Numbered from the stretch's first letter, positions 1 to 64,000 are shown. The stretch is 64,000 nucleotides of DNA from Terriglobia bacterium (GCA_021325275.1 JAJPHL010000075.1:16310-80309); one strand, 5' to 3'. A program made the numbers and translations. Notes: generated by a model not told the origin, from the sequence alone.

Positions 1-331
1 CGAAGGCGAGGTCACGACGAACTGCGAACCGCATGCAGCGACCGAATAAGGCCCCTGGACGGCTACCTTGGCGTTGAGCGGCGTGACGACCTGACTGACG
101 AAGGTGCCGGACTGAAACTGCAGGAACGCTACTGCATTCTCTCCGGAGAGTGCGACAGCGGCGTACGCATCCGGACTGCCCATTGACGGCGTTGCGGCCA
201 GAACTGCTATCCCTAAAGGCTGAGAGCCGATTGGCAAAGTCTGGATCCATAGGGGCGTTTGGGCGCAGGCTGGAATTAAGGCGCATAGGAGCGCGCTCAG
301 AACGGATGCGCGGACCCGCGTTGATCGCATC
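1..331 (-). CDS. Secreted (possibly lipo-) protein, N-terminal part only; the gene runs off the left edge
   Basis: Not in the ORF track because it has no stop in the window. My reverse-strand translation from ATG 331-329 gives MRSTRVRASVLSALLCALIPACAQTPLWIQTLPIGSQPLGIAVLAATPSMGSPDAYAAVALSGENAVAFLQFQSGTFVSQVVTPLNAKVAVQGPYSVAACGSQFVVTSPS. It has a basic n-region, a hydrophobic core, an A-C/A-Q cleavage region, then a beta-rich sequence. Confidence 0.5.
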
Positions 332-433
332 TTACCTACCACACTAGGCCGATCCGCATCCCCTCGCTGCCCGTCGCTTGCCACTGGTCCTCCTCTTTTT
401 AGAGAAATCGTTCGTAGAAGGGTTGACCAGTCG

Positions 434-3103
434 CTAGGACCCGATTAATCCATGGGTCCTTACCGCTGCAAGCAGGTTGTTGAGCGCCTGTTTCAGATCG
501 TTCAGCATATTCTGCTCGGTCGACGTATAGCTGGTGCCCGCTGTTTCCGTAACGCTGGCTATACCCGGCTGTTGTGCGGTAACGACCTGAGTTCCATTGA
601 CGTTGTAGGCGTGTCTTGCGTCAACGTAACCAGCATAGACGTTCGCCCACCTTTGGGAAGACTCACCGATATTGTAGGTGGCGTCCGCCGAGACCGTCAC
701 GTTGGAGCTGAATCGCGTTGAGAACGTCGTGGCCGCCTCGATTCTGAATCGTTCCGCCCGGGCGGTATAAAAGACTAACGGCAGGTCGGGGCCGCCAACT
801 CCGCCAGTTATTGTCCTGCTGGAAGCGAGGAATGTATGGGGATCAGATCCGCCCGCGAATGCGCCCATGGACACCACAGAAGCGCTGGTAGTACCTGTCG
901 CCACAGCAACAAAGTTCTCTGCGATCACACCAGTGCCGGTCACGTCTGACGAAGCAAGCCCCACAAGAAGGCGACCATTCGGATCAATCCTCATGCGTTC
1001 GGTCTGTGATGTAGCGAAGGTCAGCGGCAGATTGACTGCCGTGCCACCAGTTGCGGCAGATGAATATTGGGCGGCGGATAAACCACCGCCCAAATTGCCT
1101 TTAGAATCCACCCAGTATAGATAGGGGCTGGCATCATTGAAACTGGAGCTACTGGAGACAGTACCTCCAGAGATTGCCACCGGTTCCGGCTGACCGTTCG
1201 CAAGATCCAGGCCGAAGACAAAGTTCTTTGAAGGCGGTGCGCCACTGGCGTTCTTTACCACAACGCCGCCTACGACCACATTGGAGGCGTTCAGGTTGCC
1301 TGCCTCTAGATGGTAGAAGTAGTTCGACCGCGCGTTAGTGGGATTGTTTATAACCACTGAACTGTAGTCCGGCGAGAAGGGAGGGTTTCCAGCGTTGAAG
1401 ACGTAGACAGCGTAAAACGAATTGTTGTCGCAGTCGTTCAACAAGATGCCAGCGTCGGTTGTGGTTTCGGTTTCGCTGGAATACGCGGGCGTGTACACGA
1501 TCGTCAGTCCGACGAAAGTGTTGTGCGTCGTGTTGGCTTTGATTGTCGGCTCCAGTCCGTCGAGGACCAGACCAGTCGTGACACCGCCTACCGAGCAGTT
1601 TTCAAAGAGGTTGAAATCGGTGTCGATGTTGTCCGCAGTCGCTGTCGTCACCGTGAGTTTGAAACCTACCGACGACGTTGTCGACATGTTTTGAACGTTG
1701 AGATTGATGAACTTGGACCCATTCACACGATCCAGCAGAAGTGCGGTCTGTGCTACGCCGCTCCCGTTGAGCAACAAGTCGGACACTTCGATGTCTTGGA
1801 GTTGCACGTTCGCAGACGTTGGCGCGGCGGAAACTATCGGGCCCGGGCCGGCTGTAGTTGACCACAGCAACGTGCTGGCCGAGGCGCCGGTGCCGCCTTG
1901 CGTCTGCCCCATAGCGCCGCCGAAGCCCCGCAGCTTTACGCCATTTCCGTTCACGACGATTGTGTGCTGAATATTGAAGGTGCCCGGCATCAGCATGATG
2001 ATTCCGCCATTGGCGGCGGAGAGCGAAGCAATCGCCGCGTTGATGGCAACGGAATCATCCGTCGATCCGCCCGCCGGGGAGAGAAAAACGATTTGGTTTA
2101 CTGTCTGGGATTCGAAAGTGCCGGCGACATCGAGAGTTGCTGTCGGGCTCGTCGTACCGATGCCGACATCCGTGCCGTTGTCATACAACGCGCCCGTTGT
2201 TAGGCTGCCGCTCGAAGAAAACTTGGCAGTGTGATTCATTGTTCCAGAGCCGCTGAGCGCCGCGGAAACCTGTAGCGTCCCGTCCGGAAACATGATTCCA
2301 TCGGTGCCGGGCGTACCTGCCACATGCAGTTTCGCTGACGGCGTCGACGTGCCAATCCCGACGTTGCCGTTGTACAACATCGTTGCGACCGGGCTGCCGC
2401 CGAAATCGAAAGTTAGCTGGCAGTGGCCGCTGGTGGTATCGAGTTGTGTGGCTGTGAGGTTGGCTGCGCTTACGATGCTGTAGCCATTGCTGCCGTTCCA
2501 ACCCCAGGTGGTCATCGCGATTTTCGCGTTCGTCAAGGGATTCGAAACCGTCGCGTAGTTATACGGGTTCATTTGTATGTTCAGTGCGGAGAAAGTGCCG
2601 CGGACATTCGTAATCCCGTTAAAAGTGAATTGGTTTGCCGATCCCGTTAACCAAAAATTTGGGTTCAAGCCGTAATACATGTGGTAGTTGGCGGTATCGG
2701 GAGTTTCCTGATAGATTACCGTCCCATCCGCATTGACCACCCTCGACACCTCGCCCGTGCTGCCGGCTCGTGTCAAGTTCAGGATGCTCGTTGAGGTGGA
2801 TGGCGTCGTCACCTGAAGCTGGGCCGCCGGACTCGTCGTTCCCACGCCGACTTTGCCCGTAAAGGTGTATGCGCCGGTATCCGAGCAATCGGCGCCAAAG
2901 TTTCCACTGCTGACTTCGCTGGCCGGTGTGCTACAAGTTCCGCCGGTGATTGGGAAGGCGCCCGGAAGAGTTTCCATGATCGCGCTCACGATTAAGCGGC
3001 GATCTTTGGGGTCGGCGAGCATTTGCCGAAACGTTTCGCGCATCTCATCGCGCGAGGCGCGAGTCTTGGATTGACGCCTGTTGTGGATCAGGGTTGTTAA
3101 CAA
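434..3103 (-). CDS. Tailspike/tail-fibre-like protein with a pectate-lyase-type right-handed beta-helix
   Basis: 889-aa ORF. Three copies of the tail-fibre motif VG(I/V)GT(T/S)(S/T)PxAxLxV (GKVGVGTTSPAAQLQV, GNVGIGTSTPSAKLHVAG, GTDVGIGTTSPTATLDVAG). Pectate_lyase_3/tailspike N-cap-like DDSVAINAAIASLSAANGGIIMLMPGTFNIQHTIVVNGNGVKLRG. Later ERMRIDPNGRLLVG and ERFRIE repeats, then NIGESSQRWANVYAGYVDA and a C-terminal helical tail. No signal peptide. The only start in its own frame is TTG 3103 with no SD. Confidence 0.85.
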   Translation of the reverse strand: MLTTLIHNRRQSKTRASRDEMRETFRQMLADPKDRRLIVSAIMETLPGAFPITGGTCSTPASEVSSGNFGADCSDTGAYTFTGKVGVGTTSPAAQLQVTTPSTSTSILNLTRAGSTGEVSRVVNADGTVIYQETPDTANYHMYYGLNPNFWLTGSANQFTFNGITNVRGTFSALNIQMNPYNYATVSNPLTNAKIAMTTWGWNGSNGYSIVSAANLTATQLDTTSGHCQLTFDFGGSPVATMLYNGNVGIGTSTPSAKLHVAGTPGTDGIMFPDGTLQVSAALSGSGTMNHTAKFSSSGSLTTGALYDNGTDVGIGTTSPTATLDVAGTFESQTVNQIVFLSPAGGSTDDSVAINAAIASLSAANGGIIMLMPGTFNIQHTIVVNGNGVKLRGFGGAMGQTQGGTGASASTLLWSTTAGPGPIVSAAPTSANVQLQDIEVSDLLLNGSGVAQTALLLDRVNGSKFINLNVQNMSTTSSVGFKLTVTTATADNIDTDFNLFENCSVGGVTTGLVLDGLEPTIKANTTHNTFVGLTIVYTPAYSSETETTTDAGILLNDCDNNSFYAVYVFNAGNPPFSPDYSSVVINNPTNARSNYFYHLEAGNLNASNVVVGGVVVKNASGAPPSKNFVFGLDLANGQPEPVAISGGTVSSSSSFNDASPYLYWVDSKGNLGGGLSAAQYSSAATGGTAVNLPLTFATSQTERMRIDPNGRLLVGLASSDVTGTGVIAENFVAVATGTTSASVVSMGAFAGGSDPHTFLASSRTITGGVGGPDLPLVFYTARAERFRIEAATTFSTRFSSNVTVSADATYNIGESSQRWANVYAGYVDARHAYNVNGTQVVTAQQPGIASVTETAGTSYTSTEQNMLNDLKQALNNLLAAVRTHGLIGS

Positions 3104-3104
3104 T

Positions 3105-3135
3105 GAACGAACGAACGAACGAACGAACGAACGAA
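3105..3135. repeat. Perfect tetranucleotide microsatellite, (GAAC)7GAA on plus = (TTCG)7TTC on the coding strand
   Basis: Read directly: atGAACGAACGAACGAACGAACGAACGAACGAAatgg. It abuts the first codon (3103) of the tailspike-like ORF. All three reading frames through it give FVRS repeats (see ORFs 3045..3236 and 3097..3282). Confidence 0.97.
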
Positions 3136-3143
3136 ATGGCTCG

Positions 3144-3160
3144 CATTGGGGGGAGCCTCC
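3144..3160 (-). promoter_or_regulatory. Shine-Dalgarno GGAGG (3160-3156) plus ATG (3146-3144) reading into the repeat tract, currently out of frame with the 889-aa ORF
   Basis: Minus strand reads tttGGAGGctccccccaATGcgagccatTTCGTTCG.... The spacer is 9 nt. This ATG frame gives MRAISFVRSFVRSFIVNNPDPQQ... and stops at 3045. Confidence 0.5.
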
Positions 3161-3801
3161 AAATCAATAAAGTTCCGGCCCTCCGGGATAGCGCAAGCTG
3201 GGCGGACGCCGACGCTGATGAATTGAATCGTAGCACAAATGCAGTGGCCGGTCACGTCCAACGAAAGTAGGTAATGTCTCACTGAATTCTTGATCCCGCC
3301 GAGCAGGCTCGGTGCTCAGCCGTCACAGAATGACACACCATTTTTTACACACTGCGGTTTTTATTGTCCATCGAATCAGGCCCGTAGGTCTCGCTGCGCC
3401 GGAATCATTTGGAGCGATATGTCATAATGGTTTGAATATGCGGTTGGGTTGACCGGGAAGCACAAACCCCAGAAATACTAAAATTACAAAACGAACCTAC
3501 CGAGTAGTTAAACGCTGTAGAATCAATCTGTTAGGGGCGCGCGCCGTTACTCTTCAGCCACTGGCACAAGCGCAGCGTCAACCGCGAAATCTTCGCCGCA
3601 GAACGACGCGACCGCTTCCATGATCGTGTCGCGCAACTTTCGCGACGTCGGCCGCCTCGGTGATGCCTTTGGTGAACATCAACAAGCAATTCGTGAATCC
3701 CCGGATGTAGTGACCCGATTTTTTCCGGTCGTGGCCAATTTGAATTCGATCCCTGTGGAACTGTGAGCCAATCGTCTGCGCAGCCGCTTTGCATCTCTTC
3801 T

Positions 3802-3967
3802 TGTATCAGGGCACGGCTTCAGCCGTGCCGACCCAGACGTTTGGAAATCGTGGGCTTTAGCCCCCGCAAACAACGGCTGATCCGCAATCTTGCCAAGTGC
3901 AAAGCCTCAGGGGCTAAAGCCCCAGGAACAAGGCTGGCAGCACGGCTGAAGCCGTGCCCTGATACAA
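3802..3967. repeat. Composite nested palindrome (REP/MITE-like element)
   Basis: tgtatcagggcacggcttcagccgtgcc (3802-3829) is the exact reverse complement of ggcacggctgaagccgtgccctgataca (3940-3967), 28/28. Each arm is itself a hairpin (GGCACGGC-TTCA-GCCGTGCC). Inner hairpins gggctttagcccc (about 3852) and ggggctaaagcccc (about 3910) are also mutually inverted. Confidence 0.9.
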
Positions 3968-4204
3968 AACATATCTACGCGCAAGGGTTCGATTTCCGCA
4001 AGTCCTGGATCGAATTCAGATTGAGCTACTACCTTTTTTCCCTTGCTCGAGGCCACCGGATCGCAGTTTGTAGCGGTGTCGCCTCCTTTTACGGATGCAT
4101 GCGCACCAAACGGGTTGCGGCACAACGCAACCGCTTCATTGACACCGTTCGATGGCCCGGATACGATATGGTTCGATCGACCAGGGCTTTGGAGGGGCAC
4201 GTAA

Positions 4205-5335
4205 ATGGCGACAACTGAGACATCCGCGCGCGGCATCAGCGCCTACGAACGCTTTCAAGTGGCGTTGAAGTGGATGGTCAACGAAAAAGGAAGCGACCTG
4301 CACGTTGCCGCGGGATCGGGCTTTCGCGTTCGTCTCAAGGGAAAACTGGTCGAGCCTCCCGGTAATGTTCCGCTGGGTCCCGCCGATACCGCCACGGTGG
4401 TCGCCGGCATTCTGCTGGCGTCGCGCAAGTGCAACAAGGAAAATGTGGCGGCCACGGTCGCCGGAATCACCGATTACGATTGCTCGTATTCGATGAGCGA
4501 CCTGGGACGGTTCCGCGTGAACATCGCCTGCCAGCGCGGGTCGCTGGCGCTGGTACTCCGGCATATTCCCTTGACGCTGCCGACGGTGGAGACGCTGGGC
4601 TTGCCGAAGGTGATGGCCGATATCGCGATGACCGAGCGCGGATTGATCCTGCTGACCGGCGTGACCGGTTCCGGCAAATCGTCGACGCTCGCGGCGATGA
4701 TCAATCACGTGAATCACAACAAGCAGAACAAGATCATCACCATCGAAGATCCGATCGAATTCTTGTATCGCGATGAGAAGTGCAGCATCATGCAACGCGA
4801 ATGCGGCGCCGACACCGAAGGCTTCAGCAAAGCGTTGCGCGCGGCGTTGCGGCAGGATCCCGACATTATTCTGGTCGGCGAGATGCGCGACAAGGAAACC
4901 ATCGACATCGCGATCAAGGCGGCGGAAACGGGTCACTTGGTGTTTTCCACCGTGCACACCACCGACGCGCCGAAGACGATTTCGCGTTTGATCAGCGTGT
5001 TCGAGCCGGCGGAACAAACGTCGCTGCGCATGCGCCTTTCCGAGACGCTGAAGGCAGTGATCTCGCAGCGCCTTTTGCCGCGGGCCGACGGCACGGGCCG
5101 TGTGGTGGCGTGCGAAATCATGCGCCAAACGAAGTCGATTCAGGAGTGCATCGCCGATCCCGACAAGACCGATTCGATGAAAGACTTCATCGAGAAGGGC
5201 CGCGAGATGTACGGCATGCAGACGTTCGATCAATGCCTCACCGATTTGTACAAGGGCGGCCAGATTGATCTTGAAACGGCCAAGGGCGCGGCCACATCGC
5301 CGGCCGATTTCGAGCGCAATCTGCAGTTCCAGTAG
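4205..5335 (+). CDS. pilT: Type IV pilus retraction ATPase (PilT/PilU family)
   Basis: 376 aa. Walker A GVTGSGKSST, Walker B/Asp box DIILVGEMRD, His box GHLVFSTVHT, N-terminal GSDLHV motif. SD GGAGGGG about 8 nt upstream of the ATG. Confidence 0.93.
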   Translation: MATTETSARGISAYERFQVALKWMVNEKGSDLHVAAGSGFRVRLKGKLVEPPGNVPLGPADTATVVAGILLASRKCNKENVAATVAGITDYDCSYSMSDLGRFRVNIACQRGSLALVLRHIPLTLPTVETLGLPKVMADIAMTERGLILLTGVTGSGKSSTLAAMINHVNHNKQNKIITIEDPIEFLYRDEKCSIMQRECGADTEGFSKALRAALRQDPDIILVGEMRDKETIDIAIKAAETGHLVFSTVHTTDAPKTISRLISVFEPAEQTSLRMRLSETLKAVISQRLLPRADGTGRVVACEIMRQTKSIQECIADPDKTDSMKDFIEKGREMYGMQTFDQCLTDLYKGGQIDLETAKGAATSPADFERNLQFQ

Positions 5336-5342
5336 ACCGTTA

Positions 5343-6326
5343 ATGGAAATCCTCGACGTCATCATCATAGGCGCCGGACCCACCGGACTCGCCACGGCCA
5401 TCGAGTGTAAAAAGGCCGGGTTGTCGCTGGTGGCGATCGAAAAAGGGTGTCTCGTCAACTCGATTTCGAACTATCCGACGGAAATGATTTTCTTTACCAC
5501 GCCGGAACTGTTGGAGATCGGCGACATTCCCATGACGAGTTTGCGCGAGAAGCCGAATCGCGTGGAAGCGTTGAAGTATTACCGGAGAGTCGCGCAGCAC
5601 TACCAACTGCCGGTGCGGCTCTACGAGCGCGTCGACAAGATCGAAGGCTCGGACGGCGATTTCGTGGTGCATTCGGAAACGCAGCACGGCGAGAAACGCG
5701 TCACGCGCGGGCGCAAGCTCGTGCTGGCGACGGGATACTACGATCTGCCGAATCGCCTGGGCATTCCCGGGGAAGATTTGCCCAAAGTGCGCCACTACTA
5801 TCGCGAAGCGCACCCATTTTCGAGTTGCGATGTGTTGATCATCGGCGGCAAGAACTCGGCGGCGATTGCGGCGCTCGATTTGTATCGCCACGGCGCGCGC
5901 GTGACGATGGTGCATCGCGGCGCCGCGCTGCATCGGCACATCAAGTATTGGATCATGCCGGACATCGAGAATCGCATCAAGAGCGGTGAGATAACGGCGC
6001 ATTTCAACGCCGTTGTGAAGGCGATCGAGGAGTCGCGGGTGCTGATTTCGTCGGCGGAAGGTGAACGGTGGGTGAAAAACGATTTTGTCCTGGCGATGAC
6101 CGGCTATCATCCCGATTTTGACATGCAGAAATCCGTGGGCGTGCACATCGATCCAACGTCGGGCCGGCCGGAATGCAATCCGCAGACGTTGGAAACGAAC
6201 TCGCCGGGTGTGTACTTGGCGGGCGTGCTGGTGGCGGGCACGCACACCAGCGAGATTTTCATCGAGAACGGACGTTTCCACGGCAAGGCGATCGCCGGGG
6301 ATATCGCGAGGAAGCTAAGAGGCTAG
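5343..6326 (+). CDS. YpdA-family thioredoxin-reductase-like FAD flavoprotein (putative bacillithiol-disulfide-reductase family)
   Basis: Start moved to ATG 5343 (MEILDVIIIGAGPTGLATAIE...), 8 nt after the pilT stop. Motifs: GxGxxG, NYPTEMIFFTT, ATGYYD, IIGGKNSAA, IFIENGRFHG. From memory it looks collinear with Staphylococcus/Bacillus YpdA. Confidence 0.85.
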   Translation: MEILDVIIIGAGPTGLATAIECKKAGLSLVAIEKGCLVNSISNYPTEMIFFTTPELLEIGDIPMTSLREKPNRVEALKYYRRVAQHYQLPVRLYERVDKIEGSDGDFVVHSETQHGEKRVTRGRKLVLATGYYDLPNRLGIPGEDLPKVRHYYREAHPFSSCDVLIIGGKNSAAIAALDLYRHGARVTMVHRGAALHRHIKYWIMPDIENRIKSGEITAHFNAVVKAIEESRVLISSAEGERWVKNDFVLAMTGYHPDFDMQKSVGVHIDPTSGRPECNPQTLETNSPGVYLAGVLVAGTHTSEIFIENGRFHGKAIAGDIARKLRG

Positions 6327-6508
6327 CCAGCTTTTTTCTGACGGCGAGCGGCGCGCGAGCGGCGCGGCTGCAATTTCACCAGACGAGCGCCGTGTTTCTT
6401 TTGCTCCTGTTGGAGATATTCGACGTACTTTCGAAGGTCATAGCCGAATTCCTTGGCGATCGCCGCACGGATGGCGTGAATCTCCTCGACAATGGGATCC
6501 TGAATCAT
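6323..6508 (-). CDS. Small hypothetical protein (61 aa) with a basic C-terminal tail
   Basis: MIQDPIVEEIHAIRAAIAKEFGYDLRKYVEYLQQEQKKHGARLVKLQPRRSRAARRQKKAG. ATG at 6508 is preceded by GGAGG at an 8-nt spacing. The rest of the 263-aa track ORF is antisense to nuoI and was rejected. Confidence 0.6.
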   Translation of the reverse strand: MIQDPIVEEIHAIRAAIAKEFGYDLRKYVEYLQQEQKKHGARLVKLQPRRSRAARRQKKAG

Positions 6509-6670
6509 CGCTATGCCTCCAGTTCGTACGGCGTGCAGATGATCGGGGCTTCGAGTCCACAACTTCGGCACGTCTCCTCTAACGTACCACGTAGCGCTGC
6601 ATTGAAGTCTCGATGTAAACACGCGGCCGCATCGCGCCATCATTTCACACCGCGTGTTATACTCACCCTG

Positions 6671-7132
6671 ATGATTAGCGATACGCTCAACACGGCCGGC
6701 GCGATCGCCAAGGGAATGGCGACCACGCTGAAGGAGCTGTTTCAGCCCACCATCACCGAAGATTATCCCTTCGAGCCGCCGAATTTCGAGGGCCGCTTTC
6801 GCGGCGTCCATGTCCTTCAGCGCGACGCCAATGGTCTCGAGAAGTGTGTGGCGTGTTTTCTGTGCGCGGCGGCGTGTCCGTCGAATTGCATCTACATCGA
6901 AGCAACCGAAAATACCGGCGACAATCGGGTCAGCGCCGGCGACCGTTACGCCAAGGTCTACAACATCGACTACAACCGTTGCATCTTTTGCGGATACTGC
7001 GTCGAAGCGTGCCCCACCGACGCGATCACGCACGGCCATGATTTCGAAATCGCCAGCTACGAAACCGGAACGCTCGTTTATCGCAAGGAACAGTTGCTGG
7101 CGAAAGAGCCGCAAGGCGCTCCGGCGAAGTAA
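6671..7132 (+). CDS. nuoI: NuoI-like 2x[4Fe-4S] ferredoxin subunit (NADH:quinone oxidoreductase subunit I family), with no nuo neighbours
   Basis: Start at ATG 6671 (MISDTLNTAGAIAKGMATTLKELFQPTITEDYPFE...). Two cluster motifs, CVACFLCAAACP and CIFCGYCVEACP. Typical NuoI N-terminus (TxxYP...RFRG.H.L). Confidence 0.85.
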   Translation: MISDTLNTAGAIAKGMATTLKELFQPTITEDYPFEPPNFEGRFRGVHVLQRDANGLEKCVACFLCAAACPSNCIYIEATENTGDNRVSAGDRYAKVYNIDYNRCIFCGYCVEACPTDAITHGHDFEIASYETGTLVYRKEQLLAKEPQGAPAK

Positions 7133-7187
7133 CTAGTGTAGTGCGTTACAAATTCTGCGACTTATGCGAGGGCCGCGTGCCCCGAAG

Positions 7188-7237
7188 GAGTCTGTGTGGC
7201 AACGCAGCCCTGCAGGGCTGAGTTGTCACACAGACTC
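7188..7237. repeat. Nested hairpin (REP-like)
   Basis: Outer stem gagtctgtgtg (7188-7198) pairs with cacacagactc (7227-7237). Inner perfect palindrome cagccctgcagggctg (7205-7220). Confidence 0.85.
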
Positions 7238-7241
7238 TGCA

Positions 7242-7481
7242 GGGGCGAGCTATGACAACCCAGGTCGGAGCCGGAGCGTTTTTTGCTCCGGCGCAGGCCT
7301 GATTGGGTGACAATGCGGTAGAACGGAGCGCTGAAAGCGCGATTCAAAAAACCAGAGCGCGACGCGGGCGAATGAGGTTTGGGTCGTCCTTTCAGGACTC
7401 CATTTCAGAATCCAACTCGACCCAGGCCTGCGCCGGAGCAAAAAAGTTCCGGCTCCGGCCTGGGCTGACATAGCTCGCCCC
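7242..7481. repeat. MITE-like element: about 60-bp imperfect terminal inverted repeats around a roughly 119-bp core
   Basis: Left arm 7242-7301 (ggggcgagctatgacaacccaggtcggagccggagcgttttttgctccggcgcaggcctg) versus the reverse complement of 7421-7481 (ggggcgagctatgtcagcccaggccggagccggaacttttttgctccggcgcaggcctggg): about 5 mismatches and 1 indel. Each arm contains its own GCCGGAGC/GCTCCGGC hairpin. Confidence 0.8.
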
Positions 7482-7555
7482 TTTTCGGGGCTTCGTCCGC
7501 GATGCGTGGCGAGAGAATCGCGGATTATAAGTCGCATTCTGCTTGACGCACCCCA

Positions 7556-8683
7556 CTAGTTCACGCCCAGAAACTTCCCGATGTTTTCATTCAGGAACTT
7601 CCCATCCGCTGGATTGCTGGCTGCACCCGCGGTGTGTCCCCACAGCGAGGGAATCGGCATCAGCGTCACTTTAGGAATGAATTGCGCCTCATAACGCGCG
7701 TCGCCGACGGGGAAGTACAAGTCCGTTTCAGATGGCATGTATAGGACCGGGACTTTGATCGAGCGCAGCGCGCGCTCCACATCGCCGTTGAACCCTGGCG
7801 TGGTTCCCACGTCGTGTTTCTCCCACGTGCGCATTTGTAGAATGATGTTGTTGGCGTCGGCGCCGGGAATGAAGCGCGTCCGAAAGCGGTTCAGCGTCGA
7901 CTCAAACGTTGCGCCGGGCGCCGCGTTGGTGCGCCACAACTCGCGGCGCCACCATTCTTGCGAGTACAACCACGCCGCCCAAACGGTTCCGAACGCCTCC
8001 AAGCCCTTCGCCGGTGGCGACGTGTAGTCGCCGCCTTGGAACGTCGGATCGGCGGTAATCGCGGCGATCTGGCCTTCGAGTCGCACCACGCCGTGCGGAT
8101 AACACTTGGCCGTGCCCGACGTTGCCACGATGCGGTCGGCGAATTCAGGATAGCTCACCGCCCACTGGAACGCTTGCTCGGCGCCCATCGAGAATCCGAC
8201 GACCGCGCGGAGGTGCGTAATCTTCAATTCGTCGGTCAGCAATTGATGGACCGCCGAAACGTTGTCGCGAATCGTCATCACCGGGAAGCGAGGACCATGG
8301 TGCGGCTCCGGCGTGTTGCTCGGCGACGACGAGTTTCCGTTGCCGAACAATTCCGTCGCCACGAGAAACAGCTTCGACGGATCGAGGCAGCGCTGGGGCG
8401 CCTGCTCCGTCTTGATAAGCCACTCGTAGCCGTGAAAATTGGCCATATAGTGCGATGGCATCAGGATCGCGTTCGACTTGTCGGAGTTGAGACGCCCATA
8501 CGTCGCGTAGACCACGCGCGCTTGCGGCAGGGTCACGCCGCTCTCGGTGTGAAAATTCGGGATCACAAACTCGTGACGCTCGGCCACCGGCCCCTGGGCG
8601 GGCACCTGGGCCACCACGACTTGAACGAAGATCAACGCGAGACCCAACTGGTAGCTTCGTTTTGTAATTTTGATGTTTACCAT
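7556..8683 (-). CDS. Secreted alpha/beta-fold hydrolase, homoserine-O-acetyltransferase (MetX)-like fold
   Basis: 375 aa. Signal-peptide-like N-terminus (KRSYQLGLALIFVQVVVAQVPAQG). Nucleophile elbow GFSMG. MetX-like segments (VVYATYGRLNSDKSNAILMPSHY, FLVATELFGNGNSSSP). Confidence 0.8.
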   Translation of the reverse strand: MVNIKITKRSYQLGLALIFVQVVVAQVPAQGPVAERHEFVIPNFHTESGVTLPQARVVYATYGRLNSDKSNAILMPSHYMANFHGYEWLIKTEQAPQRCLDPSKLFLVATELFGNGNSSSPSNTPEPHHGPRFPVMTIRDNVSAVHQLLTDELKITHLRAVVGFSMGAEQAFQWAVSYPEFADRIVATSGTAKCYPHGVVRLEGQIAAITADPTFQGGDYTSPPAKGLEAFGTVWAAWLYSQEWWRRELWRTNAAPGATFESTLNRFRTRFIPGADANNIILQMRTWEKHDVGTTPGFNGDVERALRSIKVPVLYMPSETDLYFPVGDARYEAQFIPKVTLMPIPSLWGHTAGAASNPADGKFLNENIGKFLGVN

Positions 8684-8723
8684 CGCCCTCGCACCCCGGC
8701 CCTTGTTTCGCTATAAATTCGAT

Positions 8724-8757
8724 TTACTAATTACTAATTTCGTATTGTTTTCGTATT
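8724..8757. repeat. Short AT-rich tandem direct repeats in the divergent promoter region
   Basis: ttactaa ttactaa (8724-8737), followed by ttcgtatt (8739-8746) and ttcgtatt (8750-8757). Function unknown. Confidence 0.6.
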
Positions 8758-8957
8758 TTGCCATAGCAGGCTAATCCCGTCAACCCCAAACTTCGCCGAT
8801 CCGAACCGGCCATCAGCCACCACACTCAAGCCGCCGTTTCCCCTCTAGAAATGGGGCCTCCGACCGCACTATGCACAACTAATAGGCCCCTCAACGAAGA
8901 CCATCAGCATGTACCGTATCTGTCAGAAAGAAAAAAAGAAAATCATAATGTTTTCTC

Positions 8958-9002
8958 TTGACACTTTTCTTGGAAAGTGGGAAATTGTGGAGGACTTGTT
9001 GC
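8958..9002 (+). promoter_or_regulatory. Candidate dcw (Pmra) promoter with a phased MraZ-operator-like direct repeat
   Basis: Perfect -35 TTGACA at 8958-8963. The candidate -10 after a 17-nt spacer is weak (GAAATT, 8981-8986). Direct repeats TGGGA (8978-8982), TGGAG (8988-8992) and a degenerate GTTGC (8998-9002) sit at exact 10-bp phasing with 5-nt spacers. Another AAAGTGG occurs at 9015-9021. About 100 nt upstream of mraZ. Confidence 0.45.
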
Positions 9003-9097
9003 TGTTTCTGGTCGAAAGTGGATAAGAGGTTCGGCCGGCGCGGGCTTGGACCTCTTCTCTACTAGCCTCCAGGAAACACGCAAGCCAACAAAGCGCC

Positions 9098-9532
9098 ATG
9101 CTTCGCGGAAACTCTGAAACGAAGGTCGACGACAAAGGCCGCCTGAAAGTGCCGGCTGCCTTCCAGAAGGTACTCAATGAGTCCTTCCCAGGAGGCGTCT
9201 TCTTCGTTACGTCGCTCGATGGCAAGAGCGCTCGCGTGTATCCGCTCACAGAATGGACCAAGATCGAGTCGAAATTCAATAGTTCATTTAATGGTCCGCA
9301 GTCACGCTTAAAGCACAAGGTGAATTTTTGGGGCGGCGAAGTCGAGGCCGATAACCAGGGCCGGCTCTTACTGCCTCAACGCCTCCGGGAAGACTTGAAG
9401 ATGCTCGGCGATGTCAGCGTGCTGGGCATGGTCAATTACCTGGAAGTGATCACCAGCAACGAGGCCCGCAGGTTGGCCGAAGAGCCATTCACCGAAGCCG
9501 ATCTCAAAGAGATCGGAGAAATGGGGATTTAA
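9098..9532 (+). CDS. mraZ: Transcriptional regulator MraZ
   Basis: 144 aa. Two DXXXR motifs (DDKGRLKVP, DNQGRLLLP). First gene of the dcw cluster. Confidence 0.95.
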   Translation: MLRGNSETKVDDKGRLKVPAAFQKVLNESFPGGVFFVTSLDGKSARVYPLTEWTKIESKFNSSFNGPQSRLKHKVNFWGGEVEADNQGRLLLPQRLREDLKMLGDVSVLGMVNYLEVITSNEARRLAEEPFTEADLKEIGEMGI

Positions 9533-9541
9533 CCAAATGCT

Positions 9542-10438
9542 ATGTTGGACCCCTTCTCTGGACACGCCCGGCACATCACGGTTCTTTGCCGTGAAGCGCT
9601 CGAATTTCTCTCGGTCCGACCTGAAGGCCGCTATGTCGATTGCACGACGGGCGGCGGCGGCCATAGCGAAGCGATCGCGGAACGGCTTACCACGGGGCGC
9701 CTGTTGGCGCTGGATCGGGACCCGAGCGCTGTCGCATTAGCCAGCGAGCGTTTGGCCCGGTTTGGAGAAAAGGTTTGGGTTCGACAGGCGGCCTTCAAGG
9801 GTTTAGCCGCCGCGGTGGAAGAGTTTGGGGGAAAAGTGGACGGAATCTTAGCCGATATCGGATTGTCGCAAATGCAACTGGACGACTCCGCACGCGGCTT
9901 CAGTTTTGCGGCCGAGGGTTCGCTCGATATGCGCATGGATCCCGCGCAGGAGTTGACGGCCGCTGAGGTTGTAAACCGCACGGACGAGCGCGAGCTCGCT
10001 CGTGTGATTTACGAATACGCAGAAGAAAGGAGGTCGAGGAGAATCGCCAACGCGATCGTCCGGAATCGTCCGTTCCACACGGCCAAGCAATTGGCCGGCG
10101 TGATTGAGCGGGCGGTTCCGGGTTCGCGTACTCATCATCACCGGCTGCATCCCGCGACCCTGACCTTTCAAGCATTGCGTATCTTCGTAAACGACGAATT
10201 GGGACAACTCGAGTCGCTGCTCGAGCAAGCGCCGGACGTCACGCGGCCGGGCGCGCGGATTGTGGTGATCGCTTTCCACTCCGGTGAGGATCGCGTGGTG
10301 AAAAACGTTTTTCGCCGTTGGCACACGGAAGGCACGTGCCGCACGCTCACCAAGCATGTGGTGTGGCCTTCGGAAGAAGAAACGGCTGCAAATCCCCGGG
10401 CGCGCAGCGCCCGGCTGCGTTGCGCGGAAAGGATCTGA
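9542..10438 (+). CDS. rsmH: 16S rRNA (cytosine1402-N4)-methyltransferase RsmH
   Basis: 298 aa. H.TVL..E.L, SAM motif DCTTGGGGHS, DLGLS-like DIGLSQMQLD. Position after mraZ. Confidence 0.95.
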   Translation: MLDPFSGHARHITVLCREALEFLSVRPEGRYVDCTTGGGGHSEAIAERLTTGRLLALDRDPSAVALASERLARFGEKVWVRQAAFKGLAAAVEEFGGKVDGILADIGLSQMQLDDSARGFSFAAEGSLDMRMDPAQELTAAEVVNRTDERELARVIYEYAEERRSRRIANAIVRNRPFHTAKQLAGVIERAVPGSRTHHHRLHPATLTFQALRIFVNDELGQLESLLEQAPDVTRPGARIVVIAFHSGEDRVVKNVFRRWHTEGTCRTLTKHVVWPSEEETAANPRARSARLRCAERI

Positions 10439-10440
10439 AC

Positions 10441-10911
10441 ATGGCGGCGATTGCCAATGGAATGCGAGTAGGCGCTCCGGCACGGACAGCGGTGAAACCG
10501 CGCGTGCAAGCGGCGCCGCGTCCGCGCGCGGCGTCGCGCGAGATTTTCTTCGAGCAGGAAATCGACAATTCCCGCGTGCGCCGGCAATTCGATCCGCGCG
10601 AGGGACGGTCCGTGCTGTTGACCGTCGCGGTGTTCGCGCTGGCCTGCGCGGCGTTCGTCGGATTCGCCTGGCAGCAGTTCGCGGTCCTCAAGGACGGCTA
10701 CACGATTTCCGATTTGCAGGAAAAGCGCGACGCTTTGATTCAAGCGAACCGCGCGCTGGAACTTCAGGTAGCCTCGCTGCGGTCGCCCGAGCGAATCACC
10801 ACCTACGCGTCCAACAAGCTGGGATTGACGACGCCGAAGGAAGGTCAAGTGGTGCGCATGGAGATGCCTGCGTCCGGCAACGCGGAAGCGGTGATGGCGA
10901 AACTTCACTAG
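10441..10911 (+). CDS. ftsL: Cell division protein FtsL-like (single TM plus coiled coil)
   Basis: Start at ATG 10441, 2 nt after the rsmH stop. One TM (SVLLTVAVFALACAAFVGFAW) followed by a heptad-like segment (ISDLQEKRDALIQANRALELQVASL). Canonical position between rsmH and ftsI. Confidence 0.8.
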   Translation: MAAIANGMRVGAPARTAVKPRVQAAPRPRAASREIFFEQEIDNSRVRRQFDPREGRSVLLTVAVFALACAAFVGFAWQQFAVLKDGYTISDLQEKRDALIQANRALELQVASLRSPERITTYASNKLGLTTPKEGQVVRMEMPASGNAEAVMAKLH

Positions 10912-10921
10912 GTAAGTTCTG

Positions 10922-10981
10922 AGTCCTGAGGCCTGAGTCCTGAGTTTTTTACTCGGCACTCGGGACTCAGCGCTCAGGACT
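10922..10981. repeat. Long imperfect hairpin built from CCTGAG-type units, between ftsL and ftsI
   Basis: agtcctgaggcctgagtcctgag (10922-10944) pairs with ctcgggactcagcgctcaggact (10959-10981), about 20 of 23 positions. 14-nt loop ttttttactcggca. Confidence 0.85.
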
Positions 10982-10989
10982 TCTGATTT

Positions 10990-13056
10990 ATGTTGGAATC
11001 GAAGAAATACCGCCTCGCCGCGCTGGCCGTTCTGGCTCTCTTCTGGATGCTGGCGATTTGGGCGCGTCTTTTCAATCTGCAAATCCTGCGCTACGGATAC
11101 CTCGCCACGCTCGCCAAGCGCCAGCAGGAACACACCATCGACGTTCCTCCGCTGCGCGGTGCGATTCTCGACCGCAACTACCATACGCTCGCGATGACCG
11201 TGCAAGTCGATTCGGTCACCGCCGATCCGCGCGAGATGAAAGATGTGGACGCCGCCGTAACCTTGTTGTCGCGCATCTTGCAGCTCGATCCCGCCGCATT
11301 GCGCGCGCGTCTCGAGAGCCACAAGGGATTCGTGTGGGTCAAGCATCGGATCACGCCGGAGGAAGCGGCGCAGGTGCGCGAGCTTTCGCTGCACGGCATC
11401 TATCTCACCAAGGAAGCCACGCGCAGTTATCCGCAGAATGAATTGGCGGCGCACGTTTTGGGATTTGTCGACGGCGATCAGCACGGCGAAGCGGGCCTGG
11501 AGTACAAATACAACAAGCAAGTGGAGGGCGTCCCCGGAAAAGTTTTCATGCAGAGGGACGGCCACAGCCAATATTTTGGGCGCCGGGCTTCCACCGAAGT
11601 GGAGCCCGGGGACAATTTGATTCTCACGCTCGACGAGACGATCCAGGCCATCGCCGAGAAGGAGTTGGCGCAGGGCATGGCCGACACGCACGCCAAAGCC
11701 GGCACCGTGCTGGTGATGGACCCGCGCAACGGCGAGATTTTGGCGCTGGCGAATCAGCCGACCTTCAATCCCAACGCCTGGAAAGATTCGCCGCGCGAAG
11801 TTTGGCTGAATCGCGCGGTCAACGGAATGTACGAGCCGGGATCGACGATGAAAATCGTCACGCTTTCGGCGGCGCTGGAAGAAGGCTTGACCACGCCGGA
11901 GGAAAGAATCGATTGCCAGATGGGCGCGATCAACGTCTTCGGCCGCATCGTTCACGACCACAAGAAATTTGGCGTGCTCACCGTGAGCGAGATCATGGAA
12001 AAGTCGAGCGACGTGGGATCGATCAAGTTGGGAATGCGCTTGGGCAACGACAAAATGTTTCAGTACATGACCGCCTTCGGCCTCGGCCAAAAGACCGGCG
12101 TGGAGTTACCCGGCGAGGAAGGCGGCATCGCGCGGCCGCCCGCGCGCTGGACCAAATCTTCGATCGGCTCGATCGCCATGGGACAGGAACTGGCGGCCAC
12201 GCCCGTGCAAATCGCGGCGTCCGCTTCAGTGATCGCCGACATCGGCGTTTGGCATCGTCCGCACATTGTGCGTGAAGTCGCGCATCCCAAGGGCCTGCCG
12301 GCCGCCGCGTCGCATTCCGTCGTGCAAGCGGCCGCGCCCGATTCCAACGACAGTCGCCGCGTGATTTCGCAGGAAACCGCGCTCAAAATCCGGCGCATGC
12401 TCCAACTCGTCGTGCTGCAGGGCACCGGTCCCAAAGCGAAGCTCAAAGGCTATACCTCAGCGGGAAAGTCCGGCACGGCGCAGAAATTCGATCCGCGGAT
12501 TCACATGTATTCGCCTACCGATTACGTCGCGTCGTTCGTGGGATTCGCGCCCGTGAATGAAAACGCGCTGACGATTGCGGTGATTCTCGATTCCCCCGTG
12601 GGTGGACATCACGGCGGAGAAGTTTCCGCGCCCATCTTCAAGCGTGTGGCGGAGCAGGTGTTGGCGTACCGCAACGTGCCGCTCGATCTTCCGGTGGACG
12701 ATCGCACTCTGAAGGCGCAAAAAACGGCGGAAAAAATCGATCCCGAGCAATTGCGCGACGCGCTCGATGCGCCGGCGTCGGCGGGCAACCAGCCGCAGAC
12801 GTTGCCGGCAGCGTTGCTCGACGCCTCGATCGAGCAGGCCGCCCAAGCGCCGGCCGACTTCGCGGTGGTCGATCTCGGCGGATCGGTGACGGCGCCCGAC
12901 TTCACGGGGAAATCGGCGCGCAAAGTGGCGGAGATCGCCTCGTCGCGCGGCCTGGTGGTGGACATGATCGGCAGCGGAATCGTGCGCGAGCAATCGCCGG
13001 CGCCCGGAGGGAGGCTGCTGCCGGGCCGGAGAATCACGGTGCGATTAGGGCGGTAA
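10990..13056 (+). CDS. ftsI: Division transpeptidase FtsI (class B PBP) with a C-terminal PASTA domain
   Basis: 688 aa. N-terminal TM, SxxK (GSTMK), SSD/SxN-position motif, KSGT. The last ~60 aa, PDFTGKSARKVAEIASSRGLVVDMIGSGIVREQSPAPGGRLLPGRRITVRLG, look like one PASTA repeat. Confidence 0.93.
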   Translation: MLESKKYRLAALAVLALFWMLAIWARLFNLQILRYGYLATLAKRQQEHTIDVPPLRGAILDRNYHTLAMTVQVDSVTADPREMKDVDAAVTLLSRILQLDPAALRARLESHKGFVWVKHRITPEEAAQVRELSLHGIYLTKEATRSYPQNELAAHVLGFVDGDQHGEAGLEYKYNKQVEGVPGKVFMQRDGHSQYFGRRASTEVEPGDNLILTLDETIQAIAEKELAQGMADTHAKAGTVLVMDPRNGEILALANQPTFNPNAWKDSPREVWLNRAVNGMYEPGSTMKIVTLSAALEEGLTTPEERIDCQMGAINVFGRIVHDHKKFGVLTVSEIMEKSSDVGSIKLGMRLGNDKMFQYMTAFGLGQKTGVELPGEEGGIARPPARWTKSSIGSIAMGQELAATPVQIAASASVIADIGVWHRPHIVREVAHPKGLPAAASHSVVQAAAPDSNDSRRVISQETALKIRRMLQLVVLQGTGPKAKLKGYTSAGKSGTAQKFDPRIHMYSPTDYVASFVGFAPVNENALTIAVILDSPVGGHHGGEVSAPIFKRVAEQVLAYRNVPLDLPVDDRTLKAQKTAEKIDPEQLRDALDAPASAGNQPQTLPAALLDASIEQAAQAPADFAVVDLGGSVTAPDFTGKSARKVAEIASSRGLVVDMIGSGIVREQSPAPGGRLLPGRRITVRLGR

Positions 13057-13090
13057 AGAGAATTGTGAGAAACTGAAAAGAGCGAGCGCG

Positions 13091-14521
13091 ATGACACTCC
13101 ACGATCTGCTGGAAGGCGTCGAGGTCGTGGCGATGCACGCCCCACCGGAGCTTTCCGTGAGAGGAGTGCACTACGACTCCCGGCGGGTTCTTCCCGGACA
13201 ACTTTTTTTCGCTATGCCCGGCGCGAAAACCGATGGTCTTCGCTTCGTTGACGAAGCGACGCGCCGCGGCGCGACGGCCATCGCCGCCGAGGTCGCGCCT
13301 GCGCCCGGCCTGCCGTGGGTGCATCTGGCCCATTCCCGGCGCGCGCTTGCCAGGGCGTCGGCGAATTTTTACGGGCATCCCTCGCGCCAAGTGGAAGTGG
13401 TGGGCATCACTGGAACGAACGGCAAGACCACCACGTCTTTCTTGTTGCACGCGATCCTGGCGGCGGGCAACACGGCGGGGCTGTTCGGCACAATCGAATA
13501 TCGATTGGGTGCGCGGCGCTTGTCCGCGCCCAACACCACGCCCGAGTCTCTAGACTTGCAGGCCATGCTGGCCGACCTCCGGGAATCGGGAGGCAGCTAC
13601 GCCGTGATGGAAGTGTCATCGCACGCCTTGGTGCTGGAGCGCGTGTACGCCACGCGCTTCCAAGCCGCCGTCTTCACCAATCTCACCCGCGATCATCTGG
13701 ATTATCACCACACGATGGAAGAGTACTTCGCCGCCAAACGACGGCTCTTCGATGGCTCTACGGGCGAACTGCCGCGCTGGGCCGTGCTCAACGCCGACGA
13801 TCCGCACAGTGCCGCGCTGGCCGGCCTCGGGTCGAAAGTGATTTGGTACGGCATCGATTCGCCGCAATCGCAAGTCCGCGAGGAAGACGGAAGAATTGTG
13901 ACGCCCGCGGGCCCGATCGCGAATCGCTCGCGCCTCGTCGGGCGTCCCAACGTCTACAATCGCCTCGCCGCTACGGCCGCGGCGGTGGCGCTCGGCATTC
14001 CCAACATCGCGATTGAAGAAGGCTTAGAATCGCTGGCTTCGGTGCCCGGCCGCTTCGAAAGCGTCGACGCGGGACAAAATTTCCGCATCATCGTGGACTA
14101 CGCTCACACCGACGACGCGCTCCGCAATTTGTTGAAGACCGCGCGGGGACTCGCGCCACAACGCATCATTACCGTATTCGGCTGCGGCGGCGATCGCGAC
14201 CGCCGGAAGCGTCCGCTGATGGGCGAAGCGGCGGCGGCGGGCAGCGATCTGGTGATCGTCACCAGCGACAATCCGCGATCCGAAGATCCGCGCGCCATCA
14301 TCGACGAAGTGTTGCCCGGCGTGCGCAACACCAACACGCCGTTCGTCGTGGAGCCCGATCGCGCCGCGGCGATCGCGCGCGCGGTGCGGGAAGCGCGCTC
14401 GGGCGACTTGGTCCTGATCGCCGGCAAGGGTCACGAGACGACGCAAACGATCGGCCGCGAGTCGATCCCCTTCGACGATCGCAAGGTTGCGGCGGAAGCC
14501 GCGCGGGGGAGGCTGGCATGA
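13091..14521 (+). CDS. murE: UDP-MurNAc-L-Ala-D-Glu:meso-diaminopimelate ligase MurE
   Basis: 476 aa. GITGTNGKTTT P-loop and the DNPR motif (TSDNPRSEDP) typical of mDAP-adding enzymes. Confidence 0.95.
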   Translation: MTLHDLLEGVEVVAMHAPPELSVRGVHYDSRRVLPGQLFFAMPGAKTDGLRFVDEATRRGATAIAAEVAPAPGLPWVHLAHSRRALARASANFYGHPSRQVEVVGITGTNGKTTTSFLLHAILAAGNTAGLFGTIEYRLGARRLSAPNTTPESLDLQAMLADLRESGGSYAVMEVSSHALVLERVYATRFQAAVFTNLTRDHLDYHHTMEEYFAAKRRLFDGSTGELPRWAVLNADDPHSAALAGLGSKVIWYGIDSPQSQVREEDGRIVTPAGPIANRSRLVGRPNVYNRLAATAAAVALGIPNIAIEEGLESLASVPGRFESVDAGQNFRIIVDYAHTDDALRNLLKTARGLAPQRIITVFGCGGDRDRRKRPLMGEAAAAGSDLVIVTSDNPRSEDPRAIIDEVLPGVRNTNTPFVVEPDRAAAIARAVREARSGDLVLIAGKGHETTQTIGRESIPFDDRKVAAEAARGRLA

Positions 14522-15858
14522 TTTCGTCGCTGGCTTCTCTTCGCGAAATCGCGGCCGTGCTCGGCGCATCGGTTGACGCCGGCGCGCCGGTCACGGGATG
14601 CTCCATCGACTCGCGGACCATTCGCCCCGGCGAATTGTTCTTCGCCGTGCGCGGCGAGAACACCGACGGCCACCTTTACATCGAAAAAGCGCTCGCCGCG
14701 GGCGCGGCCGGCGTCGTGGCGGAGCGCGGCGGCGGACCGGCAACAATCATCGTGCCGGATTCACTGCGCGCGTTGCAGGCGTTAAGCGCCGAAGCGCGCG
14801 CGCGCTGGGCCAAACCCGTCGTCGGCGTCACCGGTTCGGCGGGAAAGACCACTACGAAGGAAATGATCGCGGCCGTCTTGGCAGGGCGCTATCGCGTGCG
14901 CAAGAACGAAGGCAATTTCAACAACGAGTTTGGATTGCCGCTGTCGTTGCTGCGTCTGGAAGACACCGACGATATCGGAGTCTTCGAGATGGGCATGTCG
15001 CACTCCGGTGAAATTGCCGCGCTCGCCGCGTTGGCGCGTCCCGAAACCGGCGTTGTCACGTGCGTCGCACCTGTGCATCTCGAGTTTTTCGATTCCATCG
15101 AGGGAGTCGCGAGGGCCAAGCATGAATTAATCGCCGCGCTTCCCGCGCGCGGAACCGCCGTGTTGAATGCCGACGACGCGCGCGTCGCCGGGTTCGAGTT
15201 TTCCGGCCGCCGCATGACCTTTGGACTCGATCACGCCGCCGATGTTCACGCGGAGAAGATCGAAGAAGGCGAAACGACTCGTTTCACGGCCAACGGCGTT
15301 GCTTTCGAACTGCACGTCCCAGGACGCCATCAGATTCGCAACGCCCTGGCCGCCGCCGCCGTGGGGACGCTCTATGGCGTGTCGCTCGAAGAAGCCGCCG
15401 CCGCGCTCCGCGATTTTCGCGCCGGAAAAATGCGCGGTGAAACCATCGACTGGCGCGGCGCAAAGCTCATCAACGATTGTTACAACTCGAATCCCGCAGC
15501 CGCAACGTCGATGCTTGAATGGCTCGCTCGCGCGCCTGTCGCGGGACGCCGAGGCGCCGTGCTCGGCGAAATGCTCGAACTGGGCCCCGCGGGTCCCGAA
15601 CTGCACGCCCAAGTCGGGACGTCGGCACGTGGTCTCGACTTATTGATCGGCGTGCGAGGACTGGCGCGGGAAATGGTGAAAGCAGCAGGCGCGCCGCTGG
15701 ACAATTTCGTGGAAACGCCGGAGGCCGCCGCCGACATCGTGCGGCGGTGGATTCGTCCCGGTGACTGGGTGTTGTTTAAAGCGTCGCGCGGCGTTCGACT
15801 CGAGCGCGCGATCGAGCAATTGATGGGGCCGGCAAAGGCGGAGGCAGGCGCGAAGTAA
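14518..15858 (+). CDS. murF: UDP-MurNAc-tripeptide:D-Ala-D-Ala ligase MurF
   Basis: 446 aa. GVTGSAGKTTTKEM. ATGA start/stop overlap with murE. Confidence 0.95.
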   Translation: MISSLASLREIAAVLGASVDAGAPVTGCSIDSRTIRPGELFFAVRGENTDGHLYIEKALAAGAAGVVAERGGGPATIIVPDSLRALQALSAEARARWAKPVVGVTGSAGKTTTKEMIAAVLAGRYRVRKNEGNFNNEFGLPLSLLRLEDTDDIGVFEMGMSHSGEIAALAALARPETGVVTCVAPVHLEFFDSIEGVARAKHELIAALPARGTAVLNADDARVAGFEFSGRRMTFGLDHAADVHAEKIEEGETTRFTANGVAFELHVPGRHQIRNALAAAAVGTLYGVSLEEAAAALRDFRAGKMRGETIDWRGAKLINDCYNSNPAAATSMLEWLARAPVAGRRGAVLGEMLELGPAGPELHAQVGTSARGLDLLIGVRGLAREMVKAAGAPLDNFVETPEAAADIVRRWIRPGDWVLFKASRGVRLERAIEQLMGPAKAEAGAK

Positions 15859-16995
15859 ATGCTCTACTGGCTGTTGTACCGACAACTCTATACGTTCTTC
15901 TCGCCGTTCCGGCTCTTCCGGTTCTTGACGTTCCGCATCTCGTTCGCCAGCCTCTCGGCCTTGGCGATTTCGCTGGTGCTGGGGCCGTGGCTGATCCGGC
16001 GTTTGCGCGAATTTCAAATCGGCCAGTACGTTCGCGAAGAGGGTCCTAAGGCGCATCAATCGAAATCCGGAACGCCGACAATGGGCGGCGTGCTGATTCT
16101 CGTATCGTTCCTTTTCCCGACGCTCTTGTGGGCCGATCTCTCCAACCTTTATGTGTGGCTGTGCATCTTCTCCACGCTCAGCTTCGGCGCGATCGGTTTC
16201 TTCGACGACTTCCAGAAGATTCGTAACCGCCGCAACCTGGGCCTGACGGCGCGCACGAAATTCGGATGGCAGATTGTGGTGAGTCTGGTGGTCGGGGTGT
16301 GTCTGTTATTGATGACGGCGCGCGGAATGTACTCGACGCAGTTGATGGTGCCGTTCTTCAAAAACGTTCGCCCCGACTTGCTGATGCACGGCCTGATGAC
16401 GAATCCCTACACGTGGCCGCTGGCGTTCCTGTTTTTCTTCCTCTTCGTGATTCTGGTGCTCGTAGGCACGTCGAACGCCGTGAACCTTACCGACGGTCTC
16501 GACGGACTCGCCGCGGGACTCACGGTGATCGCGGCGGGCGCGTTGACGGTGCTTACCTACGTCACGGGACACGTCCTGCTGGCGCGTTATCTTGAGATCG
16601 GACATTTGCGCGACGTCGGCGAAGTCGCGGTGTTCTGCGGCGCGATCGTCGGGGCGAGCCTCGGTTTCCTTTGGTACAACGCGCATCCCGCGGAGATTTT
16701 CATGGGCGACGTGGGATCGCTCGCGCTGGGAGGCGCGATCGGTACGGTGGCCGTGATCATCAAGCAGGAACTGCTGCTGCCGTTTATCGGCGGCGTCTTC
16801 ATGCTCGAGGCGCTCTCGGTGATTCTGCAAGTCGGCTCGTACAAACTGCGCAACGGCAAGCGAATTTTCCGCATGGCTCCGCTTCATCATCATTTCGAGT
16901 TGATGGGCTGGAAGGAATCGAAGGTCATCATCCGTTTTTGGCTCATCGGATTGCTGATGGCGCTCTTCGCGTTGACGACTCTCAAGCTGCGCTAA
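15859..16995 (+). CDS. mraY: Phospho-MurNAc-pentapeptide translocase MraY
   Basis: 378 aa. Polytopic membrane protein with [28 protein letters not shown] and PLHHHFE motifs. The ATG directly follows the murF stop. Confidence 0.96.
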
Positions 16996-17002
16996 AACTC
17001 TT

Positions 17003-18352
17003 ATGCATCTGGAAAGCAAACGAACGCTAGTAGTGGGCGCGGCGAAGAGCGGCATCGCCGCGGCGAAATTCCTGCGGTCGCGCGGCGCGTGGGTGACCAT
17101 CACCGATCGCCGGCGCGTGGACGAATTGACGGAGGCCGCGGCGCTGGGAATCGCGCTCGAAGCCGGCGGGCATCGCGCCGAAACTTTTCTTGAGCAAGAC
17201 GTGATCGTCGTCAGCCCGGGCGTGCCGTGGTCGATGCCGGAATTGGTGGCCGCGCGCGAGAAGGGCATCAACGTGATCGGTGAAGCGGAACTCGCTTCGC
17301 GATTCCTACAGGGAAAAATCGTCGGCATCACCGGATCGAATGGCAAGACGACCACGACAGCGCTCACCGGCGCCGTGCTGAAAGCTGCGGGCTTTCGCGT
17401 GCAAGTCGGCGGAAATATCGGCACGCCGCTCGTTTCGCTGGTGGAAACGTCGACGCCCGAGACGATCAACGTGGTCGAGTTATCCAGTTTTCAGCTTGAA
17501 AGCATTCGCGAATTGCATCCCAACGTGGCGGTGGTGCTCAACGTAACGCCCGATCATCTCGATCGCCACGGCGACTTCGCGGCCTACACGGCGGCGAAGG
17601 CGCGCATCTTTGAAAATCAAACGCCCGAGGACATCGTGGTGTTGAACGCCGAAGACGCCGCGTGCCGCGCGTATGCCCACGCCGCGCCGTCGCGCGTGAT
17701 GATGTTCAGCCGCCTGCACGAAGTGGCCGCCGGCGCGTTCCTGCAAGACGCCGACATCGTTTTTTGCCCGGGCGAATACTCCTACACGGTGATGGAAGCC
17801 GAGGAGATCAAGCTGAAAGGCGCGCACAACGTGGAAAACGTTTTGGCGTCGGTGTGCGCGGCGCTCTGCCTCGGCGCGGAGGCGACGCGCGTGCGCCAAG
17901 GCGTTCGCGACTTCAAAGCCGTGGAGCATCGTCTGGAGTTTGTCATCAAGCTCGGCGAAGTGGAGTTCTACAACGACTCCAAGGCCACCAACGTCGACGC
18001 AGCGATCAAGGCACTGGAAGCATTCGATCCGCCCGGCAAACTGCTGGTGATCCTTGGCGGCAAAGATAAGGACAGCGACTACACGCCGCTGAAGCAACTG
18101 TTGAAACAGCGCGCGCGCGCCGTGTTCTTGATCGGTGCGGCAATCGAAAAAATCGCTGAACACCTAGGCGACGTCGTGCCGATCGTTCGCTCGGGCACTC
18201 TCGACATTGCCGTGCGCGACGCCGTGCGCCGATCGAGGCCGGGCGACACCGTGCTGCTGGCGCCGGCGTGCGCGAGTTTCGATCAATTTGAGAACTTTGA
18301 ACACCGGGGCCGGGTGTTCAAACAGATCGTTCGATCTTTGGGAACGGTATGA
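17003..18352 (+). CDS. murD: UDP-MurNAc-L-Ala:D-Glu ligase MurD
   Basis: 449 aa. [11 protein letters not shown] and C-terminal Mur ligase domain motifs. Confidence 0.95.
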
Positions 18353-18365
18353 AACACAAAGACAC

Positions 18366-18776
18366 ATGAAAATGAACCACAAAGACACAAAGGACACAAA
18401 GAAAACCTCGGATGAGTTGTCGTACCAAATCATTGGCGCGGCGATTGAGGTTCACAAAGCTCTTGGGCCGGGGTTGCTTGAGTCTGCCTACGAGTTGTGC
18501 CTGTGTCGAGAACTATCGTTGCGCAATATTCCGTTCGCGCGCCAAGTGCCCGTGCCGCTGGAATACAAGGGCGTTCGTTTAGAGTGCGGCTACCAGATGG
18601 ACTTACTGGTCGACGGCTTGGTGATCGTGGAGTTGAAAGCCGTCGACGAGATCGCACCAATTCACCGTGCACAAATTCTCTCGTATCTTAGGTTGACCGG
18701 TCTGTGGCTCGGCCTGCTGATCAATTTTCACGTGCCCGTACTCACGGACGGAGGAATCGAGCGATTGGTGAATTGA
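18366..18776 (+). CDS. GxxExxY-family protein (PD-(D/E)XK nuclease-like fold)
   Basis: Start at ATG 18366 ([43 protein letters not shown]...). Name motif G-LL-E-SA-Y is present. Nuclease-like D...E-x-K in [15 protein letters not shown]. 136 aa. The upstream part of the track ORF overlaps murD and was rejected. Confidence 0.85.
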
Positions 18777-18814
18777 TTTGGTTTTCTTTGTGTTCTTTGT
18801 GTCTTTGTGGTTCA
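18373..18814 (+). mobile_element. Hairpin-bracketed cassette: 35-bp inverted repeats (ACACAAAG units) enclosing the GxxExxY nuclease gene, inserted between murD and ftsW
   Basis: tgaaccacaaagacacaaaggacacaaagaaaacc (18373-18407) versus the reverse complement of 18780-18814 (tgaaccacaaagacacaaagaacacaaagaaaacc): 34/35 identical. The left arm lies inside the 5' end of the ORF (it encodes [11 protein letters not shown]). The right arm starts 4 nt after the stop. Confidence 0.55.
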
Positions 18815-18830
18815 AAAGCGTTTAGAAACC

Positions 18831-19925
18831 ATGGCGAAACGTCTCCAATCCGACCGGATCTTGCTCAGCACGACGCTCGCTCTCGTGGTCTTTGGATTGG
18901 TCATGGTGTTCTCCGCGTCCGCCGTGCTCTCCGGGAATCAGCATGGCACGCCTTATTACTATTTCCTCCGGCAACTGGCGTGGGCCGTCGTGGGACTCCT
19001 CGGGCTGCTGCTGGCCATGAACGTCGATTACCGCAAGTATCGCAATCCCGCGCTCGTGTTTCCCGCCGTTTCCGTCACGCTGCTGCTTCTGTTCGCCGCG
19101 CTCTTTCTCGACGCTTCGCACAAAACACATCGGTGGATTCGCTGGGGACCGCTGTCGTTTCAGCCGTCGGAGATGGCCAAAGTGGTGCTGATCATTTTTC
19201 TCGCCTGGTATCTGGAGACGCGCCAGAAAGCCGGAACGCTCAATGAACGACGTTCGCTTGCGCCCGTCGCTTTGGTGATCGGCATCACCGCGGGACTCGT
19301 GCTCTGCGGGAAGGATCTGGGCACCGCGCTCATGATCGTGCTGATCGCCGTGGCGATGCTGTTGGTCGCGGGCCTCGACTTGCGCTATCTCGCCGCGGCG
19401 GCGTTTGCGGGCGTAATCGCGGCCATCGTCGCGGTGCTGTTCACCGCGTATCGCATGGATCGCATCCGCGTGTGGCTCGATCCCTTCAGCGACGCAAGCG
19501 GCAAAGGATTTCAAACCGTGCAGTCCTTTATCGCCGTCGGCACCGGCGGTCTGTTCGGTTCGGGTTTGATGCAAGGGCGGCAAAAGCTTTTCTTTCTGCC
19601 CGAGCCGCACACCGATTTCATCTTCGCCGTGGTGGCCGAAGAACTGGGACTCTTCGGCGCGACGCTGGTGATCGCCGCGTTCGGCGTTTTGTTCTGGCGT
19701 GGACTGATCGCCGCGCGCCGCGCGCCCGATTTGTTCGGACGCCTGCTCGCCGTCGGCGTCACCGTGATGATCGTCTTTCAGGCGCTCGTGAATTTGAGTG
19801 TGGTCACCGGCTTGATTCCCTCGAAAGGCATTCCGCTGCCGTTCATTTCCTACGGAGGCACTTCGCTGCTGTTCAATTTGATCGCCATGGGCATTCTGTT
19901 GAACGTCACGCAGCATTCGAACTAA
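18831..19925 (+). CDS. ftsW: SEDS-family peptidoglycan polymerase FtsW
   Basis: I prefer ATG 18831 (MAKRLQSDRILL...). The track's GTG 18807 lies inside the right inverted repeat. Polytopic membrane protein with SEDS motifs (PSEMAKV, LPEPHTDFIFAV, IPSKGIPLPFISYGGTS). Confidence 0.93.
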   Translation: MAKRLQSDRILLSTTLALVVFGLVMVFSASAVLSGNQHGTPYYYFLRQLAWAVVGLLGLLLAMNVDYRKYRNPALVFPAVSVTLLLLFAALFLDASHKTHRWIRWGPLSFQPSEMAKVVLIIFLAWYLETRQKAGTLNERRSLAPVALVIGITAGLVLCGKDLGTALMIVLIAVAMLLVAGLDLRYLAAAAFAGVIAAIVAVLFTAYRMDRIRVWLDPFSDASGKGFQTVQSFIAVGTGGLFGSGLMQGRQKLFFLPEPHTDFIFAVVAEELGLFGATLVIAAFGVLFWRGLIAARRAPDLFGRLLAVGVTVMIVFQALVNLSVVTGLIPSKGIPLPFISYGGTSLLFNLIAMGILLNVTQHSN

Positions 19926-20990
19926 ATGCGCCGAACTGACATGCGCGTCTTGATCGCCGCCGGCGGAACAGGTGGACACGTGATTCCCGCGCTTCACGTG
20001 GCCGCGGAGCTGCGCGCGCGCGGCGTAGACGTGTTGTTCGCCGGAACGTCGCGCGGCCTCGAAGCTCGCCTCGTGCCCGAGCGTGGGTTCGCGCTCGAAA
20101 CCATCGAGATCGCGGGGTTGAATCGCGTAGGCGCGCCGCAAATGCTCGCCACTCTCGCGCAGTTGCCGCGGGCGTTAGCACGCTGTGCGTCGATCGTCAC
20201 ATCGTTTCGCCCCGACGTCGCCTACGGCGTGGGCGCGTACGTCTCGGGTCCTGTGCTGCTGATGGCCGCTATGAAATCGGTGCCGATCGTCGTGCATGAA
20301 GCGAATGCGGTGCCGGGATTCGCCAACCGATTGCTGGCACCGTTGGTTTCGCGCGCGCTGCTAACCGAGGGCACGGCCTCGCGATTTTTTCCGTCGACGC
20401 GGGTGGAGGTCACGGGACAGCCGGTGAATCGGGTGTTCTTTGAGATTCCGCCGGCTTCCAACGGCACGCCGCATACGCTGCTCGTTACCGGCGGCAGCCA
20501 AGGATCAAGGAGCATGAATCGCGCGACGGTCGAGGCGCTCGACCTGTTGCCCGCCGGCGAATTCCACTTGGTCCACCAGACGGGACCGCGCGAATTCGAT
20601 GCGGTGCGCCGAGAGTATGAAACGAAAGGGCGCACCGAGGCAGAGGTTTGCGCATTCATCGCCGACATGCCGGCGGCGATGGCGCGCGCGCAAATTGTCG
20701 TGTCGCGCGCCGGCGCGTCGACGCTCGCGGAACTGGCCGCGGCGGGGAAGGCCACCGTGCTCGTTCCGTTGCCCTACGCCAGCGACGATCACCAATTCCA
20801 CAACGCCGAAGCGCGCCGAAAATCCGGCGCCGCGCGGCTGATTCGCGACCAGGATTTGACAGGCGCCTCGCTGGCCGCGGAAATTCGTGCCGCGCTCGCC
20901 GAACGGATTTCGCTGGAACAAAACATACGGCGCTTTGCCGTGCCCGATGCCGTCGAAAGAATCGCCGACGCGATCGAGGAGGCCGCGTAA
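19926..20990 (+). CDS. murG: Lipid II synthase MurG (UDP-GlcNAc transferase)
   Basis: 354 aa. GGTGGHV motif and C-terminal GT28 motifs (GGSQGS, SRAGASTLAEL). An alternative start is ATG 19941. Confidence 0.95.
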   Translation: MRRTDMRVLIAAGGTGGHVIPALHVAAELRARGVDVLFAGTSRGLEARLVPERGFALETIEIAGLNRVGAPQMLATLAQLPRALARCASIVTSFRPDVAYGVGAYVSGPVLLMAAMKSVPIVVHEANAVPGFANRLLAPLVSRALLTEGTASRFFPSTRVEVTGQPVNRVFFEIPPASNGTPHTLLVTGGSQGSRSMNRATVEALDLLPAGEFHLVHQTGPREFDAVRREYETKGRTEAEVCAFIADMPAAMARAQIVVSRAGASTLAELAAAGKATVLVPLPYASDDHQFHNAEARRKSGAARLIRDQDLTGASLAAEIRAALAERISLEQNIRRFAVPDAVERIADAIEEAA

Positions 20991-20992
20991 GC

Positions 20993-22390
20993 ATGTTCTT
21001 TCGCGAAAAGCATTTTCATTTCGTCGGCATCGGCGGCATCGGCATGAGCGGCATCGCCGAGCTTTTACTTTCTCTCGGGTATCGCGTCAGCGGATCGGAT
21101 CTAAAACGCTCGGCCGTTACCGAGCGGCTTGCTTCTCTCGGCGCAACGATCTTTGAAGGACACCGCGCGGAAAACGTGGAAGGCGCAGCCGCGATCGTCG
21201 CGAGTTCCGCGGTGCAATCGAGCAATCCTGAAATCGCGGAAGCGCGCCGTCGAGGCATCCCGGTGATTCCGCGCGGCGAAATGCTTGCCGAACTGATGCG
21301 CTTGAAGTACGGCGTGGCCGTCGCGGGATCGCACGGGAAAACCACCACGACTTCGATGATCGCGGCCGTGACGGCGCACTCGGGACTCGATCCCACCATC
21401 GTGGTCGGTGGACGCGTCGACTCCATCGGATCGAATGCGCGCCTCGGCGGCGGCGACTTCATGGTGGTGGAAGCGGACGAAAGCGACGGATCGTTCCTGA
21501 AACTCGCGCCCATCGTCGCCGTGATCACCAACATCGATCGCGAGCACATGGACCACTATCGCGATCTCGACGAAGTGCGGCGATCGTTTACATATTTCGC
21601 AAACCGCGTGCCGTTCTACGGCGCGACTGTGGTTTGCGCCGACGATCCCGGCGTTCAGGCGATTCTGCCGTCGATCACGCGGCGCGTGATTCGCTATGGC
21701 ACGGGCTCGGGCTGCGATCTTACGGCCTCCGAAATCGCGCCGCAGGCTTTCGGTATTCGTTTTCGCCTGGCGAGCGAAACAAAAGACCTCGGCGAATTCA
21801 CGCTGCCGGTTCCGGGACGCCACAATGTGCTGAACGCCATGGCCGCGGTCGCGGTGGGCCTGGAGTTGGGAGCGCCGCTGGAGAAGATTCGCGAGGCGCT
21901 GGCGCGATACGGCGGCGTTGATCGTCGATTTCAAGTACGCGGACGGGCGCGCGGCGTCACGATCGTCGACGATTACGGCCATCATCCCACGGAAGTCGCG
22001 GCCACACTGAGCGCCGCGCGCCAACTCGTACGCACGGCGGGACGCGGGCGTGTGCTGGTGGCATTTCAGCCGCATCGCTACACGCGCACTCACTTGTTGA
22101 TGGACGAATTCGCGCGCGCCTTTCCCGACGCGGATCATTTGTGGATCGCCGACATTTATCCGGCGGGCGAAGCGCCGATCACGGGCGTGGACGCGCCCGC
22201 GCTGGTGGCGGCGATTCGGCCACACTCGCCGAACGCCGAGTACGCGCCCAGCTTCGACGCCCTGGTCGAGGCCATCGCCGCCCAGGCCCAGGACGGCGAT
22301 TTTGTGATTGCATTAGGGGCTGGTAACATAAATCAAATCTGTGAGAAAATGTTTTCGCGCCTGAGTGACACAGCAGTACACAGGGAGTAA
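20993..22390 (+). CDS. murC: UDP-MurNAc:L-Ala ligase MurC
   Basis: Start at ATG 20993 (MFFREKHFHFVGIGGIGMSGIAELL), 2 nt after the murG stop. GSHGKTTTT P-loop. The 580-aa track ORF start overlaps murG and was rejected. Confidence 0.95.
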   Translation: MFFREKHFHFVGIGGIGMSGIAELLLSLGYRVSGSDLKRSAVTERLASLGATIFEGHRAENVEGAAAIVASSAVQSSNPEIAEARRRGIPVIPRGEMLAELMRLKYGVAVAGSHGKTTTTSMIAAVTAHSGLDPTIVVGGRVDSIGSNARLGGGDFMVVEADESDGSFLKLAPIVAVITNIDREHMDHYRDLDEVRRSFTYFANRVPFYGATVVCADDPGVQAILPSITRRVIRYGTGSGCDLTASEIAPQAFGIRFRLASETKDLGEFTLPVPGRHNVLNAMAAVAVGLELGAPLEKIREALARYGGVDRRFQVRGRARGVTIVDDYGHHPTEVAATLSAARQLVRTAGRGRVLVAFQPHRYTRTHLLMDEFARAFPDADHLWIADIYPAGEAPITGVDAPALVAAIRPHSPNAEYAPSFDALVEAIAAQAQDGDFVIALGAGNINQICEKMFSRLSDTAVHRE

Positions 22391-22399
22391 CGGGCGGAC

Positions 22400-23266
22400 A
22401 TGGCGAACTTGCCGGAAGACGATCGTCTGGAAACGGGGATGGATCTGGGCCCGGAAGAGGAGCCGCAGTATCTTCGCCGCCAGAAACGCGTGGAGGTGCG
22501 CAAGCGCATCGACTCGCGGAAGATCGCGCGCGTGAAAACGCCGCTGCTTTCGCTCGCCGCGATTCTGGTGTTGAGCGGCGTGGCGTGGGGCGTATCGCGT
22601 TTCGCGCTCTCGGGCGAAGCGTTCACGCTGCGTCCCGAGAGTCTGGAGATTCAAGGCGCGCACTACGTGGCACGCGGGCAAGTGGCGGAGCGATTTTCCG
22701 GCGACATCGGTCACAGCGTTTTTCGCATTCCCCTGGAGGAACGCCGCGCCGTGATCGAGCAGATTCCCTGGGTGGAGCGCGCGGATCTCGCGCGATTGTG
22801 GCCGGATCGCATTCGCGTGATGTTGCATGAGCGCGCGCCGGTGGCTTTTGCTCAGGGCTCGGCGGGAATGCAGTTGGTCGATTCGAGCGGGCAATTCCTC
22901 GAGCGTCCGGTGCAGGCGTCGTTCAGTTTTCCTGTCGTGTTGGGTGTGAACGATCAAGATCCGCCGGGACAACGGCGCTCGCGAATGGCGTTGTTCAACG
23001 CCGTCGTGGCGGACCTTGACCGGGAAGGCACGCGCTACAGCCTGGATATTTCCGAAGTCGACGTGAGCGATCCGGAAGACGCGCAGGTCACCGTGGTTGA
23101 CACGGCGATCGTGCTCCACCTGGGATCGGGCGACTTCTTGAAGCGCTACAAGACGTATCTCGCGCACATCCAGGAGTGGCAGCGCGACTTTCCCAAGATT
23201 GCGTCGGTCGATTTGCGTTACGACAACCAAGTGGTTGTGCATCCGGTGAAGGAAGGCAAGAAGTAA
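22400..23266 (+). CDS. ftsQ: Cell division protein FtsQ (TM plus POTRA)
   Basis: 288 aa. Charged N-terminus, one TM (LLSLAAILVLSGVAWGV), POTRA-like segment. Canonical position before ftsA. Confidence 0.88.
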   Translation: MANLPEDDRLETGMDLGPEEEPQYLRRQKRVEVRKRIDSRKIARVKTPLLSLAAILVLSGVAWGVSRFALSGEAFTLRPESLEIQGAHYVARGQVAERFSGDIGHSVFRIPLEERRAVIEQIPWVERADLARLWPDRIRVMLHERAPVAFAQGSAGMQLVDSSGQFLERPVQASFSFPVVLGVNDQDPPGQRRSRMALFNAVVADLDREGTRYSLDISEVDVSDPEDAQVTVVDTAIVLHLGSGDFLKRYKTYLAHIQEWQRDFPKIASVDLRYDNQVVVHPVKEGKK

Positions 23267-23287
23267 GGCCCCGAACTAGGCAGAGAC

Positions 23288-24502
23288 TTGAAGAAAAAAC
23301 CGATTGTCGCAGTCGACGCGGGAAGTTTCGGAATCCGCGTCTTGGTGGCGGAGGAAAACGAAGAAGGGAAGTTGCGCTTTTGCGCGCTGGGCGAAGCGCA
23401 ATCGAAGGGCTGGAAGAAAGGCGGCATCATCAACCTCGACGCAGCGGAGGACTCGCTGCGCAAGGCGGTGGAAGCGGCCGAGCACAACTACGGCGGACCG
23501 ATCGAACGCGTGGTGATGGGCTTGGGCGCGTCGCAAGTGCGCGGCGTGAATGCCCACGGCGGCATCAACATTTCGTCGCGCCATCGCGAGATTCAACGGG
23601 AAGACGCGCGACGCGCGGTGGAAGAAGCGCGCCGCGTGAATCTGCCGCCGGACTTCGAGATTCTGCACGTGGTCCCGCAGGAGTACACGCTCGATTCCTA
23701 CGAGGGAATCCGCGATCCGGTGGGAATGATGGGCGGACGGTTGGAAGTGAGCGTTCACGTGATCGCGGCGGGCGTGGCCGCGCGCATGAACGTGATCGCC
23801 GCGGCCAATCACGCCGGTTTGATCGTGGAAGAAACGGTGTTCGAAGGATTGGCGGCGGCCGAAGCGGCGTTGCGCGGCGACGAGCGCGAGCTGGGCGTGG
23901 TGCTGGCCGACATCGGCGCGGGATCGACCGAAGTGGCGGCCTATCATCGGGGAGCCTTGCAGCATACGTTCACCGTGACGGTGGGCGGCGACCACTTCAC
24001 GAACGATATCGCGGTGGGTTTGCGGGCTCCTGTGCCCGAAGCCGAACGCATCAAGTGCAACTTCGGCGTGGCGCTCCGCGAATTGGCCGGAGCTACGGTG
24101 CTGATCGAAGTGCCGCGCGTCGGCGACCGCACGTCGCGCTTGGTGCCGCAGGTGGAGTTGGCGGAGATTTTGCAGCCGCGCGCGCAGGAACTGATCGAGC
24201 TGATCCACGCGGAGTTGCACCGCGCGGGGCTCGATCGCCATTCGATCGCGGGCATGGTTTTTACGGGCGGTGGCGCGCGGCTGGAAGGCTTGTGCGATCT
24301 CGCGGAGCAGACGCTCGACGTGACGGCGCGCATTGGACTGGCGCCGGACCTTGAGGGCGCGCCCGAGAATTTTTGTCAGGCGTCGAATACGACGCTCGTG
24401 GGATTGCTGCACTACGCGCAGCGTCTGCGCCAGGCGCGCGCGGGGAAAGACGAGCATTGGCTCGACAAATTGAAGCGGTACGTGGTGGGCGGATGGAATT
24501 GA
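23288..24502 (+). CDS. ftsA: Cell division protein FtsA (actin-like ATPase)
   Basis: 404 aa, TTG start. VAVDAGS phosphate-1, DIGAGSTEV phosphate-2, [10 protein letters not shown] adenosine motif. Confidence 0.94.
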
Positions 24503-24533
24503 ACGCTTGGAAACTCACACAGGAGACACCAAC

Positions 24534-25883
24534 ATGAGCGAAACCTCAGATAGCCCGATCAAATTCAGTTTTTCCGACGAACCCTTGCGCGGCGCGCGCA
24601 TCAAGGTGATCGGCGTGGGCGGCGGCGGTCTCAACGCGGTGAACCGCATGATCTCCGCGAAGATGGAAGGCGTGGAGTTTCTCGTCGCCAACACCGACGC
24701 GCAGGCGCTCGGAACGTCGGCCGCTCCCGTGAAAATCCAAATCGGCGCGAAACTCACCAAGGGTCTTGGCGCGGGCGCGAATCCCGAAGTCGGGCGCGAG
24801 GCGGCGGTGGAAGACACCGAAAAGTTGTGCGAAAAACTGGAAGGCGCCGACATGGTTTTTGTCACCGCGGGACTCGGCGGCGGCACGGGCACGGGCGCGG
24901 CGCCGGTGGTCGCGTCGTTGGCCAGCCAGTTGGGCGCGCTGGTCGTCGCCGTGGTGACGAAGCCGTTCCCCTTCGAGGGAAAGCGCCGAATGGCGCAAGC
25001 AGAGAAAGGCTTGGCGGAACTCGCCGAAAGCGTCGACACGCTGCTCACGATCCCGAATCAGCGCTTGCTCATTCTCGACAAAAGCACCAGTTTCTTCCAG
25101 GCGTTTCAAGTGGCCGACGACGTATTGCGTCAAGCGGTGCAGGGAATTTCCGACATCATCACGATTCCCGGCATCATCAATCGCGATTTCGCCGACGTGA
25201 AGACGGTGATGAAGGGTATGGGTTACGCGCTAATGGGCACGGCCGTCGCGACGGGACCCGATCGCGCGATGGAAGCGGCACGCCAGGCGATTAACTCGCC
25301 GCTACTCGAAGACACCAGCATCAACGGCGCGCGCGGCATCCTTATTAACATCACCGGATCGAGCAGCCTGCGCCTGCACGAAGTCCACGAAGCGTCGACG
25401 ATCATTCAGGAAGCGGCGCACGAAGACGCCAACATTATTTTTGGCGCGGTGCTCGACGAACAAATGGGCGACGCCATGAAGATCACGGTGATCGCCACCG
25501 GTTTTCGCTCGCCGGTGCGCGCGATGAACCCGGATTCCGGCCCAAAGATCGTGCGAAACTCTCCGAATCCCGCGCCCGCGCCGCTCGCTCCGCAAATCGA
25601 AACGATGGAAGCGCCTCCGTTGATCATGGCGGAGCCTGACGCGCCCGCCGCGGATGCGGCGCCTGAAGTGATTGTGGAGACCGCGCCGGAACCTGCGCCG
25701 TTCGAGCCGCCGCCGGTTTATGAAGCGCCCGCTCCTGCAGCCGCGCTCGCGCCGGTGCAGACATCGATTCCGTATGCCGACAATTTGTCGGTCGCGGAAA
25801 TCGCGCAGAGCTATGTGCCGCAAATGCAAGGCGCGCAGGAAGACCTGGACGTTCCGGCGTTCATGCGCCGGAGGCTGCAATGA
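24534..25883 (+). CDS. ftsZ: Cell division GTPase FtsZ
   Basis: Start at ATG 24534, preceded by AGGAGA (24521-24526). Tubulin signature [13 protein letters not shown]-rich linker and C-terminal peptide [13 protein letters not shown]. Confidence 0.97.
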
Positions 25884-27880
25884 AGCATTGTTTGATCGCG
25901 GCGATTCTCATGGCTGCTTTCGCCGGCGCGCAAACGAAAAACCTCGCGGTGATTTCGAACTTGATGCCGGTGCCGGCTTCGGTGAAATTCCACGAAGGCC
26001 GGCTGCCGGTGACGGAACATTTCAACGTTCACATTGACGGTTTCTCCGACGCTCGGCTGACGGGCGCGGTCGATCGCTTCACAAAACGCCTTGCGGCGCG
26101 CGCGCACGCGACGTTTGCTCCCGGGTCCGCGGTGACGATTACGATTCATTGCCACGGTCCAGGTCAAGCGGTCCAGGGCGTCGAGGAAGACGAATCGTAC
26201 TCGCTGGAAGTGGGACCGCAGGGCGCGAAGTTGCATGCGCCGACGGTTGCCGGCGTGATCCGCGGACTCGAAACGCTTCTGCAACTCGGGCGCGCGCAAG
26301 GAAAAACGTATTTCTTCCAAGCCGCCGCCATCGACGATCATCCGCGCTTCGCCTGGCGCGGATTGCTGATCGACGTTTGCCGCCACTGGGAGCCGGTCGA
26401 GGTCATCAAGCGCAATCTCGACGCCATGTCCGCGGCGAAGATGAACGTGTTCCACTGGCATCTCAGCGAAGACCAAGGCTTTCGTGTGGAGAGCAAGAAA
26501 TTTCCCAAGCTGCAAGGCATGGGATCGGACGGCAATTTCTACACGCAGGATCAGATTCGCGATGTTGTCGCCTACGCGCGCGATCGCGGCATTCGCGTGG
26601 TGCCTGAGTTCGACATGCCAGGACACGTCACGGCGTGGCTTGTGGGATATCCGGAAATGGCCGCCGCGCCGGGGCCATACGAAATCATCCGGAAGTTCGG
26701 TGTTTTCGATGGAACGTTCGATCCCACGCGCGACGAGGTCTACACATTCCTCGACGCGTTTCTCGGCGAGATGGCCGGCTTGTTTCCCGACGCGTACATG
26801 CATATCGGCGGCGACGAAAACAACGGCAAGCAGTGGTCGGCGAATCCCGCGATCGTGGAGTTTCGCAAGCAGCACAACCTGGCCGACAATCACGCGCTGC
26901 AAGCGTACTTCAATCGCCGATTGCTCGAGATTCTCACGCGTCACAACAAAAAGATGGTCGGATGGGATGAGATTTTCCATCCCGATTTGCCGAAGGACAT
27001 CGTGATCCAGTCGTGGCGCGGCGCGAAATCGCTCGGCGACAGCGCGCAGCAAGGGTACATGGGAATTCTTTCCGCCGGATATTACCTCGACCACATCGAT
27101 CCGGCGTCGGTGCACTACGCCGTCGATCCGCTGCCGCGCGATACCAAACTTAGCGCGGCGGACGCCGCGCACGTATTAGGCGGAGAAGCGTGCATGTGGG
27201 GCGAGCACGTGACGCCCGAGACGATTGATTCGCGCATTTGGCCGCGCACGGCGGCGATTGCGGAACGTTTGTGGTCGCCGCGCGAGGTGAACGACGCGGC
27301 GGACATGTATCGCCGTATGGATGCGTTCTCGGAATCGCTGGACGAATTCGGTTTGACGCATCGCAGCAGCCGCGACGCGATGTTGCGCCGGCTCGCGGGA
27401 TCCGATGACATCGCCGCGCTACGCACGCTGGTCGACACGCTAAAGCCCGTGAATTTCGGAAGGCGCTCACGCACGCCGATTACGCAGCAAACGCCGCTCG
27501 AAGGACTCGTTGATGCGACACCGCCCGATAGTCCCGAAGGTCGCGCGATGGCCGCGCTCATCGAAGGGGGCCGTGCGCAGAACGCAAAGTTAGTCGCGCT
27601 CTTCAAGAAATGGCAGGCCGACGGCGCGAAACTCGCCGCGCTGTGCCAGGAAAAACCGGCGCTCGCTGACGCCGCGCCGCTGGCCGCGGAATTAGGCGAA
27701 ATGGGACGCGTCGGACAAGGCGCGCTGAAGATTCTAGGCGGCGGGGCGGCGCCCGCCGGGTGGAAGGCGCAAGCGACTGCGTTGCTTGATCGCTCGGCGC
27801 AGCCGCACGCGCTCGTGGAATTCACGGTCGTGAAACCGATGCGCGATTTGGTCGCGAAGGCTTCGTCAAAGAAAAGGTAG
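25880..27880 (+). CDS. Secreted GH20 beta-N-acetylhexosaminidase with a C-terminal extension
   Basis: 666 aa. Signal peptide [21 protein letters not shown]20 motifs [22 protein letters not shown], catalytic D-E in HIGGDENNG, and W.....GGEACMWGE. The ATG overlaps the ftsZ TGA (caATGAag, 25880-25883). Confidence 0.9.
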
Positions 27881-27881
27881 T

Positions 27882-27972
27882 TTCAACACAGAGGGCACAG
27901 AGAACACAGAGACCACGGAGAAGAAAAGGTTTTCTCTGTGCTCTCTGTGTTATCCGTGCCCTCTGTGTTGAA
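27882..27972. repeat. 91-nt near-perfect palindrome made of ACACAGAG units ('empty' relative of the 18373-18814 cassette); may also act as a bidirectional terminator
   Basis: ttcaacacagagggcacagagaacacagagaccacggagaagaaaagg | ttttctctgtgctctctgtgttatccgtgccctctgtgttgaa. I paired it position by position: a 17-bp perfect outer stem and about 38 of 45 positions pairing overall. It lies between convergent genes (stops at 27880 and 27984). Confidence 0.85.
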
Positions 27973-27983
27973 TGTGATTGTTT

Positions 27984-29597
27984 TTACCGCGGAATCCACT
28001 GCGGAAAAACGAACGCATAAAGCATCACCAGCACTGCGACCAAAACCGCCAGCGCGATGCTGTGCTTGATCACCGCGCGGAAGATCGCTGCTTCGTTGCC
28101 GTCTTGCTCCGTCGCGGCGCTGGCGACGACAATCGACTGCGCGTCGATCATTTTTCCCATCACGCCGCCGGCGGAATTCGCAGCACACATCAAGATCGGA
28201 CTCAAACCAAGCTGCTCTGCCGTAACCTTCTGCAAATTACCGAACAGCGCGTTCGATCCCGCGTCGGTTCCGGTGAGTGCCACACCAAGCCATCCGAGCA
28301 GCGTGCCGAAAAAAGGGTACGCGAGACCGGTGCGGGTGAGACTTAAACCGAGAACCGTGTCCATGCCGGAGTAGCGCGTGACGAACGCCAGCGCCAGCAT
28401 GAACGTGATCGCCGCGAGCGACGGCCCGAGTTGCCGCAGCGTTCGCGCGAAGATCTTGGCAAGCCGGCCGGGCGACAATCCAAGAAGCAGGCCGGCAACG
28501 GTTGCGGCAATCAGGATCGCGGTGCCCGCCAGCGCGAGAAAATTCAGATCCGCGATGGCCGGTTCCGGCGTGGGGCGCGGCGCGACCGGCGGAACGCGCA
28601 TCACCAAGTTGTGCAGAGCCGGCATCGGTATTTTCAGGGCGTCAAACGTGAGATGTCGCGTGAGCCCCGGCAGGCTCACGGCGAGAATCCCGAGCGACGC
28701 GAAGAGGAACGGCGACCATCCTTTAAGTACCGCGATGGCGCCATGCCGCGCGCCGCCTACCGGGCGCTGGGAGCCGGGCACGCGCCACACTTTCAAAAAC
28801 GCGACCATCGCCAGCAACGAAAACAAGGCCGCGACGATGTCCACCAGTCCGTTCTCCTGGAAATTCGACCAATAGAATTGCATTGCCGCAAACGATGCGC
28901 CGCTCACCGCGAGCGCGGGCCAAACTTCGCGCGTTTCCTTCCAACTGGTCATGCTGCGCACGAGCCACAGCGGGAGAATCGCGGAGATCGGCGGCAGCAA
29001 CCGGCCGATCATCGCGCCGAGCGCGGGCTCCGGCAATCCCGTGACACCGCCGAGCGCGTGAATCGGATTTCCCGCCGATCCCCACGCGACCGGCGCGGTG
29101 TTCGCAAGCAAGCAAAGCGTCGCCGCTTGAAACGGCGGAAATCCCAAGCCGATAAGAAACGACCCCGCGATGGCCACGGGCGCACCGCCGCCGCCTGTGC
29201 CTTCGAGAAACGCGCCGAAGCAAAACGCAATGAGAATCACTTGCAGGCGGCGATCCGATGACAGCGCGGCGATCGATTCCTTCATCACTTGGAATTGCCC
29301 GCTGTCGACGGCGACGTGGTAGAGAAATATCGAGGCCACGATCACCCACGCGATCCGCAGAAACCCGAAGATGGCGCCAAGCGCGCACGCCGCGGCGGCC
29401 ATCTGCGCGGGCAAGTGGAACACGGCGAGCGCCAACGTCAGCGCGACCGCAAATCCCGAGAACGCGGCGATCCAGACGCGTTGGCGAAGAATCACCAGAA
29501 CGAAAAAAAGCGTGAGTACGGGAAGGGAAGAGACCAGCGTGGAGAGCGGCCACGCACCCAATGGATCGTAATTTTGCGCCCACGGCATGGCGATCAT
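27984..29597 (-). CDS. lctP: L-lactate permease family transporter (LctP/LldP)
   Basis: 537 aa. Polytopic. N-terminus MPWAQNYDPLGAWPLSTLVSSLPVLTLFFVL is typical of the lactate permease family. Confidence 0.85.
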   Translation of the reverse strand: MIAMPWAQNYDPLGAWPLSTLVSSLPVLTLFFVLVILRQRVWIAAFSGFAVALTLALAVFHLPAQMAAAACALGAIFGFLRIAWVIVASIFLYHVAVDSGQFQVMKESIAALSSDRRLQVILIAFCFGAFLEGTGGGGAPVAIAGSFLIGLGFPPFQAATLCLLANTAPVAWGSAGNPIHALGGVTGLPEPALGAMIGRLLPPISAILPLWLVRSMTSWKETREVWPALAVSGASFAAMQFYWSNFQENGLVDIVAALFSLLAMVAFLKVWRVPGSQRPVGGARHGAIAVLKGWSPFLFASLGILAVSLPGLTRHLTFDALKIPMPALHNLVMRVPPVAPRPTPEPAIADLNFLALAGTAILIAATVAGLLLGLSPGRLAKIFARTLRQLGPSLAAITFMLALAFVTRYSGMDTVLGLSLTRTGLAYPFFGTLLGWLGVALTGTDAGSNALFGNLQKVTAEQLGLSPILMCAANSAGGVMGKMIDAQSIVVASAATEQDGNEAAIFRAVIKHSIALAVLVAVLVMLYAFVFPQWIPR

Positions 29598-32050
29598 TCC
29601 GAGCGCAGCGAGATCATCGGGTCGACCCGCGCCGCGCGCCGCGCCGGAATGTAGCTGGCCGCGAACGCCACGCCGGCGAGCAGCAGCGTAACCGCCACGA
29701 ACGTGACGCCGTCGGTCGGCGCGACGCCGAAGAGCAAGCCGCGCACCACGCGCGACAATGCCAGCGCACCGGCCAGGCCCGCGGCGATGCCGGCGGTGGT
29801 CACCGCAGCGCCTTGCCGCACCACAAATCCTAGGATGGCTCGCGGTGTCGCGCCAATCGCCATGCGAATCCCGATCTCACGCTCCGTCTGCGACACCATG
29901 TACGACATCACGCCGTATGTTCCAATCATGGCGAGCACCAACGCGAGCGACGCCGAGAGTCCGAGCAGCGTCATGGTGAAGCGCCGCCGCGCCAGCGACG
30001 TTTCCAGACGATGGTCGAGCGTCTGAATGTTATAAATCGGAGCCTCCACGCCCATGTCGCGGATCGCTTTCTTCACGGCGGTTGCCAGCGTGGCGGGGTC
30101 GGTTGTGCTGCGGATGACGATGGAGCGCGCGCCGCGGTACTGCGATTGCGGAAAGTACATCGCTAAGTGAGTATCGCCGTCGAGACCGTATTGCTTCACG
30201 TCGCCGACAACGCCGACCACGGTATCCCACGGCGCGGTGGAGTCGGCGCGGCCGCCGCGCGTGCGTTTGCCGATGGGATCTTGATTCGGCCACAGCAGCG
30301 CGGCGGTATGCTCGTCGACCAAGCAGACGCGCTGGCTGTCTTTCGTATCGTGCTCGTTGAAGAGGCGTCCTCGACGGAGCGGGATCTGCATGGTTTCGAG
30401 ATAGCGTCCGTTGATGATGCGGATATCCACGATGAGAAAATTTTCGCCCGGCGGCGGGATGCGTCCTTCCACGGTACGCGGTCCCCACGAAAGCAAGTTG
30501 CTGAAAGGGAGCGCGGTCACGCCGCCCGACATTGTCACGCCCGGTAGGGCGTCAAGATGCGGCCAAAGGTCGTGGTTGAAATCTCCGCCCGGATAACTCA
30601 CGTTGGCGAGATCGAACGACAGCACGTTGTGTGGATTGAATCCCGGCGAAACGCTTTGCAGCCGCGAAAAACTGCGGATCAGCAATCCCGCACCGACCAG
30701 AAGCATGAACGAAAGCGCGACTTCCGCTGCCACCAGCAGGCGGCGCAGACGGTTGCGTCCGCCTGCCACACTGCGTCCCGACTCCTTCAAGTTGGTTTGC
30801 AGGTCGAGGCGCGCCAATCGCCACGCGGGCGCGAGGCCAAACAGCAGGCCCGAGGCAATCGAGATGGCCGCGGTGAACGCCAGCACGCGTCCGTCGATCG
30901 TGATTTCGGCGAGGCGCGGCACACTCGCGGGGCTCATCAGGAAAATCAGTTTGAGCCCGGCGACAGCGAAGAGCACGCCGAGTACGCCTCCGGTAGCCGA
31001 GAGTGACAGGCTCTCTGTCAGCAATTGACGGACGATGCGCGCGCGATTCGCGCCCAGCGCCGCGCGGATGGCGATTTCTCGCTGCCGCGCTACGGCGCGC
31101 GAAAGCAGGAGGTTGGCAACGTTGGCGCACGCGATCAACAGCACGAAAGCCACCGAGGCCAGCAAGATCCACAGACCGAGGCGAACGTCGCCGACAACTT
31201 GATCGAGAAGCGGTACGACCACGAACGTCAGGGCGCTATTCTGCGGATAGAACTCAGGATGGTCGCGCATCAGGCTAGCGGTCAGCGTATTCATCGCACT
31301 TTGCGCCAGCGCGGCATCAACGCCGGGCGCGAGAGTGGCAATGATGTTGTAGTCCTCCCCGGTGCGAACGCCCGGCGCGGCGGCGGACGAAGGGAGACTC
31401 ACCAAAATGTCCGGTTGGTCCGCGCCGCCGTAGAGTACCGGCAGCACTTCTTGCGGCAGCGTGAATGTGCCGGGCATCGCGCCTACGATGACAAACGTCT
31501 TCGAGTTCAACGTGAGCGTTTTTCCAATCACGTTCGGATCGAGAGCGAAGCGGCGCGCCCAAAATCCATGGGAGAGAATCACCACCGGCGAAGCGCCGGG
31601 CGCGTCGTCCTCGGCCAGAAACAAGCGTCCGCGCGCGGGAGTTCCGCCAAGCATCGGCAAAAGTCCGGACGACATGCGGACCGCCGCGATGCGTTCCGGT
31701 TCTCCCACGCCGGTCCAGTTGTATTGCGCGCCGATGGCCATGGCCATCTGGTCGAACACGCGGCTTTGGGATTCCACCTGCGATTTCACATCGAAATACT
31801 GTGCGGTGGAAAACCAATCGCGCTGGACATTCAATCCCGGCGAGCTGTTCCAGAGCAGGACGAGGCGGTCGGCGTTCTTGTATGGCAGCGGGCGAAGCAG
31901 CAGGGCATTCGCTACGCTGAAGATCGCGGTGTTCGCGCCGATGCCGATGGCCAGCGACAAGATGGCTGTGGTCGCAAGGCCCGCGTGATGGCGAAACGAT
32001 CGGAAGGCATAGGCGAGATCCCCGCCCAACTGGCGTTCTAGCAGAGCCAT
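29594..32050 (-). CDS. ADOP-family duplicated ABC-type permease (MacB/FtsX-like), no adjacent ATPase
   Basis: Preferred start ATG 32050 (MALLERQLGGDLAYAFRSFRHHAGLATTAILSLAIGIGANTAIFSVANALLLRPLPY). Two MacB_PCD/FtsX halves. The stop overlaps the lctP start (ATGA at 29597-29594). Confidence 0.88.
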   Translation of the reverse strand: MALLERQLGGDLAYAFRSFRHHAGLATTAILSLAIGIGANTAIFSVANALLLRPLPYKNADRLVLLWNSSPGLNVQRDWFSTAQYFDVKSQVESQSRVFDQMAMAIGAQYNWTGVGEPERIAAVRMSSGLLPMLGGTPARGRLFLAEDDAPGASPVVILSHGFWARRFALDPNVIGKTLTLNSKTFVIVGAMPGTFTLPQEVLPVLYGGADQPDILVSLPSSAAAPGVRTGEDYNIIATLAPGVDAALAQSAMNTLTASLMRDHPEFYPQNSALTFVVVPLLDQVVGDVRLGLWILLASVAFVLLIACANVANLLLSRAVARQREIAIRAALGANRARIVRQLLTESLSLSATGGVLGVLFAVAGLKLIFLMSPASVPRLAEITIDGRVLAFTAAISIASGLLFGLAPAWRLARLDLQTNLKESGRSVAGGRNRLRRLLVAAEVALSFMLLVGAGLLIRSFSRLQSVSPGFNPHNVLSFDLANVSYPGGDFNHDLWPHLDALPGVTMSGGVTALPFSNLLSWGPRTVEGRIPPPGENFLIVDIRIINGRYLETMQIPLRRGRLFNEHDTKDSQRVCLVDEHTAALLWPNQDPIGKRTRGGRADSTAPWDTVVGVVGDVKQYGLDGDTHLAMYFPQSQYRGARSIVIRSTTDPATLATAVKKAIRDMGVEAPIYNIQTLDHRLETSLARRRFTMTLLGLSASLALVLAMIGTYGVMSYMVSQTEREIGIRMAIGATPRAILGFVVRQGAAVTTAGIAAGLAGALALSRVVRGLLFGVAPTDGVTFVAVTLLLAGVAFAASYIPARRAARVDPMISLRSE

Positions 32051-32072
32051 GCGGCATTGTAGCGCAACAACG

Positions 32073-32078
32073 TATAAT
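32073..32078 (+). promoter_or_regulatory. Consensus -10 hexamer TATAAT, 6 nt upstream of GTG 32085 (possible leaderless transcript)
   Basis: cgTATAATgctcggGTGaaa. No convincing -35 at 17 nt. Confidence 0.3.
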
Positions 32079-32084
32079 GCTCGG

Positions 32085-34076
32085 GTGAAATCTCGTATCC
32101 TCATTGCAACTCTGGCGCTGCTCGCTACCGTCGCGGACGCGCGCATTGTCAAACTCGTTGTCGAGAGCACGGAGTCGCCCGCGTTCAAGGGACAAGCCTT
32201 CGGCGCGGCGGGACAATACGAAACTTTGCGCGGACATTTCTACGGCGAACTCGACCCTCGCGATCCGCACAACGTGATCATCACCGATCTCGCGCTGGCT
32301 CCGCGCAACGCCCGCGGCATGGTGGAGTATTCGGGAACGTTCGCGATCTCGCGGCCCGTCGATATGTCGAAGTCGAGCGGCGTGCTGATGTATCACGTAG
32401 TGAATCGCGGTCGCGGCGACGTCGCAGGATCGGCCGACGGCCACATCAGCGTGGTCAGCGGATGGCAAGGCGATTTGCTCGGCGAAGGATTGCAAACGAT
32501 CACGGTGCCGGCGGCGCATCTCGCCAACGGGGCGTCGATCACCGGGCCGGTGATCGAGCGCTTGATCAACTCGCCCGCCGGCGCGACGACGCTGGCGCTG
32601 AACTCGGCGCCGTACGTCGCGCTGACGTATCAACGGCCGGCAACCCTTGATATGTCCGCGGCGTCGCTGATGCGCCGGCCGTCTCAGCCGGCGCCGCAGG
32701 TGGCGGTGCCTTCCAGTGAGTGGGCATTTGCCGATTGCTCGACGACACCGTTTCCCGGTACGCCCGACGCGACGAAGATTTGCGTGAAAGGCGGCTTCGA
32801 TCCGGCGTCGGAGTATGTGGTGCGCTATACGGCCAAAGATCCGCTGGTGCTGGGCATCGGTTTCGCTGCGACGCGCGACCTGAATTCGTTCCTGCGCTTC
32901 GCCGCGAAGGACGATCCGGGCACGCCGAATCCGCTAGCCGGAGAAATCAAGTGGGTGATCAGCGAAGGTGCGTCGCAATCGGGGAATTTCATACGCACGT
33001 TCATTCATCTCGGCTTCAATCAGGACGAATCCGGAAAAACCGTTTGGGATGGCGCGAATCCGCACGTCGCGGCGCGACTCTTAGCGATGAATTTGCGTTT
33101 CGCCGTGGCCAGCGGTGCGGCGGGAGTGAACGAGCCGGGCAGCGAGGGCGTCTTGTGGTGGGGCACGTACGAAGATCGCGCCCGGCATCGTCCGGCGGCG
33201 AGTTTGCTCGATCGCTGCATGGTCACAAAAACGTGTCCGAAGATCTTCGACACCTTCGGCGCTCTGGAAATGTGGTATCTGCGCGAGTCGCCGGATTTGG
33301 TCGGGACGGATGCGAAGCGCGACATCCCGCTGCCGCCGAATGTCCGGCGCTATTTTTTCCCCGGTACTTCGCACGGCGGCGGTCCCGGCGGATTCAGCGC
33401 GGCGACACCCGCGCCGCCACGCGGATGCACGCTGCCGGCGAATCCCAATCCCGAGAGCGACACAATGCGCGCGCTCAACGCAGCGCTCGTCGATTGGGTC
33501 ACGAAAGGAACTGCGCCGCCGCCGAGCCGTTATCCCACACTCGCGGAAGGCCAACTCGCGCCCGCGACGCGCGCCGGAACCGGAATGCCGGCGATTCCCG
33601 GATTGCCGAATGTCGACGGCCTCGTGAATCTTGTTTACGACTACGATTACGGCCCCGAATTCAAAGGCGCCGATTTGTCCGGCGTGATTTCCATTGAGCC
33701 TCCCGCGATTCGCGGCACGCTTCCCACGCTGGTCCCCAAAGTCGACGCCGATGGTAATGATCTGGGCGGCGTTCCGTCGGTGTTGCGGCAAGTTCCGCTT
33801 GGAACGTATCTCGGTTGGAATGTTACGGCGTCGGGATTCGATCAGGGACGCATCTGCACGCTGAGCGGCGGCTACATTCCGTTCGCCAAGACGAAAGCGG
33901 AACGCGTCGCGGCCGGCGATCCGCGGCCGTCGCTCGAAGAACGATACAAAACGTACGAAGCGTACGTGGCCGCTGTGAGAGCGGCTGCGGAAAAAGCTGT
34001 GAGGGAGCGTTTCCTGCTGCCGCGTGACGCCGACCGTTTGATCGCCGCGGCGTCGGCGAGTGATGTGTTGAAGTAG
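32085..34076 (+). CDS. Secreted alpha/beta-hydrolase-domain protein of unknown specificity
   Basis: GTG 32085 gives an ideal signal peptide, (M)KSRILIATLALLATVADA. The track start ATG 32049 is the alternative. Nucleophile-elbow-like GASQSGNF. Resembles the large 'alpha/beta hydrolase domain' hypothetical family. Confidence 0.75.
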   Translation: MKSRILIATLALLATVADARIVKLVVESTESPAFKGQAFGAAGQYETLRGHFYGELDPRDPHNVIITDLALAPRNARGMVEYSGTFAISRPVDMSKSSGVLMYHVVNRGRGDVAGSADGHISVVSGWQGDLLGEGLQTITVPAAHLANGASITGPVIERLINSPAGATTLALNSAPYVALTYQRPATLDMSAASLMRRPSQPAPQVAVPSSEWAFADCSTTPFPGTPDATKICVKGGFDPASEYVVRYTAKDPLVLGIGFAATRDLNSFLRFAAKDDPGTPNPLAGEIKWVISEGASQSGNFIRTFIHLGFNQDESGKTVWDGANPHVAARLLAMNLRFAVASGAAGVNEPGSEGVLWWGTYEDRARHRPAASLLDRCMVTKTCPKIFDTFGALEMWYLRESPDLVGTDAKRDIPLPPNVRRYFFPGTSHGGGPGGFSAATPAPPRGCTLPANPNPESDTMRALNAALVDWVTKGTAPPPSRYPTLAEGQLAPATRAGTGMPAIPGLPNVDGLVNLVYDYDYGPEFKGADLSGVISIEPPAIRGTLPTLVPKVDADGNDLGGVPSVLRQVPLGTYLGWNVTASGFDQGRICTLSGGYIPFAKTKAERVAAGDPRPSLEERYKTYEAYVAAVRAAAEKAVRERFLLPRDADRLIAAASASDVLK

Positions 34077-34115
34077 GGCGCGTAGGGCGTCCTTCAGAAT
34101 TTCGGCGCCGTCGCG

Positions 34116-35198
34116 CTACTGATACATCGGCGGAAAATATCCAGGACGCGCGCGCAACTTCAACCCGGGCACGTCCATTTCCACGCGGATCTTGCGGAAT
34201 CTGCCGTCGATCGAGAGACTCGGCGGAACGTAGCGCAACGTGTACTGCATCTGCAATTCGCGCTGGATCAGGCTGAGCGCCTGCGCCAGATTCTCGGCGG
34301 TTTCGCTGGAATACTGGCCGCTGCCGACTTCATACACGGAATTCTGGCCGTCGATTTGGTGTTTCGAAAGATAGCCCGTGGCGTAATCGGCGGACGGCGG
34401 CTTTTTCCACGGATACACCACGCGACCGCCGGTTTCAGTGGCCAACCGTTGCAGCACTTTTTCGCCGTCGCCGTTGTATCCGTACGGCACCGTGGCGATG
34501 GAATAGACCGCCACGCTGGCGGCGCGCGCGGCGGCGATCGCTTCGTCGAGCGAATACTTGCTGGAATCGTCCTCGCCGTCGGTGATCAGCACGGCCACGC
34601 GATTCAGTCCGCCCGCTTCCATTTGTTTGCCCAGGCGCTCGCGGCACGCCACAACAATGGCGTCGTGCAGCGCGGTTCCGCCTCCGGCTTTCAGCTTGCG
34701 AACTTTCGACGTCAGCGTGTCGGCGTCGTTTGAAAAGTCGGTGAGGAATTCCTTAGTGAAATCGAAGCTCATCAGGAAAATGCGATTCTTGCTGTTCGCT
34801 TCCACGATGTTGTGAATGAAATCGTTCGCCGCCTCCTGCTGCTGCTTGAAATACAGGCGCACGCTGTTGCTGGTGTCGATCAGCAGACCCACGCGCAGAG
34901 GGACTTTCGTGAGCGACGAAAAGTAGGTGACGTCCACCTTTTGATTATCTTCGTAGACGGTGAAGTTTTCCTTCTTCAGGTCCGTCACCATGCGATCGTT
35001 CAGGTCGAGCACGGTGAACGGCACGTTCACTTCGGTTCGTCCCGAGGTGAAGGTGGGTTGCTCCTCGGGCTTGTTCGCCGGTTTGTCCTGCGGAGCTGCC
35101 GGCTTCACCTCCGCCGGTTTTTGTTGCGGCGGCGTTGCCGGCTGCTGTTGCTGGCGCAGCACCAATGCCATCACCAATGCGAAAGCCCAAGGCATCAT
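34116..35198 (-). CDS. Secreted VWA-domain protein (acidobacterial VWFA-related family)
   Basis: Start at ATG 35198 (MMPWAFALVMALVLRQQQQP...). P/Q/K-rich linker. VWA MIDAS motif in GLLIDTSNSV (DxSxS). GGTALHDAI, LITDGEDDSS. Confidence 0.85.
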   Translation of the reverse strand: MMPWAFALVMALVLRQQQQPATPPQQKPAEVKPAAPQDKPANKPEEQPTFTSGRTEVNVPFTVLDLNDRMVTDLKKENFTVYEDNQKVDVTYFSSLTKVPLRVGLLIDTSNSVRLYFKQQQEAANDFIHNIVEANSKNRIFLMSFDFTKEFLTDFSNDADTLTSKVRKLKAGGGTALHDAIVVACRERLGKQMEAGGLNRVAVLITDGEDDSSKYSLDEAIAAARAASVAVYSIATVPYGYNGDGEKVLQRLATETGGRVVYPWKKPPSADYATGYLSKHQIDGQNSVYEVGSGQYSSETAENLAQALSLIQRELQMQYTLRYVPPSLSIDGRFRKIRVEMDVPGLKLRARPGYFPPMYQ

Positions 35199-35244
35199 AT
35201 GGGACCATTCTAACAGACTCCACCTTCGGCTATGATGACTGCAT

Positions 35245-36537
35245 ATGAACAAGACCAAGCTATGGCTTGTCGCGTTCCTGACGGTTTCATCCCTTCTGGC
35301 AGCGCAACCCAAGCCCCCACAAAAGATCGCATTGCGCTGCGGCGCGCTGATCGATACAAAATCATCGCGCACCATTCCCAACGCCGTGATCGTGCTGGAA
35401 GGCGACCGCATTGTCGCGGCGGGCGCGGGCGTCGCGGCGCCGGAGGGCGCGCGAACGGTCGATCTCAGCCGTAAAACGTGCTTGCCGGGACTTATCGACA
35501 ATCACACCCACGTGCTGTTGAACGGCGACATCACGGCCACCGATTACGACGAGCAATTACTGAAGGAATCGATTCCGCTGCGCGCGATTCGCGCCACGGC
35601 CAACGTGCGCACGGCGCTGATGAACGGCTTCACGACCATGCGCGACCTGGAAACCGAAGGCGCGATGTACGCCGACGTGGACATCAAGACCGCCATCGAG
35701 CACGGATACATTCCCGGTCCGCGGATGTTCGTGGCCACGCGCGCGCTCGCGCCCACGGGGATGTATCCGCTGTTGGGATATTCGTGGGAACTGAAAGTTC
35801 CCGAAGGCGTGCAGACGGTCGACGGCGCGGACAACATTCGCCGCGCGGTGCGCGAGCAAATCAAGTACGGCGCCGATTGGATCAAATACTATTCCGACCG
35901 CCGCTACTACGTGAACGACAAAGGTGCACTGCGCAGCATGGTGAATTTCACGCCGGAAGAAGCGAAGGCGATCGTCGATGAAGCGCATCGCTTGGGTCAC
36001 AAAGTGGCCGCGCACGCCATTGGACGCGACGGCATTCAAGCGGCGCTCGATGCGGGCGTCGACACCATCGAACACGGCGACGGTCTCGACGAAGAATTGA
36101 TCGACACGATGGTAAAGCGCGGCGTCTACTGGTGTCCCACGATTTACGTAGGCGTCTACGTGGCCGAAGGCCGCGCGGCGGCGGGCGCGCCGGTGTGGAA
36201 AACCATGATGGACCTCGAAGCGAAAGCGTTCGCGCTGGCCGTGAAAAAAGGTCTGAAGATTTCCTACGGCACCGACGCCGGCGGATTCGCTTGGTCGGAA
36301 GCGCAGGCACGCGACTTTACGTACATGGTGAAATACGGGCAAACGCCGATGCAGGCGATCCAGTCGGCGACCACGGTGGCGGCCGAGTTGCTGGGGATGC
36401 AAGACAAAATCGGCGCGGTGGAAGCGGGGAAGTTCGCGGACATCGTGGCCGTGGATAGCGATCCATTGCGCGACATCTCGGTGCTCGAGCACATGAAGTT
36501 CGTAATGAAGTCGGGCGTGATTTATCGCAACGAATAG
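35245..36537 (+). CDS. Secreted amidohydrolase-superfamily metallohydrolase
   Basis: 430 aa. Signal peptide MNKTKLWLVAFLTVSSLLAAQP. HTHV metal motif (GLIDNHTHVL), later HAIG and IEHGD, and a C-terminal DIVAVD...P motif. Confidence 0.85.
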   Translation: MNKTKLWLVAFLTVSSLLAAQPKPPQKIALRCGALIDTKSSRTIPNAVIVLEGDRIVAAGAGVAAPEGARTVDLSRKTCLPGLIDNHTHVLLNGDITATDYDEQLLKESIPLRAIRATANVRTALMNGFTTMRDLETEGAMYADVDIKTAIEHGYIPGPRMFVATRALAPTGMYPLLGYSWELKVPEGVQTVDGADNIRRAVREQIKYGADWIKYYSDRRYYVNDKGALRSMVNFTPEEAKAIVDEAHRLGHKVAAHAIGRDGIQAALDAGVDTIEHGDGLDEELIDTMVKRGVYWCPTIYVGVYVAEGRAAAGAPVWKTMMDLEAKAFALAVKKGLKISYGTDAGGFAWSEAQARDFTYMVKYGQTPMQAIQSATTVAAELLGMQDKIGAVEAGKFADIVAVDSDPLRDISVLEHMKFVMKSGVIYRNE

Positions 36538-36758
36538 ACAACGCGATCGGCAGAGCGCGAGGAACGCTTGCCGCCTGAGTTCATGATTCCCGCAAGGCGC
36601 AGCCTTGCGAAAGTATTGACGGACACTTCGGAAAGGCAAAGCCTTTCCGCACAAAGAAGCGGCGGAGCCGCAAAGCGCCGTCTCGTCAAACTGACCCACC
36701 ACTCGCCACAATCTTTGTTCTCGATGCCGGCGGCGAACGCTACAATGGACCCTTCTTC

Positions 36759-38081
36759 ATGAAGAACATTTTCCTGATCATCTTTGCCGTCGCCGCGACC
36801 GCCGCGGCGATCGCAGCCGTCGCCGTCGCGCCCGTTGCCGTGGGCGAAGTGGCGCGATGGCTGGCCATCGCCGCGCTCACCGGATTCGCGGTTCAGCGCC
36901 GGTCGCTGACGCCGTGGATCGCCGTGGCCATGCTGGCCGGCGCGGAGGTGGGCCACGACTTTCCAGGATCCGCGGAAAGCCTGCGCACACTCAGCCAAAT
37001 ATTCCTGCGTCTGATCAAAACGGTGATCGGCCCGCTGGTGTTCGCCACGCTGGTGGTCGGCATCGCCGGGCACGCCAGTTTGAAACAAGTGGGACGCATG
37101 GGCATCAAGGCGATCGTCTACTTCGAAGCGGTCACGACGATCGCGCTGTTCATCGGACTCGCCGCGATCAACATCAGCAAGGCGGGCGTGGGCGTGAAGG
37201 CGCCGGCATCGACGGAGCAATTGACGGCGGTGAAGAAGACGCCGTCGGAAATCATCCTGCACGCGTTTCCGGAAAACATCGCGAAATCGGTGGCGGACAA
37301 CGAAGTGTTGCAGATTGTCGTGTTCAGCGTTATTTTCGCGATCGGCTTGGGGATGCTCAGCGAAGAGAAGCGCGCTCCGATGCTGAAGTTTTGCGAAAGC
37401 CTTTCGGAAGTGATGTTCAAGTTCACCAACATCGTGATGCTCACCGCGCCGGTCGGCGTCTTCGGCGCGATCGCCTACACCGTCGGCAAGATGGGTTTGG
37501 GCGTGCTCACGAATTTGTTCCAACTCCTCGCGACGCTTTACGTGGCTTTGCTGATATTCCTCGGCTGCGTGCTCTGGCCGATCGCGAAATTCTCCGGCGT
37601 GCCGCTCCGCAAATTTCTGGCGGCGATCGCCGAGCCGGTGACGATCGCCTTCGGCACGGCGAGTTCCGAGGCCGCGCTGCCGCTGGCGATGGAGAATCTC
37701 GAAGCGATGGGCGTTCCGCGCGAAGTAGTCGCGTTTGTGATGCCGACCGGCTACAGTTTTAATCTCGATGGAACGTCATTGTATTTGTCGCTGGCGTCAG
37801 TCTTCGTCGCACAGGCCGCCGGCATTCACATGACGTTCGGCGAGCAGTTGCTGATGTGCGTTACGCTGATGCTGACGAGCAAAGGCGTGGCCGGTGTCGC
37901 GCGCGCGGCGCTGGTGATTCTGCTGGGCACCGCGGCGTCATTCCATCTGCCGGTCGAGCCGATTTTCCTGATCCTCGGCATCGACCAGTTGATGGACATG
38001 GCGCGCACGTCGGTGAACGTGATCGGAAATTGCTTGGCGACGGTGGTGATTGCGCGGTGGGAAGGGCATCGCGTGGAATAA
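36759..38081 (+). CDS. Dicarboxylate/amino acid:cation symporter (DAACS; GltP/DctA family)
   Basis: 440 aa. Polytopic, with signature segments FGTASSEAALP, PTGYSFNLDG and DMARTSVNVIGN. TACAAT at 36741-36746 is only 12 nt from the ATG and there is no SD. Confidence 0.9.
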   Translation: MKNIFLIIFAVAATAAAIAAVAVAPVAVGEVARWLAIAALTGFAVQRRSLTPWIAVAMLAGAEVGHDFPGSAESLRTLSQIFLRLIKTVIGPLVFATLVVGIAGHASLKQVGRMGIKAIVYFEAVTTIALFIGLAAINISKAGVGVKAPASTEQLTAVKKTPSEIILHAFPENIAKSVADNEVLQIVVFSVIFAIGLGMLSEEKRAPMLKFCESLSEVMFKFTNIVMLTAPVGVFGAIAYTVGKMGLGVLTNLFQLLATLYVALLIFLGCVLWPIAKFSGVPLRKFLAAIAEPVTIAFGTASSEAALPLAMENLEAMGVPREVVAFVMPTGYSFNLDGTSLYLSLASVFVAQAAGIHMTFGEQLLMCVTLMLTSKGVAGVARAALVILLGTAASFHLPVEPIFLILGIDQLMDMARTSVNVIGNCLATVVIARWEGHRVE

Positions 38082-38165
38082 AGCGCGGCCTTCCGAGGTT
38101 ATAATGGACGAAGTGCATCTCGCGCGGCGCAACATGCAGGCCGCGACCGTGTTTGAGGAGGTATC

Positions 38166-39440
38166 ATGCGCGGAAAATTCGTCGCCATGCTTTTCGCCGC
38201 TCTGGCGGTTGCGGTGCTGGCCGTTCCCGCGAGCGTGTCCGCCGCATTTTTGAATTTCAAAGGTGACGCCATTGCAATCGCCACGGACAAACTGGCGCTC
38301 GAAACCGCGGACGGCAGCATCCTCACGCTACGCACCAGCACCACAAGCCGTTTTCTCGAAAAAGGCAAGCCCATCAAGCTAGGTCAATTGCGCGAAGGCG
38401 ATCACCTCGACGTCGACGTGGTGCAGGACCCTAAGGGCGGGTTTGTGATTGTGGAAGCGAGGCTCACCACGCGCACTACGGTGGACGATGGCGCACCGCC
38501 GAGACTCTCGCGCCGTCCAGCGGGATCGCCGGCGCCGGCCGCGTCCAGTTCCACCGCGCCGCGCGCGGAAGTGCCTCTCCGCGAATCGGGCACAATGCCG
38601 CCCAGCGCTGCGCCCGCGTCGCCGGCTGCTGCGCCTGAGCGCTCAAGAACGTCCGACGAAGGAATCCCGCGCACACTCTCGATTCCCGATCGCACCGGCA
38701 TGGCTGATCCCGGCGGAGAAGCGCACCGCACGAATCTTGATCCGAAGTCCGAACTGGTTGAACGCGCGCGCTATCGCGCCGCGGAGTTTTCGGAGAAATT
38801 GCCGAACTACGTGTGCACGCAGCTCACCACGCGCTACATCAGTCAAGCGCGGCCGGTGAATTGGCAGGCGCAGGACACTGTTTCGGCGACCGTCATCTAC
38901 GAAGACGGCAAAGAGCAATACAAGAACATTGCCATCAACGGCCGGCTGGCCGAAAAACAGAAGATGGATCAAATCGGCGGTAATACGTCGAGCGGCGAGT
39001 TCGGCACGATCTTGCTGAACCTCTTCCATCCGTCGACGGACGCGAATTTCCGATGGGTCCGCGAAGCCGTGACTTCGCGCATGACCACGGCGGTCTACGA
39101 TTTTTCGGTGACCCAGCCGCATTCCGCCTGGGAAATCTCGATGAACGCGTCGAAGGTGTTGCCCGCCTATACCGGCACGGTGTGGATCGATACCAATACC
39201 GCGCGCGTGATGCGCATCGAAATGGAAGCGCATCCGGTGGACTTCCCCATCGACATGATTCAAACCGCCGTCGACTACGACTTCGTAAACTTGGGGACGG
39301 AGCGCTACTTGCTCCCGACGCGCTCCGAGTCGATCAGTTGCGAGCGCGGCAGCATTATCTGCTCGCGCAACGTCATCGATTTCCGGAATTATCACAAGTA
39401 CACGGGCGAATCGAAGATCATATTTGAGAATCCACAGTAG
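38166..39440 (+). CDS. Secreted hypothetical protein: small beta N-domain, P/A/S-rich linker, ~240-aa C-domain of unknown function
   Basis: 424 aa. Strong SD GAGGAGG. Signal peptide MRGKFVAMLFAALAVAVLAVPASVSA. Low-complexity region PPRLSRRPAGSPAPAASSSTAPRAEVP...PASPAAAPERS. C-terminal ...NYHKYTGESKIIFENPQ. Confidence 0.75.
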   Translation: MRGKFVAMLFAALAVAVLAVPASVSAAFLNFKGDAIAIATDKLALETADGSILTLRTSTTSRFLEKGKPIKLGQLREGDHLDVDVVQDPKGGFVIVEARLTTRTTVDDGAPPRLSRRPAGSPAPAASSSTAPRAEVPLRESGTMPPSAAPASPAAAPERSRTSDEGIPRTLSIPDRTGMADPGGEAHRTNLDPKSELVERARYRAAEFSEKLPNYVCTQLTTRYISQARPVNWQAQDTVSATVIYEDGKEQYKNIAINGRLAEKQKMDQIGGNTSSGEFGTILLNLFHPSTDANFRWVREAVTSRMTTAVYDFSVTQPHSAWEISMNASKVLPAYTGTVWIDTNTARVMRIEMEAHPVDFPIDMIQTAVDYDFVNLGTERYLLPTRSESISCERGSIICSRNVIDFRNYHKYTGESKIIFENPQ

Positions 39441-39444
39441 TAGA

Positions 39445-42159
39445 ATGGGCCGAATGCGCCGACTTGTCCCGGTTCTTGTCCTCCTGTGCGCGGTAGGTGT
39501 GTCCGCGCAAACTCTCGAACGCCTGCAGTCGCAATTCGAAAAACCTCCCGACGACGCGCGCATCATGATGCGCTGGTGGTGGTTCGGGCCGGCGATGGAG
39601 AATCGCGAACTCGAGCGCGAGATGCGCGTGATGAAAGACGCAGGCATCGGCGGATTCGAAGTGCAGGCCACGTATCCGCTCGTGCTCGACGGCGCGGATG
39701 TGAAGAACTTTGGGTTCCTGTCGCCCGAACATCTCAACTCGCTGCACTTCGCGGCGGACACCGCGAAATCGCTGGGACTCCGCATGGACCTGACGCTCGG
39801 CAGCGGATGGCCGTACGGTGGTCCGCACATTTCGCCGAGTCTGGCGTCAGGGAAACTACGCGTGGATCGCGTGAAGGCGGCAGCCAACGCGTCGAGCGTC
39901 GCTGTGCCGAAAATCGCCGCCGATGCGGAATCGCTGATCGCTGTGTTCGATGCGGATGGCAAGGAAATCCCGGCGGCCGCAATATCCGCCGGCATTCTGC
40001 GCGTACCCGCGTCGGCGACGGAACGCGAAAACACGTTCTTCATTGCCAGCCGTACCCGCCAACAAGTGAAGAGGCCGGCCGTGGGCGCCGAAGGTCCCGT
40101 GCTCGATCACTACAGCCGCGCGGCGCTCGACCGTCACCTGAGTTCGGTCGGCGACAAGATGCTCGCGGCGATTGGTCTCAACGCGCCATACGCGATCTTT
40201 TGCGACAGCTTGGAAGTTTACGGCGCCGATTGGACCAGCGATATTCCCGCGGAGTTTCAGAAGCGCCGCGGCTACGACATTCGTCCGTATCTCCCGAAAC
40301 TCGCGACTGCGGGCGGGGGATTGTCGGTCGCCGACGATGTGCTGGCGGTGCGCGACGATTGGGGACAAACGCTTACCGAATTGCTCGACGATCACTTCTT
40401 CGCGCCCTTGCGCCAATGGGCCGCCGCGCATCACACTAAGCTGCGCGCCCAGGCGTACGGCACGCCGCCCGCGGCGATTTCTACTGGCGCGCAACTCGAT
40501 TTGCCGGAGGGCGAAGGCGTGCAGTGGAAAACGCTCTCGCAACTTCGCTACGCTACGTCGATGGCGCACGTTTTCGGCCACAACGTGGCGTCGTCGGAAA
40601 CGTGGACGTGGCTGCACTCGCCGGTTTTTCGCGCCACGCCGCTGGACATGAAGGCGGAAGCGGATCTGCACTTCTTGCAGGGCGTGAATCAACTGGTCGG
40701 TCACGGATGGCCCTACACGCCGCCGTCGATCGAATATCCCGGATGGCGATTTTACGCGTCCGCGGCATTCGGTGAAAAAAACCCTTGGTGGATCGCGATG
40801 CCGGACATCGCGGCGTACTGCCAGCGCGTGAGTTTCATGCTGCGCCAGGGGCGTCCGGTGAACGATGTAGCGATCTACGTGCCGAATCACGACGCATGGT
40901 CGCGATTCTCGCTCGGCCGCGTGGACTTGCGCGCGACGGCCGCGGAACTGATTGGTCCCGACGTCGTGCGCACGGTGCTCGAGACCGGCTACAATCCCGA
41001 TTTCGTCGACGACGGCGTTGTGCAATCCGCGAAGCTCGAAGGACACGAACTGCGCGCGGGTAACGGAGTCTATAGCGTAATCGTGCTGCCGGGCGTGGAG
41101 CGGATTCCCACGGCCACGATTCGCAAGCTCGAGGAATTCACGCGCGCTGGCGGCACGGTGATCTTCACGCGGCGCACGCCGGACAAGGCGCCGGGCTTGA
41201 AAGCGACTTCGGGGGATCACGAAACCGTTCAGACCATAGTTAAGAAGATGCGCGCGGCGGGGCTTCCATCGCTCATGGCGGACGACGAACGCGACGGATT
41301 GGCCGACGCGTTGATGCATCGTGCTCTCCGCGACGCCTTCTTTGCTCCGGATCTCTCGGATATAGGATTTGTGCACCGCCATTTGGAATCGGCGGGAAGC
41401 GCCACGGAGATCTACTTCGTCGCCAACACGGGTAATCGCATGCGTGCGTTCCCCATGGAGTTTCGCGGAACCGGCACGCCGGCGCAAATCTGGAATCCGT
41501 TGACGGGGCGCGTCGAGGCGGCGCGCGTGGAGCCCGGCGATAACGGAATGCGCAGCGTGGTGATGAATCTGGAGCCGTACGGGTCGCGTTTCGTGATTTT
41601 TTCAAAGCAGATTGTCGCGCGCCCTGATGCTGTGGTCGCGGCGGTTCCTTCGCCGGTCACTCTTTCCGGCGACTGGAGCGTTCGATTCGAAGACGCGGCC
41701 GAACCGAATCGTTCGCCTTCGCCGGAAACTTTCGCGACACTTCACTCACTCACCGACGATTCGGCGACGCGCAACTTCTCGGGCGTGGCCATCTACGAAA
41801 AAACGCTGAACATTTCCGGCGAGTGGCTGAAACCCGGCGTCGCCCCCACGCTGACGCTCGGCGAAGGACGCGCCGCCGCGCGCACGCCGGGGATGGGATA
41901 TCAAGCGCAATACGAAGGTCCGGTTCGCGAAGCGGCGGTGGTGTTCGTAAACGGCAAACGCGCGGGATCGGCATGGTGTCCGCCGTACGAAGTCGATCTC
42001 ACCGGGTTGCTTCACGCCGGCGAAAACAAACTGGAGATTCGAGTGGGAAATCTTGCCGTGAACTTCATGGCCGGGCAAAAACGCCCCGACTATTCGGCGC
42101 TGAATCAACGCTACGGCGAACGCTTCAGGCTCAGGACATCGACAAGATCCAGCCGGTAA
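39445..42159 (+). CDS. Large secreted glycoside hydrolase, GH106 (alpha-L-rhamnosidase)-like, with a C-terminal galactose-binding-like domain; the 3' end appears frameshifted
   Basis: Start at ATG 39445 (MGRMRRLVPVLVLLCAVGVSAQ). N-terminal FEKPPDDARIMMRWWWFGPAMENRELEREMRVMKDAGIGGFEVQ is typical of this family. The last 12 codons look non-native; the -1 frame continues QAQDIDKIQPVTAGLLGPVQLV to 42215. Confidence 0.8.
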   Translation: MGRMRRLVPVLVLLCAVGVSAQTLERLQSQFEKPPDDARIMMRWWWFGPAMENRELEREMRVMKDAGIGGFEVQATYPLVLDGADVKNFGFLSPEHLNSLHFAADTAKSLGLRMDLTLGSGWPYGGPHISPSLASGKLRVDRVKAAANASSVAVPKIAADAESLIAVFDADGKEIPAAAISAGILRVPASATERENTFFIASRTRQQVKRPAVGAEGPVLDHYSRAALDRHLSSVGDKMLAAIGLNAPYAIFCDSLEVYGADWTSDIPAEFQKRRGYDIRPYLPKLATAGGGLSVADDVLAVRDDWGQTLTELLDDHFFAPLRQWAAAHHTKLRAQAYGTPPAAISTGAQLDLPEGEGVQWKTLSQLRYATSMAHVFGHNVASSETWTWLHSPVFRATPLDMKAEADLHFLQGVNQLVGHGWPYTPPSIEYPGWRFYASAAFGEKNPWWIAMPDIAAYCQRVSFMLRQGRPVNDVAIYVPNHDAWSRFSLGRVDLRATAAELIGPDVVRTVLETGYNPDFVDDGVVQSAKLEGHELRAGNGVYSVIVLPGVERIPTATIRKLEEFTRAGGTVIFTRRTPDKAPGLKATSGDHETVQTIVKKMRAAGLPSLMADDERDGLADALMHRALRDAFFAPDLSDIGFVHRHLESAGSATEIYFVANTGNRMRAFPMEFRGTGTPAQIWNPLTGRVEAARVEPGDNGMRSVVMNLEPYGSRFVIFSKQIVARPDAVVAAVPSPVTLSGDWSVRFEDAAEPNRSPSPETFATLHSLTDDSATRNFSGVAIYEKTLNISGEWLKPGVAPTLTLGEGRAAARTPGMGYQAQYEGPVREAAVVFVNGKRAGSAWCPPYEVDLTGLLHAGENKLEIRVGNLAVNFMAGQKRPDYSALNQRYGERFRLRTSTRSSR

Positions 42160-42267
42160 CGGCGGGCCTGCTGGGACCGGTGCAACTTGTAGTGCGCCGC
42201 GCCGCGGCCCGTTAACCGCGCCGCGGCCAGTTAACAAAGCCGCACGGTGCGCGTCATAATAGTAAGC

Positions 42268-43188
42268 ATGCGTGTCTTTTTCCTCGCCGTGTGTTCTGTT
42301 GCGCTGGCGTCGGCGCAGCCCGCGATCAACGTGAGTCAAGTCACGCACAACGGGAAGTCGGGCGATGGCGCGGCGCTCTCTCGCGACGGTAAATGGCTGG
42401 CCTACGTGCGCGACGACGGCGACGCCAAACACTCGTTGTGGCTTCACGAAGTAGCCGTCGGCCAGGACCGCAAGATCGCCGACAAGTTGTGGCTGGAACG
42501 CCCGGTTTTCTCACCCGACGCAAAATCCATATGGGCCTTGGTGCAAATGCGCCCCGGGTTTTACAACTTGAATCATTGGAGCGTCGCGGACGGTGTGGCG
42601 AAGGTCGCGGCGCAAGACGTGGACACCGCCATTACGTTTTCGCCGGACGGCAAGACCGTGGCTTTCATCCGTTGGGCGCAGGACGCGCCGTCGCGCTTGC
42701 TACTGCTACCGGCCGCCGGCGGCAATGCGCGCGAGTTGCTCACGTTCAAGCGACGCCCCGGAGCCGTCGCGTGGTCGCCGGACGGCAAGGAGATCGCCGT
42801 GCCGGTGCGCGAGGACGATTTGAGCCGCATCCGTTTTATCTCGGTGGCGAAAGGAACGACGCGCGAGATCCGCACGCCCGGCGTGGTCGACGCATTGGTG
42901 TGGACCGGCATGGCGTTATTCGCCACCATGCACAAAGCGGACGGTCCCGGTCCGTCGCAAGTGTGGATGTGCGCGATGCCCGCGGGCGCGTGGAAGCAGG
43001 TCACCAACGACGACGGCGGCTACCAGAGGCGAGTGCTCAGCGCATCGGCGGACGGATCGCTTCTGGCAGCGGCGCGTCTGGTGAAATTCCAGACGGGTCT
43101 CGAAGATTTGGCTGCGTGGTTTGGAAATAAGGACGGCGGGCCGCGAACGAATCCCGACGTTGTATTGATTCGACCAGGGAAGAATTAA
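42268..43188 (+). CDS. Secreted WD40-like (PD40/TolB-type) beta-propeller repeat protein
   Basis: ATG 42268 gives signal peptide MRVFFLAVCSVALASAQP. Repeated (F/W)SPDGK motifs: LSRDGKWLAY, FSPDAKSIW, FSPDGKTVAF, WSPDGKEIAV. CATAAT at 42255-42260 is 7 nt upstream of the ATG. Confidence 0.82.
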   Translation: MRVFFLAVCSVALASAQPAINVSQVTHNGKSGDGAALSRDGKWLAYVRDDGDAKHSLWLHEVAVGQDRKIADKLWLERPVFSPDAKSIWALVQMRPGFYNLNHWSVADGVAKVAAQDVDTAITFSPDGKTVAFIRWAQDAPSRLLLLPAAGGNARELLTFKRRPGAVAWSPDGKEIAVPVREDDLSRIRFISVAKGTTREIRTPGVVDALVWTGMALFATMHKADGPGPSQVWMCAMPAGAWKQVTNDDGGYQRRVLSASADGSLLAAARLVKFQTGLEDLAAWFGNKDGGPRTNPDVVLIRPGKN

Positions 43189-44198
43189 GCGCCGTTGCGC
43201 AAACTCGATTGCCGCGCCACCAGCTTCGGTTCCATGAACAAATACACCGGGGCCAGCGGCTTATCCGCCAAAATGCATTGCGCCAGCATCTCCGCGGCTT
43301 TCTCTCCCGTGAGCAGACTGCTTTGATCCACTGTGGTGAGCGGCACGCGCAATTGATCGGAGTAGTGAACGTTGCCCGCTCCCACCACCGCGACGTCGTC
43401 AGGCACGCGCAGCCCCGCTTCCAAAATCGCTTGGATCGCGCCCGCCGCCACCGGGTCGTTAAAGCAAAAGACACCGTCGGGGCGTTTCTTCAACTGCAAC
43501 AGTTGCTGCATCGCCACATAGCCGCGCTCATCGCCGTGATCGCCGCGCACGATGTACTCGGCCGGACTCGCCAGGCCCGCCTTGTGAAGCGCGTTGCGAT
43601 AGCCTTGTAATCGCAAATTTCCGGTGGAAATCGCTGGTCCTCGGATGTGCGCAATCCGCCGGCAGCCTCGTTCGATCAAGTGACTGGTAGCCAGTTCGCC
43701 GATCGCTTCATTCTTCACGCCGACGAAATGCGCGTCCACGCCCGGAGGTACGCGATCGATCAGAACGTAAGGCACTTTCCGCGCGCGCATGCTTTGAAAC
43801 AACTCGCTGCGTCCGCTGGTTTGCGCCGACGCGATGATCAAGCCGTCCACGGCGCGGGCCAAGAGAAGTTGAATCTGTTCTTCCTCGCGCTCGGCGTTTT
43901 CCTCGGAATTCGAAATTACGATCTGATAGCCGAGCGGCTGAAATTTCTGGGTGACTCCCTTGGCGACTTCCGCGAAAAACGAATGCATCATGTCGGGAAT
44001 CACCAGTCCCACCATGTGGGTGCGCCGCGTGACCAGACTTCGCGCGATCCAATTCGGCTGATAGCCGAGTTTGCGGGCGCGCGCCAGCACGCGTTCGCGA
44101 GTTTGTTCGCTGATGTCGGTATGATTCCGCAGGGCCTTCGATACGGTCATCACCGAGACGCCCAGATCGTGGGCGATGTCCTTCATGCGTACGGTCAA
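43185..44198 (-). CDS. LacI-family transcriptional regulator
   Basis: Preferred start TTG 44198 (7 nt after AAGGAG), giving (M)TVRMKDIAHDLGVSVMTVSKALRNHTDISEQTRERV, an HTH. Periplasmic-binding-like core. Divergent from the fucosidase gene. Confidence 0.9.
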   Translation of the reverse strand: MTVRMKDIAHDLGVSVMTVSKALRNHTDISEQTRERVLARARKLGYQPNWIARSLVTRRTHMVGLVIPDMMHSFFAEVAKGVTQKFQPLGYQIVISNSEENAEREEEQIQLLLARAVDGLIIASAQTSGRSELFQSMRARKVPYVLIDRVPPGVDAHFVGVKNEAIGELATSHLIERGCRRIAHIRGPAISTGNLRLQGYRNALHKAGLASPAEYIVRGDHGDERGYVAMQQLLQLKKRPDGVFCFNDPVAAGAIQAILEAGLRVPDDVAVVGAGNVHYSDQLRVPLTTVDQSSLLTGEKAAEMLAQCILADKPLAPVYLFMEPKLVARQSSLRNGA

Positions 44199-44212
44199 GG
44201 GGGATCTCCTTC

Positions 44213-44226
44213 CGGTAAAGTTACCG
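44213..44226. promoter_or_regulatory. Candidate LacI-family operator (14-bp palindrome)
   Basis: CGGTAAAGTTACCG: 6-bp perfect arms CGGTAA/TTACCG around a central AG. It lies in the lacI-fucosidase divergent region, just upstream of the lacI SD. Confidence 0.35.
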
Positions 44227-44268
44227 CTAAAGACGCCTGCTGTCAACGGAAAAAGTACGCGCGGAGAT

Positions 44269-44298
44269 TTGCGTTGCGGCGCGTGAAATGGATACAAT
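44269..44298 (+). promoter_or_regulatory. Candidate sigma70-type promoter for the fucosidase gene
   Basis: TTGCGT (44269-44274), 18-nt spacer, TACAAT (44293-44298). SD GGAGG at 44315-44319, ATG at 44327. Confidence 0.35.
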
Positions 44299-44326
44299 GG
44301 GCGTCAGCTACCATGGAGGCGAATGA

Positions 44327-46126
44327 ATGAAGATCCGCGTAGTTTGTGCCGCTATCTTGCTGACGATTGTCGCCGCGCTGGCCGCGGCGCAACAAAACAC
44401 TCCCGATCCCGAGCACGAGAAACGAATCGCTTGGTGGCGCGAAGCGCGCTTCGGCATGTTCATTCACTGGGGTGTCTACGCCGTGCCCGCCGGCCAGTGG
44501 AAAGGCCGGCCCGTGCCGGGCCTTGGCGAGTGGATCATGAATCGCGCGCGCATTCCGGTGAAGGAATATGAACAACTGCCCAAGCAGTTCGATCCCGAAA
44601 AGTTTGACGCCGACGCGTGGGTGAAAGTCGCAAAAGACGCCGGCATGAAGTACATCGTGATCACCTCGAAGCATCACGACGGCTTCGCGATGTACGGATC
44701 GAAGGTCAGTTCGTACAACATTGTCGACGCCACGCCGTTCAAGCGCGATCCCCTGAAGGAATTGGCGGCGGCGTGCCAGCGCGCTGGCATCAAACTGGGT
44801 TTCTACTATTCGCAAACGCAGGATTGGCACGAGTACAACGCCGAGGGCAACGTCTGGGATTGGCCGGAGCCCGACCCGAAAAAAGATTTCGCAAAGTATT
44901 TCGAAGCCAAGTGCAAGCCGCAAGTGAAGGAAATTCTCACCGGCTACGGACCGCTCGCGGAAATCTGGTTCGACACGCCGCGCAACATCAGCCGCGCCAT
45001 GAGTCTTGAACTGGTCGACATGGTGCACAAGCTGAATCCGGAATGTCTGGTCGACGGGCGCGTCGGCAACGGCGTTGGCGACTACGAGTCGGCGGGCGAC
45101 AATCAGATCAGCGCGGGGAACATGCGCCGCGACTGGGAAACGCCGGTGACGCTGAACGACACGTGGGGATTCAAGAAGGACGACAACAACTGGAAGTCGG
45201 CGGCGGTGCTGGTGCGGCAATTGGCGCAAGTGGCGGGCCGCAACGGAAATTACTTGTTGAACGTGGGGCCCACGGCGGAGGGAATCATCCCGCAACCGAG
45301 CGTGGAGCGTCTGGCGGAAGTGGGGCAGTGGATGAAAGTGAACGGCGAATCGATTTATGGCACGCAGGGCAGTCCGTTTGCCTACGACTTTCCGTGGGGC
45401 GCGGTGACGATGAAGCCCGGCAAACTGTACCTGCACATTTTCCAGTGGCCCAGCGACGGCGGTTTTTCCATCGCCGGCATCAAGTCGAAAGTGAAGAAAG
45501 CATATTTGCTCGCCGAGCCGGCCAAACCGCTCTTCATCCGGCAGGACAATATCGCGCGCACCGACCAATATTCCTTTACCGCGCGACTTCCGAAAGACGC
45601 GCCCGATGCGAAGGACTCCGTGCTGGTGCTCGACGTCGATGCGTCGTCGCCGGACATTCTCCCCGGAATCCTGCAGCAAGCCGACGGCAGCGTGACGCTG
45701 CCCGCGCATCTCGGCGGCATTCACACCGATTCCGGACGCGCGCCGCAAATGCGCCTTGATAGTCGCGGCGTGGCGACGGGTTGGACGCATACCGGCGAAT
45801 GGATGAATTGGGAATTTCGCAGCGCGCCCGGACGTTTCAACGTGGTGGTGATCACGTCGCAAACGAAAAACGGCGCCGACTGGGAAGGCGGCCATCAAAT
45901 CGCGCTCGACGTGGATGGACGCAAGGTGGAGGGAACCATCACCGACGACAATCACGTGGAGAATCCCAGCAATCCTTACTGGCCGTATGTGGAATCGCGC
46001 ATCGGCATGGTGGATTTGCCGCAGGCGGCGCTGCACGTGTTGTCGCTGAGGCCCGTGAAAATTGAAGCGGCGAAAAACTTGGGGATCACGCTGGTGTCGG
46101 TGAAACTGGTCCCGCAAGGGCGCTAG
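44327..46126 (+). CDS. Secreted GH29 alpha-L-fucosidase with a C-terminal beta-sandwich extension
   Basis: 599 aa. Signal peptide MKIRVVCAAILLTIVAALAAAQQ. GH29 core WWREARFGMFIHWGVYAVPA, AGMKYIVITSKHHDGFAMY, GFYYS. Confidence 0.92.
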   Translation: MKIRVVCAAILLTIVAALAAAQQNTPDPEHEKRIAWWREARFGMFIHWGVYAVPAGQWKGRPVPGLGEWIMNRARIPVKEYEQLPKQFDPEKFDADAWVKVAKDAGMKYIVITSKHHDGFAMYGSKVSSYNIVDATPFKRDPLKELAAACQRAGIKLGFYYSQTQDWHEYNAEGNVWDWPEPDPKKDFAKYFEAKCKPQVKEILTGYGPLAEIWFDTPRNISRAMSLELVDMVHKLNPECLVDGRVGNGVGDYESAGDNQISAGNMRRDWETPVTLNDTWGFKKDDNNWKSAAVLVRQLAQVAGRNGNYLLNVGPTAEGIIPQPSVERLAEVGQWMKVNGESIYGTQGSPFAYDFPWGAVTMKPGKLYLHIFQWPSDGGFSIAGIKSKVKKAYLLAEPAKPLFIRQDNIARTDQYSFTARLPKDAPDAKDSVLVLDVDASSPDILPGILQQADGSVTLPAHLGGIHTDSGRAPQMRLDSRGVATGWTHTGEWMNWEFRSAPGRFNVVVITSQTKNGADWEGGHQIALDVDGRKVEGTITDDNHVENPSNPYWPYVESRIGMVDLPQAALHVLSLRPVKIEAAKNLGITLVSVKLVPQGR

Positions 46127-46198
46127 GCGCATCCGCGCTTAATCGTCAGAGCGCATTTCGCGCTAATATTATAGGGTACGAGTAGGGAGGTCCTCGGT

Positions 46199-46624
46199 AT
46201 GCGAAGGCCAGAGCGAGTGCTCGTCGTCTGCGCGGGAAATACTTGTCGGAGCGCAATGGCGGAAGGAATCATCCGGCGGCTTTCCGGGGGCCGAGTCCAC
46301 GTAGAAAGCGCTGGACTTGAGGCTGCCGATGGAATGCCAGCAACTGTACACGCCGTGAGAGTCATGTCTGAGAGGGGCTCGGATATCAGCCGGCATCGTT
46401 CGCGTCCGATGGAATCCGTCGATTTGTCGGGATTTGACTTTATCTTGGCGATGCAACCTTCGATCGCTGCTGAGCTCGAAGACCGAGGAATCGCGGCTTC
46501 GAGGATTCAAACCTTGGACGTCGACGATCCCTATGGCAAGGACATCGAAGAATATCGAGACGTAGCCGCGAAAATTGAACGTGCCGTTCATCGACTGCTG
46601 CCGAGTTTCCGAACCGCGGCGTGA
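46199..46624 (+). CDS. Low-molecular-weight protein tyrosine/arginine phosphatase family
   Basis: 141 aa. P-loop VLVVCAGNTCRSAMAEG (CX5R-S) and acid loop DVDDPYG. SD GGGAGG. Confidence 0.9.
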   Translation: MRRPERVLVVCAGNTCRSAMAEGIIRRLSGGRVHVESAGLEAADGMPATVHAVRVMSERGSDISRHRSRPMESVDLSGFDFILAMQPSIAAELEDRGIAASRIQTLDVDDPYGKDIEEYRDVAAKIERAVHRLLPSFRTAA

Positions 46625-46628
46625 ATCC

Positions 46629-47090
46629 ATGACAGATCGCGAGTATCTCAACGATGGGATACGCCGGGTCCAAGCCGGAGACGTCAAGGGCTCCCATGCG
46701 GCGGGGGTCTTCGGTCGATGCGCAGCGGATTTTGAGACTGCCATTAGAGCTTGGTTCACCGTTTTGCTAGCCGAATGCGACTTGGGCTACGACAAGGAGC
46801 TCCGGGCACACTGCAAGGATGTGGAACTTCACAAAGCGACTCTGGGAAACCTGATTGCGGGCATTCGGCGGGTTGGTGAGCTAAAGAAGGGCGCTCTCGA
46901 GACCCGTGTCGGATCGAGCGATGTCACCACGTTGCTTCACACGCTGGAAAGCGTGAATCGGGAATGGATTCGGGTTAAGCACAAGGGCGAGGAACTGAGT
47001 GATCTGTTAGTCCTCGCTCAAATGAAGTCAATGGCAAGAGTACTGGACAGCCTTTCAATTGAGCCCCGTCGAAGGGACTCCATACGTTAA
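46629..47090 (+). CDS. Hypothetical helical protein, possibly DUF4145/HEPN-like
   Basis: ATG 46629, 4 nt after the phosphatase stop; 153 aa. Helical pattern AADFETAIRAWFTVLL ... KATLGNLIAGIRRVGELKK ... LESVNREWIRVKHKGEELSDLLVLAQMKSMARVLDSL, containing an R-x6-H. A/T-richer third codon positions than its neighbours. Confidence 0.6.
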   Translation: MTDREYLNDGIRRVQAGDVKGSHAAGVFGRCAADFETAIRAWFTVLLAECDLGYDKELRAHCKDVELHKATLGNLIAGIRRVGELKKGALETRVGSSDVTTLLHTLESVNREWIRVKHKGEELSDLLVLAQMKSMARVLDSLSIEPRRRDSIR

Positions 47091-47122
47091 AGGGTTGACG
47101 AGCCCCCTCCGGCCGGACATAT

Positions 47123-48079
47123 CTAACTACTGCCGATCAAGACGCCCGTTGCGAACACCAGCAATCCGCCGATGACAACTTGCAGCACGGCAGGAATCGG
47201 CGGTGTGCCCATGAACTTGTGCCGGATTGTGGCGATGATTCCAAGTTCCACGAGCACGACCGAGACGGCCACCGCGGTCGCGGTACGGAAATCGTGGATC
47301 AAGTACGGCAGCGTGTGACCGATGCCGCCCAGCGTGGTCATGATGCCGCACACCAAGCCGCGCAGCAACGGGCGGCCGCGTCCGGTGAGCGCGCCGTCGT
47401 CGGACAAGGCTTCCGCGAAACCCATGCTGATCCCCGCGCCGAGTGATGCCGCGAGTCCCACGGCGAGCGCGTCCCAACTGCTGTGTGTGGCGAAGGCCGC
47501 CGCGAACAGAGGTGCGAGCGTGGAGACGGAGCCGTCCATCAATCCCGCAAGTCCCGGCTGGACCACTTGCAACAGGAAAAGCCGGCGGCTTGCTTCGGCT
47601 TCCTGCTGCATCGCTGGTTGATCGAGCTTTTGCGCCGTCAAGTCTTCGGCGCGATGCGCGTGAGAAATTTCTTCCTCCGCCAGATCGTTCAACAACTGGC
47701 GAATGCTGGCATCCTGCGAGCGCTCCGCCGCACTGAGATAGAAGCGCCGCATCTCCGCTTCCGCCGTGCTCGACGCGGTGCGAATCTTGTCGAGGTCGAG
47801 CGGTTCTTGCAGCCAGATCGGTTCCTGGTGGATCAGGCCTTTGACGTCTTGCCGGCGTACCAGCGGAATGTGTTCGCCGAATTTTTTGCGATACAGTTCG
47901 ATCAGCCGGCGGCGATGTCCCGCTTCTTCTTCCTGCATGCCCTGGAAGACGGCGGCCGACGCCGGGAAATCCTTGCGCAGTCCCTCGACGTAATCGGCGT
48001 AGACGCGTTCATGTTCTTCTTCGAGCGTGATGGCGAGCGCGAGCACTTCTTTTTCATTGAGGCTGTCGAACGTTCGCAT
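47123..48079 (-). CDS. mbfA: Membrane-bound ferritin-like iron exporter (erythrin-VIT1/CCC1 fusion, MbfA type)
   Basis: 318 aa. N-terminal ferritin-like ExxH motifs (LEEEHERVY, QEEEAGHRRR, AEEEISHAHR) and a C-terminal VIT1 membrane domain. Confidence 0.88.
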   Translation of the reverse strand: MRTFDSLNEKEVLALAITLEEEHERVYADYVEGLRKDFPASAAVFQGMQEEEAGHRRRLIELYRKKFGEHIPLVRRQDVKGLIHQEPIWLQEPLDLDKIRTASSTAEAEMRRFYLSAAERSQDASIRQLLNDLAEEEISHAHRAEDLTAQKLDQPAMQQEAEASRRLFLLQVVQPGLAGLMDGSVSTLAPLFAAAFATHSSWDALAVGLAASLGAGISMGFAEALSDDGALTGRGRPLLRGLVCGIMTTLGGIGHTLPYLIHDFRTATAVAVSVVLVELGIIATIRHKFMGTPPIPAVLQVVIGGLLVFATGVLIGSS

Positions 48080-48088
48080 CGAATCATT

Positions 48089-51000
48089 TTATGCTGAAAC
48101 GGCCACGGCTCCATCGTGGAGCCTCAACGTTTCTCCCGACAGGGCGCTGATGCGCGCGCCCGGCAACACGATGCCGCTCAAGTTCAGTGGATCGGCGGCG
48201 GAAATGTTCGCCGTTTCGGACGCCGTGTCGCGGCGAACCGCGCGCAACAAGTCCACCGCTTCCGGCATCGCATATTGCTCGCCCACAGGACCCGAGACGA
48301 ACCGGCCGCCGCGAATTTCGCCGCGCGCTTCCATGCGCCGCAACTCCACGAGCAAATCGCGCCACGGCGGCGCGAGCGTCTCGCGCGCCAGCAAGTCGCG
48401 GAACAGCACGCCCCAGCGGCGCAAGAGTTGTCGCGCGAAATTCTCCGCCGACGGCGCGGGATTTTCCACGGCGAGCAGCGACCAACGTCCAGCGGCATGA
48501 CGCGGACGCGCGGATTTGCCGCGACCTTCGCCGCGTCGCCGCTTGGGATCGACAAGCGCGCGCAAGTTTTCGAAACCGTCGGCGGTCACCAGTCCCGCGG
48601 CGGTCAATTCCCACAGCGCGTCTTCCACTTCGCTCGCCAAACGGCCCGAGCCGCGCTGCAGTTCGCCAAAAAACGATGCGCCGCGGCGCTGTAATTCGGC
48701 GAGTACTTCCTGAGCCTGATGCGAAAGCAGCGGCAACCGCGCGTCGCGCGGCGGCAGCAGCCACGCGGCGTCTTCGCGCAAGAAAATCGAGAGCGGCGCA
48801 ATACGCGTGGGGCGCACGCGCCGCAGGGTGGGACTGTCGCTACTCTCCGAACTTCGCGGCGCCAGGCGTCCCCACGCCACTTCGCCCGACAAACACAAGC
48901 GGTCGAGATCTTCCGGCTGGTATTTGGCCATGCGCCGCGGCAGAATTTCCGTTTCCCACGCGGCCGCCGAGATTTCGTAGCCCTGAAGCTGGCGGATCAT
49001 CGCGAACAATCCTTCGACGCCATGCAGCCGCGTGCCCGTCGCGAGGTGTTGCCAACGACAGAGGAAGCGCATGAATTGCGCCGAACTCACCGGCTCGATC
49101 TCGCGCCGCAAGCGGCCGAGCGTCAGGCGATGAATGCGCGCCAGCAAGCGCCGATTGCACCATTCCGTTTCTGAATCCGTTGCGCTGCCCGGCGTGAATC
49201 GTCCGCGCAGAATTTCGCCTGATCCCTCGAGACGCGCCAGTGCGGCATCGGCCAGCCACTGTGGCAGGGCAAGCTTGGCGGCCATCTCGGTGGCGCGCAC
49301 GGGACCGGAGAGCTCCAGCCATCCGCGCATCACTACGGTCGCGCATTCTTCCTGACTCTCCGGGATCGCTTGCGCGATCGCCGCGATTTTTGGCGTCATC
49401 GAGGCATCGGAGTAGAGCGCGCGCGCCAGATCCAAGCGTTCCGCGGCGACCCAGAACGCCGCGCCGTTCCCTGACATCGTTGTCGCGCGCCGCGACGCTT
49501 CGAGCGCGCCGTAGAACGCTTGCCACTCGGCCGTGCACGGCAAAACACCGAGGGTCAGCAAAGCGTCGTGCAATTCGTCGGCGTCGCGCACAGCGGGCCA
49601 GGCTTGCTCACGGACCTCAGCGATCGCGGCCGCGTCGAGTTGGCCGATTTCGCCCGTGGCCGACGGCAGGGTCTTGCGCAATTCCACGGCTCGGGCGCGG
49701 CGTTCCTCAAGCGGCGCGTCGTCGAGAAACGCGTAGGGATTCGAATTCAAAATCTCGTGCGAAAACGGCGACGCTTCTTTCGTGTCGATCGCCACCGTAC
49801 GGATTTCGCCCGCGTGAATCTTGCGAATGATTTCGCGCAGGGAGTCCAGATCCATCGCTTCGTGCAGACAATTCGAAATCGTCTCGTTCACCAGCGGATG
49901 ATCGGGAATCTTCGGCTCACCGGTAAGATTTTCCGGGCACGCGGCTTGATCGGGGAAAACGGCAGCGAGCAAATCGTCGGAGCGCATCCGCTGGATCGGC
50001 GGCGGCGTTTTGCGTCCGCCCGAAAATCGCAGCACGGCGAGCGCGCGCGACGCGTTCCAGCGCCAGCGCGCTTGGAACATCGGCGACGCCAGTAGAGCTT
50101 GCGAGAGCGTGTGTTCCAGCGTCTCCGCCTTCAGGAATTGATAAATCACTTCCAGCGGAAACGCGTGCTGCTCGCTGAGCGAAATCAGCAGACCGTTGTC
50201 AGTGGCCGCCGCCTGCAATTCGAAATTGAAGTTGCGGCAAAACTTTTTGCGCAGCGCCAGTCCCCAAGCGCGCGTGATCCGCGCGCCGAATGGCGCGTGG
50301 ACAATTAACTGCATGCCGCCGGCTTCGTCGAAGAATCGTTCGGCGACGACGGTATCGAACGTGGGTAGCGCTCCGAGTGCGTCGCGACCCGCGCGAACAT
50401 ACGCCGCCGCTTGCTCGGCGCCGCGACGCTCCAGCCCGCATTCGTTTTCGAGTAGCGCGACAGGATCAGCCGCGTTCACAACCGCTTCGCGGAGTCGCGA
50501 GACTTCTTGCGAGAGTTCGAACGTTCGACCAGGGGCTTCGCCATTCCAGAAAGGAATGCTCGGTGTGGCGCCGGGCGCGGGATCCACGCGCACGCGTCCC
50601 GCTTCCACGCGGCGAATCTTCCATGACGTTGTTCCCAGCATGAAAACGTCGCCGACCGCCGCTTCCACCGCGAAATCCTCGTCGACCGTTCCCACCGTCA
50701 CGCCTTCCGGTTCCGCGACCACTTGATAATTCGCGTTGTCGGGAATCGCGCCGCCGCTGGTGACCGCCGCGAGTCGCGCCCCGCGCCGTCCTTTGATGCG
50801 ATTGTTCACTTGGTCGCGATGCAGATACGTCCCGCTGCGTCCGCGCTGTGTGGCGATTCCTTCGGAAAGCATTTCAATGACCGCATCGAAATCCGCGCGT
50901 TTCAGGGAAGCGTACGAATGGCAGCCTCGCACCAAATCAAAGAGCTCATCCTCGGCCCATTCGTCGCAGGCCGACGCGGCGACAATCTGTTGCGCGAGCA

Positions 51001-52210
51001 CGTCGAGCGGGGGCCGGGGAATACGGATGCGGTCGAGTTCGCCGGAGCGAATTGCACGGACGAGCGCGGCATTCTCGATGAGATCGTCGCGTGTGGTTGC
51101 GAAAAATCGTCCCTTGGGCACCGCACCGACCCAGTGGCCGGAGCGTCCCACGCGTTGAAGTGCGACAGCAATCGACCGCGGCGTGCCGATCTGGCAGACC
51201 AAATCGACGGTTCCGATATCGATGCCCAGTTCGAGCGAAGCCGTCGCGACGACGGCACGCAGTTCACCTTTCTTCAAACGCTCCTCGGCCGTCAACCGAA
51301 GCTTGCGTGAAAGGGACCCGTGATGCGGCAGCACGGCGTCGTGACCGATGCGCTCACCGAGATGGTGAGCTACACGTTCAGAGAGCCGCCGCGTGTTGAC
51401 GAACACGAGCGTAGTGCGATGTTCGCGGATCAATTCGGCGAGGCGATCGTAAACTTCGCCCCACATTTCCGTTGACGCCACGGGACCAAGTTCGTCACGC
51501 GGCACTTCCACGTTCAGTTCCATCGCGCGGCGATGGCCCACTTGCACGATCCTCGTGTCGCGGCCGATGAATTGCGCGACGTCCTCGATGGGCTTGACCG
51601 TCGCCGAGAGTCCCACGCGCTGCGGGCGCGGCAGGCCGTTCGATAGCACCAGCGAATCGAGGCGCGCCAGCGACAGCGCCAAGTGCGAACCGCGTTTGTC
51701 GCCGGCCACTGCGTGGATCTCGTCGAGGATCACCGTGCGGATCGTGGACAGCATCTTGCGTCCGCGCTCGGTGGTGATGAGGATGAAAAAAGATTCCGGC
51801 GTCGTCACCAACACGTGCGGCGGGTCCTTCAACATCCGTTGGCGTTCCCACTGCGGCGTGTCGCCGGTGCGCACGGCGGCGCGAATCGGCGGCAACTCTG
51901 CGCCCGCGCAAATCTCGCCCAGCGGCACTTCGAGATTCTTGTGAATATCGTTGGAAAGCGCCTTGAGCGGCGAAATGTACAAGACACTCGAGCGATCGTC
52001 CAGCAATCCGGCGCGCGCTTGCTTGACCAATTCGTCGAGACAAATCAAAAACGCCGCCAGCGTTTTGCCGGAACCGGTGGGCGCGGAGATCAGTACGTCG
52101 CGGCCTTCGCGGATCAGAGGCCAGCCTTGAACTTGTGGTTCCGTCGCGTCGGAAAAACGGCGCTCGAACCATGAGGCGACAAGGGGATCAAAGCCTGCGA
52201 GGGCGCTCAT
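48089..52210 (-). CDS. lhr: Lhr-family large ATP-dependent helicase
   Basis: About 1373 aa from ATG 52210 (the track start at 52234 is also possible). Motif I APTGSGKTLAAF, motif II DEIH, SAT (GLSATV), HHGSLS, QRVGRSGH, and a long DEAD/H-associated C-terminal region. Confidence 0.93.
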   Translation of the reverse strand: MSALAGFDPLVASWFERRFSDATEPQVQGWPLIREGRDVLISAPTGSGKTLAAFLICLDELVKQARAGLLDDRSSVLYISPLKALSNDIHKNLEVPLGEICAGAELPPIRAAVRTGDTPQWERQRMLKDPPHVLVTTPESFFILITTERGRKMLSTIRTVILDEIHAVAGDKRGSHLALSLARLDSLVLSNGLPRPQRVGLSATVKPIEDVAQFIGRDTRIVQVGHRRAMELNVEVPRDELGPVASTEMWGEVYDRLAELIREHRTTLVFVNTRRLSERVAHHLGERIGHDAVLPHHGSLSRKLRLTAEERLKKGELRAVVATASLELGIDIGTVDLVCQIGTPRSIAVALQRVGRSGHWVGAVPKGRFFATTRDDLIENAALVRAIRSGELDRIRIPRPPLDVLAQQIVAASACDEWAEDELFDLVRGCHSYASLKRADFDAVIEMLSEGIATQRGRSGTYLHRDQVNNRIKGRRGARLAAVTSGGAIPDNANYQVVAEPEGVTVGTVDEDFAVEAAVGDVFMLGTTSWKIRRVEAGRVRVDPAPGATPSIPFWNGEAPGRTFELSQEVSRLREAVVNAADPVALLENECGLERRGAEQAAAYVRAGRDALGALPTFDTVVAERFFDEAGGMQLIVHAPFGARITRAWGLALRKKFCRNFNFELQAAATDNGLLISLSEQHAFPLEVIYQFLKAETLEHTLSQALLASPMFQARWRWNASRALAVLRFSGGRKTPPPIQRMRSDDLLAAVFPDQAACPENLTGEPKIPDHPLVNETISNCLHEAMDLDSLREIIRKIHAGEIRTVAIDTKEASPFSHEILNSNPYAFLDDAPLEERRARAVELRKTLPSATGEIGQLDAAAIAEVREQAWPAVRDADELHDALLTLGVLPCTAEWQAFYGALEASRRATTMSGNGAAFWVAAERLDLARALYSDASMTPKIAAIAQAIPESQEECATVVMRGWLELSGPVRATEMAAKLALPQWLADAALARLEGSGEILRGRFTPGSATDSETEWCNRRLLARIHRLTLGRLRREIEPVSSAQFMRFLCRWQHLATGTRLHGVEGLFAMIRQLQGYEISAAAWETEILPRRMAKYQPEDLDRLCLSGEVAWGRLAPRSSESSDSPTLRRVRPTRIAPLSIFLREDAAWLLPPRDARLPLLSHQAQEVLAELQRRGASFFGELQRGSGRLASEVEDALWELTAAGLVTADGFENLRALVDPKRRRGEGRGKSARPRHAAGRWSLLAVENPAPSAENFARQLLRRWGVLFRDLLARETLAPPWRDLLVELRRMEARGEIRGGRFVSGPVGEQYAMPEAVDLLRAVRRDTASETANISAADPLNLSGIVLPGARISALSGETLRLHDGAVAVSA

Positions 52211-52250
52211 GAGCTCATTATCTCCCCGCCGCATCGTTTATACTGCACGA

Positions 52251-54491
52251 ATGTCGAAGACCACGCTCTTCCTCTCACTACTTCTGGTATTTGCGGCGCT
52301 AGCCGCGGCGCAAACGTGCGACCTTAACTTGTACAAGGCCGCCAACGGACTCACGGCGGAAGCCGCGACGAACGGCGTGCAGCTCAGTTGGATCGGCGAG
52401 AAAGGCGCGTCGTTGCGCGCGACTTTTGGGACCATCAACGGGCAGCCAACGATCCGCGAACTCGCGGTGATGAAGGCCGCCGGCGCGCCGTGGACGATTC
52501 TCGCCCGCGAGTTGACGCCGGAGTTCGACGTGGTGTCGGGCGTGCGTCGCATGTCGCAACAGCAATTGAGTCCCCTGCAAGCCATGAAGGTTCCGATCAC
52601 GCCGGAACTTGTCGAGAAGGAAAAGTGGAACGCTTTTTGGGACGCACCGTTGTTTATTCCAGGCCAGCCGGGGCAGTCGATGGATCTTCCGAGAAAACCC
52701 GAGGAGATTCGCCGGGCCTCTTCTTCGTTTGCGGAGTCCAAGTGCTCGGTGAAATCGACGCCCGGACGTCTGAGCGTCGATTTCTCCGGACTGAAAATGG
52801 GCATTTTCTCCGGGCTTCTGCGCTTCACTGTGTATCGCGGATCGAACTTGCTGCGGCAGGAAGCTGTCGCATCGACGCAGGAGAATTCGGTCGCGTACAA
52901 GTACAACGCCGGACTGCGCGGATTCTCGATTGAAGAAACGAAAATGATTTCCTGGCAGGACACCGCGCGCGCTTGGCAGCGCTACGAGTTTGGCGGCGCG
53001 GTGAACAAGGATCCGGTGGCGTTGCGCGCGCGCAATCGCCTGGCGTTGGTGGAGACGGCGGGCGGCACGATCGCGGTGTTTCCGCCGTCGCACAAGTTTT
53101 TCTTCGCGCGTGAGATTGAATTGAACTTGGGCTACGTGTGGTATCGCAAGGACAGCGAGAAGACATTTTCCGCGGGCGTCCGGCAAGCGGAGCACGAGGA
53201 GGAATACCGGCCGTACGGCGTCACCGACGAAGTGTGGAAGCGGCGCGAGGAGCAATCGCGGCACAATTTAGGAAATTTCGCGCTCTACAATGCACCGCCC
53301 GGCAGCGAGCAGCACATGGCCGTGTACTACCTGCTGAGTCCCGCGAACGGCGCGTTGACGCGCGAGCGCGTGCTCGACTACACGCACGGCGACACCTACA
53401 AACCGGTGCCCGGCTATCAAGTGGCGATTAGCCACTTTCACACGCACTTCAACGAACAGCTCACCGACGCAGGCACGATCGATCTGCAACCGACGTGGTG
53501 GCCGGTCTTCCGTGCGCTCGGCGTCAACATCGCGATGATGTCCGATTTTCACGGCGACAGTCACCAGAACGATCCGGGACCGCTGCGTTTCGCCGAAGAA
53601 AAAGTTTATTTCGAGGGTGCGCGCCGCCATTCCGACAAAAGTTTTCTGATCATGCCGGGCGAGGAACCGGACGGGCACCTAGGTGGTCACTACACCATGG
53701 TTTTTCCGAAGCCGGTTTTTTGGTCGCACATTCGGCAAGCGGGGCAGACGTTCGAGCAGCAGGATCCCACGTACGGACACGTCTATCACGTCGGTTCGGC
53801 GGACGAAGAATTGAAGATGATGCAGAAAGAAGGCGCGTTGATGTGGCAGGCGCATCCGCGCACCAAGGGATCCACGGGATATCCCGACGCGGTGAAAGAA
53901 TGGCCGCACTTTCAGAGCGATCGATTTCTCGGCGGATCATATCAATCGCTGCCCGTCGATCAATCGGAGCAGCGCATTTGCGAGAAGCGCTGCCTGAGCG
54001 TACTCGACGACATGAACAATTGGCGCACCGCAGCGGGTCCCTCGACGCCTGGAAATCTGCGCTACATGATCGCCGAGGGCGACACGTACATGAAGTATCC
54101 CGACGATGAAACGTTCCCGCAGCTCATCGTGAATTACGTGCATCTCGACAAAGTGCCACGCTTCGATGACGACTGGAGTCCCATTCTGAAAGCGATGCGC
54201 GCCGGCGACTTCTTCGTGTCGACGGGCGAAGTGCTCCTCAAGAATTACGGAGTGCAGGGGAAAAACTACGTCGCCGAAGTGGAATGGACGTTCCCGCTGG
54301 AATTTGTGGAGCTCGTTTGGGGCGACGGCAAAACCACCGATCGCAAAATCATCCCCGCGACCGAGTTCGGCGAGTTCGGGACGCACCGCTTCGAGATTCC
54401 CTTCGATCCCGCGGGGAAGAAGTGGATTCGCTTCGCGGCTTGGGACTCCGCTGGGAACGGCGCGCTGACGCAGCCGGTTGGCTTGCAGTAA
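52251..54491 (+). CDS. Secreted hypothetical protein; possible metal-dependent (PHP/CehA-like) hydrolase module
   Basis: ATG 52251 gives signal peptide MSKTTLFLSLLLVFAALAAAQ. His-rich motifs ISHFHTHF, MMSDFHGDSH, WQAHPRTKG. No family confidently recognised. Confidence 0.7.
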   Translation: MSKTTLFLSLLLVFAALAAAQTCDLNLYKAANGLTAEAATNGVQLSWIGEKGASLRATFGTINGQPTIRELAVMKAAGAPWTILARELTPEFDVVSGVRRMSQQQLSPLQAMKVPITPELVEKEKWNAFWDAPLFIPGQPGQSMDLPRKPEEIRRASSSFAESKCSVKSTPGRLSVDFSGLKMGIFSGLLRFTVYRGSNLLRQEAVASTQENSVAYKYNAGLRGFSIEETKMISWQDTARAWQRYEFGGAVNKDPVALRARNRLALVETAGGTIAVFPPSHKFFFAREIELNLGYVWYRKDSEKTFSAGVRQAEHEEEYRPYGVTDEVWKRREEQSRHNLGNFALYNAPPGSEQHMAVYYLLSPANGALTRERVLDYTHGDTYKPVPGYQVAISHFHTHFNEQLTDAGTIDLQPTWWPVFRALGVNIAMMSDFHGDSHQNDPGPLRFAEEKVYFEGARRHSDKSFLIMPGEEPDGHLGGHYTMVFPKPVFWSHIRQAGQTFEQQDPTYGHVYHVGSADEELKMMQKEGALMWQAHPRTKGSTGYPDAVKEWPHFQSDRFLGGSYQSLPVDQSEQRICEKRCLSVLDDMNNWRTAAGPSTPGNLRYMIAEGDTYMKYPDDETFPQLIVNYVHLDKVPRFDDDWSPILKAMRAGDFFVSTGEVLLKNYGVQGKNYVAEVEWTFPLEFVELVWGDGKTTDRKIIPATEFGEFGTHRFEIPFDPAGKKWIRFAAWDSAGNGALTQPVGLQ

Positions 54492-54789
54492 CGCGGTGCG
54501 CTTCGCACAGTGCCGCGCCTAGTACCGCGTCGTCCGCGGCCGACAGAGTCACGCTGGTGCTGCCAGCGCGTCCCCACGCGCCGGCGCAGGCGCGAAATGC
54601 GCCGGGGTATTCCGCTATGAGCGCCGCTTGAGTTTCCGGCGTCACTTTCACCATGGCATTGTCTTTCGTGGGATATCCGAGCGTCGCGAAGATTTTTCCG
54701 CGCACGCGGAAGTCGGGATGTTTCATGTGGGCGCGTTCTTCGGTTTCGGGCAACGCCAGGGCAATGCGTCGAAAAGTCGCGGCGGTCAT
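54349..54789 (-). CDS. MmcQ/YjbR-like small protein with an abnormal R/S-rich C-terminal extension
   Basis: ATG 54789, with GAGGA 7 nt upstream. MTAATFRRIALALPETEERAHMKHPDFRVRGKIFATLGYPTKDNAMVKVTPETQAALIAEYPGAFRACAGAWGRAGSTSVTL fits the YjbR-like pattern. The last ~45 aa run antisense through the end of the 52251..54491 gene. Confidence 0.65.
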   Translation of the reverse strand: MTAATFRRIALALPETEERAHMKHPDFRVRGKIFATLGYPTKDNAMVKVTPETQAALIAEYPGAFRACAGAWGRAGSTSVTLSAADDAVLGAALCEAHRVTASQPAASARRSQRSPKPRSESTSSPRDRRESRSGASRTRRTRSRG

Positions 54790-54791
54790 AG

Positions 54792-56432
54792 TCACATCCT
54801 CTTCAATAGAAGACTCGCTTGCACTTCCCTGGGATTCAACTCCAGCGCATCTTGTGCGTCGGCACGAGCTTTGTCCAACTGATTTAAACGATACTCCGCG
54901 ACGGCGCGATTCGCCAGGGCTCGCGCGTCGCCCGGCCACGAAGCGATCTGTGTGTTGAGCAGCGCCAGGGCTTGTTGGTAGCGATGTTCCCTGATTTGCA
55001 GCGCCGCGTAGTTCACGACGTATTCCGGTTCAAACGTGTAGCCGGCGCTGGCGCGCATCGCGTTGCGGAAATGCAACTCGGTGCCAATCACATCCCCGGC
55101 TTGATTGGCCATCATTGCCATGGAGTATTGCAGTTGCGGATAGTCGCGGCAAATGCGTTCGCCGATCAAAAAGTGGCGTTGCGCCTCGGCGATGTTGCCG
55201 ACTTTCCAATACTCGAGACCCACGGCGTGCTGCACGCGCACGCTCTCGGGATACGCGCGCTCGGCGGCGACCGCCAACGAGTAGTTTCCCTTCCAATCGA
55301 AATTACGGATCACCGTGCGGGCTGCCAGCGCTGCGACAATCGCGGTGAGCGCGCCGACCGCGACGAGGTGCTTGCGCTCGGCGAGCCATTCGTAAGCGAG
55401 TCCGCAGAGCAAACAGAATCCCGCGGAGGGAAGATACGCCCAACGTTCTCCGATGTTCGTTCCGACGGGCACGAAAAAGTTCGAGGTCAACGCGATTCCG
55501 CCCGCGTAGACAATTCCGGCAACAAAGACCGCCTGCGATTTGCGCGATGTCCACGCCCAAGCGGCGGCGAGCGCGACCGCGCCGATAACCCACGGCGCGA
55601 GGGCGAATCCATTGAGGACGGGAATCGCGTTATACGAGTAATCGACGGAGAGCCGCGCGGGAAAAACGTGCAGCCACAGCATCAGCCCTGCGAGTCGCAC
55701 CGAATTCGCCATGCGTAAGGGCGCGGAAAGATCGACCAGCGGATTTTGGATCGGCGGAATCCAACCGAGTCCATACAGTCCCACAACTTTCGTGCGCAGC
55801 GCCAAGTAGAGCGCAGCGACGGCGGCATACCCCGCGTACACGCGCCGCGGGGCTAGGCGTTCCAGGCGCCAATCCGCGAGAATCACGATGCCCAGAAAGC
55901 ACAGCGCCGATTCCTTCGATCCCAGCGCTAGAAAAAAACAGAGCGCCGCGGCGATGAAGCGCCGGTGGGCGTGAAACAGCCACGCGGCAAAGACGAATCC
56001 GGCGGCGAGAATTTCCAGACGCGAGTATGCCGCGCTGACCGCTTCGGTGTGCAGCGGATGCACGGCGAACAAAAGCGCCGCAGCAAACGCGACTCTTGGC
56101 CGATCGAACAGGCGGAGCAACAGGAAGTACAAAACCAGCACGACGCCCGCGTGCGCGACGATATTGAACAGGTGAAATCCAAAAGGTCTGAGTCCGCCCA
56201 TCTCTAAGTTGGCCGCATGGGTAAAAAGAACTACGGGACGCCAACAACCGTCGGTGGCGTACGGGGTCCAAAACATCAGCGAGAACGGCAGGCGCAGGGC
56301 CTCGTTTTGTACGATGAAGGGAAAATCGTCGTAGGCGAAATTGTTGCCGAGGGTGTTCGCGTAGACGGCCAGCGACGCGACGACCAGCAGTAGCGCGCTT
56401 GTGAGTTTCGATTTCAAAAAGCCTGATTTCAA
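54792..56432 (-). CDS. Polytopic GT-C-type (TMTC/PMT-like, DUF1736-type) membrane protein with C-terminal TPR repeats
   Basis: 546 aa, TTG start directly after the aroC stop. N-terminal LAVYANTLGNNFAYDDFPFIVQN is typical of this family. About 10 TM segments, then TPR-like repeats. Confidence 0.8.
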   Translation of the reverse strand: MKSGFLKSKLTSALLLVVASLAVYANTLGNNFAYDDFPFIVQNEALRLPFSLMFWTPYATDGCWRPVVLFTHAANLEMGGLRPFGFHLFNIVAHAGVVLVLYFLLLRLFDRPRVAFAAALLFAVHPLHTEAVSAAYSRLEILAAGFVFAAWLFHAHRRFIAAALCFFLALGSKESALCFLGIVILADWRLERLAPRRVYAGYAAVAALYLALRTKVVGLYGLGWIPPIQNPLVDLSAPLRMANSVRLAGLMLWLHVFPARLSVDYSYNAIPVLNGFALAPWVIGAVALAAAWAWTSRKSQAVFVAGIVYAGGIALTSNFFVPVGTNIGERWAYLPSAGFCLLCGLAYEWLAERKHLVAVGALTAIVAALAARTVIRNFDWKGNYSLAVAAERAYPESVRVQHAVGLEYWKVGNIAEAQRHFLIGERICRDYPQLQYSMAMMANQAGDVIGTELHFRNAMRASAGYTFEPEYVVNYAALQIREHRYQQALALLNTQIASWPGDARALANRAVAEYRLNQLDKARADAQDALELNPREVQASLLLKRM

Positions 56433-57602
56433 CTAAAAAGCCTTGACTTGCGCGCGATACCCCTCGACGTTGCGTTGGATTTCGACGACCGAATCGCCGC
56501 CGAATTTTTCAAGGAAGCAACGCGCGATCACCAGCGCCACCATCGCTTCGGCCGCCACGCCGCCCGCGGGAACCACGCAAACGTCCGAGCGTTCGTACGC
56601 CGCTTGCACCGATTCTTTCGTCACCATGTCGGCGGATTCGAGCGGCCTGCGCAGCGTGGAAATCGGCTTCAGGTATCCGCGCACGATGATGTCCTGGCCG
56701 TTGGAGATGCCGCCTTCCAATCCTCCAGCGCGATTCCGTGCGCGCGTGAAGGCGTGTTGCTCCGCGCTGTATCCGATGGGATCTTGGACCGTCGAGCCGA
56801 ACGACACCGCGTTCTCCAGGCCATCGCCGATCTCGACCGCTTTCACGGCTTGCAGCGACATCACCGCTTGCGCCAGCAATCCGTCGAGACGCTCGTCCCA
56901 ATTCGTGTGCGTGCCGAGTCCCGCGGGAACGCCGCGCGCCACGACTTCGAAGATTCCGCCGACCGTGTCGCCGGTTTTCAGCGCGCGATCCACTTGTTCC
57001 TTCATCGCAGCTTCGGTGGCGGAGTCGGCGCAGCGCAGCACGGGATCGTCCTGCAGCGCGGCGGCCTTGATTTCGTCCCAAGAAACGGCGCGCGATAATT
57101 TCACGCCGCCCACGGCGATCACGTGCGACCACACTTCGATGCCGAAACGCTGGAGCAGCAGCTTGGCCATCGCGCCCGCGGCCACGCGCGCGGCGCTCTC
57201 GCGCGCACTGGCGCGTTCCAGGATGTAGCGCGCGTCGTGCAGATCGTACTTCAAGCATCCGGCGAGATCGGCATGTCCGGGGCGGGGCGCGGTCAGTTTG
57301 CGTTGTCCTTCCGCGTCGGCGTTCGCTTCCACCGGAAGAATGTCGCGCCAATTTTCCCAATCGCGATTGCGGATCAAGAGCGCGACCGGCGCACCGGTGG
57401 TTTTTCCGCGGCGCACGCCGGCCCAAATTTCCGCCGTGTCGGTCTCGATTTTCATGCGGCCGCCGCGGCCGTAGCCCTGCTGACGCCGGCGCAATTCGCG
57501 CGCGACAAAAGCAAGATCGATCTCCACGCCCGCCGGGAGGCCTTGCACGAGCGCGACGAGTCCTTGGCCGTGCGATTCTCCCGCGGTGTGAAAGCGCAGC
57601 AC
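56433..57602 (-). CDS. aroC: Chorismate synthase
   Basis: 389 aa. MLRFHTAGESHGQGLV, GRSSARET-like RASARESAARV, and further conserved chorismate synthase blocks. Confidence 0.96.
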   Translation of the reverse strand: MLRFHTAGESHGQGLVALVQGLPAGVEIDLAFVARELRRRQQGYGRGGRMKIETDTAEIWAGVRRGKTTGAPVALLIRNRDWENWRDILPVEANADAEGQRKLTAPRPGHADLAGCLKYDLHDARYILERASARESAARVAAGAMAKLLLQRFGIEVWSHVIAVGGVKLSRAVSWDEIKAAALQDDPVLRCADSATEAAMKEQVDRALKTGDTVGGIFEVVARGVPAGLGTHTNWDERLDGLLAQAVMSLQAVKAVEIGDGLENAVSFGSTVQDPIGYSAEQHAFTRARNRAGGLEGGISNGQDIIVRGYLKPISTLRRPLESADMVTKESVQAAYERSDVCVVPAGGVAAEAMVALVIARCFLEKFGGDSVVEIQRNVEGYRAQVKAF

Positions 57603-57637
57603 ATTCTCGATTATGACACGCGTGATAGGCTTTTCGT

Positions 57638-58702
57638 GTGGCGATTGTCCGTCAAATTTCCTCTACAACTTGCGAGATCGATGGCCGCGTGCTCGATTTT
57701 TTCGGCGGCACGAATTATTTGAGCTTGTCGTATCACCCCGCATTGGTCGCGGCGGTGACGAACCTCGTCCAGGCGGGCGGACTTGGTCTAGGCGCCTCGC
57801 GCAAGACTACGGGCACGTCGCCCGCGATTCTCGCACTCGAGGAGCAAGTCGCGCGATTTGCCGGTAAGGAAGAAGCCGCGGTGACGGGCTCGGGCCTGTC
57901 GGCGAATATCGCGGTGATCGAGGCGTTGGCGGGTGAAGTGTCCGCGTGGATTGTCGACGAGCGCGCGCACCCGACATTTCAAAACTTCGTTCCTATTGGC
58001 GGCGCGAAGCTGATTCGTTACGCCCACGGCGATGCGGCGGACTTACGGCGGCGATTGGGTGAAACGAGTGGAACGGTCGGCGTGTTCACCGACGGCGTTT
58101 TTCCCTTGACCGGCGAAGTCGCGCCGCTGGCCGAAATTCGCAAGGCGTTAGAAGGCCGCGAACATTATCTCGTGATCGACGAAGCGCATTCGTTTGGCGC
58201 GACGGGCTTTGGCGCGTGCGGCGTTGCGCTGGGCCTGGGCAAGGCCATTGTCACCGTCACGTTCAGCAAGGCATTGAGCTGCACGGGCGGCGCCGTCCTC
58301 GCGAGTTCCGAGATTTGCGCGCGCGTACGCGACAAGTCGGCCTCGTACTCGGGATCAAGCGCGCTCGCGCCGGCGTTGTGCGCAGGAGTGAGTACGGCGC
58401 TCTCGCTCATCGGCGAGGCGTTTCCCCGATTGCAAGCCAACATGCGCGAAATGCGCGAGGGTCTGGCGGGACTTCCGCTACTCGGCTCGGAGGGCGTTCC
58501 GATTTTTTGCGTGAGCGGCGACAGTGGCATCGATATCGCAAAGATTCATGCGCGTTGCCTCGAGGCAGGCTGCTACGTTCCGCTAATCGACGCGTATCCC
58601 GGCATGGGCGCGTCGAGTTTGCTGCGATGGATCGTGCAAGCCGATCACAGTCGCGAGCAAATTCGAAGAGTGCGCGATGTGATTCGATCACTCATCCCGT
58701 AA
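57638..58702 (+). CDS. PLP-dependent alpha-oxoamine synthase family enzyme (BioF/Kbl-like)
   Basis: 354 aa, GTG start. FFGGTNYLSLS, IDEAHSFG, PLP-lysine context TFSKAL. Specific substrate not assignable. Confidence 0.8.
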   Translation: MAIVRQISSTTCEIDGRVLDFFGGTNYLSLSYHPALVAAVTNLVQAGGLGLGASRKTTGTSPAILALEEQVARFAGKEEAAVTGSGLSANIAVIEALAGEVSAWIVDERAHPTFQNFVPIGGAKLIRYAHGDAADLRRRLGETSGTVGVFTDGVFPLTGEVAPLAEIRKALEGREHYLVIDEAHSFGATGFGACGVALGLGKAIVTVTFSKALSCTGGAVLASSEICARVRDKSASYSGSSALAPALCAGVSTALSLIGEAFPRLQANMREMREGLAGLPLLGSEGVPIFCVSGDSGIDIAKIHARCLEAGCYVPLIDAYPGMGASSLLRWIVQADHSREQIRRVRDVIRSLIP

Positions 58703-61105
58703 TGCGACGAGCGGATCAAGCGCCGCCGCGCGGCGCGCGGGTAGCCAGCTCGCGACGACTCCCACGGCAATCAGGATCAGACTGACGTACACGAAAATGC
58801 TCTTGTCGTCGAGCGGAACGTGCAATCCATCCATCAATTTCACGCCGGGAATCGACGCCGCCAAACCGGCGATGAAGCCGCAAATCATCTGCCACAGGGC
58901 AGTCCAAAGCACCATCAGCAGAATTTGATGTTGTTGTGCGCCGAGGGCCATGCGCACCCCGATTTCCTGCGTGCGGCGCGCGGTGGAGTGCGCGGTGACG
59001 GCGTAGAGTCCCACCGCGGAGATCACCAGCGCAATCACGGCGAACGCGCCGAACATTTTGCTGAATAATTTCAGGGACCATTGCTGGCGATCGACCGCGG
59101 CCGCCAAAGTTTCCACTTGGAAGACCGGCAAATCGGGATCGATGCCGTGGACGATCACACGGACCGGTGCGGCGAGAGAAATTTCGCCGGCCGATCGCGT
59201 GAGTAGCAGCATCGTATCGGCGCCCGATTGCAGGTACGGAACAAAAACAGTCGGAGGATGCGCGTTCGGGTCGGTGACATCGACGCGTTCCACGAGTTTC
59301 GCGGTGACGCCGACGATCGTGAGCCAGGCAGCATCGGAATTGTCCGGTGAGCCGCCCGCCTGCCGAAAACGTTTGCCCACGGCTGCGGAGACCGGCCAAT
59401 AGCGCTCGGCGAATTCTCGCGTGACGATCGCGGATCGCCGCGAGCCAACGCCGTCTTCCGTATTGAAATCACGCCCGGCGAGCAGCGGCAAATTGATTGT
59501 CTCGAAGAATCCCGGCGACACGACCACCTCCGACACACGCGGCGTATCATGTCCCGTCGCCGGCGGGCGGCCTTCGATTTCCACTTCGTACCCGCCGCGC
59601 GCCAGTCCCGGCATCGCCGAACTGAGCGTCGCGCTCGTGACTCCGGGAATCGCGCGCAGCCGCACCAGAATCTGGTCGAAAAACGCCCGGCGCGCTTGCA
59701 AATTGGGATAGCGCGACGCAGGCAATTGCACGCGCGATCCCAACAAGTGATCCGCGGGAATCGCCGTATTGATCATTTGTAAATTCAGAAAGCCGCGCAC
59801 GAACATTCCCGCACCGGTTAATAAGACCAGCGTCAACGCGTATTGCACCACAATCAATCCGCCGGAGAAGAAACCGCCGCGGCGGCGTCCTGCGTTTCGC
59901 GCGCCGTCTTTCAGCACGGTGTTCAGGTCGATGCGCGACGCGCGCAGCGCGGGAGCCAATCCGAATCCCAGCGCGGCGCCTGCGCACAACACCGCGAAGT
60001 AGACGAAGACCATGTAGTCGACGCTGAAGACCATCCAATACGGACGGACGGCTTCGGTCGCGAGATCGAAAATTCGTACGCCCCACGCGCCCATCGCAAA
60101 TCCGACGCCGCCGCCTGAAAACGCTAGGAGCGCGCTTTCGAAGAGCAATTGGCGCACGATCTGCCAGCGCGATGCGCCAAGCGCGCAACGAATCGCCAAC
60201 TCCTGGCGGCGCTCGAGTCCGCGCGCGAACATCATGTTGGCGGCGTTCGCGCAGGCGATCAGCAGCACAAAAACCACGGCCATTTGCATGAGGAAGAAAA
60301 GCTGGATCAGACCGGGATCGTCGCGCCGCGGGAACGACTGAATGTCGGGAGCGAACTCTTTTCTCGCAAAAGGACTCGCCAACTCACGGTCGATTTGCTC
60401 CCGTAGGATGCGCATTTCCATTCGCGCCTGGTTCATCGACACATTTGGTTTCAGAATCCCGAAGAAGCTCAGCCTCGGGATCGACTCCGTCGCGCGATCG
60501 GCCGCCGGTACAAGCGGCATCCAAACGTCGGTCTCGTCAGGAAACTTGAACTTGCGCGGCATCACGCCGATGATCGTGGTCGGCGCGTCTTTGATTCGCA
60601 CGGTGCGGCCCACCACACTCGCGGCCCCGCCGAAACGGTCCTGCCAAAGGCTGTATCCGATCAACGCGACGCTGGCCGCGCCGGTCTGCCCGTCGGAGGC
60701 GGAGAATCCGCGACCCACGACGGGTGAAACTCCAAAGGAGTCGAACATGCTGGTGGAAATCCGGTTGATCCATACCGACTGCGGCGCGTTGTCGTTGTCG
60801 GTGATTGCCACACGATCCCAGTACAAGGCTTCCAGTGCTTCGAAGGAAACGAGTTTTGACCGGTACTCGCGAAATTCCAGGTCGGAAAACCCGGTGCCGG
60901 CAAAGCGAGTCTTGGTGCTTTGCATGTGAATGCGCACCAAGCGATCGCCGCCGTGTACCTCAAGCGGTTTGATGAAGACGGCGTTAGTCAGCGTAAACAC
61001 CATGGTGTTTACGCCGATGCCCGAGCCGATCGTGGCGATGATCGCCAGCGAGAACCAGCGGCGGCTTACGATCGAGCGCAGCGCGTAGCGGAGGTCAGGC
61101 CCCAT
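58688..61105 (-). CDS. ADOP-family duplicated ABC-type permease (second copy), no adjacent ATPase
   Basis: 805 aa. MGPDLRYALRSIVSRRWFSLAIIATIGSGIGVNTMVFTLTNAVFIKPL. Duplicated MacB/FtsX architecture. The 3' end overlaps the convergent BioF-like gene by 15 nt. Confidence 0.88.
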   Translation of the reverse strand: MGPDLRYALRSIVSRRWFSLAIIATIGSGIGVNTMVFTLTNAVFIKPLEVHGGDRLVRIHMQSTKTRFAGTGFSDLEFREYRSKLVSFEALEALYWDRVAITDNDNAPQSVWINRISTSMFDSFGVSPVVGRGFSASDGQTGAASVALIGYSLWQDRFGGAASVVGRTVRIKDAPTTIIGVMPRKFKFPDETDVWMPLVPAADRATESIPRLSFFGILKPNVSMNQARMEMRILREQIDRELASPFARKEFAPDIQSFPRRDDPGLIQLFFLMQMAVVFVLLIACANAANMMFARGLERRQELAIRCALGASRWQIVRQLLFESALLAFSGGGVGFAMGAWGVRIFDLATEAVRPYWMVFSVDYMVFVYFAVLCAGAALGFGLAPALRASRIDLNTVLKDGARNAGRRRGGFFSGGLIVVQYALTLVLLTGAGMFVRGFLNLQMINTAIPADHLLGSRVQLPASRYPNLQARRAFFDQILVRLRAIPGVTSATLSSAMPGLARGGYEVEIEGRPPATGHDTPRVSEVVVSPGFFETINLPLLAGRDFNTEDGVGSRRSAIVTREFAERYWPVSAAVGKRFRQAGGSPDNSDAAWLTIVGVTAKLVERVDVTDPNAHPPTVFVPYLQSGADTMLLLTRSAGEISLAAPVRVIVHGIDPDLPVFQVETLAAAVDRQQWSLKLFSKMFGAFAVIALVISAVGLYAVTAHSTARRTQEIGVRMALGAQQHQILLMVLWTALWQMICGFIAGLAASIPGVKLMDGLHVPLDDKSIFVYVSLILIAVGVVASWLPARRAAALDPLVALRDE

Positions 61106-61164
61106 GAAAATACAGGACGAGTAAAGTCCCGAAAACGTGCGCAGAGACGCGAAATTTATTTCGT

Positions 61165-62016
61165 TTACGGCCGGCCGCCGCGACCACCCATCATGTCGCG
61201 CTTGGTCGCGCCCGCGGGCAGCGTGAACATCGCGCCTTCCACCGATTTCTGTTCGACGCTCAGCAGAGTGTCCTCATACGTCGGCTTATCGGACGCGTCG
61301 AACATCAGCGAATGCACCGGGAATCCCGGCATCGTCTCGTTGAACGTCGCCATCTGGCTGGCGCGAGGATTCATCCGGCGCATTGGCTCCATGAACTTCG
61401 ACATCGCTTGAAACGCGCGCATGTCGTTCGCGGATAGGCGAAGTTCACTGGTGGGCGCCAAGCACATTTCAGCGCTCTTCTTGCCGTTGCCCATTTGATC
61501 GTACTTCGTGCACGTGAATTGCCCGTACTTTCCGGAGCCGCCGCGCGCTTCATAGGTGTACGACACAGGACCCGACGACGCGCCGCCGCCCATCGCGCCC
61601 ATGCGCCCCTTCATCGCCTGCTCCGCCATGGCGCGCTGTTCCGGCGGCAAATTCGCCAGCGCCGCTTGCTGACGCTGCATTGCCGCTTCCATTTGCGCGT
61701 TTTGCGCGCCGCTCATTCCGCCGCCGCCGGCCATTTGCGCCATGCGCGCGATGCTGTCGGCGGTCATTTCCATGTACGAATTGTCCGGCTGCACGATCCA
61801 CATCACTTGCTTGTCGCCGTCGAAGATAATAACGGTCTTGCCCATCGCCGCTGCCGACTCGACGCGAACTTTGGCGCCTTCGATGTAGACGACGCTCTGC
61901 ATTTTGTCGCCGCCCACTGGGCCGCCTTCGCGTTTCATGATCACACCGGCGGATGCCGTCACAGCCAGAAGCAGAATCGCACTGCCGAACGCTCCGGTTT
62001 TGAAGCGGTTATTCAT
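61165..62016 (-). CDS. Secreted DUF4412-like protein with an M/G/A/Q-rich central region
   Basis: ATG 62016, preceded by GGAGGA at 8 nt. MNNRFKTGAFGSAILLLAVTASAG signal peptide. Met-rich low-complexity segment MAQMAGGGGMSGAQNAQMEAAMQRQQAALANLPPEQRAMAEQAMKGRMGAMGGG. Confidence 0.75.
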   Translation of the reverse strand: MNNRFKTGAFGSAILLLAVTASAGVIMKREGGPVGGDKMQSVVYIEGAKVRVESAAAMGKTVIIFDGDKQVMWIVQPDNSYMEMTADSIARMAQMAGGGGMSGAQNAQMEAAMQRQQAALANLPPEQRAMAEQAMKGRMGAMGGGASSGPVSYTYEARGGSGKYGQFTCTKYDQMGNGKKSAEMCLAPTSELRLSANDMRAFQAMSKFMEPMRRMNPRASQMATFNETMPGFPVHSLMFDASDKPTYEDTLLSVEQKSVEGAMFTLPAGATKRDMMGGRGGRP

Positions 62017-62071
62017 TTGAAAGATCCTCCGTTCGCTGATCGTAGCATGAGCGCAAGATATAATCCACGGC

Positions 62072-62674
62072 GTGCGCGCTGTTCTCGAAAGCAAGTGGAC
62101 GAAAGCGTTGGTGTTTCTCACGTGCCTCGTGCCGCTCGGGGAATTGGTGTGGCGTGAGTATCGCCAGGATCTGGGCGCCAAGCCTGTCGAATACATCACG
62201 CATCAAACCGGAATCTGGACGCTGCGTTTTCTCGCGATGACGCTGGCGGCCACGCCCGTGCGGCGGATCTTCGGTGTGCCCGAGTTGATTCGATACCGGC
62301 GGATGTTGGGTCTCTACGCGTTTTTCTACGGCTACATGCATCTCATGACCTACGTCTGGCTCGACAAGCTTTTCGATTTCGGTGAAATGTGGCGCGACAT
62401 TTGGAAGCGTCCGTTCATTATTGCCGGCCTCACCGCGTTTGTGTTGATGATTCCCTTGGCGCTGACCTCGACATCGTGGGCGATCGGCAAACTCGGCGGA
62501 CGGCGTTGGCGGATGCTGCATCGATTAGTCTATGCGAGCGCGGCGGCCGGCGTGCTTCATTACGTGTGGCTGGTGAAATCAGACGTGCGCGCGCCGCTGA
62601 CGTACGCCGCGCTGTTCACGGCATTGTTTCTGTTGCGGGCACGTCGTGAGGTGAAAAATGACGAGGCCGCTTGA
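62072..62674 (+). CDS. msrQ: MsrQ/YedZ-type ferric-reductase-like haem b membrane subunit
   Basis: 200 aa. About 5-6 TM segments, conserved His positions (TGIWTLRFL, LYAFFYGYMHLMTY, LHYVWLVK). No msrP next to it. Confidence 0.8.
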   Translation: MRAVLESKWTKALVFLTCLVPLGELVWREYRQDLGAKPVEYITHQTGIWTLRFLAMTLAATPVRRIFGVPELIRYRRMLGLYAFFYGYMHLMTYVWLDKLFDFGEMWRDIWKRPFIIAGLTAFVLMIPLALTSTSWAIGKLGGRRWRMLHRLVYASAAAGVLHYVWLVKSDVRAPLTYAALFTALFLLRARREVKNDEAA

Positions 62675-63572
62675 GTGCCTGGTGATCGCCGACGATCTTA
62701 CGGGCGCATGCGACGCGGCCGTGCATTTCGCGATGCGTGGGTATCGGACGATTGCATCAACCACGGCCGCGCTGCCAGACGACGCGAAGTTCATCGCGAT
62801 TAACGCCGAGACGCGAGGGTTGGCCCCAGCAGAGGCGGAAGCCCGGATCCGCGAGGTTGCGGCGGCGGCGCCTCGAACCCGCGTTTTGTTCAAGAAAATC
62901 GACTCCGTGTTGCGGGGTCATCCGGAGAGGGAGACGGCGGCGGCGCTCGAGGCTTTCGGGTGCGACGTCGCGTTGTTCACGCCGGCGTTTCCCGCGCTTG
63001 GCCGCACCGTGCGCGATGGATGGCTCTATGTGGATGGCGAACGCTGTGTGGAAGTATCGCAGTGCGTGAAGGACGCGCGGATCATTTCCCTCGACGCATC
63101 GGATGATGCCGATCTTGACGCGATTGTCGCTGCAGGACTCGCGCGGCGCGAGCGCGTGTTGTGGGCCGGCTCGGGCGGATTGGCGTCGGCACTGGCGCGA
63201 GCATTGCCTCGCGGCGCATTCGCCGCGCCGGGCGCTTCCGCCGGCCCCGTGCAATTCTGCATTGGCTCCGATCATCCGGTGATGGTCGCGCAACTCGATC
63301 GCCTGCGCGCTGAGCGGCCGGACGCGCGCATTTTGGCCGTTCCCACGAGCGACGCAGCCGCCGTCTTTCTTTGCGGTGGTGACACCGCGTCGGCGGTTTG
63401 CCAAACGATCGGCGCAACGGCGATTGACTTGTGCGGCGAAATCGCGCCGGGAATTCCGCGCGGCATCTTGCGGGGCGGGGCATTCGAGGGCCGCGGCGTC
63501 GTGACGAAGTCGGGAGGCTTTGGCGATGCCGATGCGCTGCTAAAAGTAGTGGACTGCTTTAATCGCGAATGA
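62658..63572 (+). CDS. Four-carbon acid sugar kinase family protein (DUF1537/YgbK-like), compact version
   Basis: 304 aa. N-terminal LVIADDLTGACDAA, KKIDSVLRG. C-terminal nucleotide-binding signature CGGDTASAV...EIAPGIPRG...VVTKSGGFG. Overlaps msrQ by 17 nt. Confidence 0.8.
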   Translation: MTRPLECLVIADDLTGACDAAVHFAMRGYRTIASTTAALPDDAKFIAINAETRGLAPAEAEARIREVAAAAPRTRVLFKKIDSVLRGHPERETAAALEAFGCDVALFTPAFPALGRTVRDGWLYVDGERCVEVSQCVKDARIISLDASDDADLDAIVAAGLARRERVLWAGSGGLASALARALPRGAFAAPGASAGPVQFCIGSDHPVMVAQLDRLRAERPDARILAVPTSDAAAVFLCGGDTASAVCQTIGATAIDLCGEIAPGIPRGILRGGAFEGRGVVTKSGGFGDADALLKVVDCFNRE

Positions 63573-63596
63573 CTCGACAGGCAAGGATGACTGGTC

Positions 63597-64000
63597 CTAC
63601 TGCGCCGCGCCCAACTCTTTCGTAAGCACCGCGGCCAGCGCGTCGACGTGACGTTTCACCATGCTCGACTCTTCCGCTTCCACCATGATGCGCACCAGAT
63701 GCTCGGTGCCGCTGTAGCGCACCAGCACGCGTCCGCGCTCGCCGAGGTCGCGTTCGCTCGATTCGATCGCCGCCGTTACCGCGGGCAGCGTGGAGAGCGG
63801 CGGTTTCGATTTCACCTTGAGATTGCGAATCTCCTGCGGATACGTCTTCATGCCATGCGCCAGTTCGGCGAGCGGCTGTCCGCTTTCCGCCACGATCTCG
63901 GCGACGCGCAACGCGGTCAGCAAACCATCGCCGGTCGACTGCTGGTCGGAAAAAATCACGTGACCGGATTGCTCGCCGCCCAGATTCGAGCCGCTGCGCA
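63597..64000 (-). CDS. glmM: Phosphoglucosamine mutase, C-terminal part (the 5' end lies beyond the window)
   Basis: My translation at the right edge gives ...GSNLGGEQSGHVIFSDQQSTGDGLLTAL... (the GGEQSGH phosphohexomutase motif), then the C-terminal domain RVLVRYSGTEHLVRIMVEA. Confidence 0.9.
   Translation of the reverse strand, partial: RSGSNLGGEQSGHVIFSDQQSTGDGLLTALRVAEIVAESGQPLAELAHGMKTYPQEIRNLKVKSKPPLSTLPAVTAAIESSERDLGERGRVLVRYSGTEHLVRIMVEAEESSMVKRHVDALAAVLTKELGAAQ

What the first reader, a model, noticed from the sequence alone, without database searches (positions are those of the whole stretch)
3045..3282. A (TTCG)7 microsatellite sits between an SD+ATG and the 889-aa tailspike-like ORF, exactly one unit out of frame: candidate translational phase-variation switch
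The order on the coding (minus) strand is: GGAGG (3160-3156), a 9-nt spacer, ATG (3146-3144), 8 nt, a perfect (TTCG)7TTC tract (3135-3105), then immediately the long ORF.

In the long ORF's own frame the only start is TTG 3103, which has no SD. That frame is closed upstream by a stop at 3166-3164. The SD-equipped ATG frame reads MRAISFVRSFVRSFIVNNPDP... and terminates at 3045.

Frame arithmetic done by hand:
- Deleting one 4-nt unit (or adding two) gives MRAISFVRSFVRSLLTTLIHNRRQSK..., which is the full tailspike-like protein.
- Adding one unit instead joins the third frame (ORF 3097..3282).
- A 4-nt unit read in any of the three frames encodes F-V-R-S, so every tract length stays translatable.

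This is the classic architecture of slipped-strand phase-variable surface genes in Haemophilus and Neisseria. A perfect 31-nt tetranucleotide tract is not expected by chance in a high-GC genome. I am not aware of such a switch being described for this kind of environmental high-GC lineage. As sequenced, the gene looks OFF, or only weakly ON from the TTG.
Basis: partly seen in the sequence, partly recalled or inferred. Interest (0 to 1): 0.78.

Follow-up and report, generated by a model that had tools for sequence, protein, structure and literature searches.

The report
Frame-switching microsatellite in Acidobacteriota surface-protein gene
A perfect (TTCG)7 repeat sits inside the start of a large sugar-cutting, tailspike-like gene of an uncultured soil/sediment Acidobacteriota bacterium and puts it out of frame; relatives of this gene carry other slippery repeats at the same spot, some in frame and some not, which indicates a heritable random on/off switch of a kind so far known almost only from pathogens.

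Summary
A perfect (TTCG)7TTC tract (3135-3105, minus strand) lies 8 nt after a GGAGG-equipped ATG (3146). It is one unit out of frame with the 889-codon ORF (3103-434).

- The gene belongs to a two-gene cassette of Acidobacteriota: a beta-helix 'tailspike-like' protein followed by a secreted beta-propeller/Soli_cterm partner.
- Every homologous locus with a readable 5' end that I could fetch carries a simple repeat there, or at least a short C or C/G run. Sixteen have poly-C or poly-G of 6-12 nt just after an SD-ATG leader. Four have poly-G of 8-19 nt next to a TTGACA box.
- Twelve of the coding-tract loci, counting the window, are out of frame. Ten of the eleven homologs were tested and each is repaired by exactly +1 or -1 nt in the tract. 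Four are in frame.
- A profile of naturally in-frame N-termini scores the window's repaired reading 21 bits above the annotated start.

Tract-length heterogeneity of the window's own tract could not be tested. The mechanism is classical slipped-strand phase variation; the phylum, the habitat and the gene family are new. I found no paper describing it for Acidobacteriota.

The parts
3156..3160 (-). Shine-Dalgarno GGAGG, 9 nt upstream of the leader ATG
   Evidence: Read directly. GGAGG at -18..-5 occurs at only 16 of 1531 ATG triplets in the window. Homologs have AGGAGGAG or GAGAGAGGTGA at the same place.
3144..3146 (-). Leader ATG, inferred true start codon of the full-length protein
   Evidence: Homologous leaders start with SD-ATG 5-17 codons before their tract.
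3105..3135 (-). Perfect (TTCG)7TTC microsatellite. It encodes F-V-R-S in every frame and is the frame-setting element.
   Evidence: TRF: 7.8 copies, 100% matches. Unique in the window and in 717 kb of background loci. Aligned with the poly-C tracts of L087, L050 and L088.
3045..3146 (-). Leader ORF as sequenced (33 codons plus TGA), the out-of-frame reading at 7 units
   Evidence: The stop TGA 3047-3045 lies 1 nt before the in-frame ATG 3043.
3041..3043 (-). In-frame ATG (M21 of the long ORF). Start used by the NCBI/GEM gene call and a possible re-initiation site.
   Evidence: P0121 (869 aa) starts here. It has no SD.
3020..3022 (-). In-frame ATG (M28, 'MLADP'). Start used by the JGI/ENA gene call. 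This Met is kept in every family member with a coding-region tract.
   Evidence: P0001 (862 aa) starts here. The Met is conserved in the coding-tract loci and is L or T in the promoter-tract loci.
434..3103 (-). Main ORF (889 codons from TTG 3103): N-terminal conserved module, GxVGIGT repeats, right-handed beta-helix core (residues about 336-670), C-terminal fibre-like region
   Evidence: PHROG tail fibre/tail spike hits, E about 1e-6. The AlphaFold core has pLDDT 70-90. Foldseek matches 7chu, AlgE4, RbmB and phage tailspikes.
1..384 (-). 5' part of the conserved partner gene (SD AGAGGAGG at 396-389, GTG 384; signal-peptide-like MRSTRVRASVLSALLCALIPACA from ATG 330). It runs off the window.
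   Evidence: tblastn of partner proteins from L050, L055, L060 and L063 gives E 4e-12 to 8e-7. The partners carry beta-propeller repeats and TIGR03437 Soli_cterm.

Best explanation
The (TTCG)7 tract is a slipped-strand 'contingency' repeat. It lies inside the 5' coding region of a beta-helix (tailspike-like, probably polysaccharide-binding or -cleaving) protein gene of a Terriglobia (Acidobacteriota) bacterium.

Translation starts at the SD-equipped ATG 3146 and runs through the tract, which encodes part of a conserved N-terminal amphipathic helix.
- With 3n units (6 or 9) the ribosome continues into the 889-codon ORF and makes the full-length protein.
- With 7 units, as sequenced, it ends after 33 codons at TGA 3047-3045.
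- With 8 units it ends after 17 codons at TAA 3099-3097.

Gain or loss of one 4-nt unit during replication therefore switches full-length protein production on and off, heritably, reversibly and at random.

Shown: the anatomy, the homology of the leader and helix, and the same design with other repeats across the family, with in-frame and out-of-frame alleles. Inferred: that the window's tract actually changes length at high frequency, that the ATG at 3146 is used, and the biological role. The likely role is bet-hedging over a surface or secreted glycan-active protein, for example against phage, predators or changing matrix polysaccharides.
For: 1. Anatomy verified.

2. Rarity: this is the only tetranucleotide SSR of 4 or more units in 64 kb plus 717 kb.

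3. Homologous 5' ends:
- L050 has SD-ATG-MSVSS-C10, L088 has C8 and L087 has C8 in frame. They are aligned with the window's tract.
- L051-54 have C11, L058 C7, L059 C11, L060 C6+G10, L068 C11G8, L069 C10, L070 C11, L076 C12 and L082 C11, all out of frame.
- L065 (C6) and L066 (C7G7) are in frame.

4. The ten out-of-frame loci tested are each repaired to a stop-free ORF by +1 nt (4 loci) or -1 nt (6 loci) in the tract alone; the two in-frame loci in that run needed no change. L088 was not put through this test.

5. All 10 homopolymers of 10 nt or more in 154 kb of family loci sit at this 5' end, against 1 in 717 kb of background.

6. Profile scores: M28 83.8, M21 90.8, TTG 100.7 and the 6-unit fusion 105.0 bits. 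Only 10 of 300 shuffled leaders reach the fusion score.

7. A whole-library phmmer search aligns relatives to window residues 7-20, upstream of both annotated starts.

8. The ORF downstream is intact and the partner gene is conserved.

9. Tetranucleotide SSRs change length at about 1e-4 per generation in H. influenzae (PMC2651432).
Against: - No second assembly of this exact locus could be fetched, so length variation of the (TTCG) tract itself is unobserved.
- Only 862- and 869-aa gene calls are on record for this protein. No in-frame version is recorded.
- Seven units is short compared with well-studied Haemophilus tracts (my own knowledge), so the switching rate may be low.
- No sigma-70-like promoter was found on the minus strand, and the TSS is unknown.
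- Among coding tracts of 10 nt or more, 0 of 10 (counting the window) are in frame; (2/3)^10 is about 0.017. A purely neutral random-phase model does not predict this. It could mean the out-of-frame state is itself functional or favoured.
- The sequence-order-specific contribution of the 13 leader residues is weak: +4 bits, p about 0.03.
Confidence: 0.74

Rival explanations
1. Isoform switch rather than on/off. In the 7-unit phase the leader ORF ends at TGA 3047-3045, 1 nt before ATG 3043. Terminating ribosomes re-initiate there and make a protein that lacks the N-terminal helix. The tract would then choose between a long form, a short form and no protein, for example changing localisation or anchoring.
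For: - TGAgATG geometry in the window.
- In several out-of-frame homologs the leader ORF stops within -1 to +10 nt of the conserved internal ATG: L069 ends at 304 with the ATG at about 306, L059 at 428 with the ATG at 418, and L076 at 6044 with the ATG at about 6034.
- The Met of 'MLSDP/MLADP' is present in every locus with a coding-region tract. It is L or T in the four loci whose tract lies in the promoter.
- The excess of out-of-frame alleles (12 of 16) fits an out-of-frame state that is still useful.
Against: - In the other out-of-frame phase the leader stops 26-42 nt before the ATG.
- The internal ATGs have no SD.
- The Met conservation may simply be shared ancestry of one or two clades.
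- The stop positions arise from conserved codons (GAT GAG, TCT GAT) and may be by-products.
Confidence: 0.2
2. Incidental microsatellite in a 5' untranslated leader. The protein is made from TTG 3103, ATG 3043 or ATG 3022 whatever the tract length, and the SD-ATG at 3146 is a chance or separate small ORF.
For: - Both public gene calls start downstream of the tract.
- The long frame contains a TTG immediately after the tract.
- No direct expression data exist.
Against: - TTG 3103, ATG 3043 and ATG 3022 lack an SD, while ATG 3146 has GGAGG at 9 nt (1% background).
- Residues upstream of M21 add 10 bits to the family profile and the fused leader adds 4 more.
- In-frame relatives read straight from the SD-ATG leader into the main ORF.
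- The same position carries a hypermutable tract in every relative examined.
Confidence: 0.08
3. Non-heritable recoding. The out-of-frame genes are expressed by RNA-polymerase slippage or programmed ribosomal frameshifting on the repeat, so the genomic frame is not a switch.
For: - Homopolymers of 8 nt or more are known sites of transcriptional realignment (PMC3711429).
- The relatives have C10-C12 runs, and all such long tracts are out of frame.
Against: - The window's repeat has a 4-nt unit, not a homopolymer or a slippery heptamer.
- The correction needed is +1 nt in 4 loci, -1 nt in 6 loci and none in 4, so there is no fixed direction as programmed frameshifting requires.
- No conserved stimulatory structure was looked for or seen.
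Confidence: 0.06
4. Decaying pseudogene: a frameshift mutation has inactivated the gene and the repeat has no function.
For: - The gene is out of frame as sequenced.
- The cassette is absent from the closest species representative, L001.
- One relative, L088, has a second frameshift inside the gene.
Against: - 889 codons remain open with no other lesion.
- In the ten out-of-frame homologs tested, the only lesion between the leader ATG and about 240 nt into the main ORF is in the tract.
- The partner gene and its SD are intact.
- A perfect 31-nt repeat is not what random decay produces.
Confidence: 0.04

Closest known systems
Tetranucleotide-repeat translational phase variation in Haemophilus influenzae (lic1/lic2A/lgtC with CAAT or GACA repeats, mod with AGTC) and pentanucleotide CTCTT repeats in Neisseria opa
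   Same: - A perfect short-unit repeat, not a multiple of 3, sits a few codons after an SD-ATG.
- Unit gain or loss shifts the frame into or out of a long ORF.
- The target is a surface- or glycan-related protein.
- The repeat is translatable in all frames.
- Alternative downstream in-frame starts exist.
   Different: - The phylum (Acidobacteriota, Terriglobia), GC content of about 60% and a non-host environmental setting.
- Only 7 units.
- The target is a large beta-helix tailspike-like protein, not a glycosyltransferase, methyltransferase or adhesin of the known sets.
- Switching is not demonstrated here.
Homopolymeric poly-G/poly-C phase variation in Campylobacter jejuni, Helicobacter and Neisseria (coding tracts), and poly-G promoter-spacer tracts in Neisseria porA/opc
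   Same: Relatives of the window gene carry C6-C12 or G10 runs in the 5' coding region, or G8-G19 next to a TTGACA box. In-frame and out-of-frame alleles both occur, and length differs between near-identical alleles.
   Different: - The window itself uses a tetranucleotide, not a homopolymer.
- One gene family uses three interchangeable repeat designs at one site.
- Promoter function of the poly-G tracts is inferred from sequence only.
Phage tailspike / right-handed beta-helix polysaccharide depolymerases, lyases and epimerases (e.g. Geobacillus virus E2 ORF18 7chu, AlgE4, RbmB, CBA120 TSP2/3)
   Same: The predicted core (residues about 336-670) is a right-handed parallel beta-helix. The best Foldseek hit is 7chu, E 1.3e-9. 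There are weak PHROG tail-fibre and tail-spike hits.
   Different: - The context is chromosomal, next to pilT-like and redox genes.
- There is no match in 50,697 phage records and only one distant hit in IMG/VR.
- The gene is always followed by a Sec-signal beta-propeller/Soli_cterm partner.
- It has no signal peptide and the export route is unknown.

Membership tests
SSR-mediated translational phase-variable (contingency) gene | Perfect simple-sequence tract far longer than chance allows | tested here: met
   7.8 perfect copies. No other tetranucleotide SSR of 4 or more units in 64 kb plus 717 kb.
SSR-mediated translational phase-variable (contingency) gene | Unit length is not a multiple of 3 and the tract lies within the coding region downstream of a functional-looking start, so unit changes shift the frame | tested here: met
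   The 4-nt unit lies 8 nt after the GGAGG-N9-ATG. Variants computed for 2-12 units. The leader and helix are homologous to in-frame relatives.
SSR-mediated translational phase-variable (contingency) gene | Downstream ORF otherwise intact, so the tract is the only lesion | tested here: met
   889 open codons. The ten out-of-frame homologs tested are repaired by +1 or -1 nt in the tract.
SSR-mediated translational phase-variable (contingency) gene | Both in-frame and out-of-frame alleles, and different tract lengths, among related alleles | tested here: met
   For the family:
- In frame: L065, L066, L087 and P0123.
- Out of frame: 12 loci, counting the window.
- C11 against C7 in near-identical 5' regions.
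- G14, G15, G18 and G19 at the P0008 locus.

This was not seen for the window's own tract.
SSR-mediated translational phase-variable (contingency) gene | Tract-length variation at this very locus between strains or assemblies | not testable with these tools
   - Exact look-ups of P0001 and P0121 returned no contig.
- Flank-pattern scans of genome and metagenome collections found nothing.
- The closest species representative lacks the cassette.
SSR-mediated translational phase-variable (contingency) gene | High-frequency, reversible switching within a clonal population, with a matching change in protein | not testable with these tools
   Needs raw reads, cultures or reporter constructs.
Promoter-spacer SSR (transcriptional) phase variation | Tract between or next to the -35 and -10 elements, upstream of the transcription start | tested here: not met
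   The window tract is downstream of the SD and ATG. No promoter-like site was found on the minus strand. Four relatives do have poly-G beside a TTGACA box.
Programmed ribosomal frameshift / transcriptional realignment site | Conserved slippery motif (homopolymer or heptamer) with a fixed direction of shift across homologs | tested here: not met
   The window has a 4-nt repeat. Homologs need +1 (4 loci), -1 (6 loci) or no correction.
Right-handed beta-helix glycan-active protein (tailspike-like) | Parallel beta-helix fold | tested here: met
   The AlphaFold core at residues 336-670 has pLDDT 70-90. Foldseek finds 57 PDB hits at E of 1e-3 or better, all beta-helix enzymes or tailspikes. The rest of the model has low confidence.
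Phage tailspike (virion protein) | Encoded in a phage or prophage with other virion genes | tested here: not met
   - Neighbours are a pilT-like ATPase, an oxidoreductase and a ferredoxin.
- No hit in the phage records.
- Homologs sit between housekeeping genes or in an integrative element without virion genes.

The most novel reading that the evidence does not exclude
The repeat is a three-state selector, not a simple on/off switch, and it is built into a family-wide system. With 3n units the cell makes the full protein with its N-terminal amphipathic helix. With 3n+1 units, as sequenced, the leader ORF ends 1 nt before ATG 3043 and re-initiation yields a helix-less isoform. With 3n+2 units little or no protein is made. 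The conserved internal Met, kept only in members with a coding-region tract, and the strong excess of out-of-frame alleles would then be designed features. Uncultured soil and sediment Acidobacteriota would be diversifying the form or location of a glycan-active surface protein by hypermutation.
Probability: 0.2. Interest if true: 0.8.

Novelty: new member of a known kind. Interest (0 to 1): 0.7.

Why it matters
Repeat-driven phase variation is textbook biology for host-adapted pathogens. A 2025 review names soil and ocean bacteria as an unfilled gap (PMC11868660), and I found no paper linking it to Acidobacteriota.

Here a whole gene family in uncultured Acidobacteriota carries hypermutable tracts at one site. 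The repeat chemistry differs between members (tetranucleotide, poly-C, poly-G) and so does the position (coding region or promoter). Both in-frame and out-of-frame alleles occur in nature.

- This is the signature of selection for mutability itself.
- It points to an important, fluctuating selective pressure on a glycan-active surface or secreted protein in one of the most abundant soil phyla. Phage, predators and matrix turnover are candidates.
- It can be tested directly by counting tract lengths in existing metagenomic reads.
- It also shows that public gene calls for this family are systematically truncated at the 5' end.

Tried and rejected
- Exact-sequence look-ups of the two public gene products (P0001, P0121) to get other assemblies of the locus: none on record.
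- Flank-anchored DNA pattern with a variable gap in genome contigs and metagenome contigs: no match. The window's own contigs appear not to be in those collections.
- Synteny through the neighbouring pilT-like gene: 49 loci. The closest (L001, 92% aa) shares only window 4205-6314 and lacks the cassette.
- Phage origin: no tblastn hit in 50,697 phage records and one distant IMG/VR hit. Prophage reading rejected.
- Pfam, NCBIfam and PDB sequence searches of the main protein: nothing.
- Rfam and tRNA scans of the window: nothing.
- Promoter/terminator consensus scan: no minus-strand promoter upstream of the leader. The DNA alignment suggests a weak TTGCGC (3196-3191) box opposite the relatives' TTGACG, but I do not rely on it.
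- Full-length structure prediction: only the beta-helix core is confident, so nothing can be said about the N-terminal helix or the C-terminus.
- A word-indexed profile search with repaired N-termini found only 3 proteins. The exhaustive search was more useful.
- Fixed-direction programmed frameshifting: considered and rejected.


Full report
OBSERVATION. The feature is exactly as described. Tandem Repeats Finder gives one tetranucleotide array in the window: 3105-3135, 7.8 copies, 100% identity.

On the minus strand the order is as follows:
- GGAGG at 3160-3156, then 9 nt, then ATG at 3146-3144.
- CGAGCCAT, then (TTCG)7TTC at 3135-3105, then A.
- TTG at 3103, which opens the 889-codon ORF ending at 434.

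I recomputed the arithmetic by rebuilding the locus with 2-12 units:
- 3, 6, 9 or 12 units give one ORF of 898-910 codons from ATG 3146.
- 4, 7 or 10 units give a 29-37 codon leader ORF ending at TGA 3047-3045.
- 5, 8 or 11 units give 13-21 codons ending at TAA 3099-3097.

Chance does not explain it:
- No other perfect tetranucleotide repeat of 4 or more units exists in the window or in 717 kb of other Acidobacteriota/Myxococcota DNA fetched here.
- GGAGG at a working distance precedes only about 1% of ATG triplets in the window.

ORGANISM AND GENE. The neighbouring pilT-like ATPase gene (4205-5335; Pfam T2SSE) finds its closest relatives in Terriglobia/Acidobacteriota MAGs; the best has 92% amino-acid identity. 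That closest species representative shares only window 4205-6314. It has unrelated surface-protein genes where the window has the long ORF, so the locus is accessory.

The long protein has no Pfam, NCBIfam or PDB sequence match and only weak PHROG tail-fibre and tail-spike hits. A predicted structure is confident only for residues about 336-670, which form a right-handed parallel beta-helix. Foldseek matches that core to Geobacillus virus E2 ORF18, the AlgE4 epimerase, the RbmB polysaccharide lyase, pectin methylesterases and phage tailspikes.

It is not a prophage gene:
- There is no hit in 50,697 phage records and one distant IMG/VR hit.
- Homologs sit between housekeeping genes or in an integrative element without virion genes.

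In every homologous locus with enough downstream sequence, the gene is followed by a 590-660 aa protein with a signal peptide, beta-propeller repeats and the Solibacter C-terminal domain TIGR03437. The same partner begins at window 384 and runs off the window.

WHERE THE PROTEIN STARTS. Public gene calls for this very protein begin at ATG 3022 (862 aa) or ATG 3043 (869 aa). Both are too short.
- Homologs align to window residues upstream of M21.
- A profile made only from twelve relatives whose N-termini are naturally in frame scores the window 83.8 bits from M28, 90.8 from M21, 100.7 from TTG 3103 and 105.0 from the 6-unit fusion.
- The alignment places the family's N-terminal amphipathic helix ('lasifrsvlelfrparr') on window 'VRSFVRSLLTTLIHNRR'. 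The tract therefore encodes part of that helix, and TTG 3103 would cut it.
- The order-specific signal of the 13 leader residues alone is modest: 10 of 300 shuffles reach it.
- The relative P0008 has TTTCGTTCG at the homologous codons F-R-S. This suggests the window's tract grew from a (TTCG)2 seed (inference).

COMPARATIVE EVIDENCE. I fetched the DNA of homologs and examined their 5' ends. Every locus with a readable 5' end has a simple repeat there.

Loci with a coding-region tract after an SD-ATG leader:

| Locus | Leader and tract | Frame |
|---|---|---|
| L050 | MSVSS-C10 | out |
| L088 | C8 | out |
| L087 | MSLSSS-C8 | in |
| L051-54 | MTRLLTSLLRFFRQSS-C11 | out |
| L058 | same leader, C7 | out |
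| L076 | C12 | out |
| L059/L074 | MKSLLAAIRSFLGEAA-C11 | out |
| L069 | C10 | out |
| L070 | C11 | out |
| L065 | C6 | in |
| L060/61 | MKNLLGSIFRFFQRFSV-C6..G10 | out |
| L068 | C11G8 | out |
| L082 | C11 | out |
| L066 | C7G7 | in |
| P0123 | protein only | in |

Loci with a promoter tract and an in-frame leader:

| Locus | Tract |
|---|---|
| L055/72, L073, L056, L057 (one protein, P0008) | G15, G14, G18, G19 next to TTGACA |
| L062 | G8 |
| L063 | G8 |
| L084 | G9 |

The three closest relatives of the window's N-terminus (L087, L050, L088) have their C tract at the aligned position of the (TTCG) tract, followed by TTCAT(T/A)G in L087 as in the window.

Further points:
- The ten out-of-frame homologs tested become continuous ORFs after a single-nucleotide change in the tract: +1 nt in four and -1 nt in six.
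- L051 (C11) and L058 (C7) differ by the tract and only two SNPs over about 150 nt.
- All ten homopolymers of 10 nt or more in 154 kb of family loci lie at this 5' site. The background is one in 717 kb.

MECHANISM. The simplest reading is classical slipped-strand phase variation. Replication slippage adds or removes a 4-nt unit, and only 3n units let ribosomes that start at ATG 3146 make the full protein. The sequenced state (7 units) is out of frame.

Two observations go beyond a plain on/off model:
- Out-of-frame alleles dominate: 12 of 16 overall, and 10 of 10 among tracts of 10 nt or more, counting the window.
- In one out-of-frame phase the leader ORF ends at or next to a conserved internal ATG: 1 nt before ATG 3043 in the window, and similarly in L059, L069 and L076. 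The Met of 'MLSDP/MLADP' is present in all coding-tract members but not in the four promoter-tract members.

This allows an isoform-switch variant, in which re-initiation gives a helix-less protein. I rate it at about 0.2.

Fixed-direction programmed frameshifting is excluded by the mixed +1/-1 corrections. Transcriptional slippage is conceivable for the C10-C12 relatives (PMC3711429) but not for a tetranucleotide. Decay is unlikely because the tract is the only lesion found.

LIMITS.
- I could not obtain another assembly of this locus, so variation of the (TTCG) tract itself is untested.
- The promoter and TSS are unknown.
- The export route and substrate of the protein are unknown.
- Poly-G lengths at the P0008 locus may partly reflect sequencing or assembly error at long G runs. 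Two of those contigs break at the tract.

COMPARISON AND NOVELTY. The architecture is that of Haemophilus and Neisseria coding-repeat contingency genes. The relatives mirror the poly-G/C systems of Campylobacter, Helicobacter and Neisseria. Tetranucleotide SSRs change length at about 1e-4 per generation in H. influenzae (PMC2651432).

What is new is the lineage and habitat, the target gene family, and the family-wide interchange of repeat type and position at one functional site. No paper in the searchable library links phase variation to Acidobacteriota. A 2025 review lists soil and ocean bacteria as a gap (PMC11868660).

I file it as a new member of a known kind. Interest is 0.7, and confidence in the switch interpretation is about 0.74.

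Noticed in passing
window 3736-4023: A nested palindromic element lies in the 1.1 kb intergenic region between the leader and the pilT-like gene. It has a 28-nt perfect inverted repeat (3801-3828 / 3940-3967, 111 nt apart) inside a 17-nt one (3736-3752 / 4007-4023). GGCACGGCTTCAGCCGTGCC occurs only here in the window. Similar GGGCACGG..CCGTGCC and GGGGCTTCAGCCCC motifs lie upstream of the homolog in L084. It could be a MITE or REP-like element, or an invertible segment.
   Followed up: partly
window 1-396 (minus strand): The conserved partner gene begins here (SD AGAGGAGG 396-389, GTG 384, signal-peptide-like segment from ATG 330) and runs off the window. Partners in other loci have beta-propeller repeats and the Solibacter C-terminal domain TIGR03437, E about 1e-50. 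It is probably co-transcribed, so the tract may also affect it by polarity.
   Followed up: partly
L069 3128-3136: A G9 run interrupts a second beta-helix-like ORF downstream of the tailspike-like gene. The reading frame changes across the run. This is another candidate frame switch in the same locus.
   Followed up: no
L055 993-12808: The P0008 cassette lies in what looks like an integrative mobile element: a Replic_Relax protein, HTH_17, a sigma-70 region-4 protein, a phage-type integrase and a Type ISP restriction-modification gene.
   Followed up: no
L065 4833-, L066 4312-, L070 5410-: A second tailspike-like gene, with its own SD-ATG leader and tract, follows the first cassette on the same contig. 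The cassettes therefore occur in tandem arrays.
   Followed up: partly
L088 960-1180: The tailspike-like gene of L088 is split into 194- and 654-aa calls by a further frameshift at a short C run (GTACCCCGCC), in addition to its out-of-frame C8 leader tract.
   Followed up: no
L013 10400-10420; L022 4264-4284; L015 73-112; L014 5802-5829; L019 5573-5600 and 13979-14010: Tandem 7- and 8-nt repeats of 3-5 copies occur in several Acidobacteriota loci. Two of them lie 17 nt after the pilT-like gene (with coordinates). Their meaning is unknown.
   Followed up: no
window 3148-3153 (minus strand): A C6 run (CTCCCCCCAATG) lies between the GGAGG and the leader ATG. It is short, but its length sets the SD-start spacing.
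   Followed up: no
L001 4120-9527: In the closest species representative the cassette's position upstream of the pilT-like gene is occupied by an amidohydrolase, a PKD/OmpA protein and a BNR/Sortilin-repeat protein. This region is a variable surface-protein island.
   Followed up: partly
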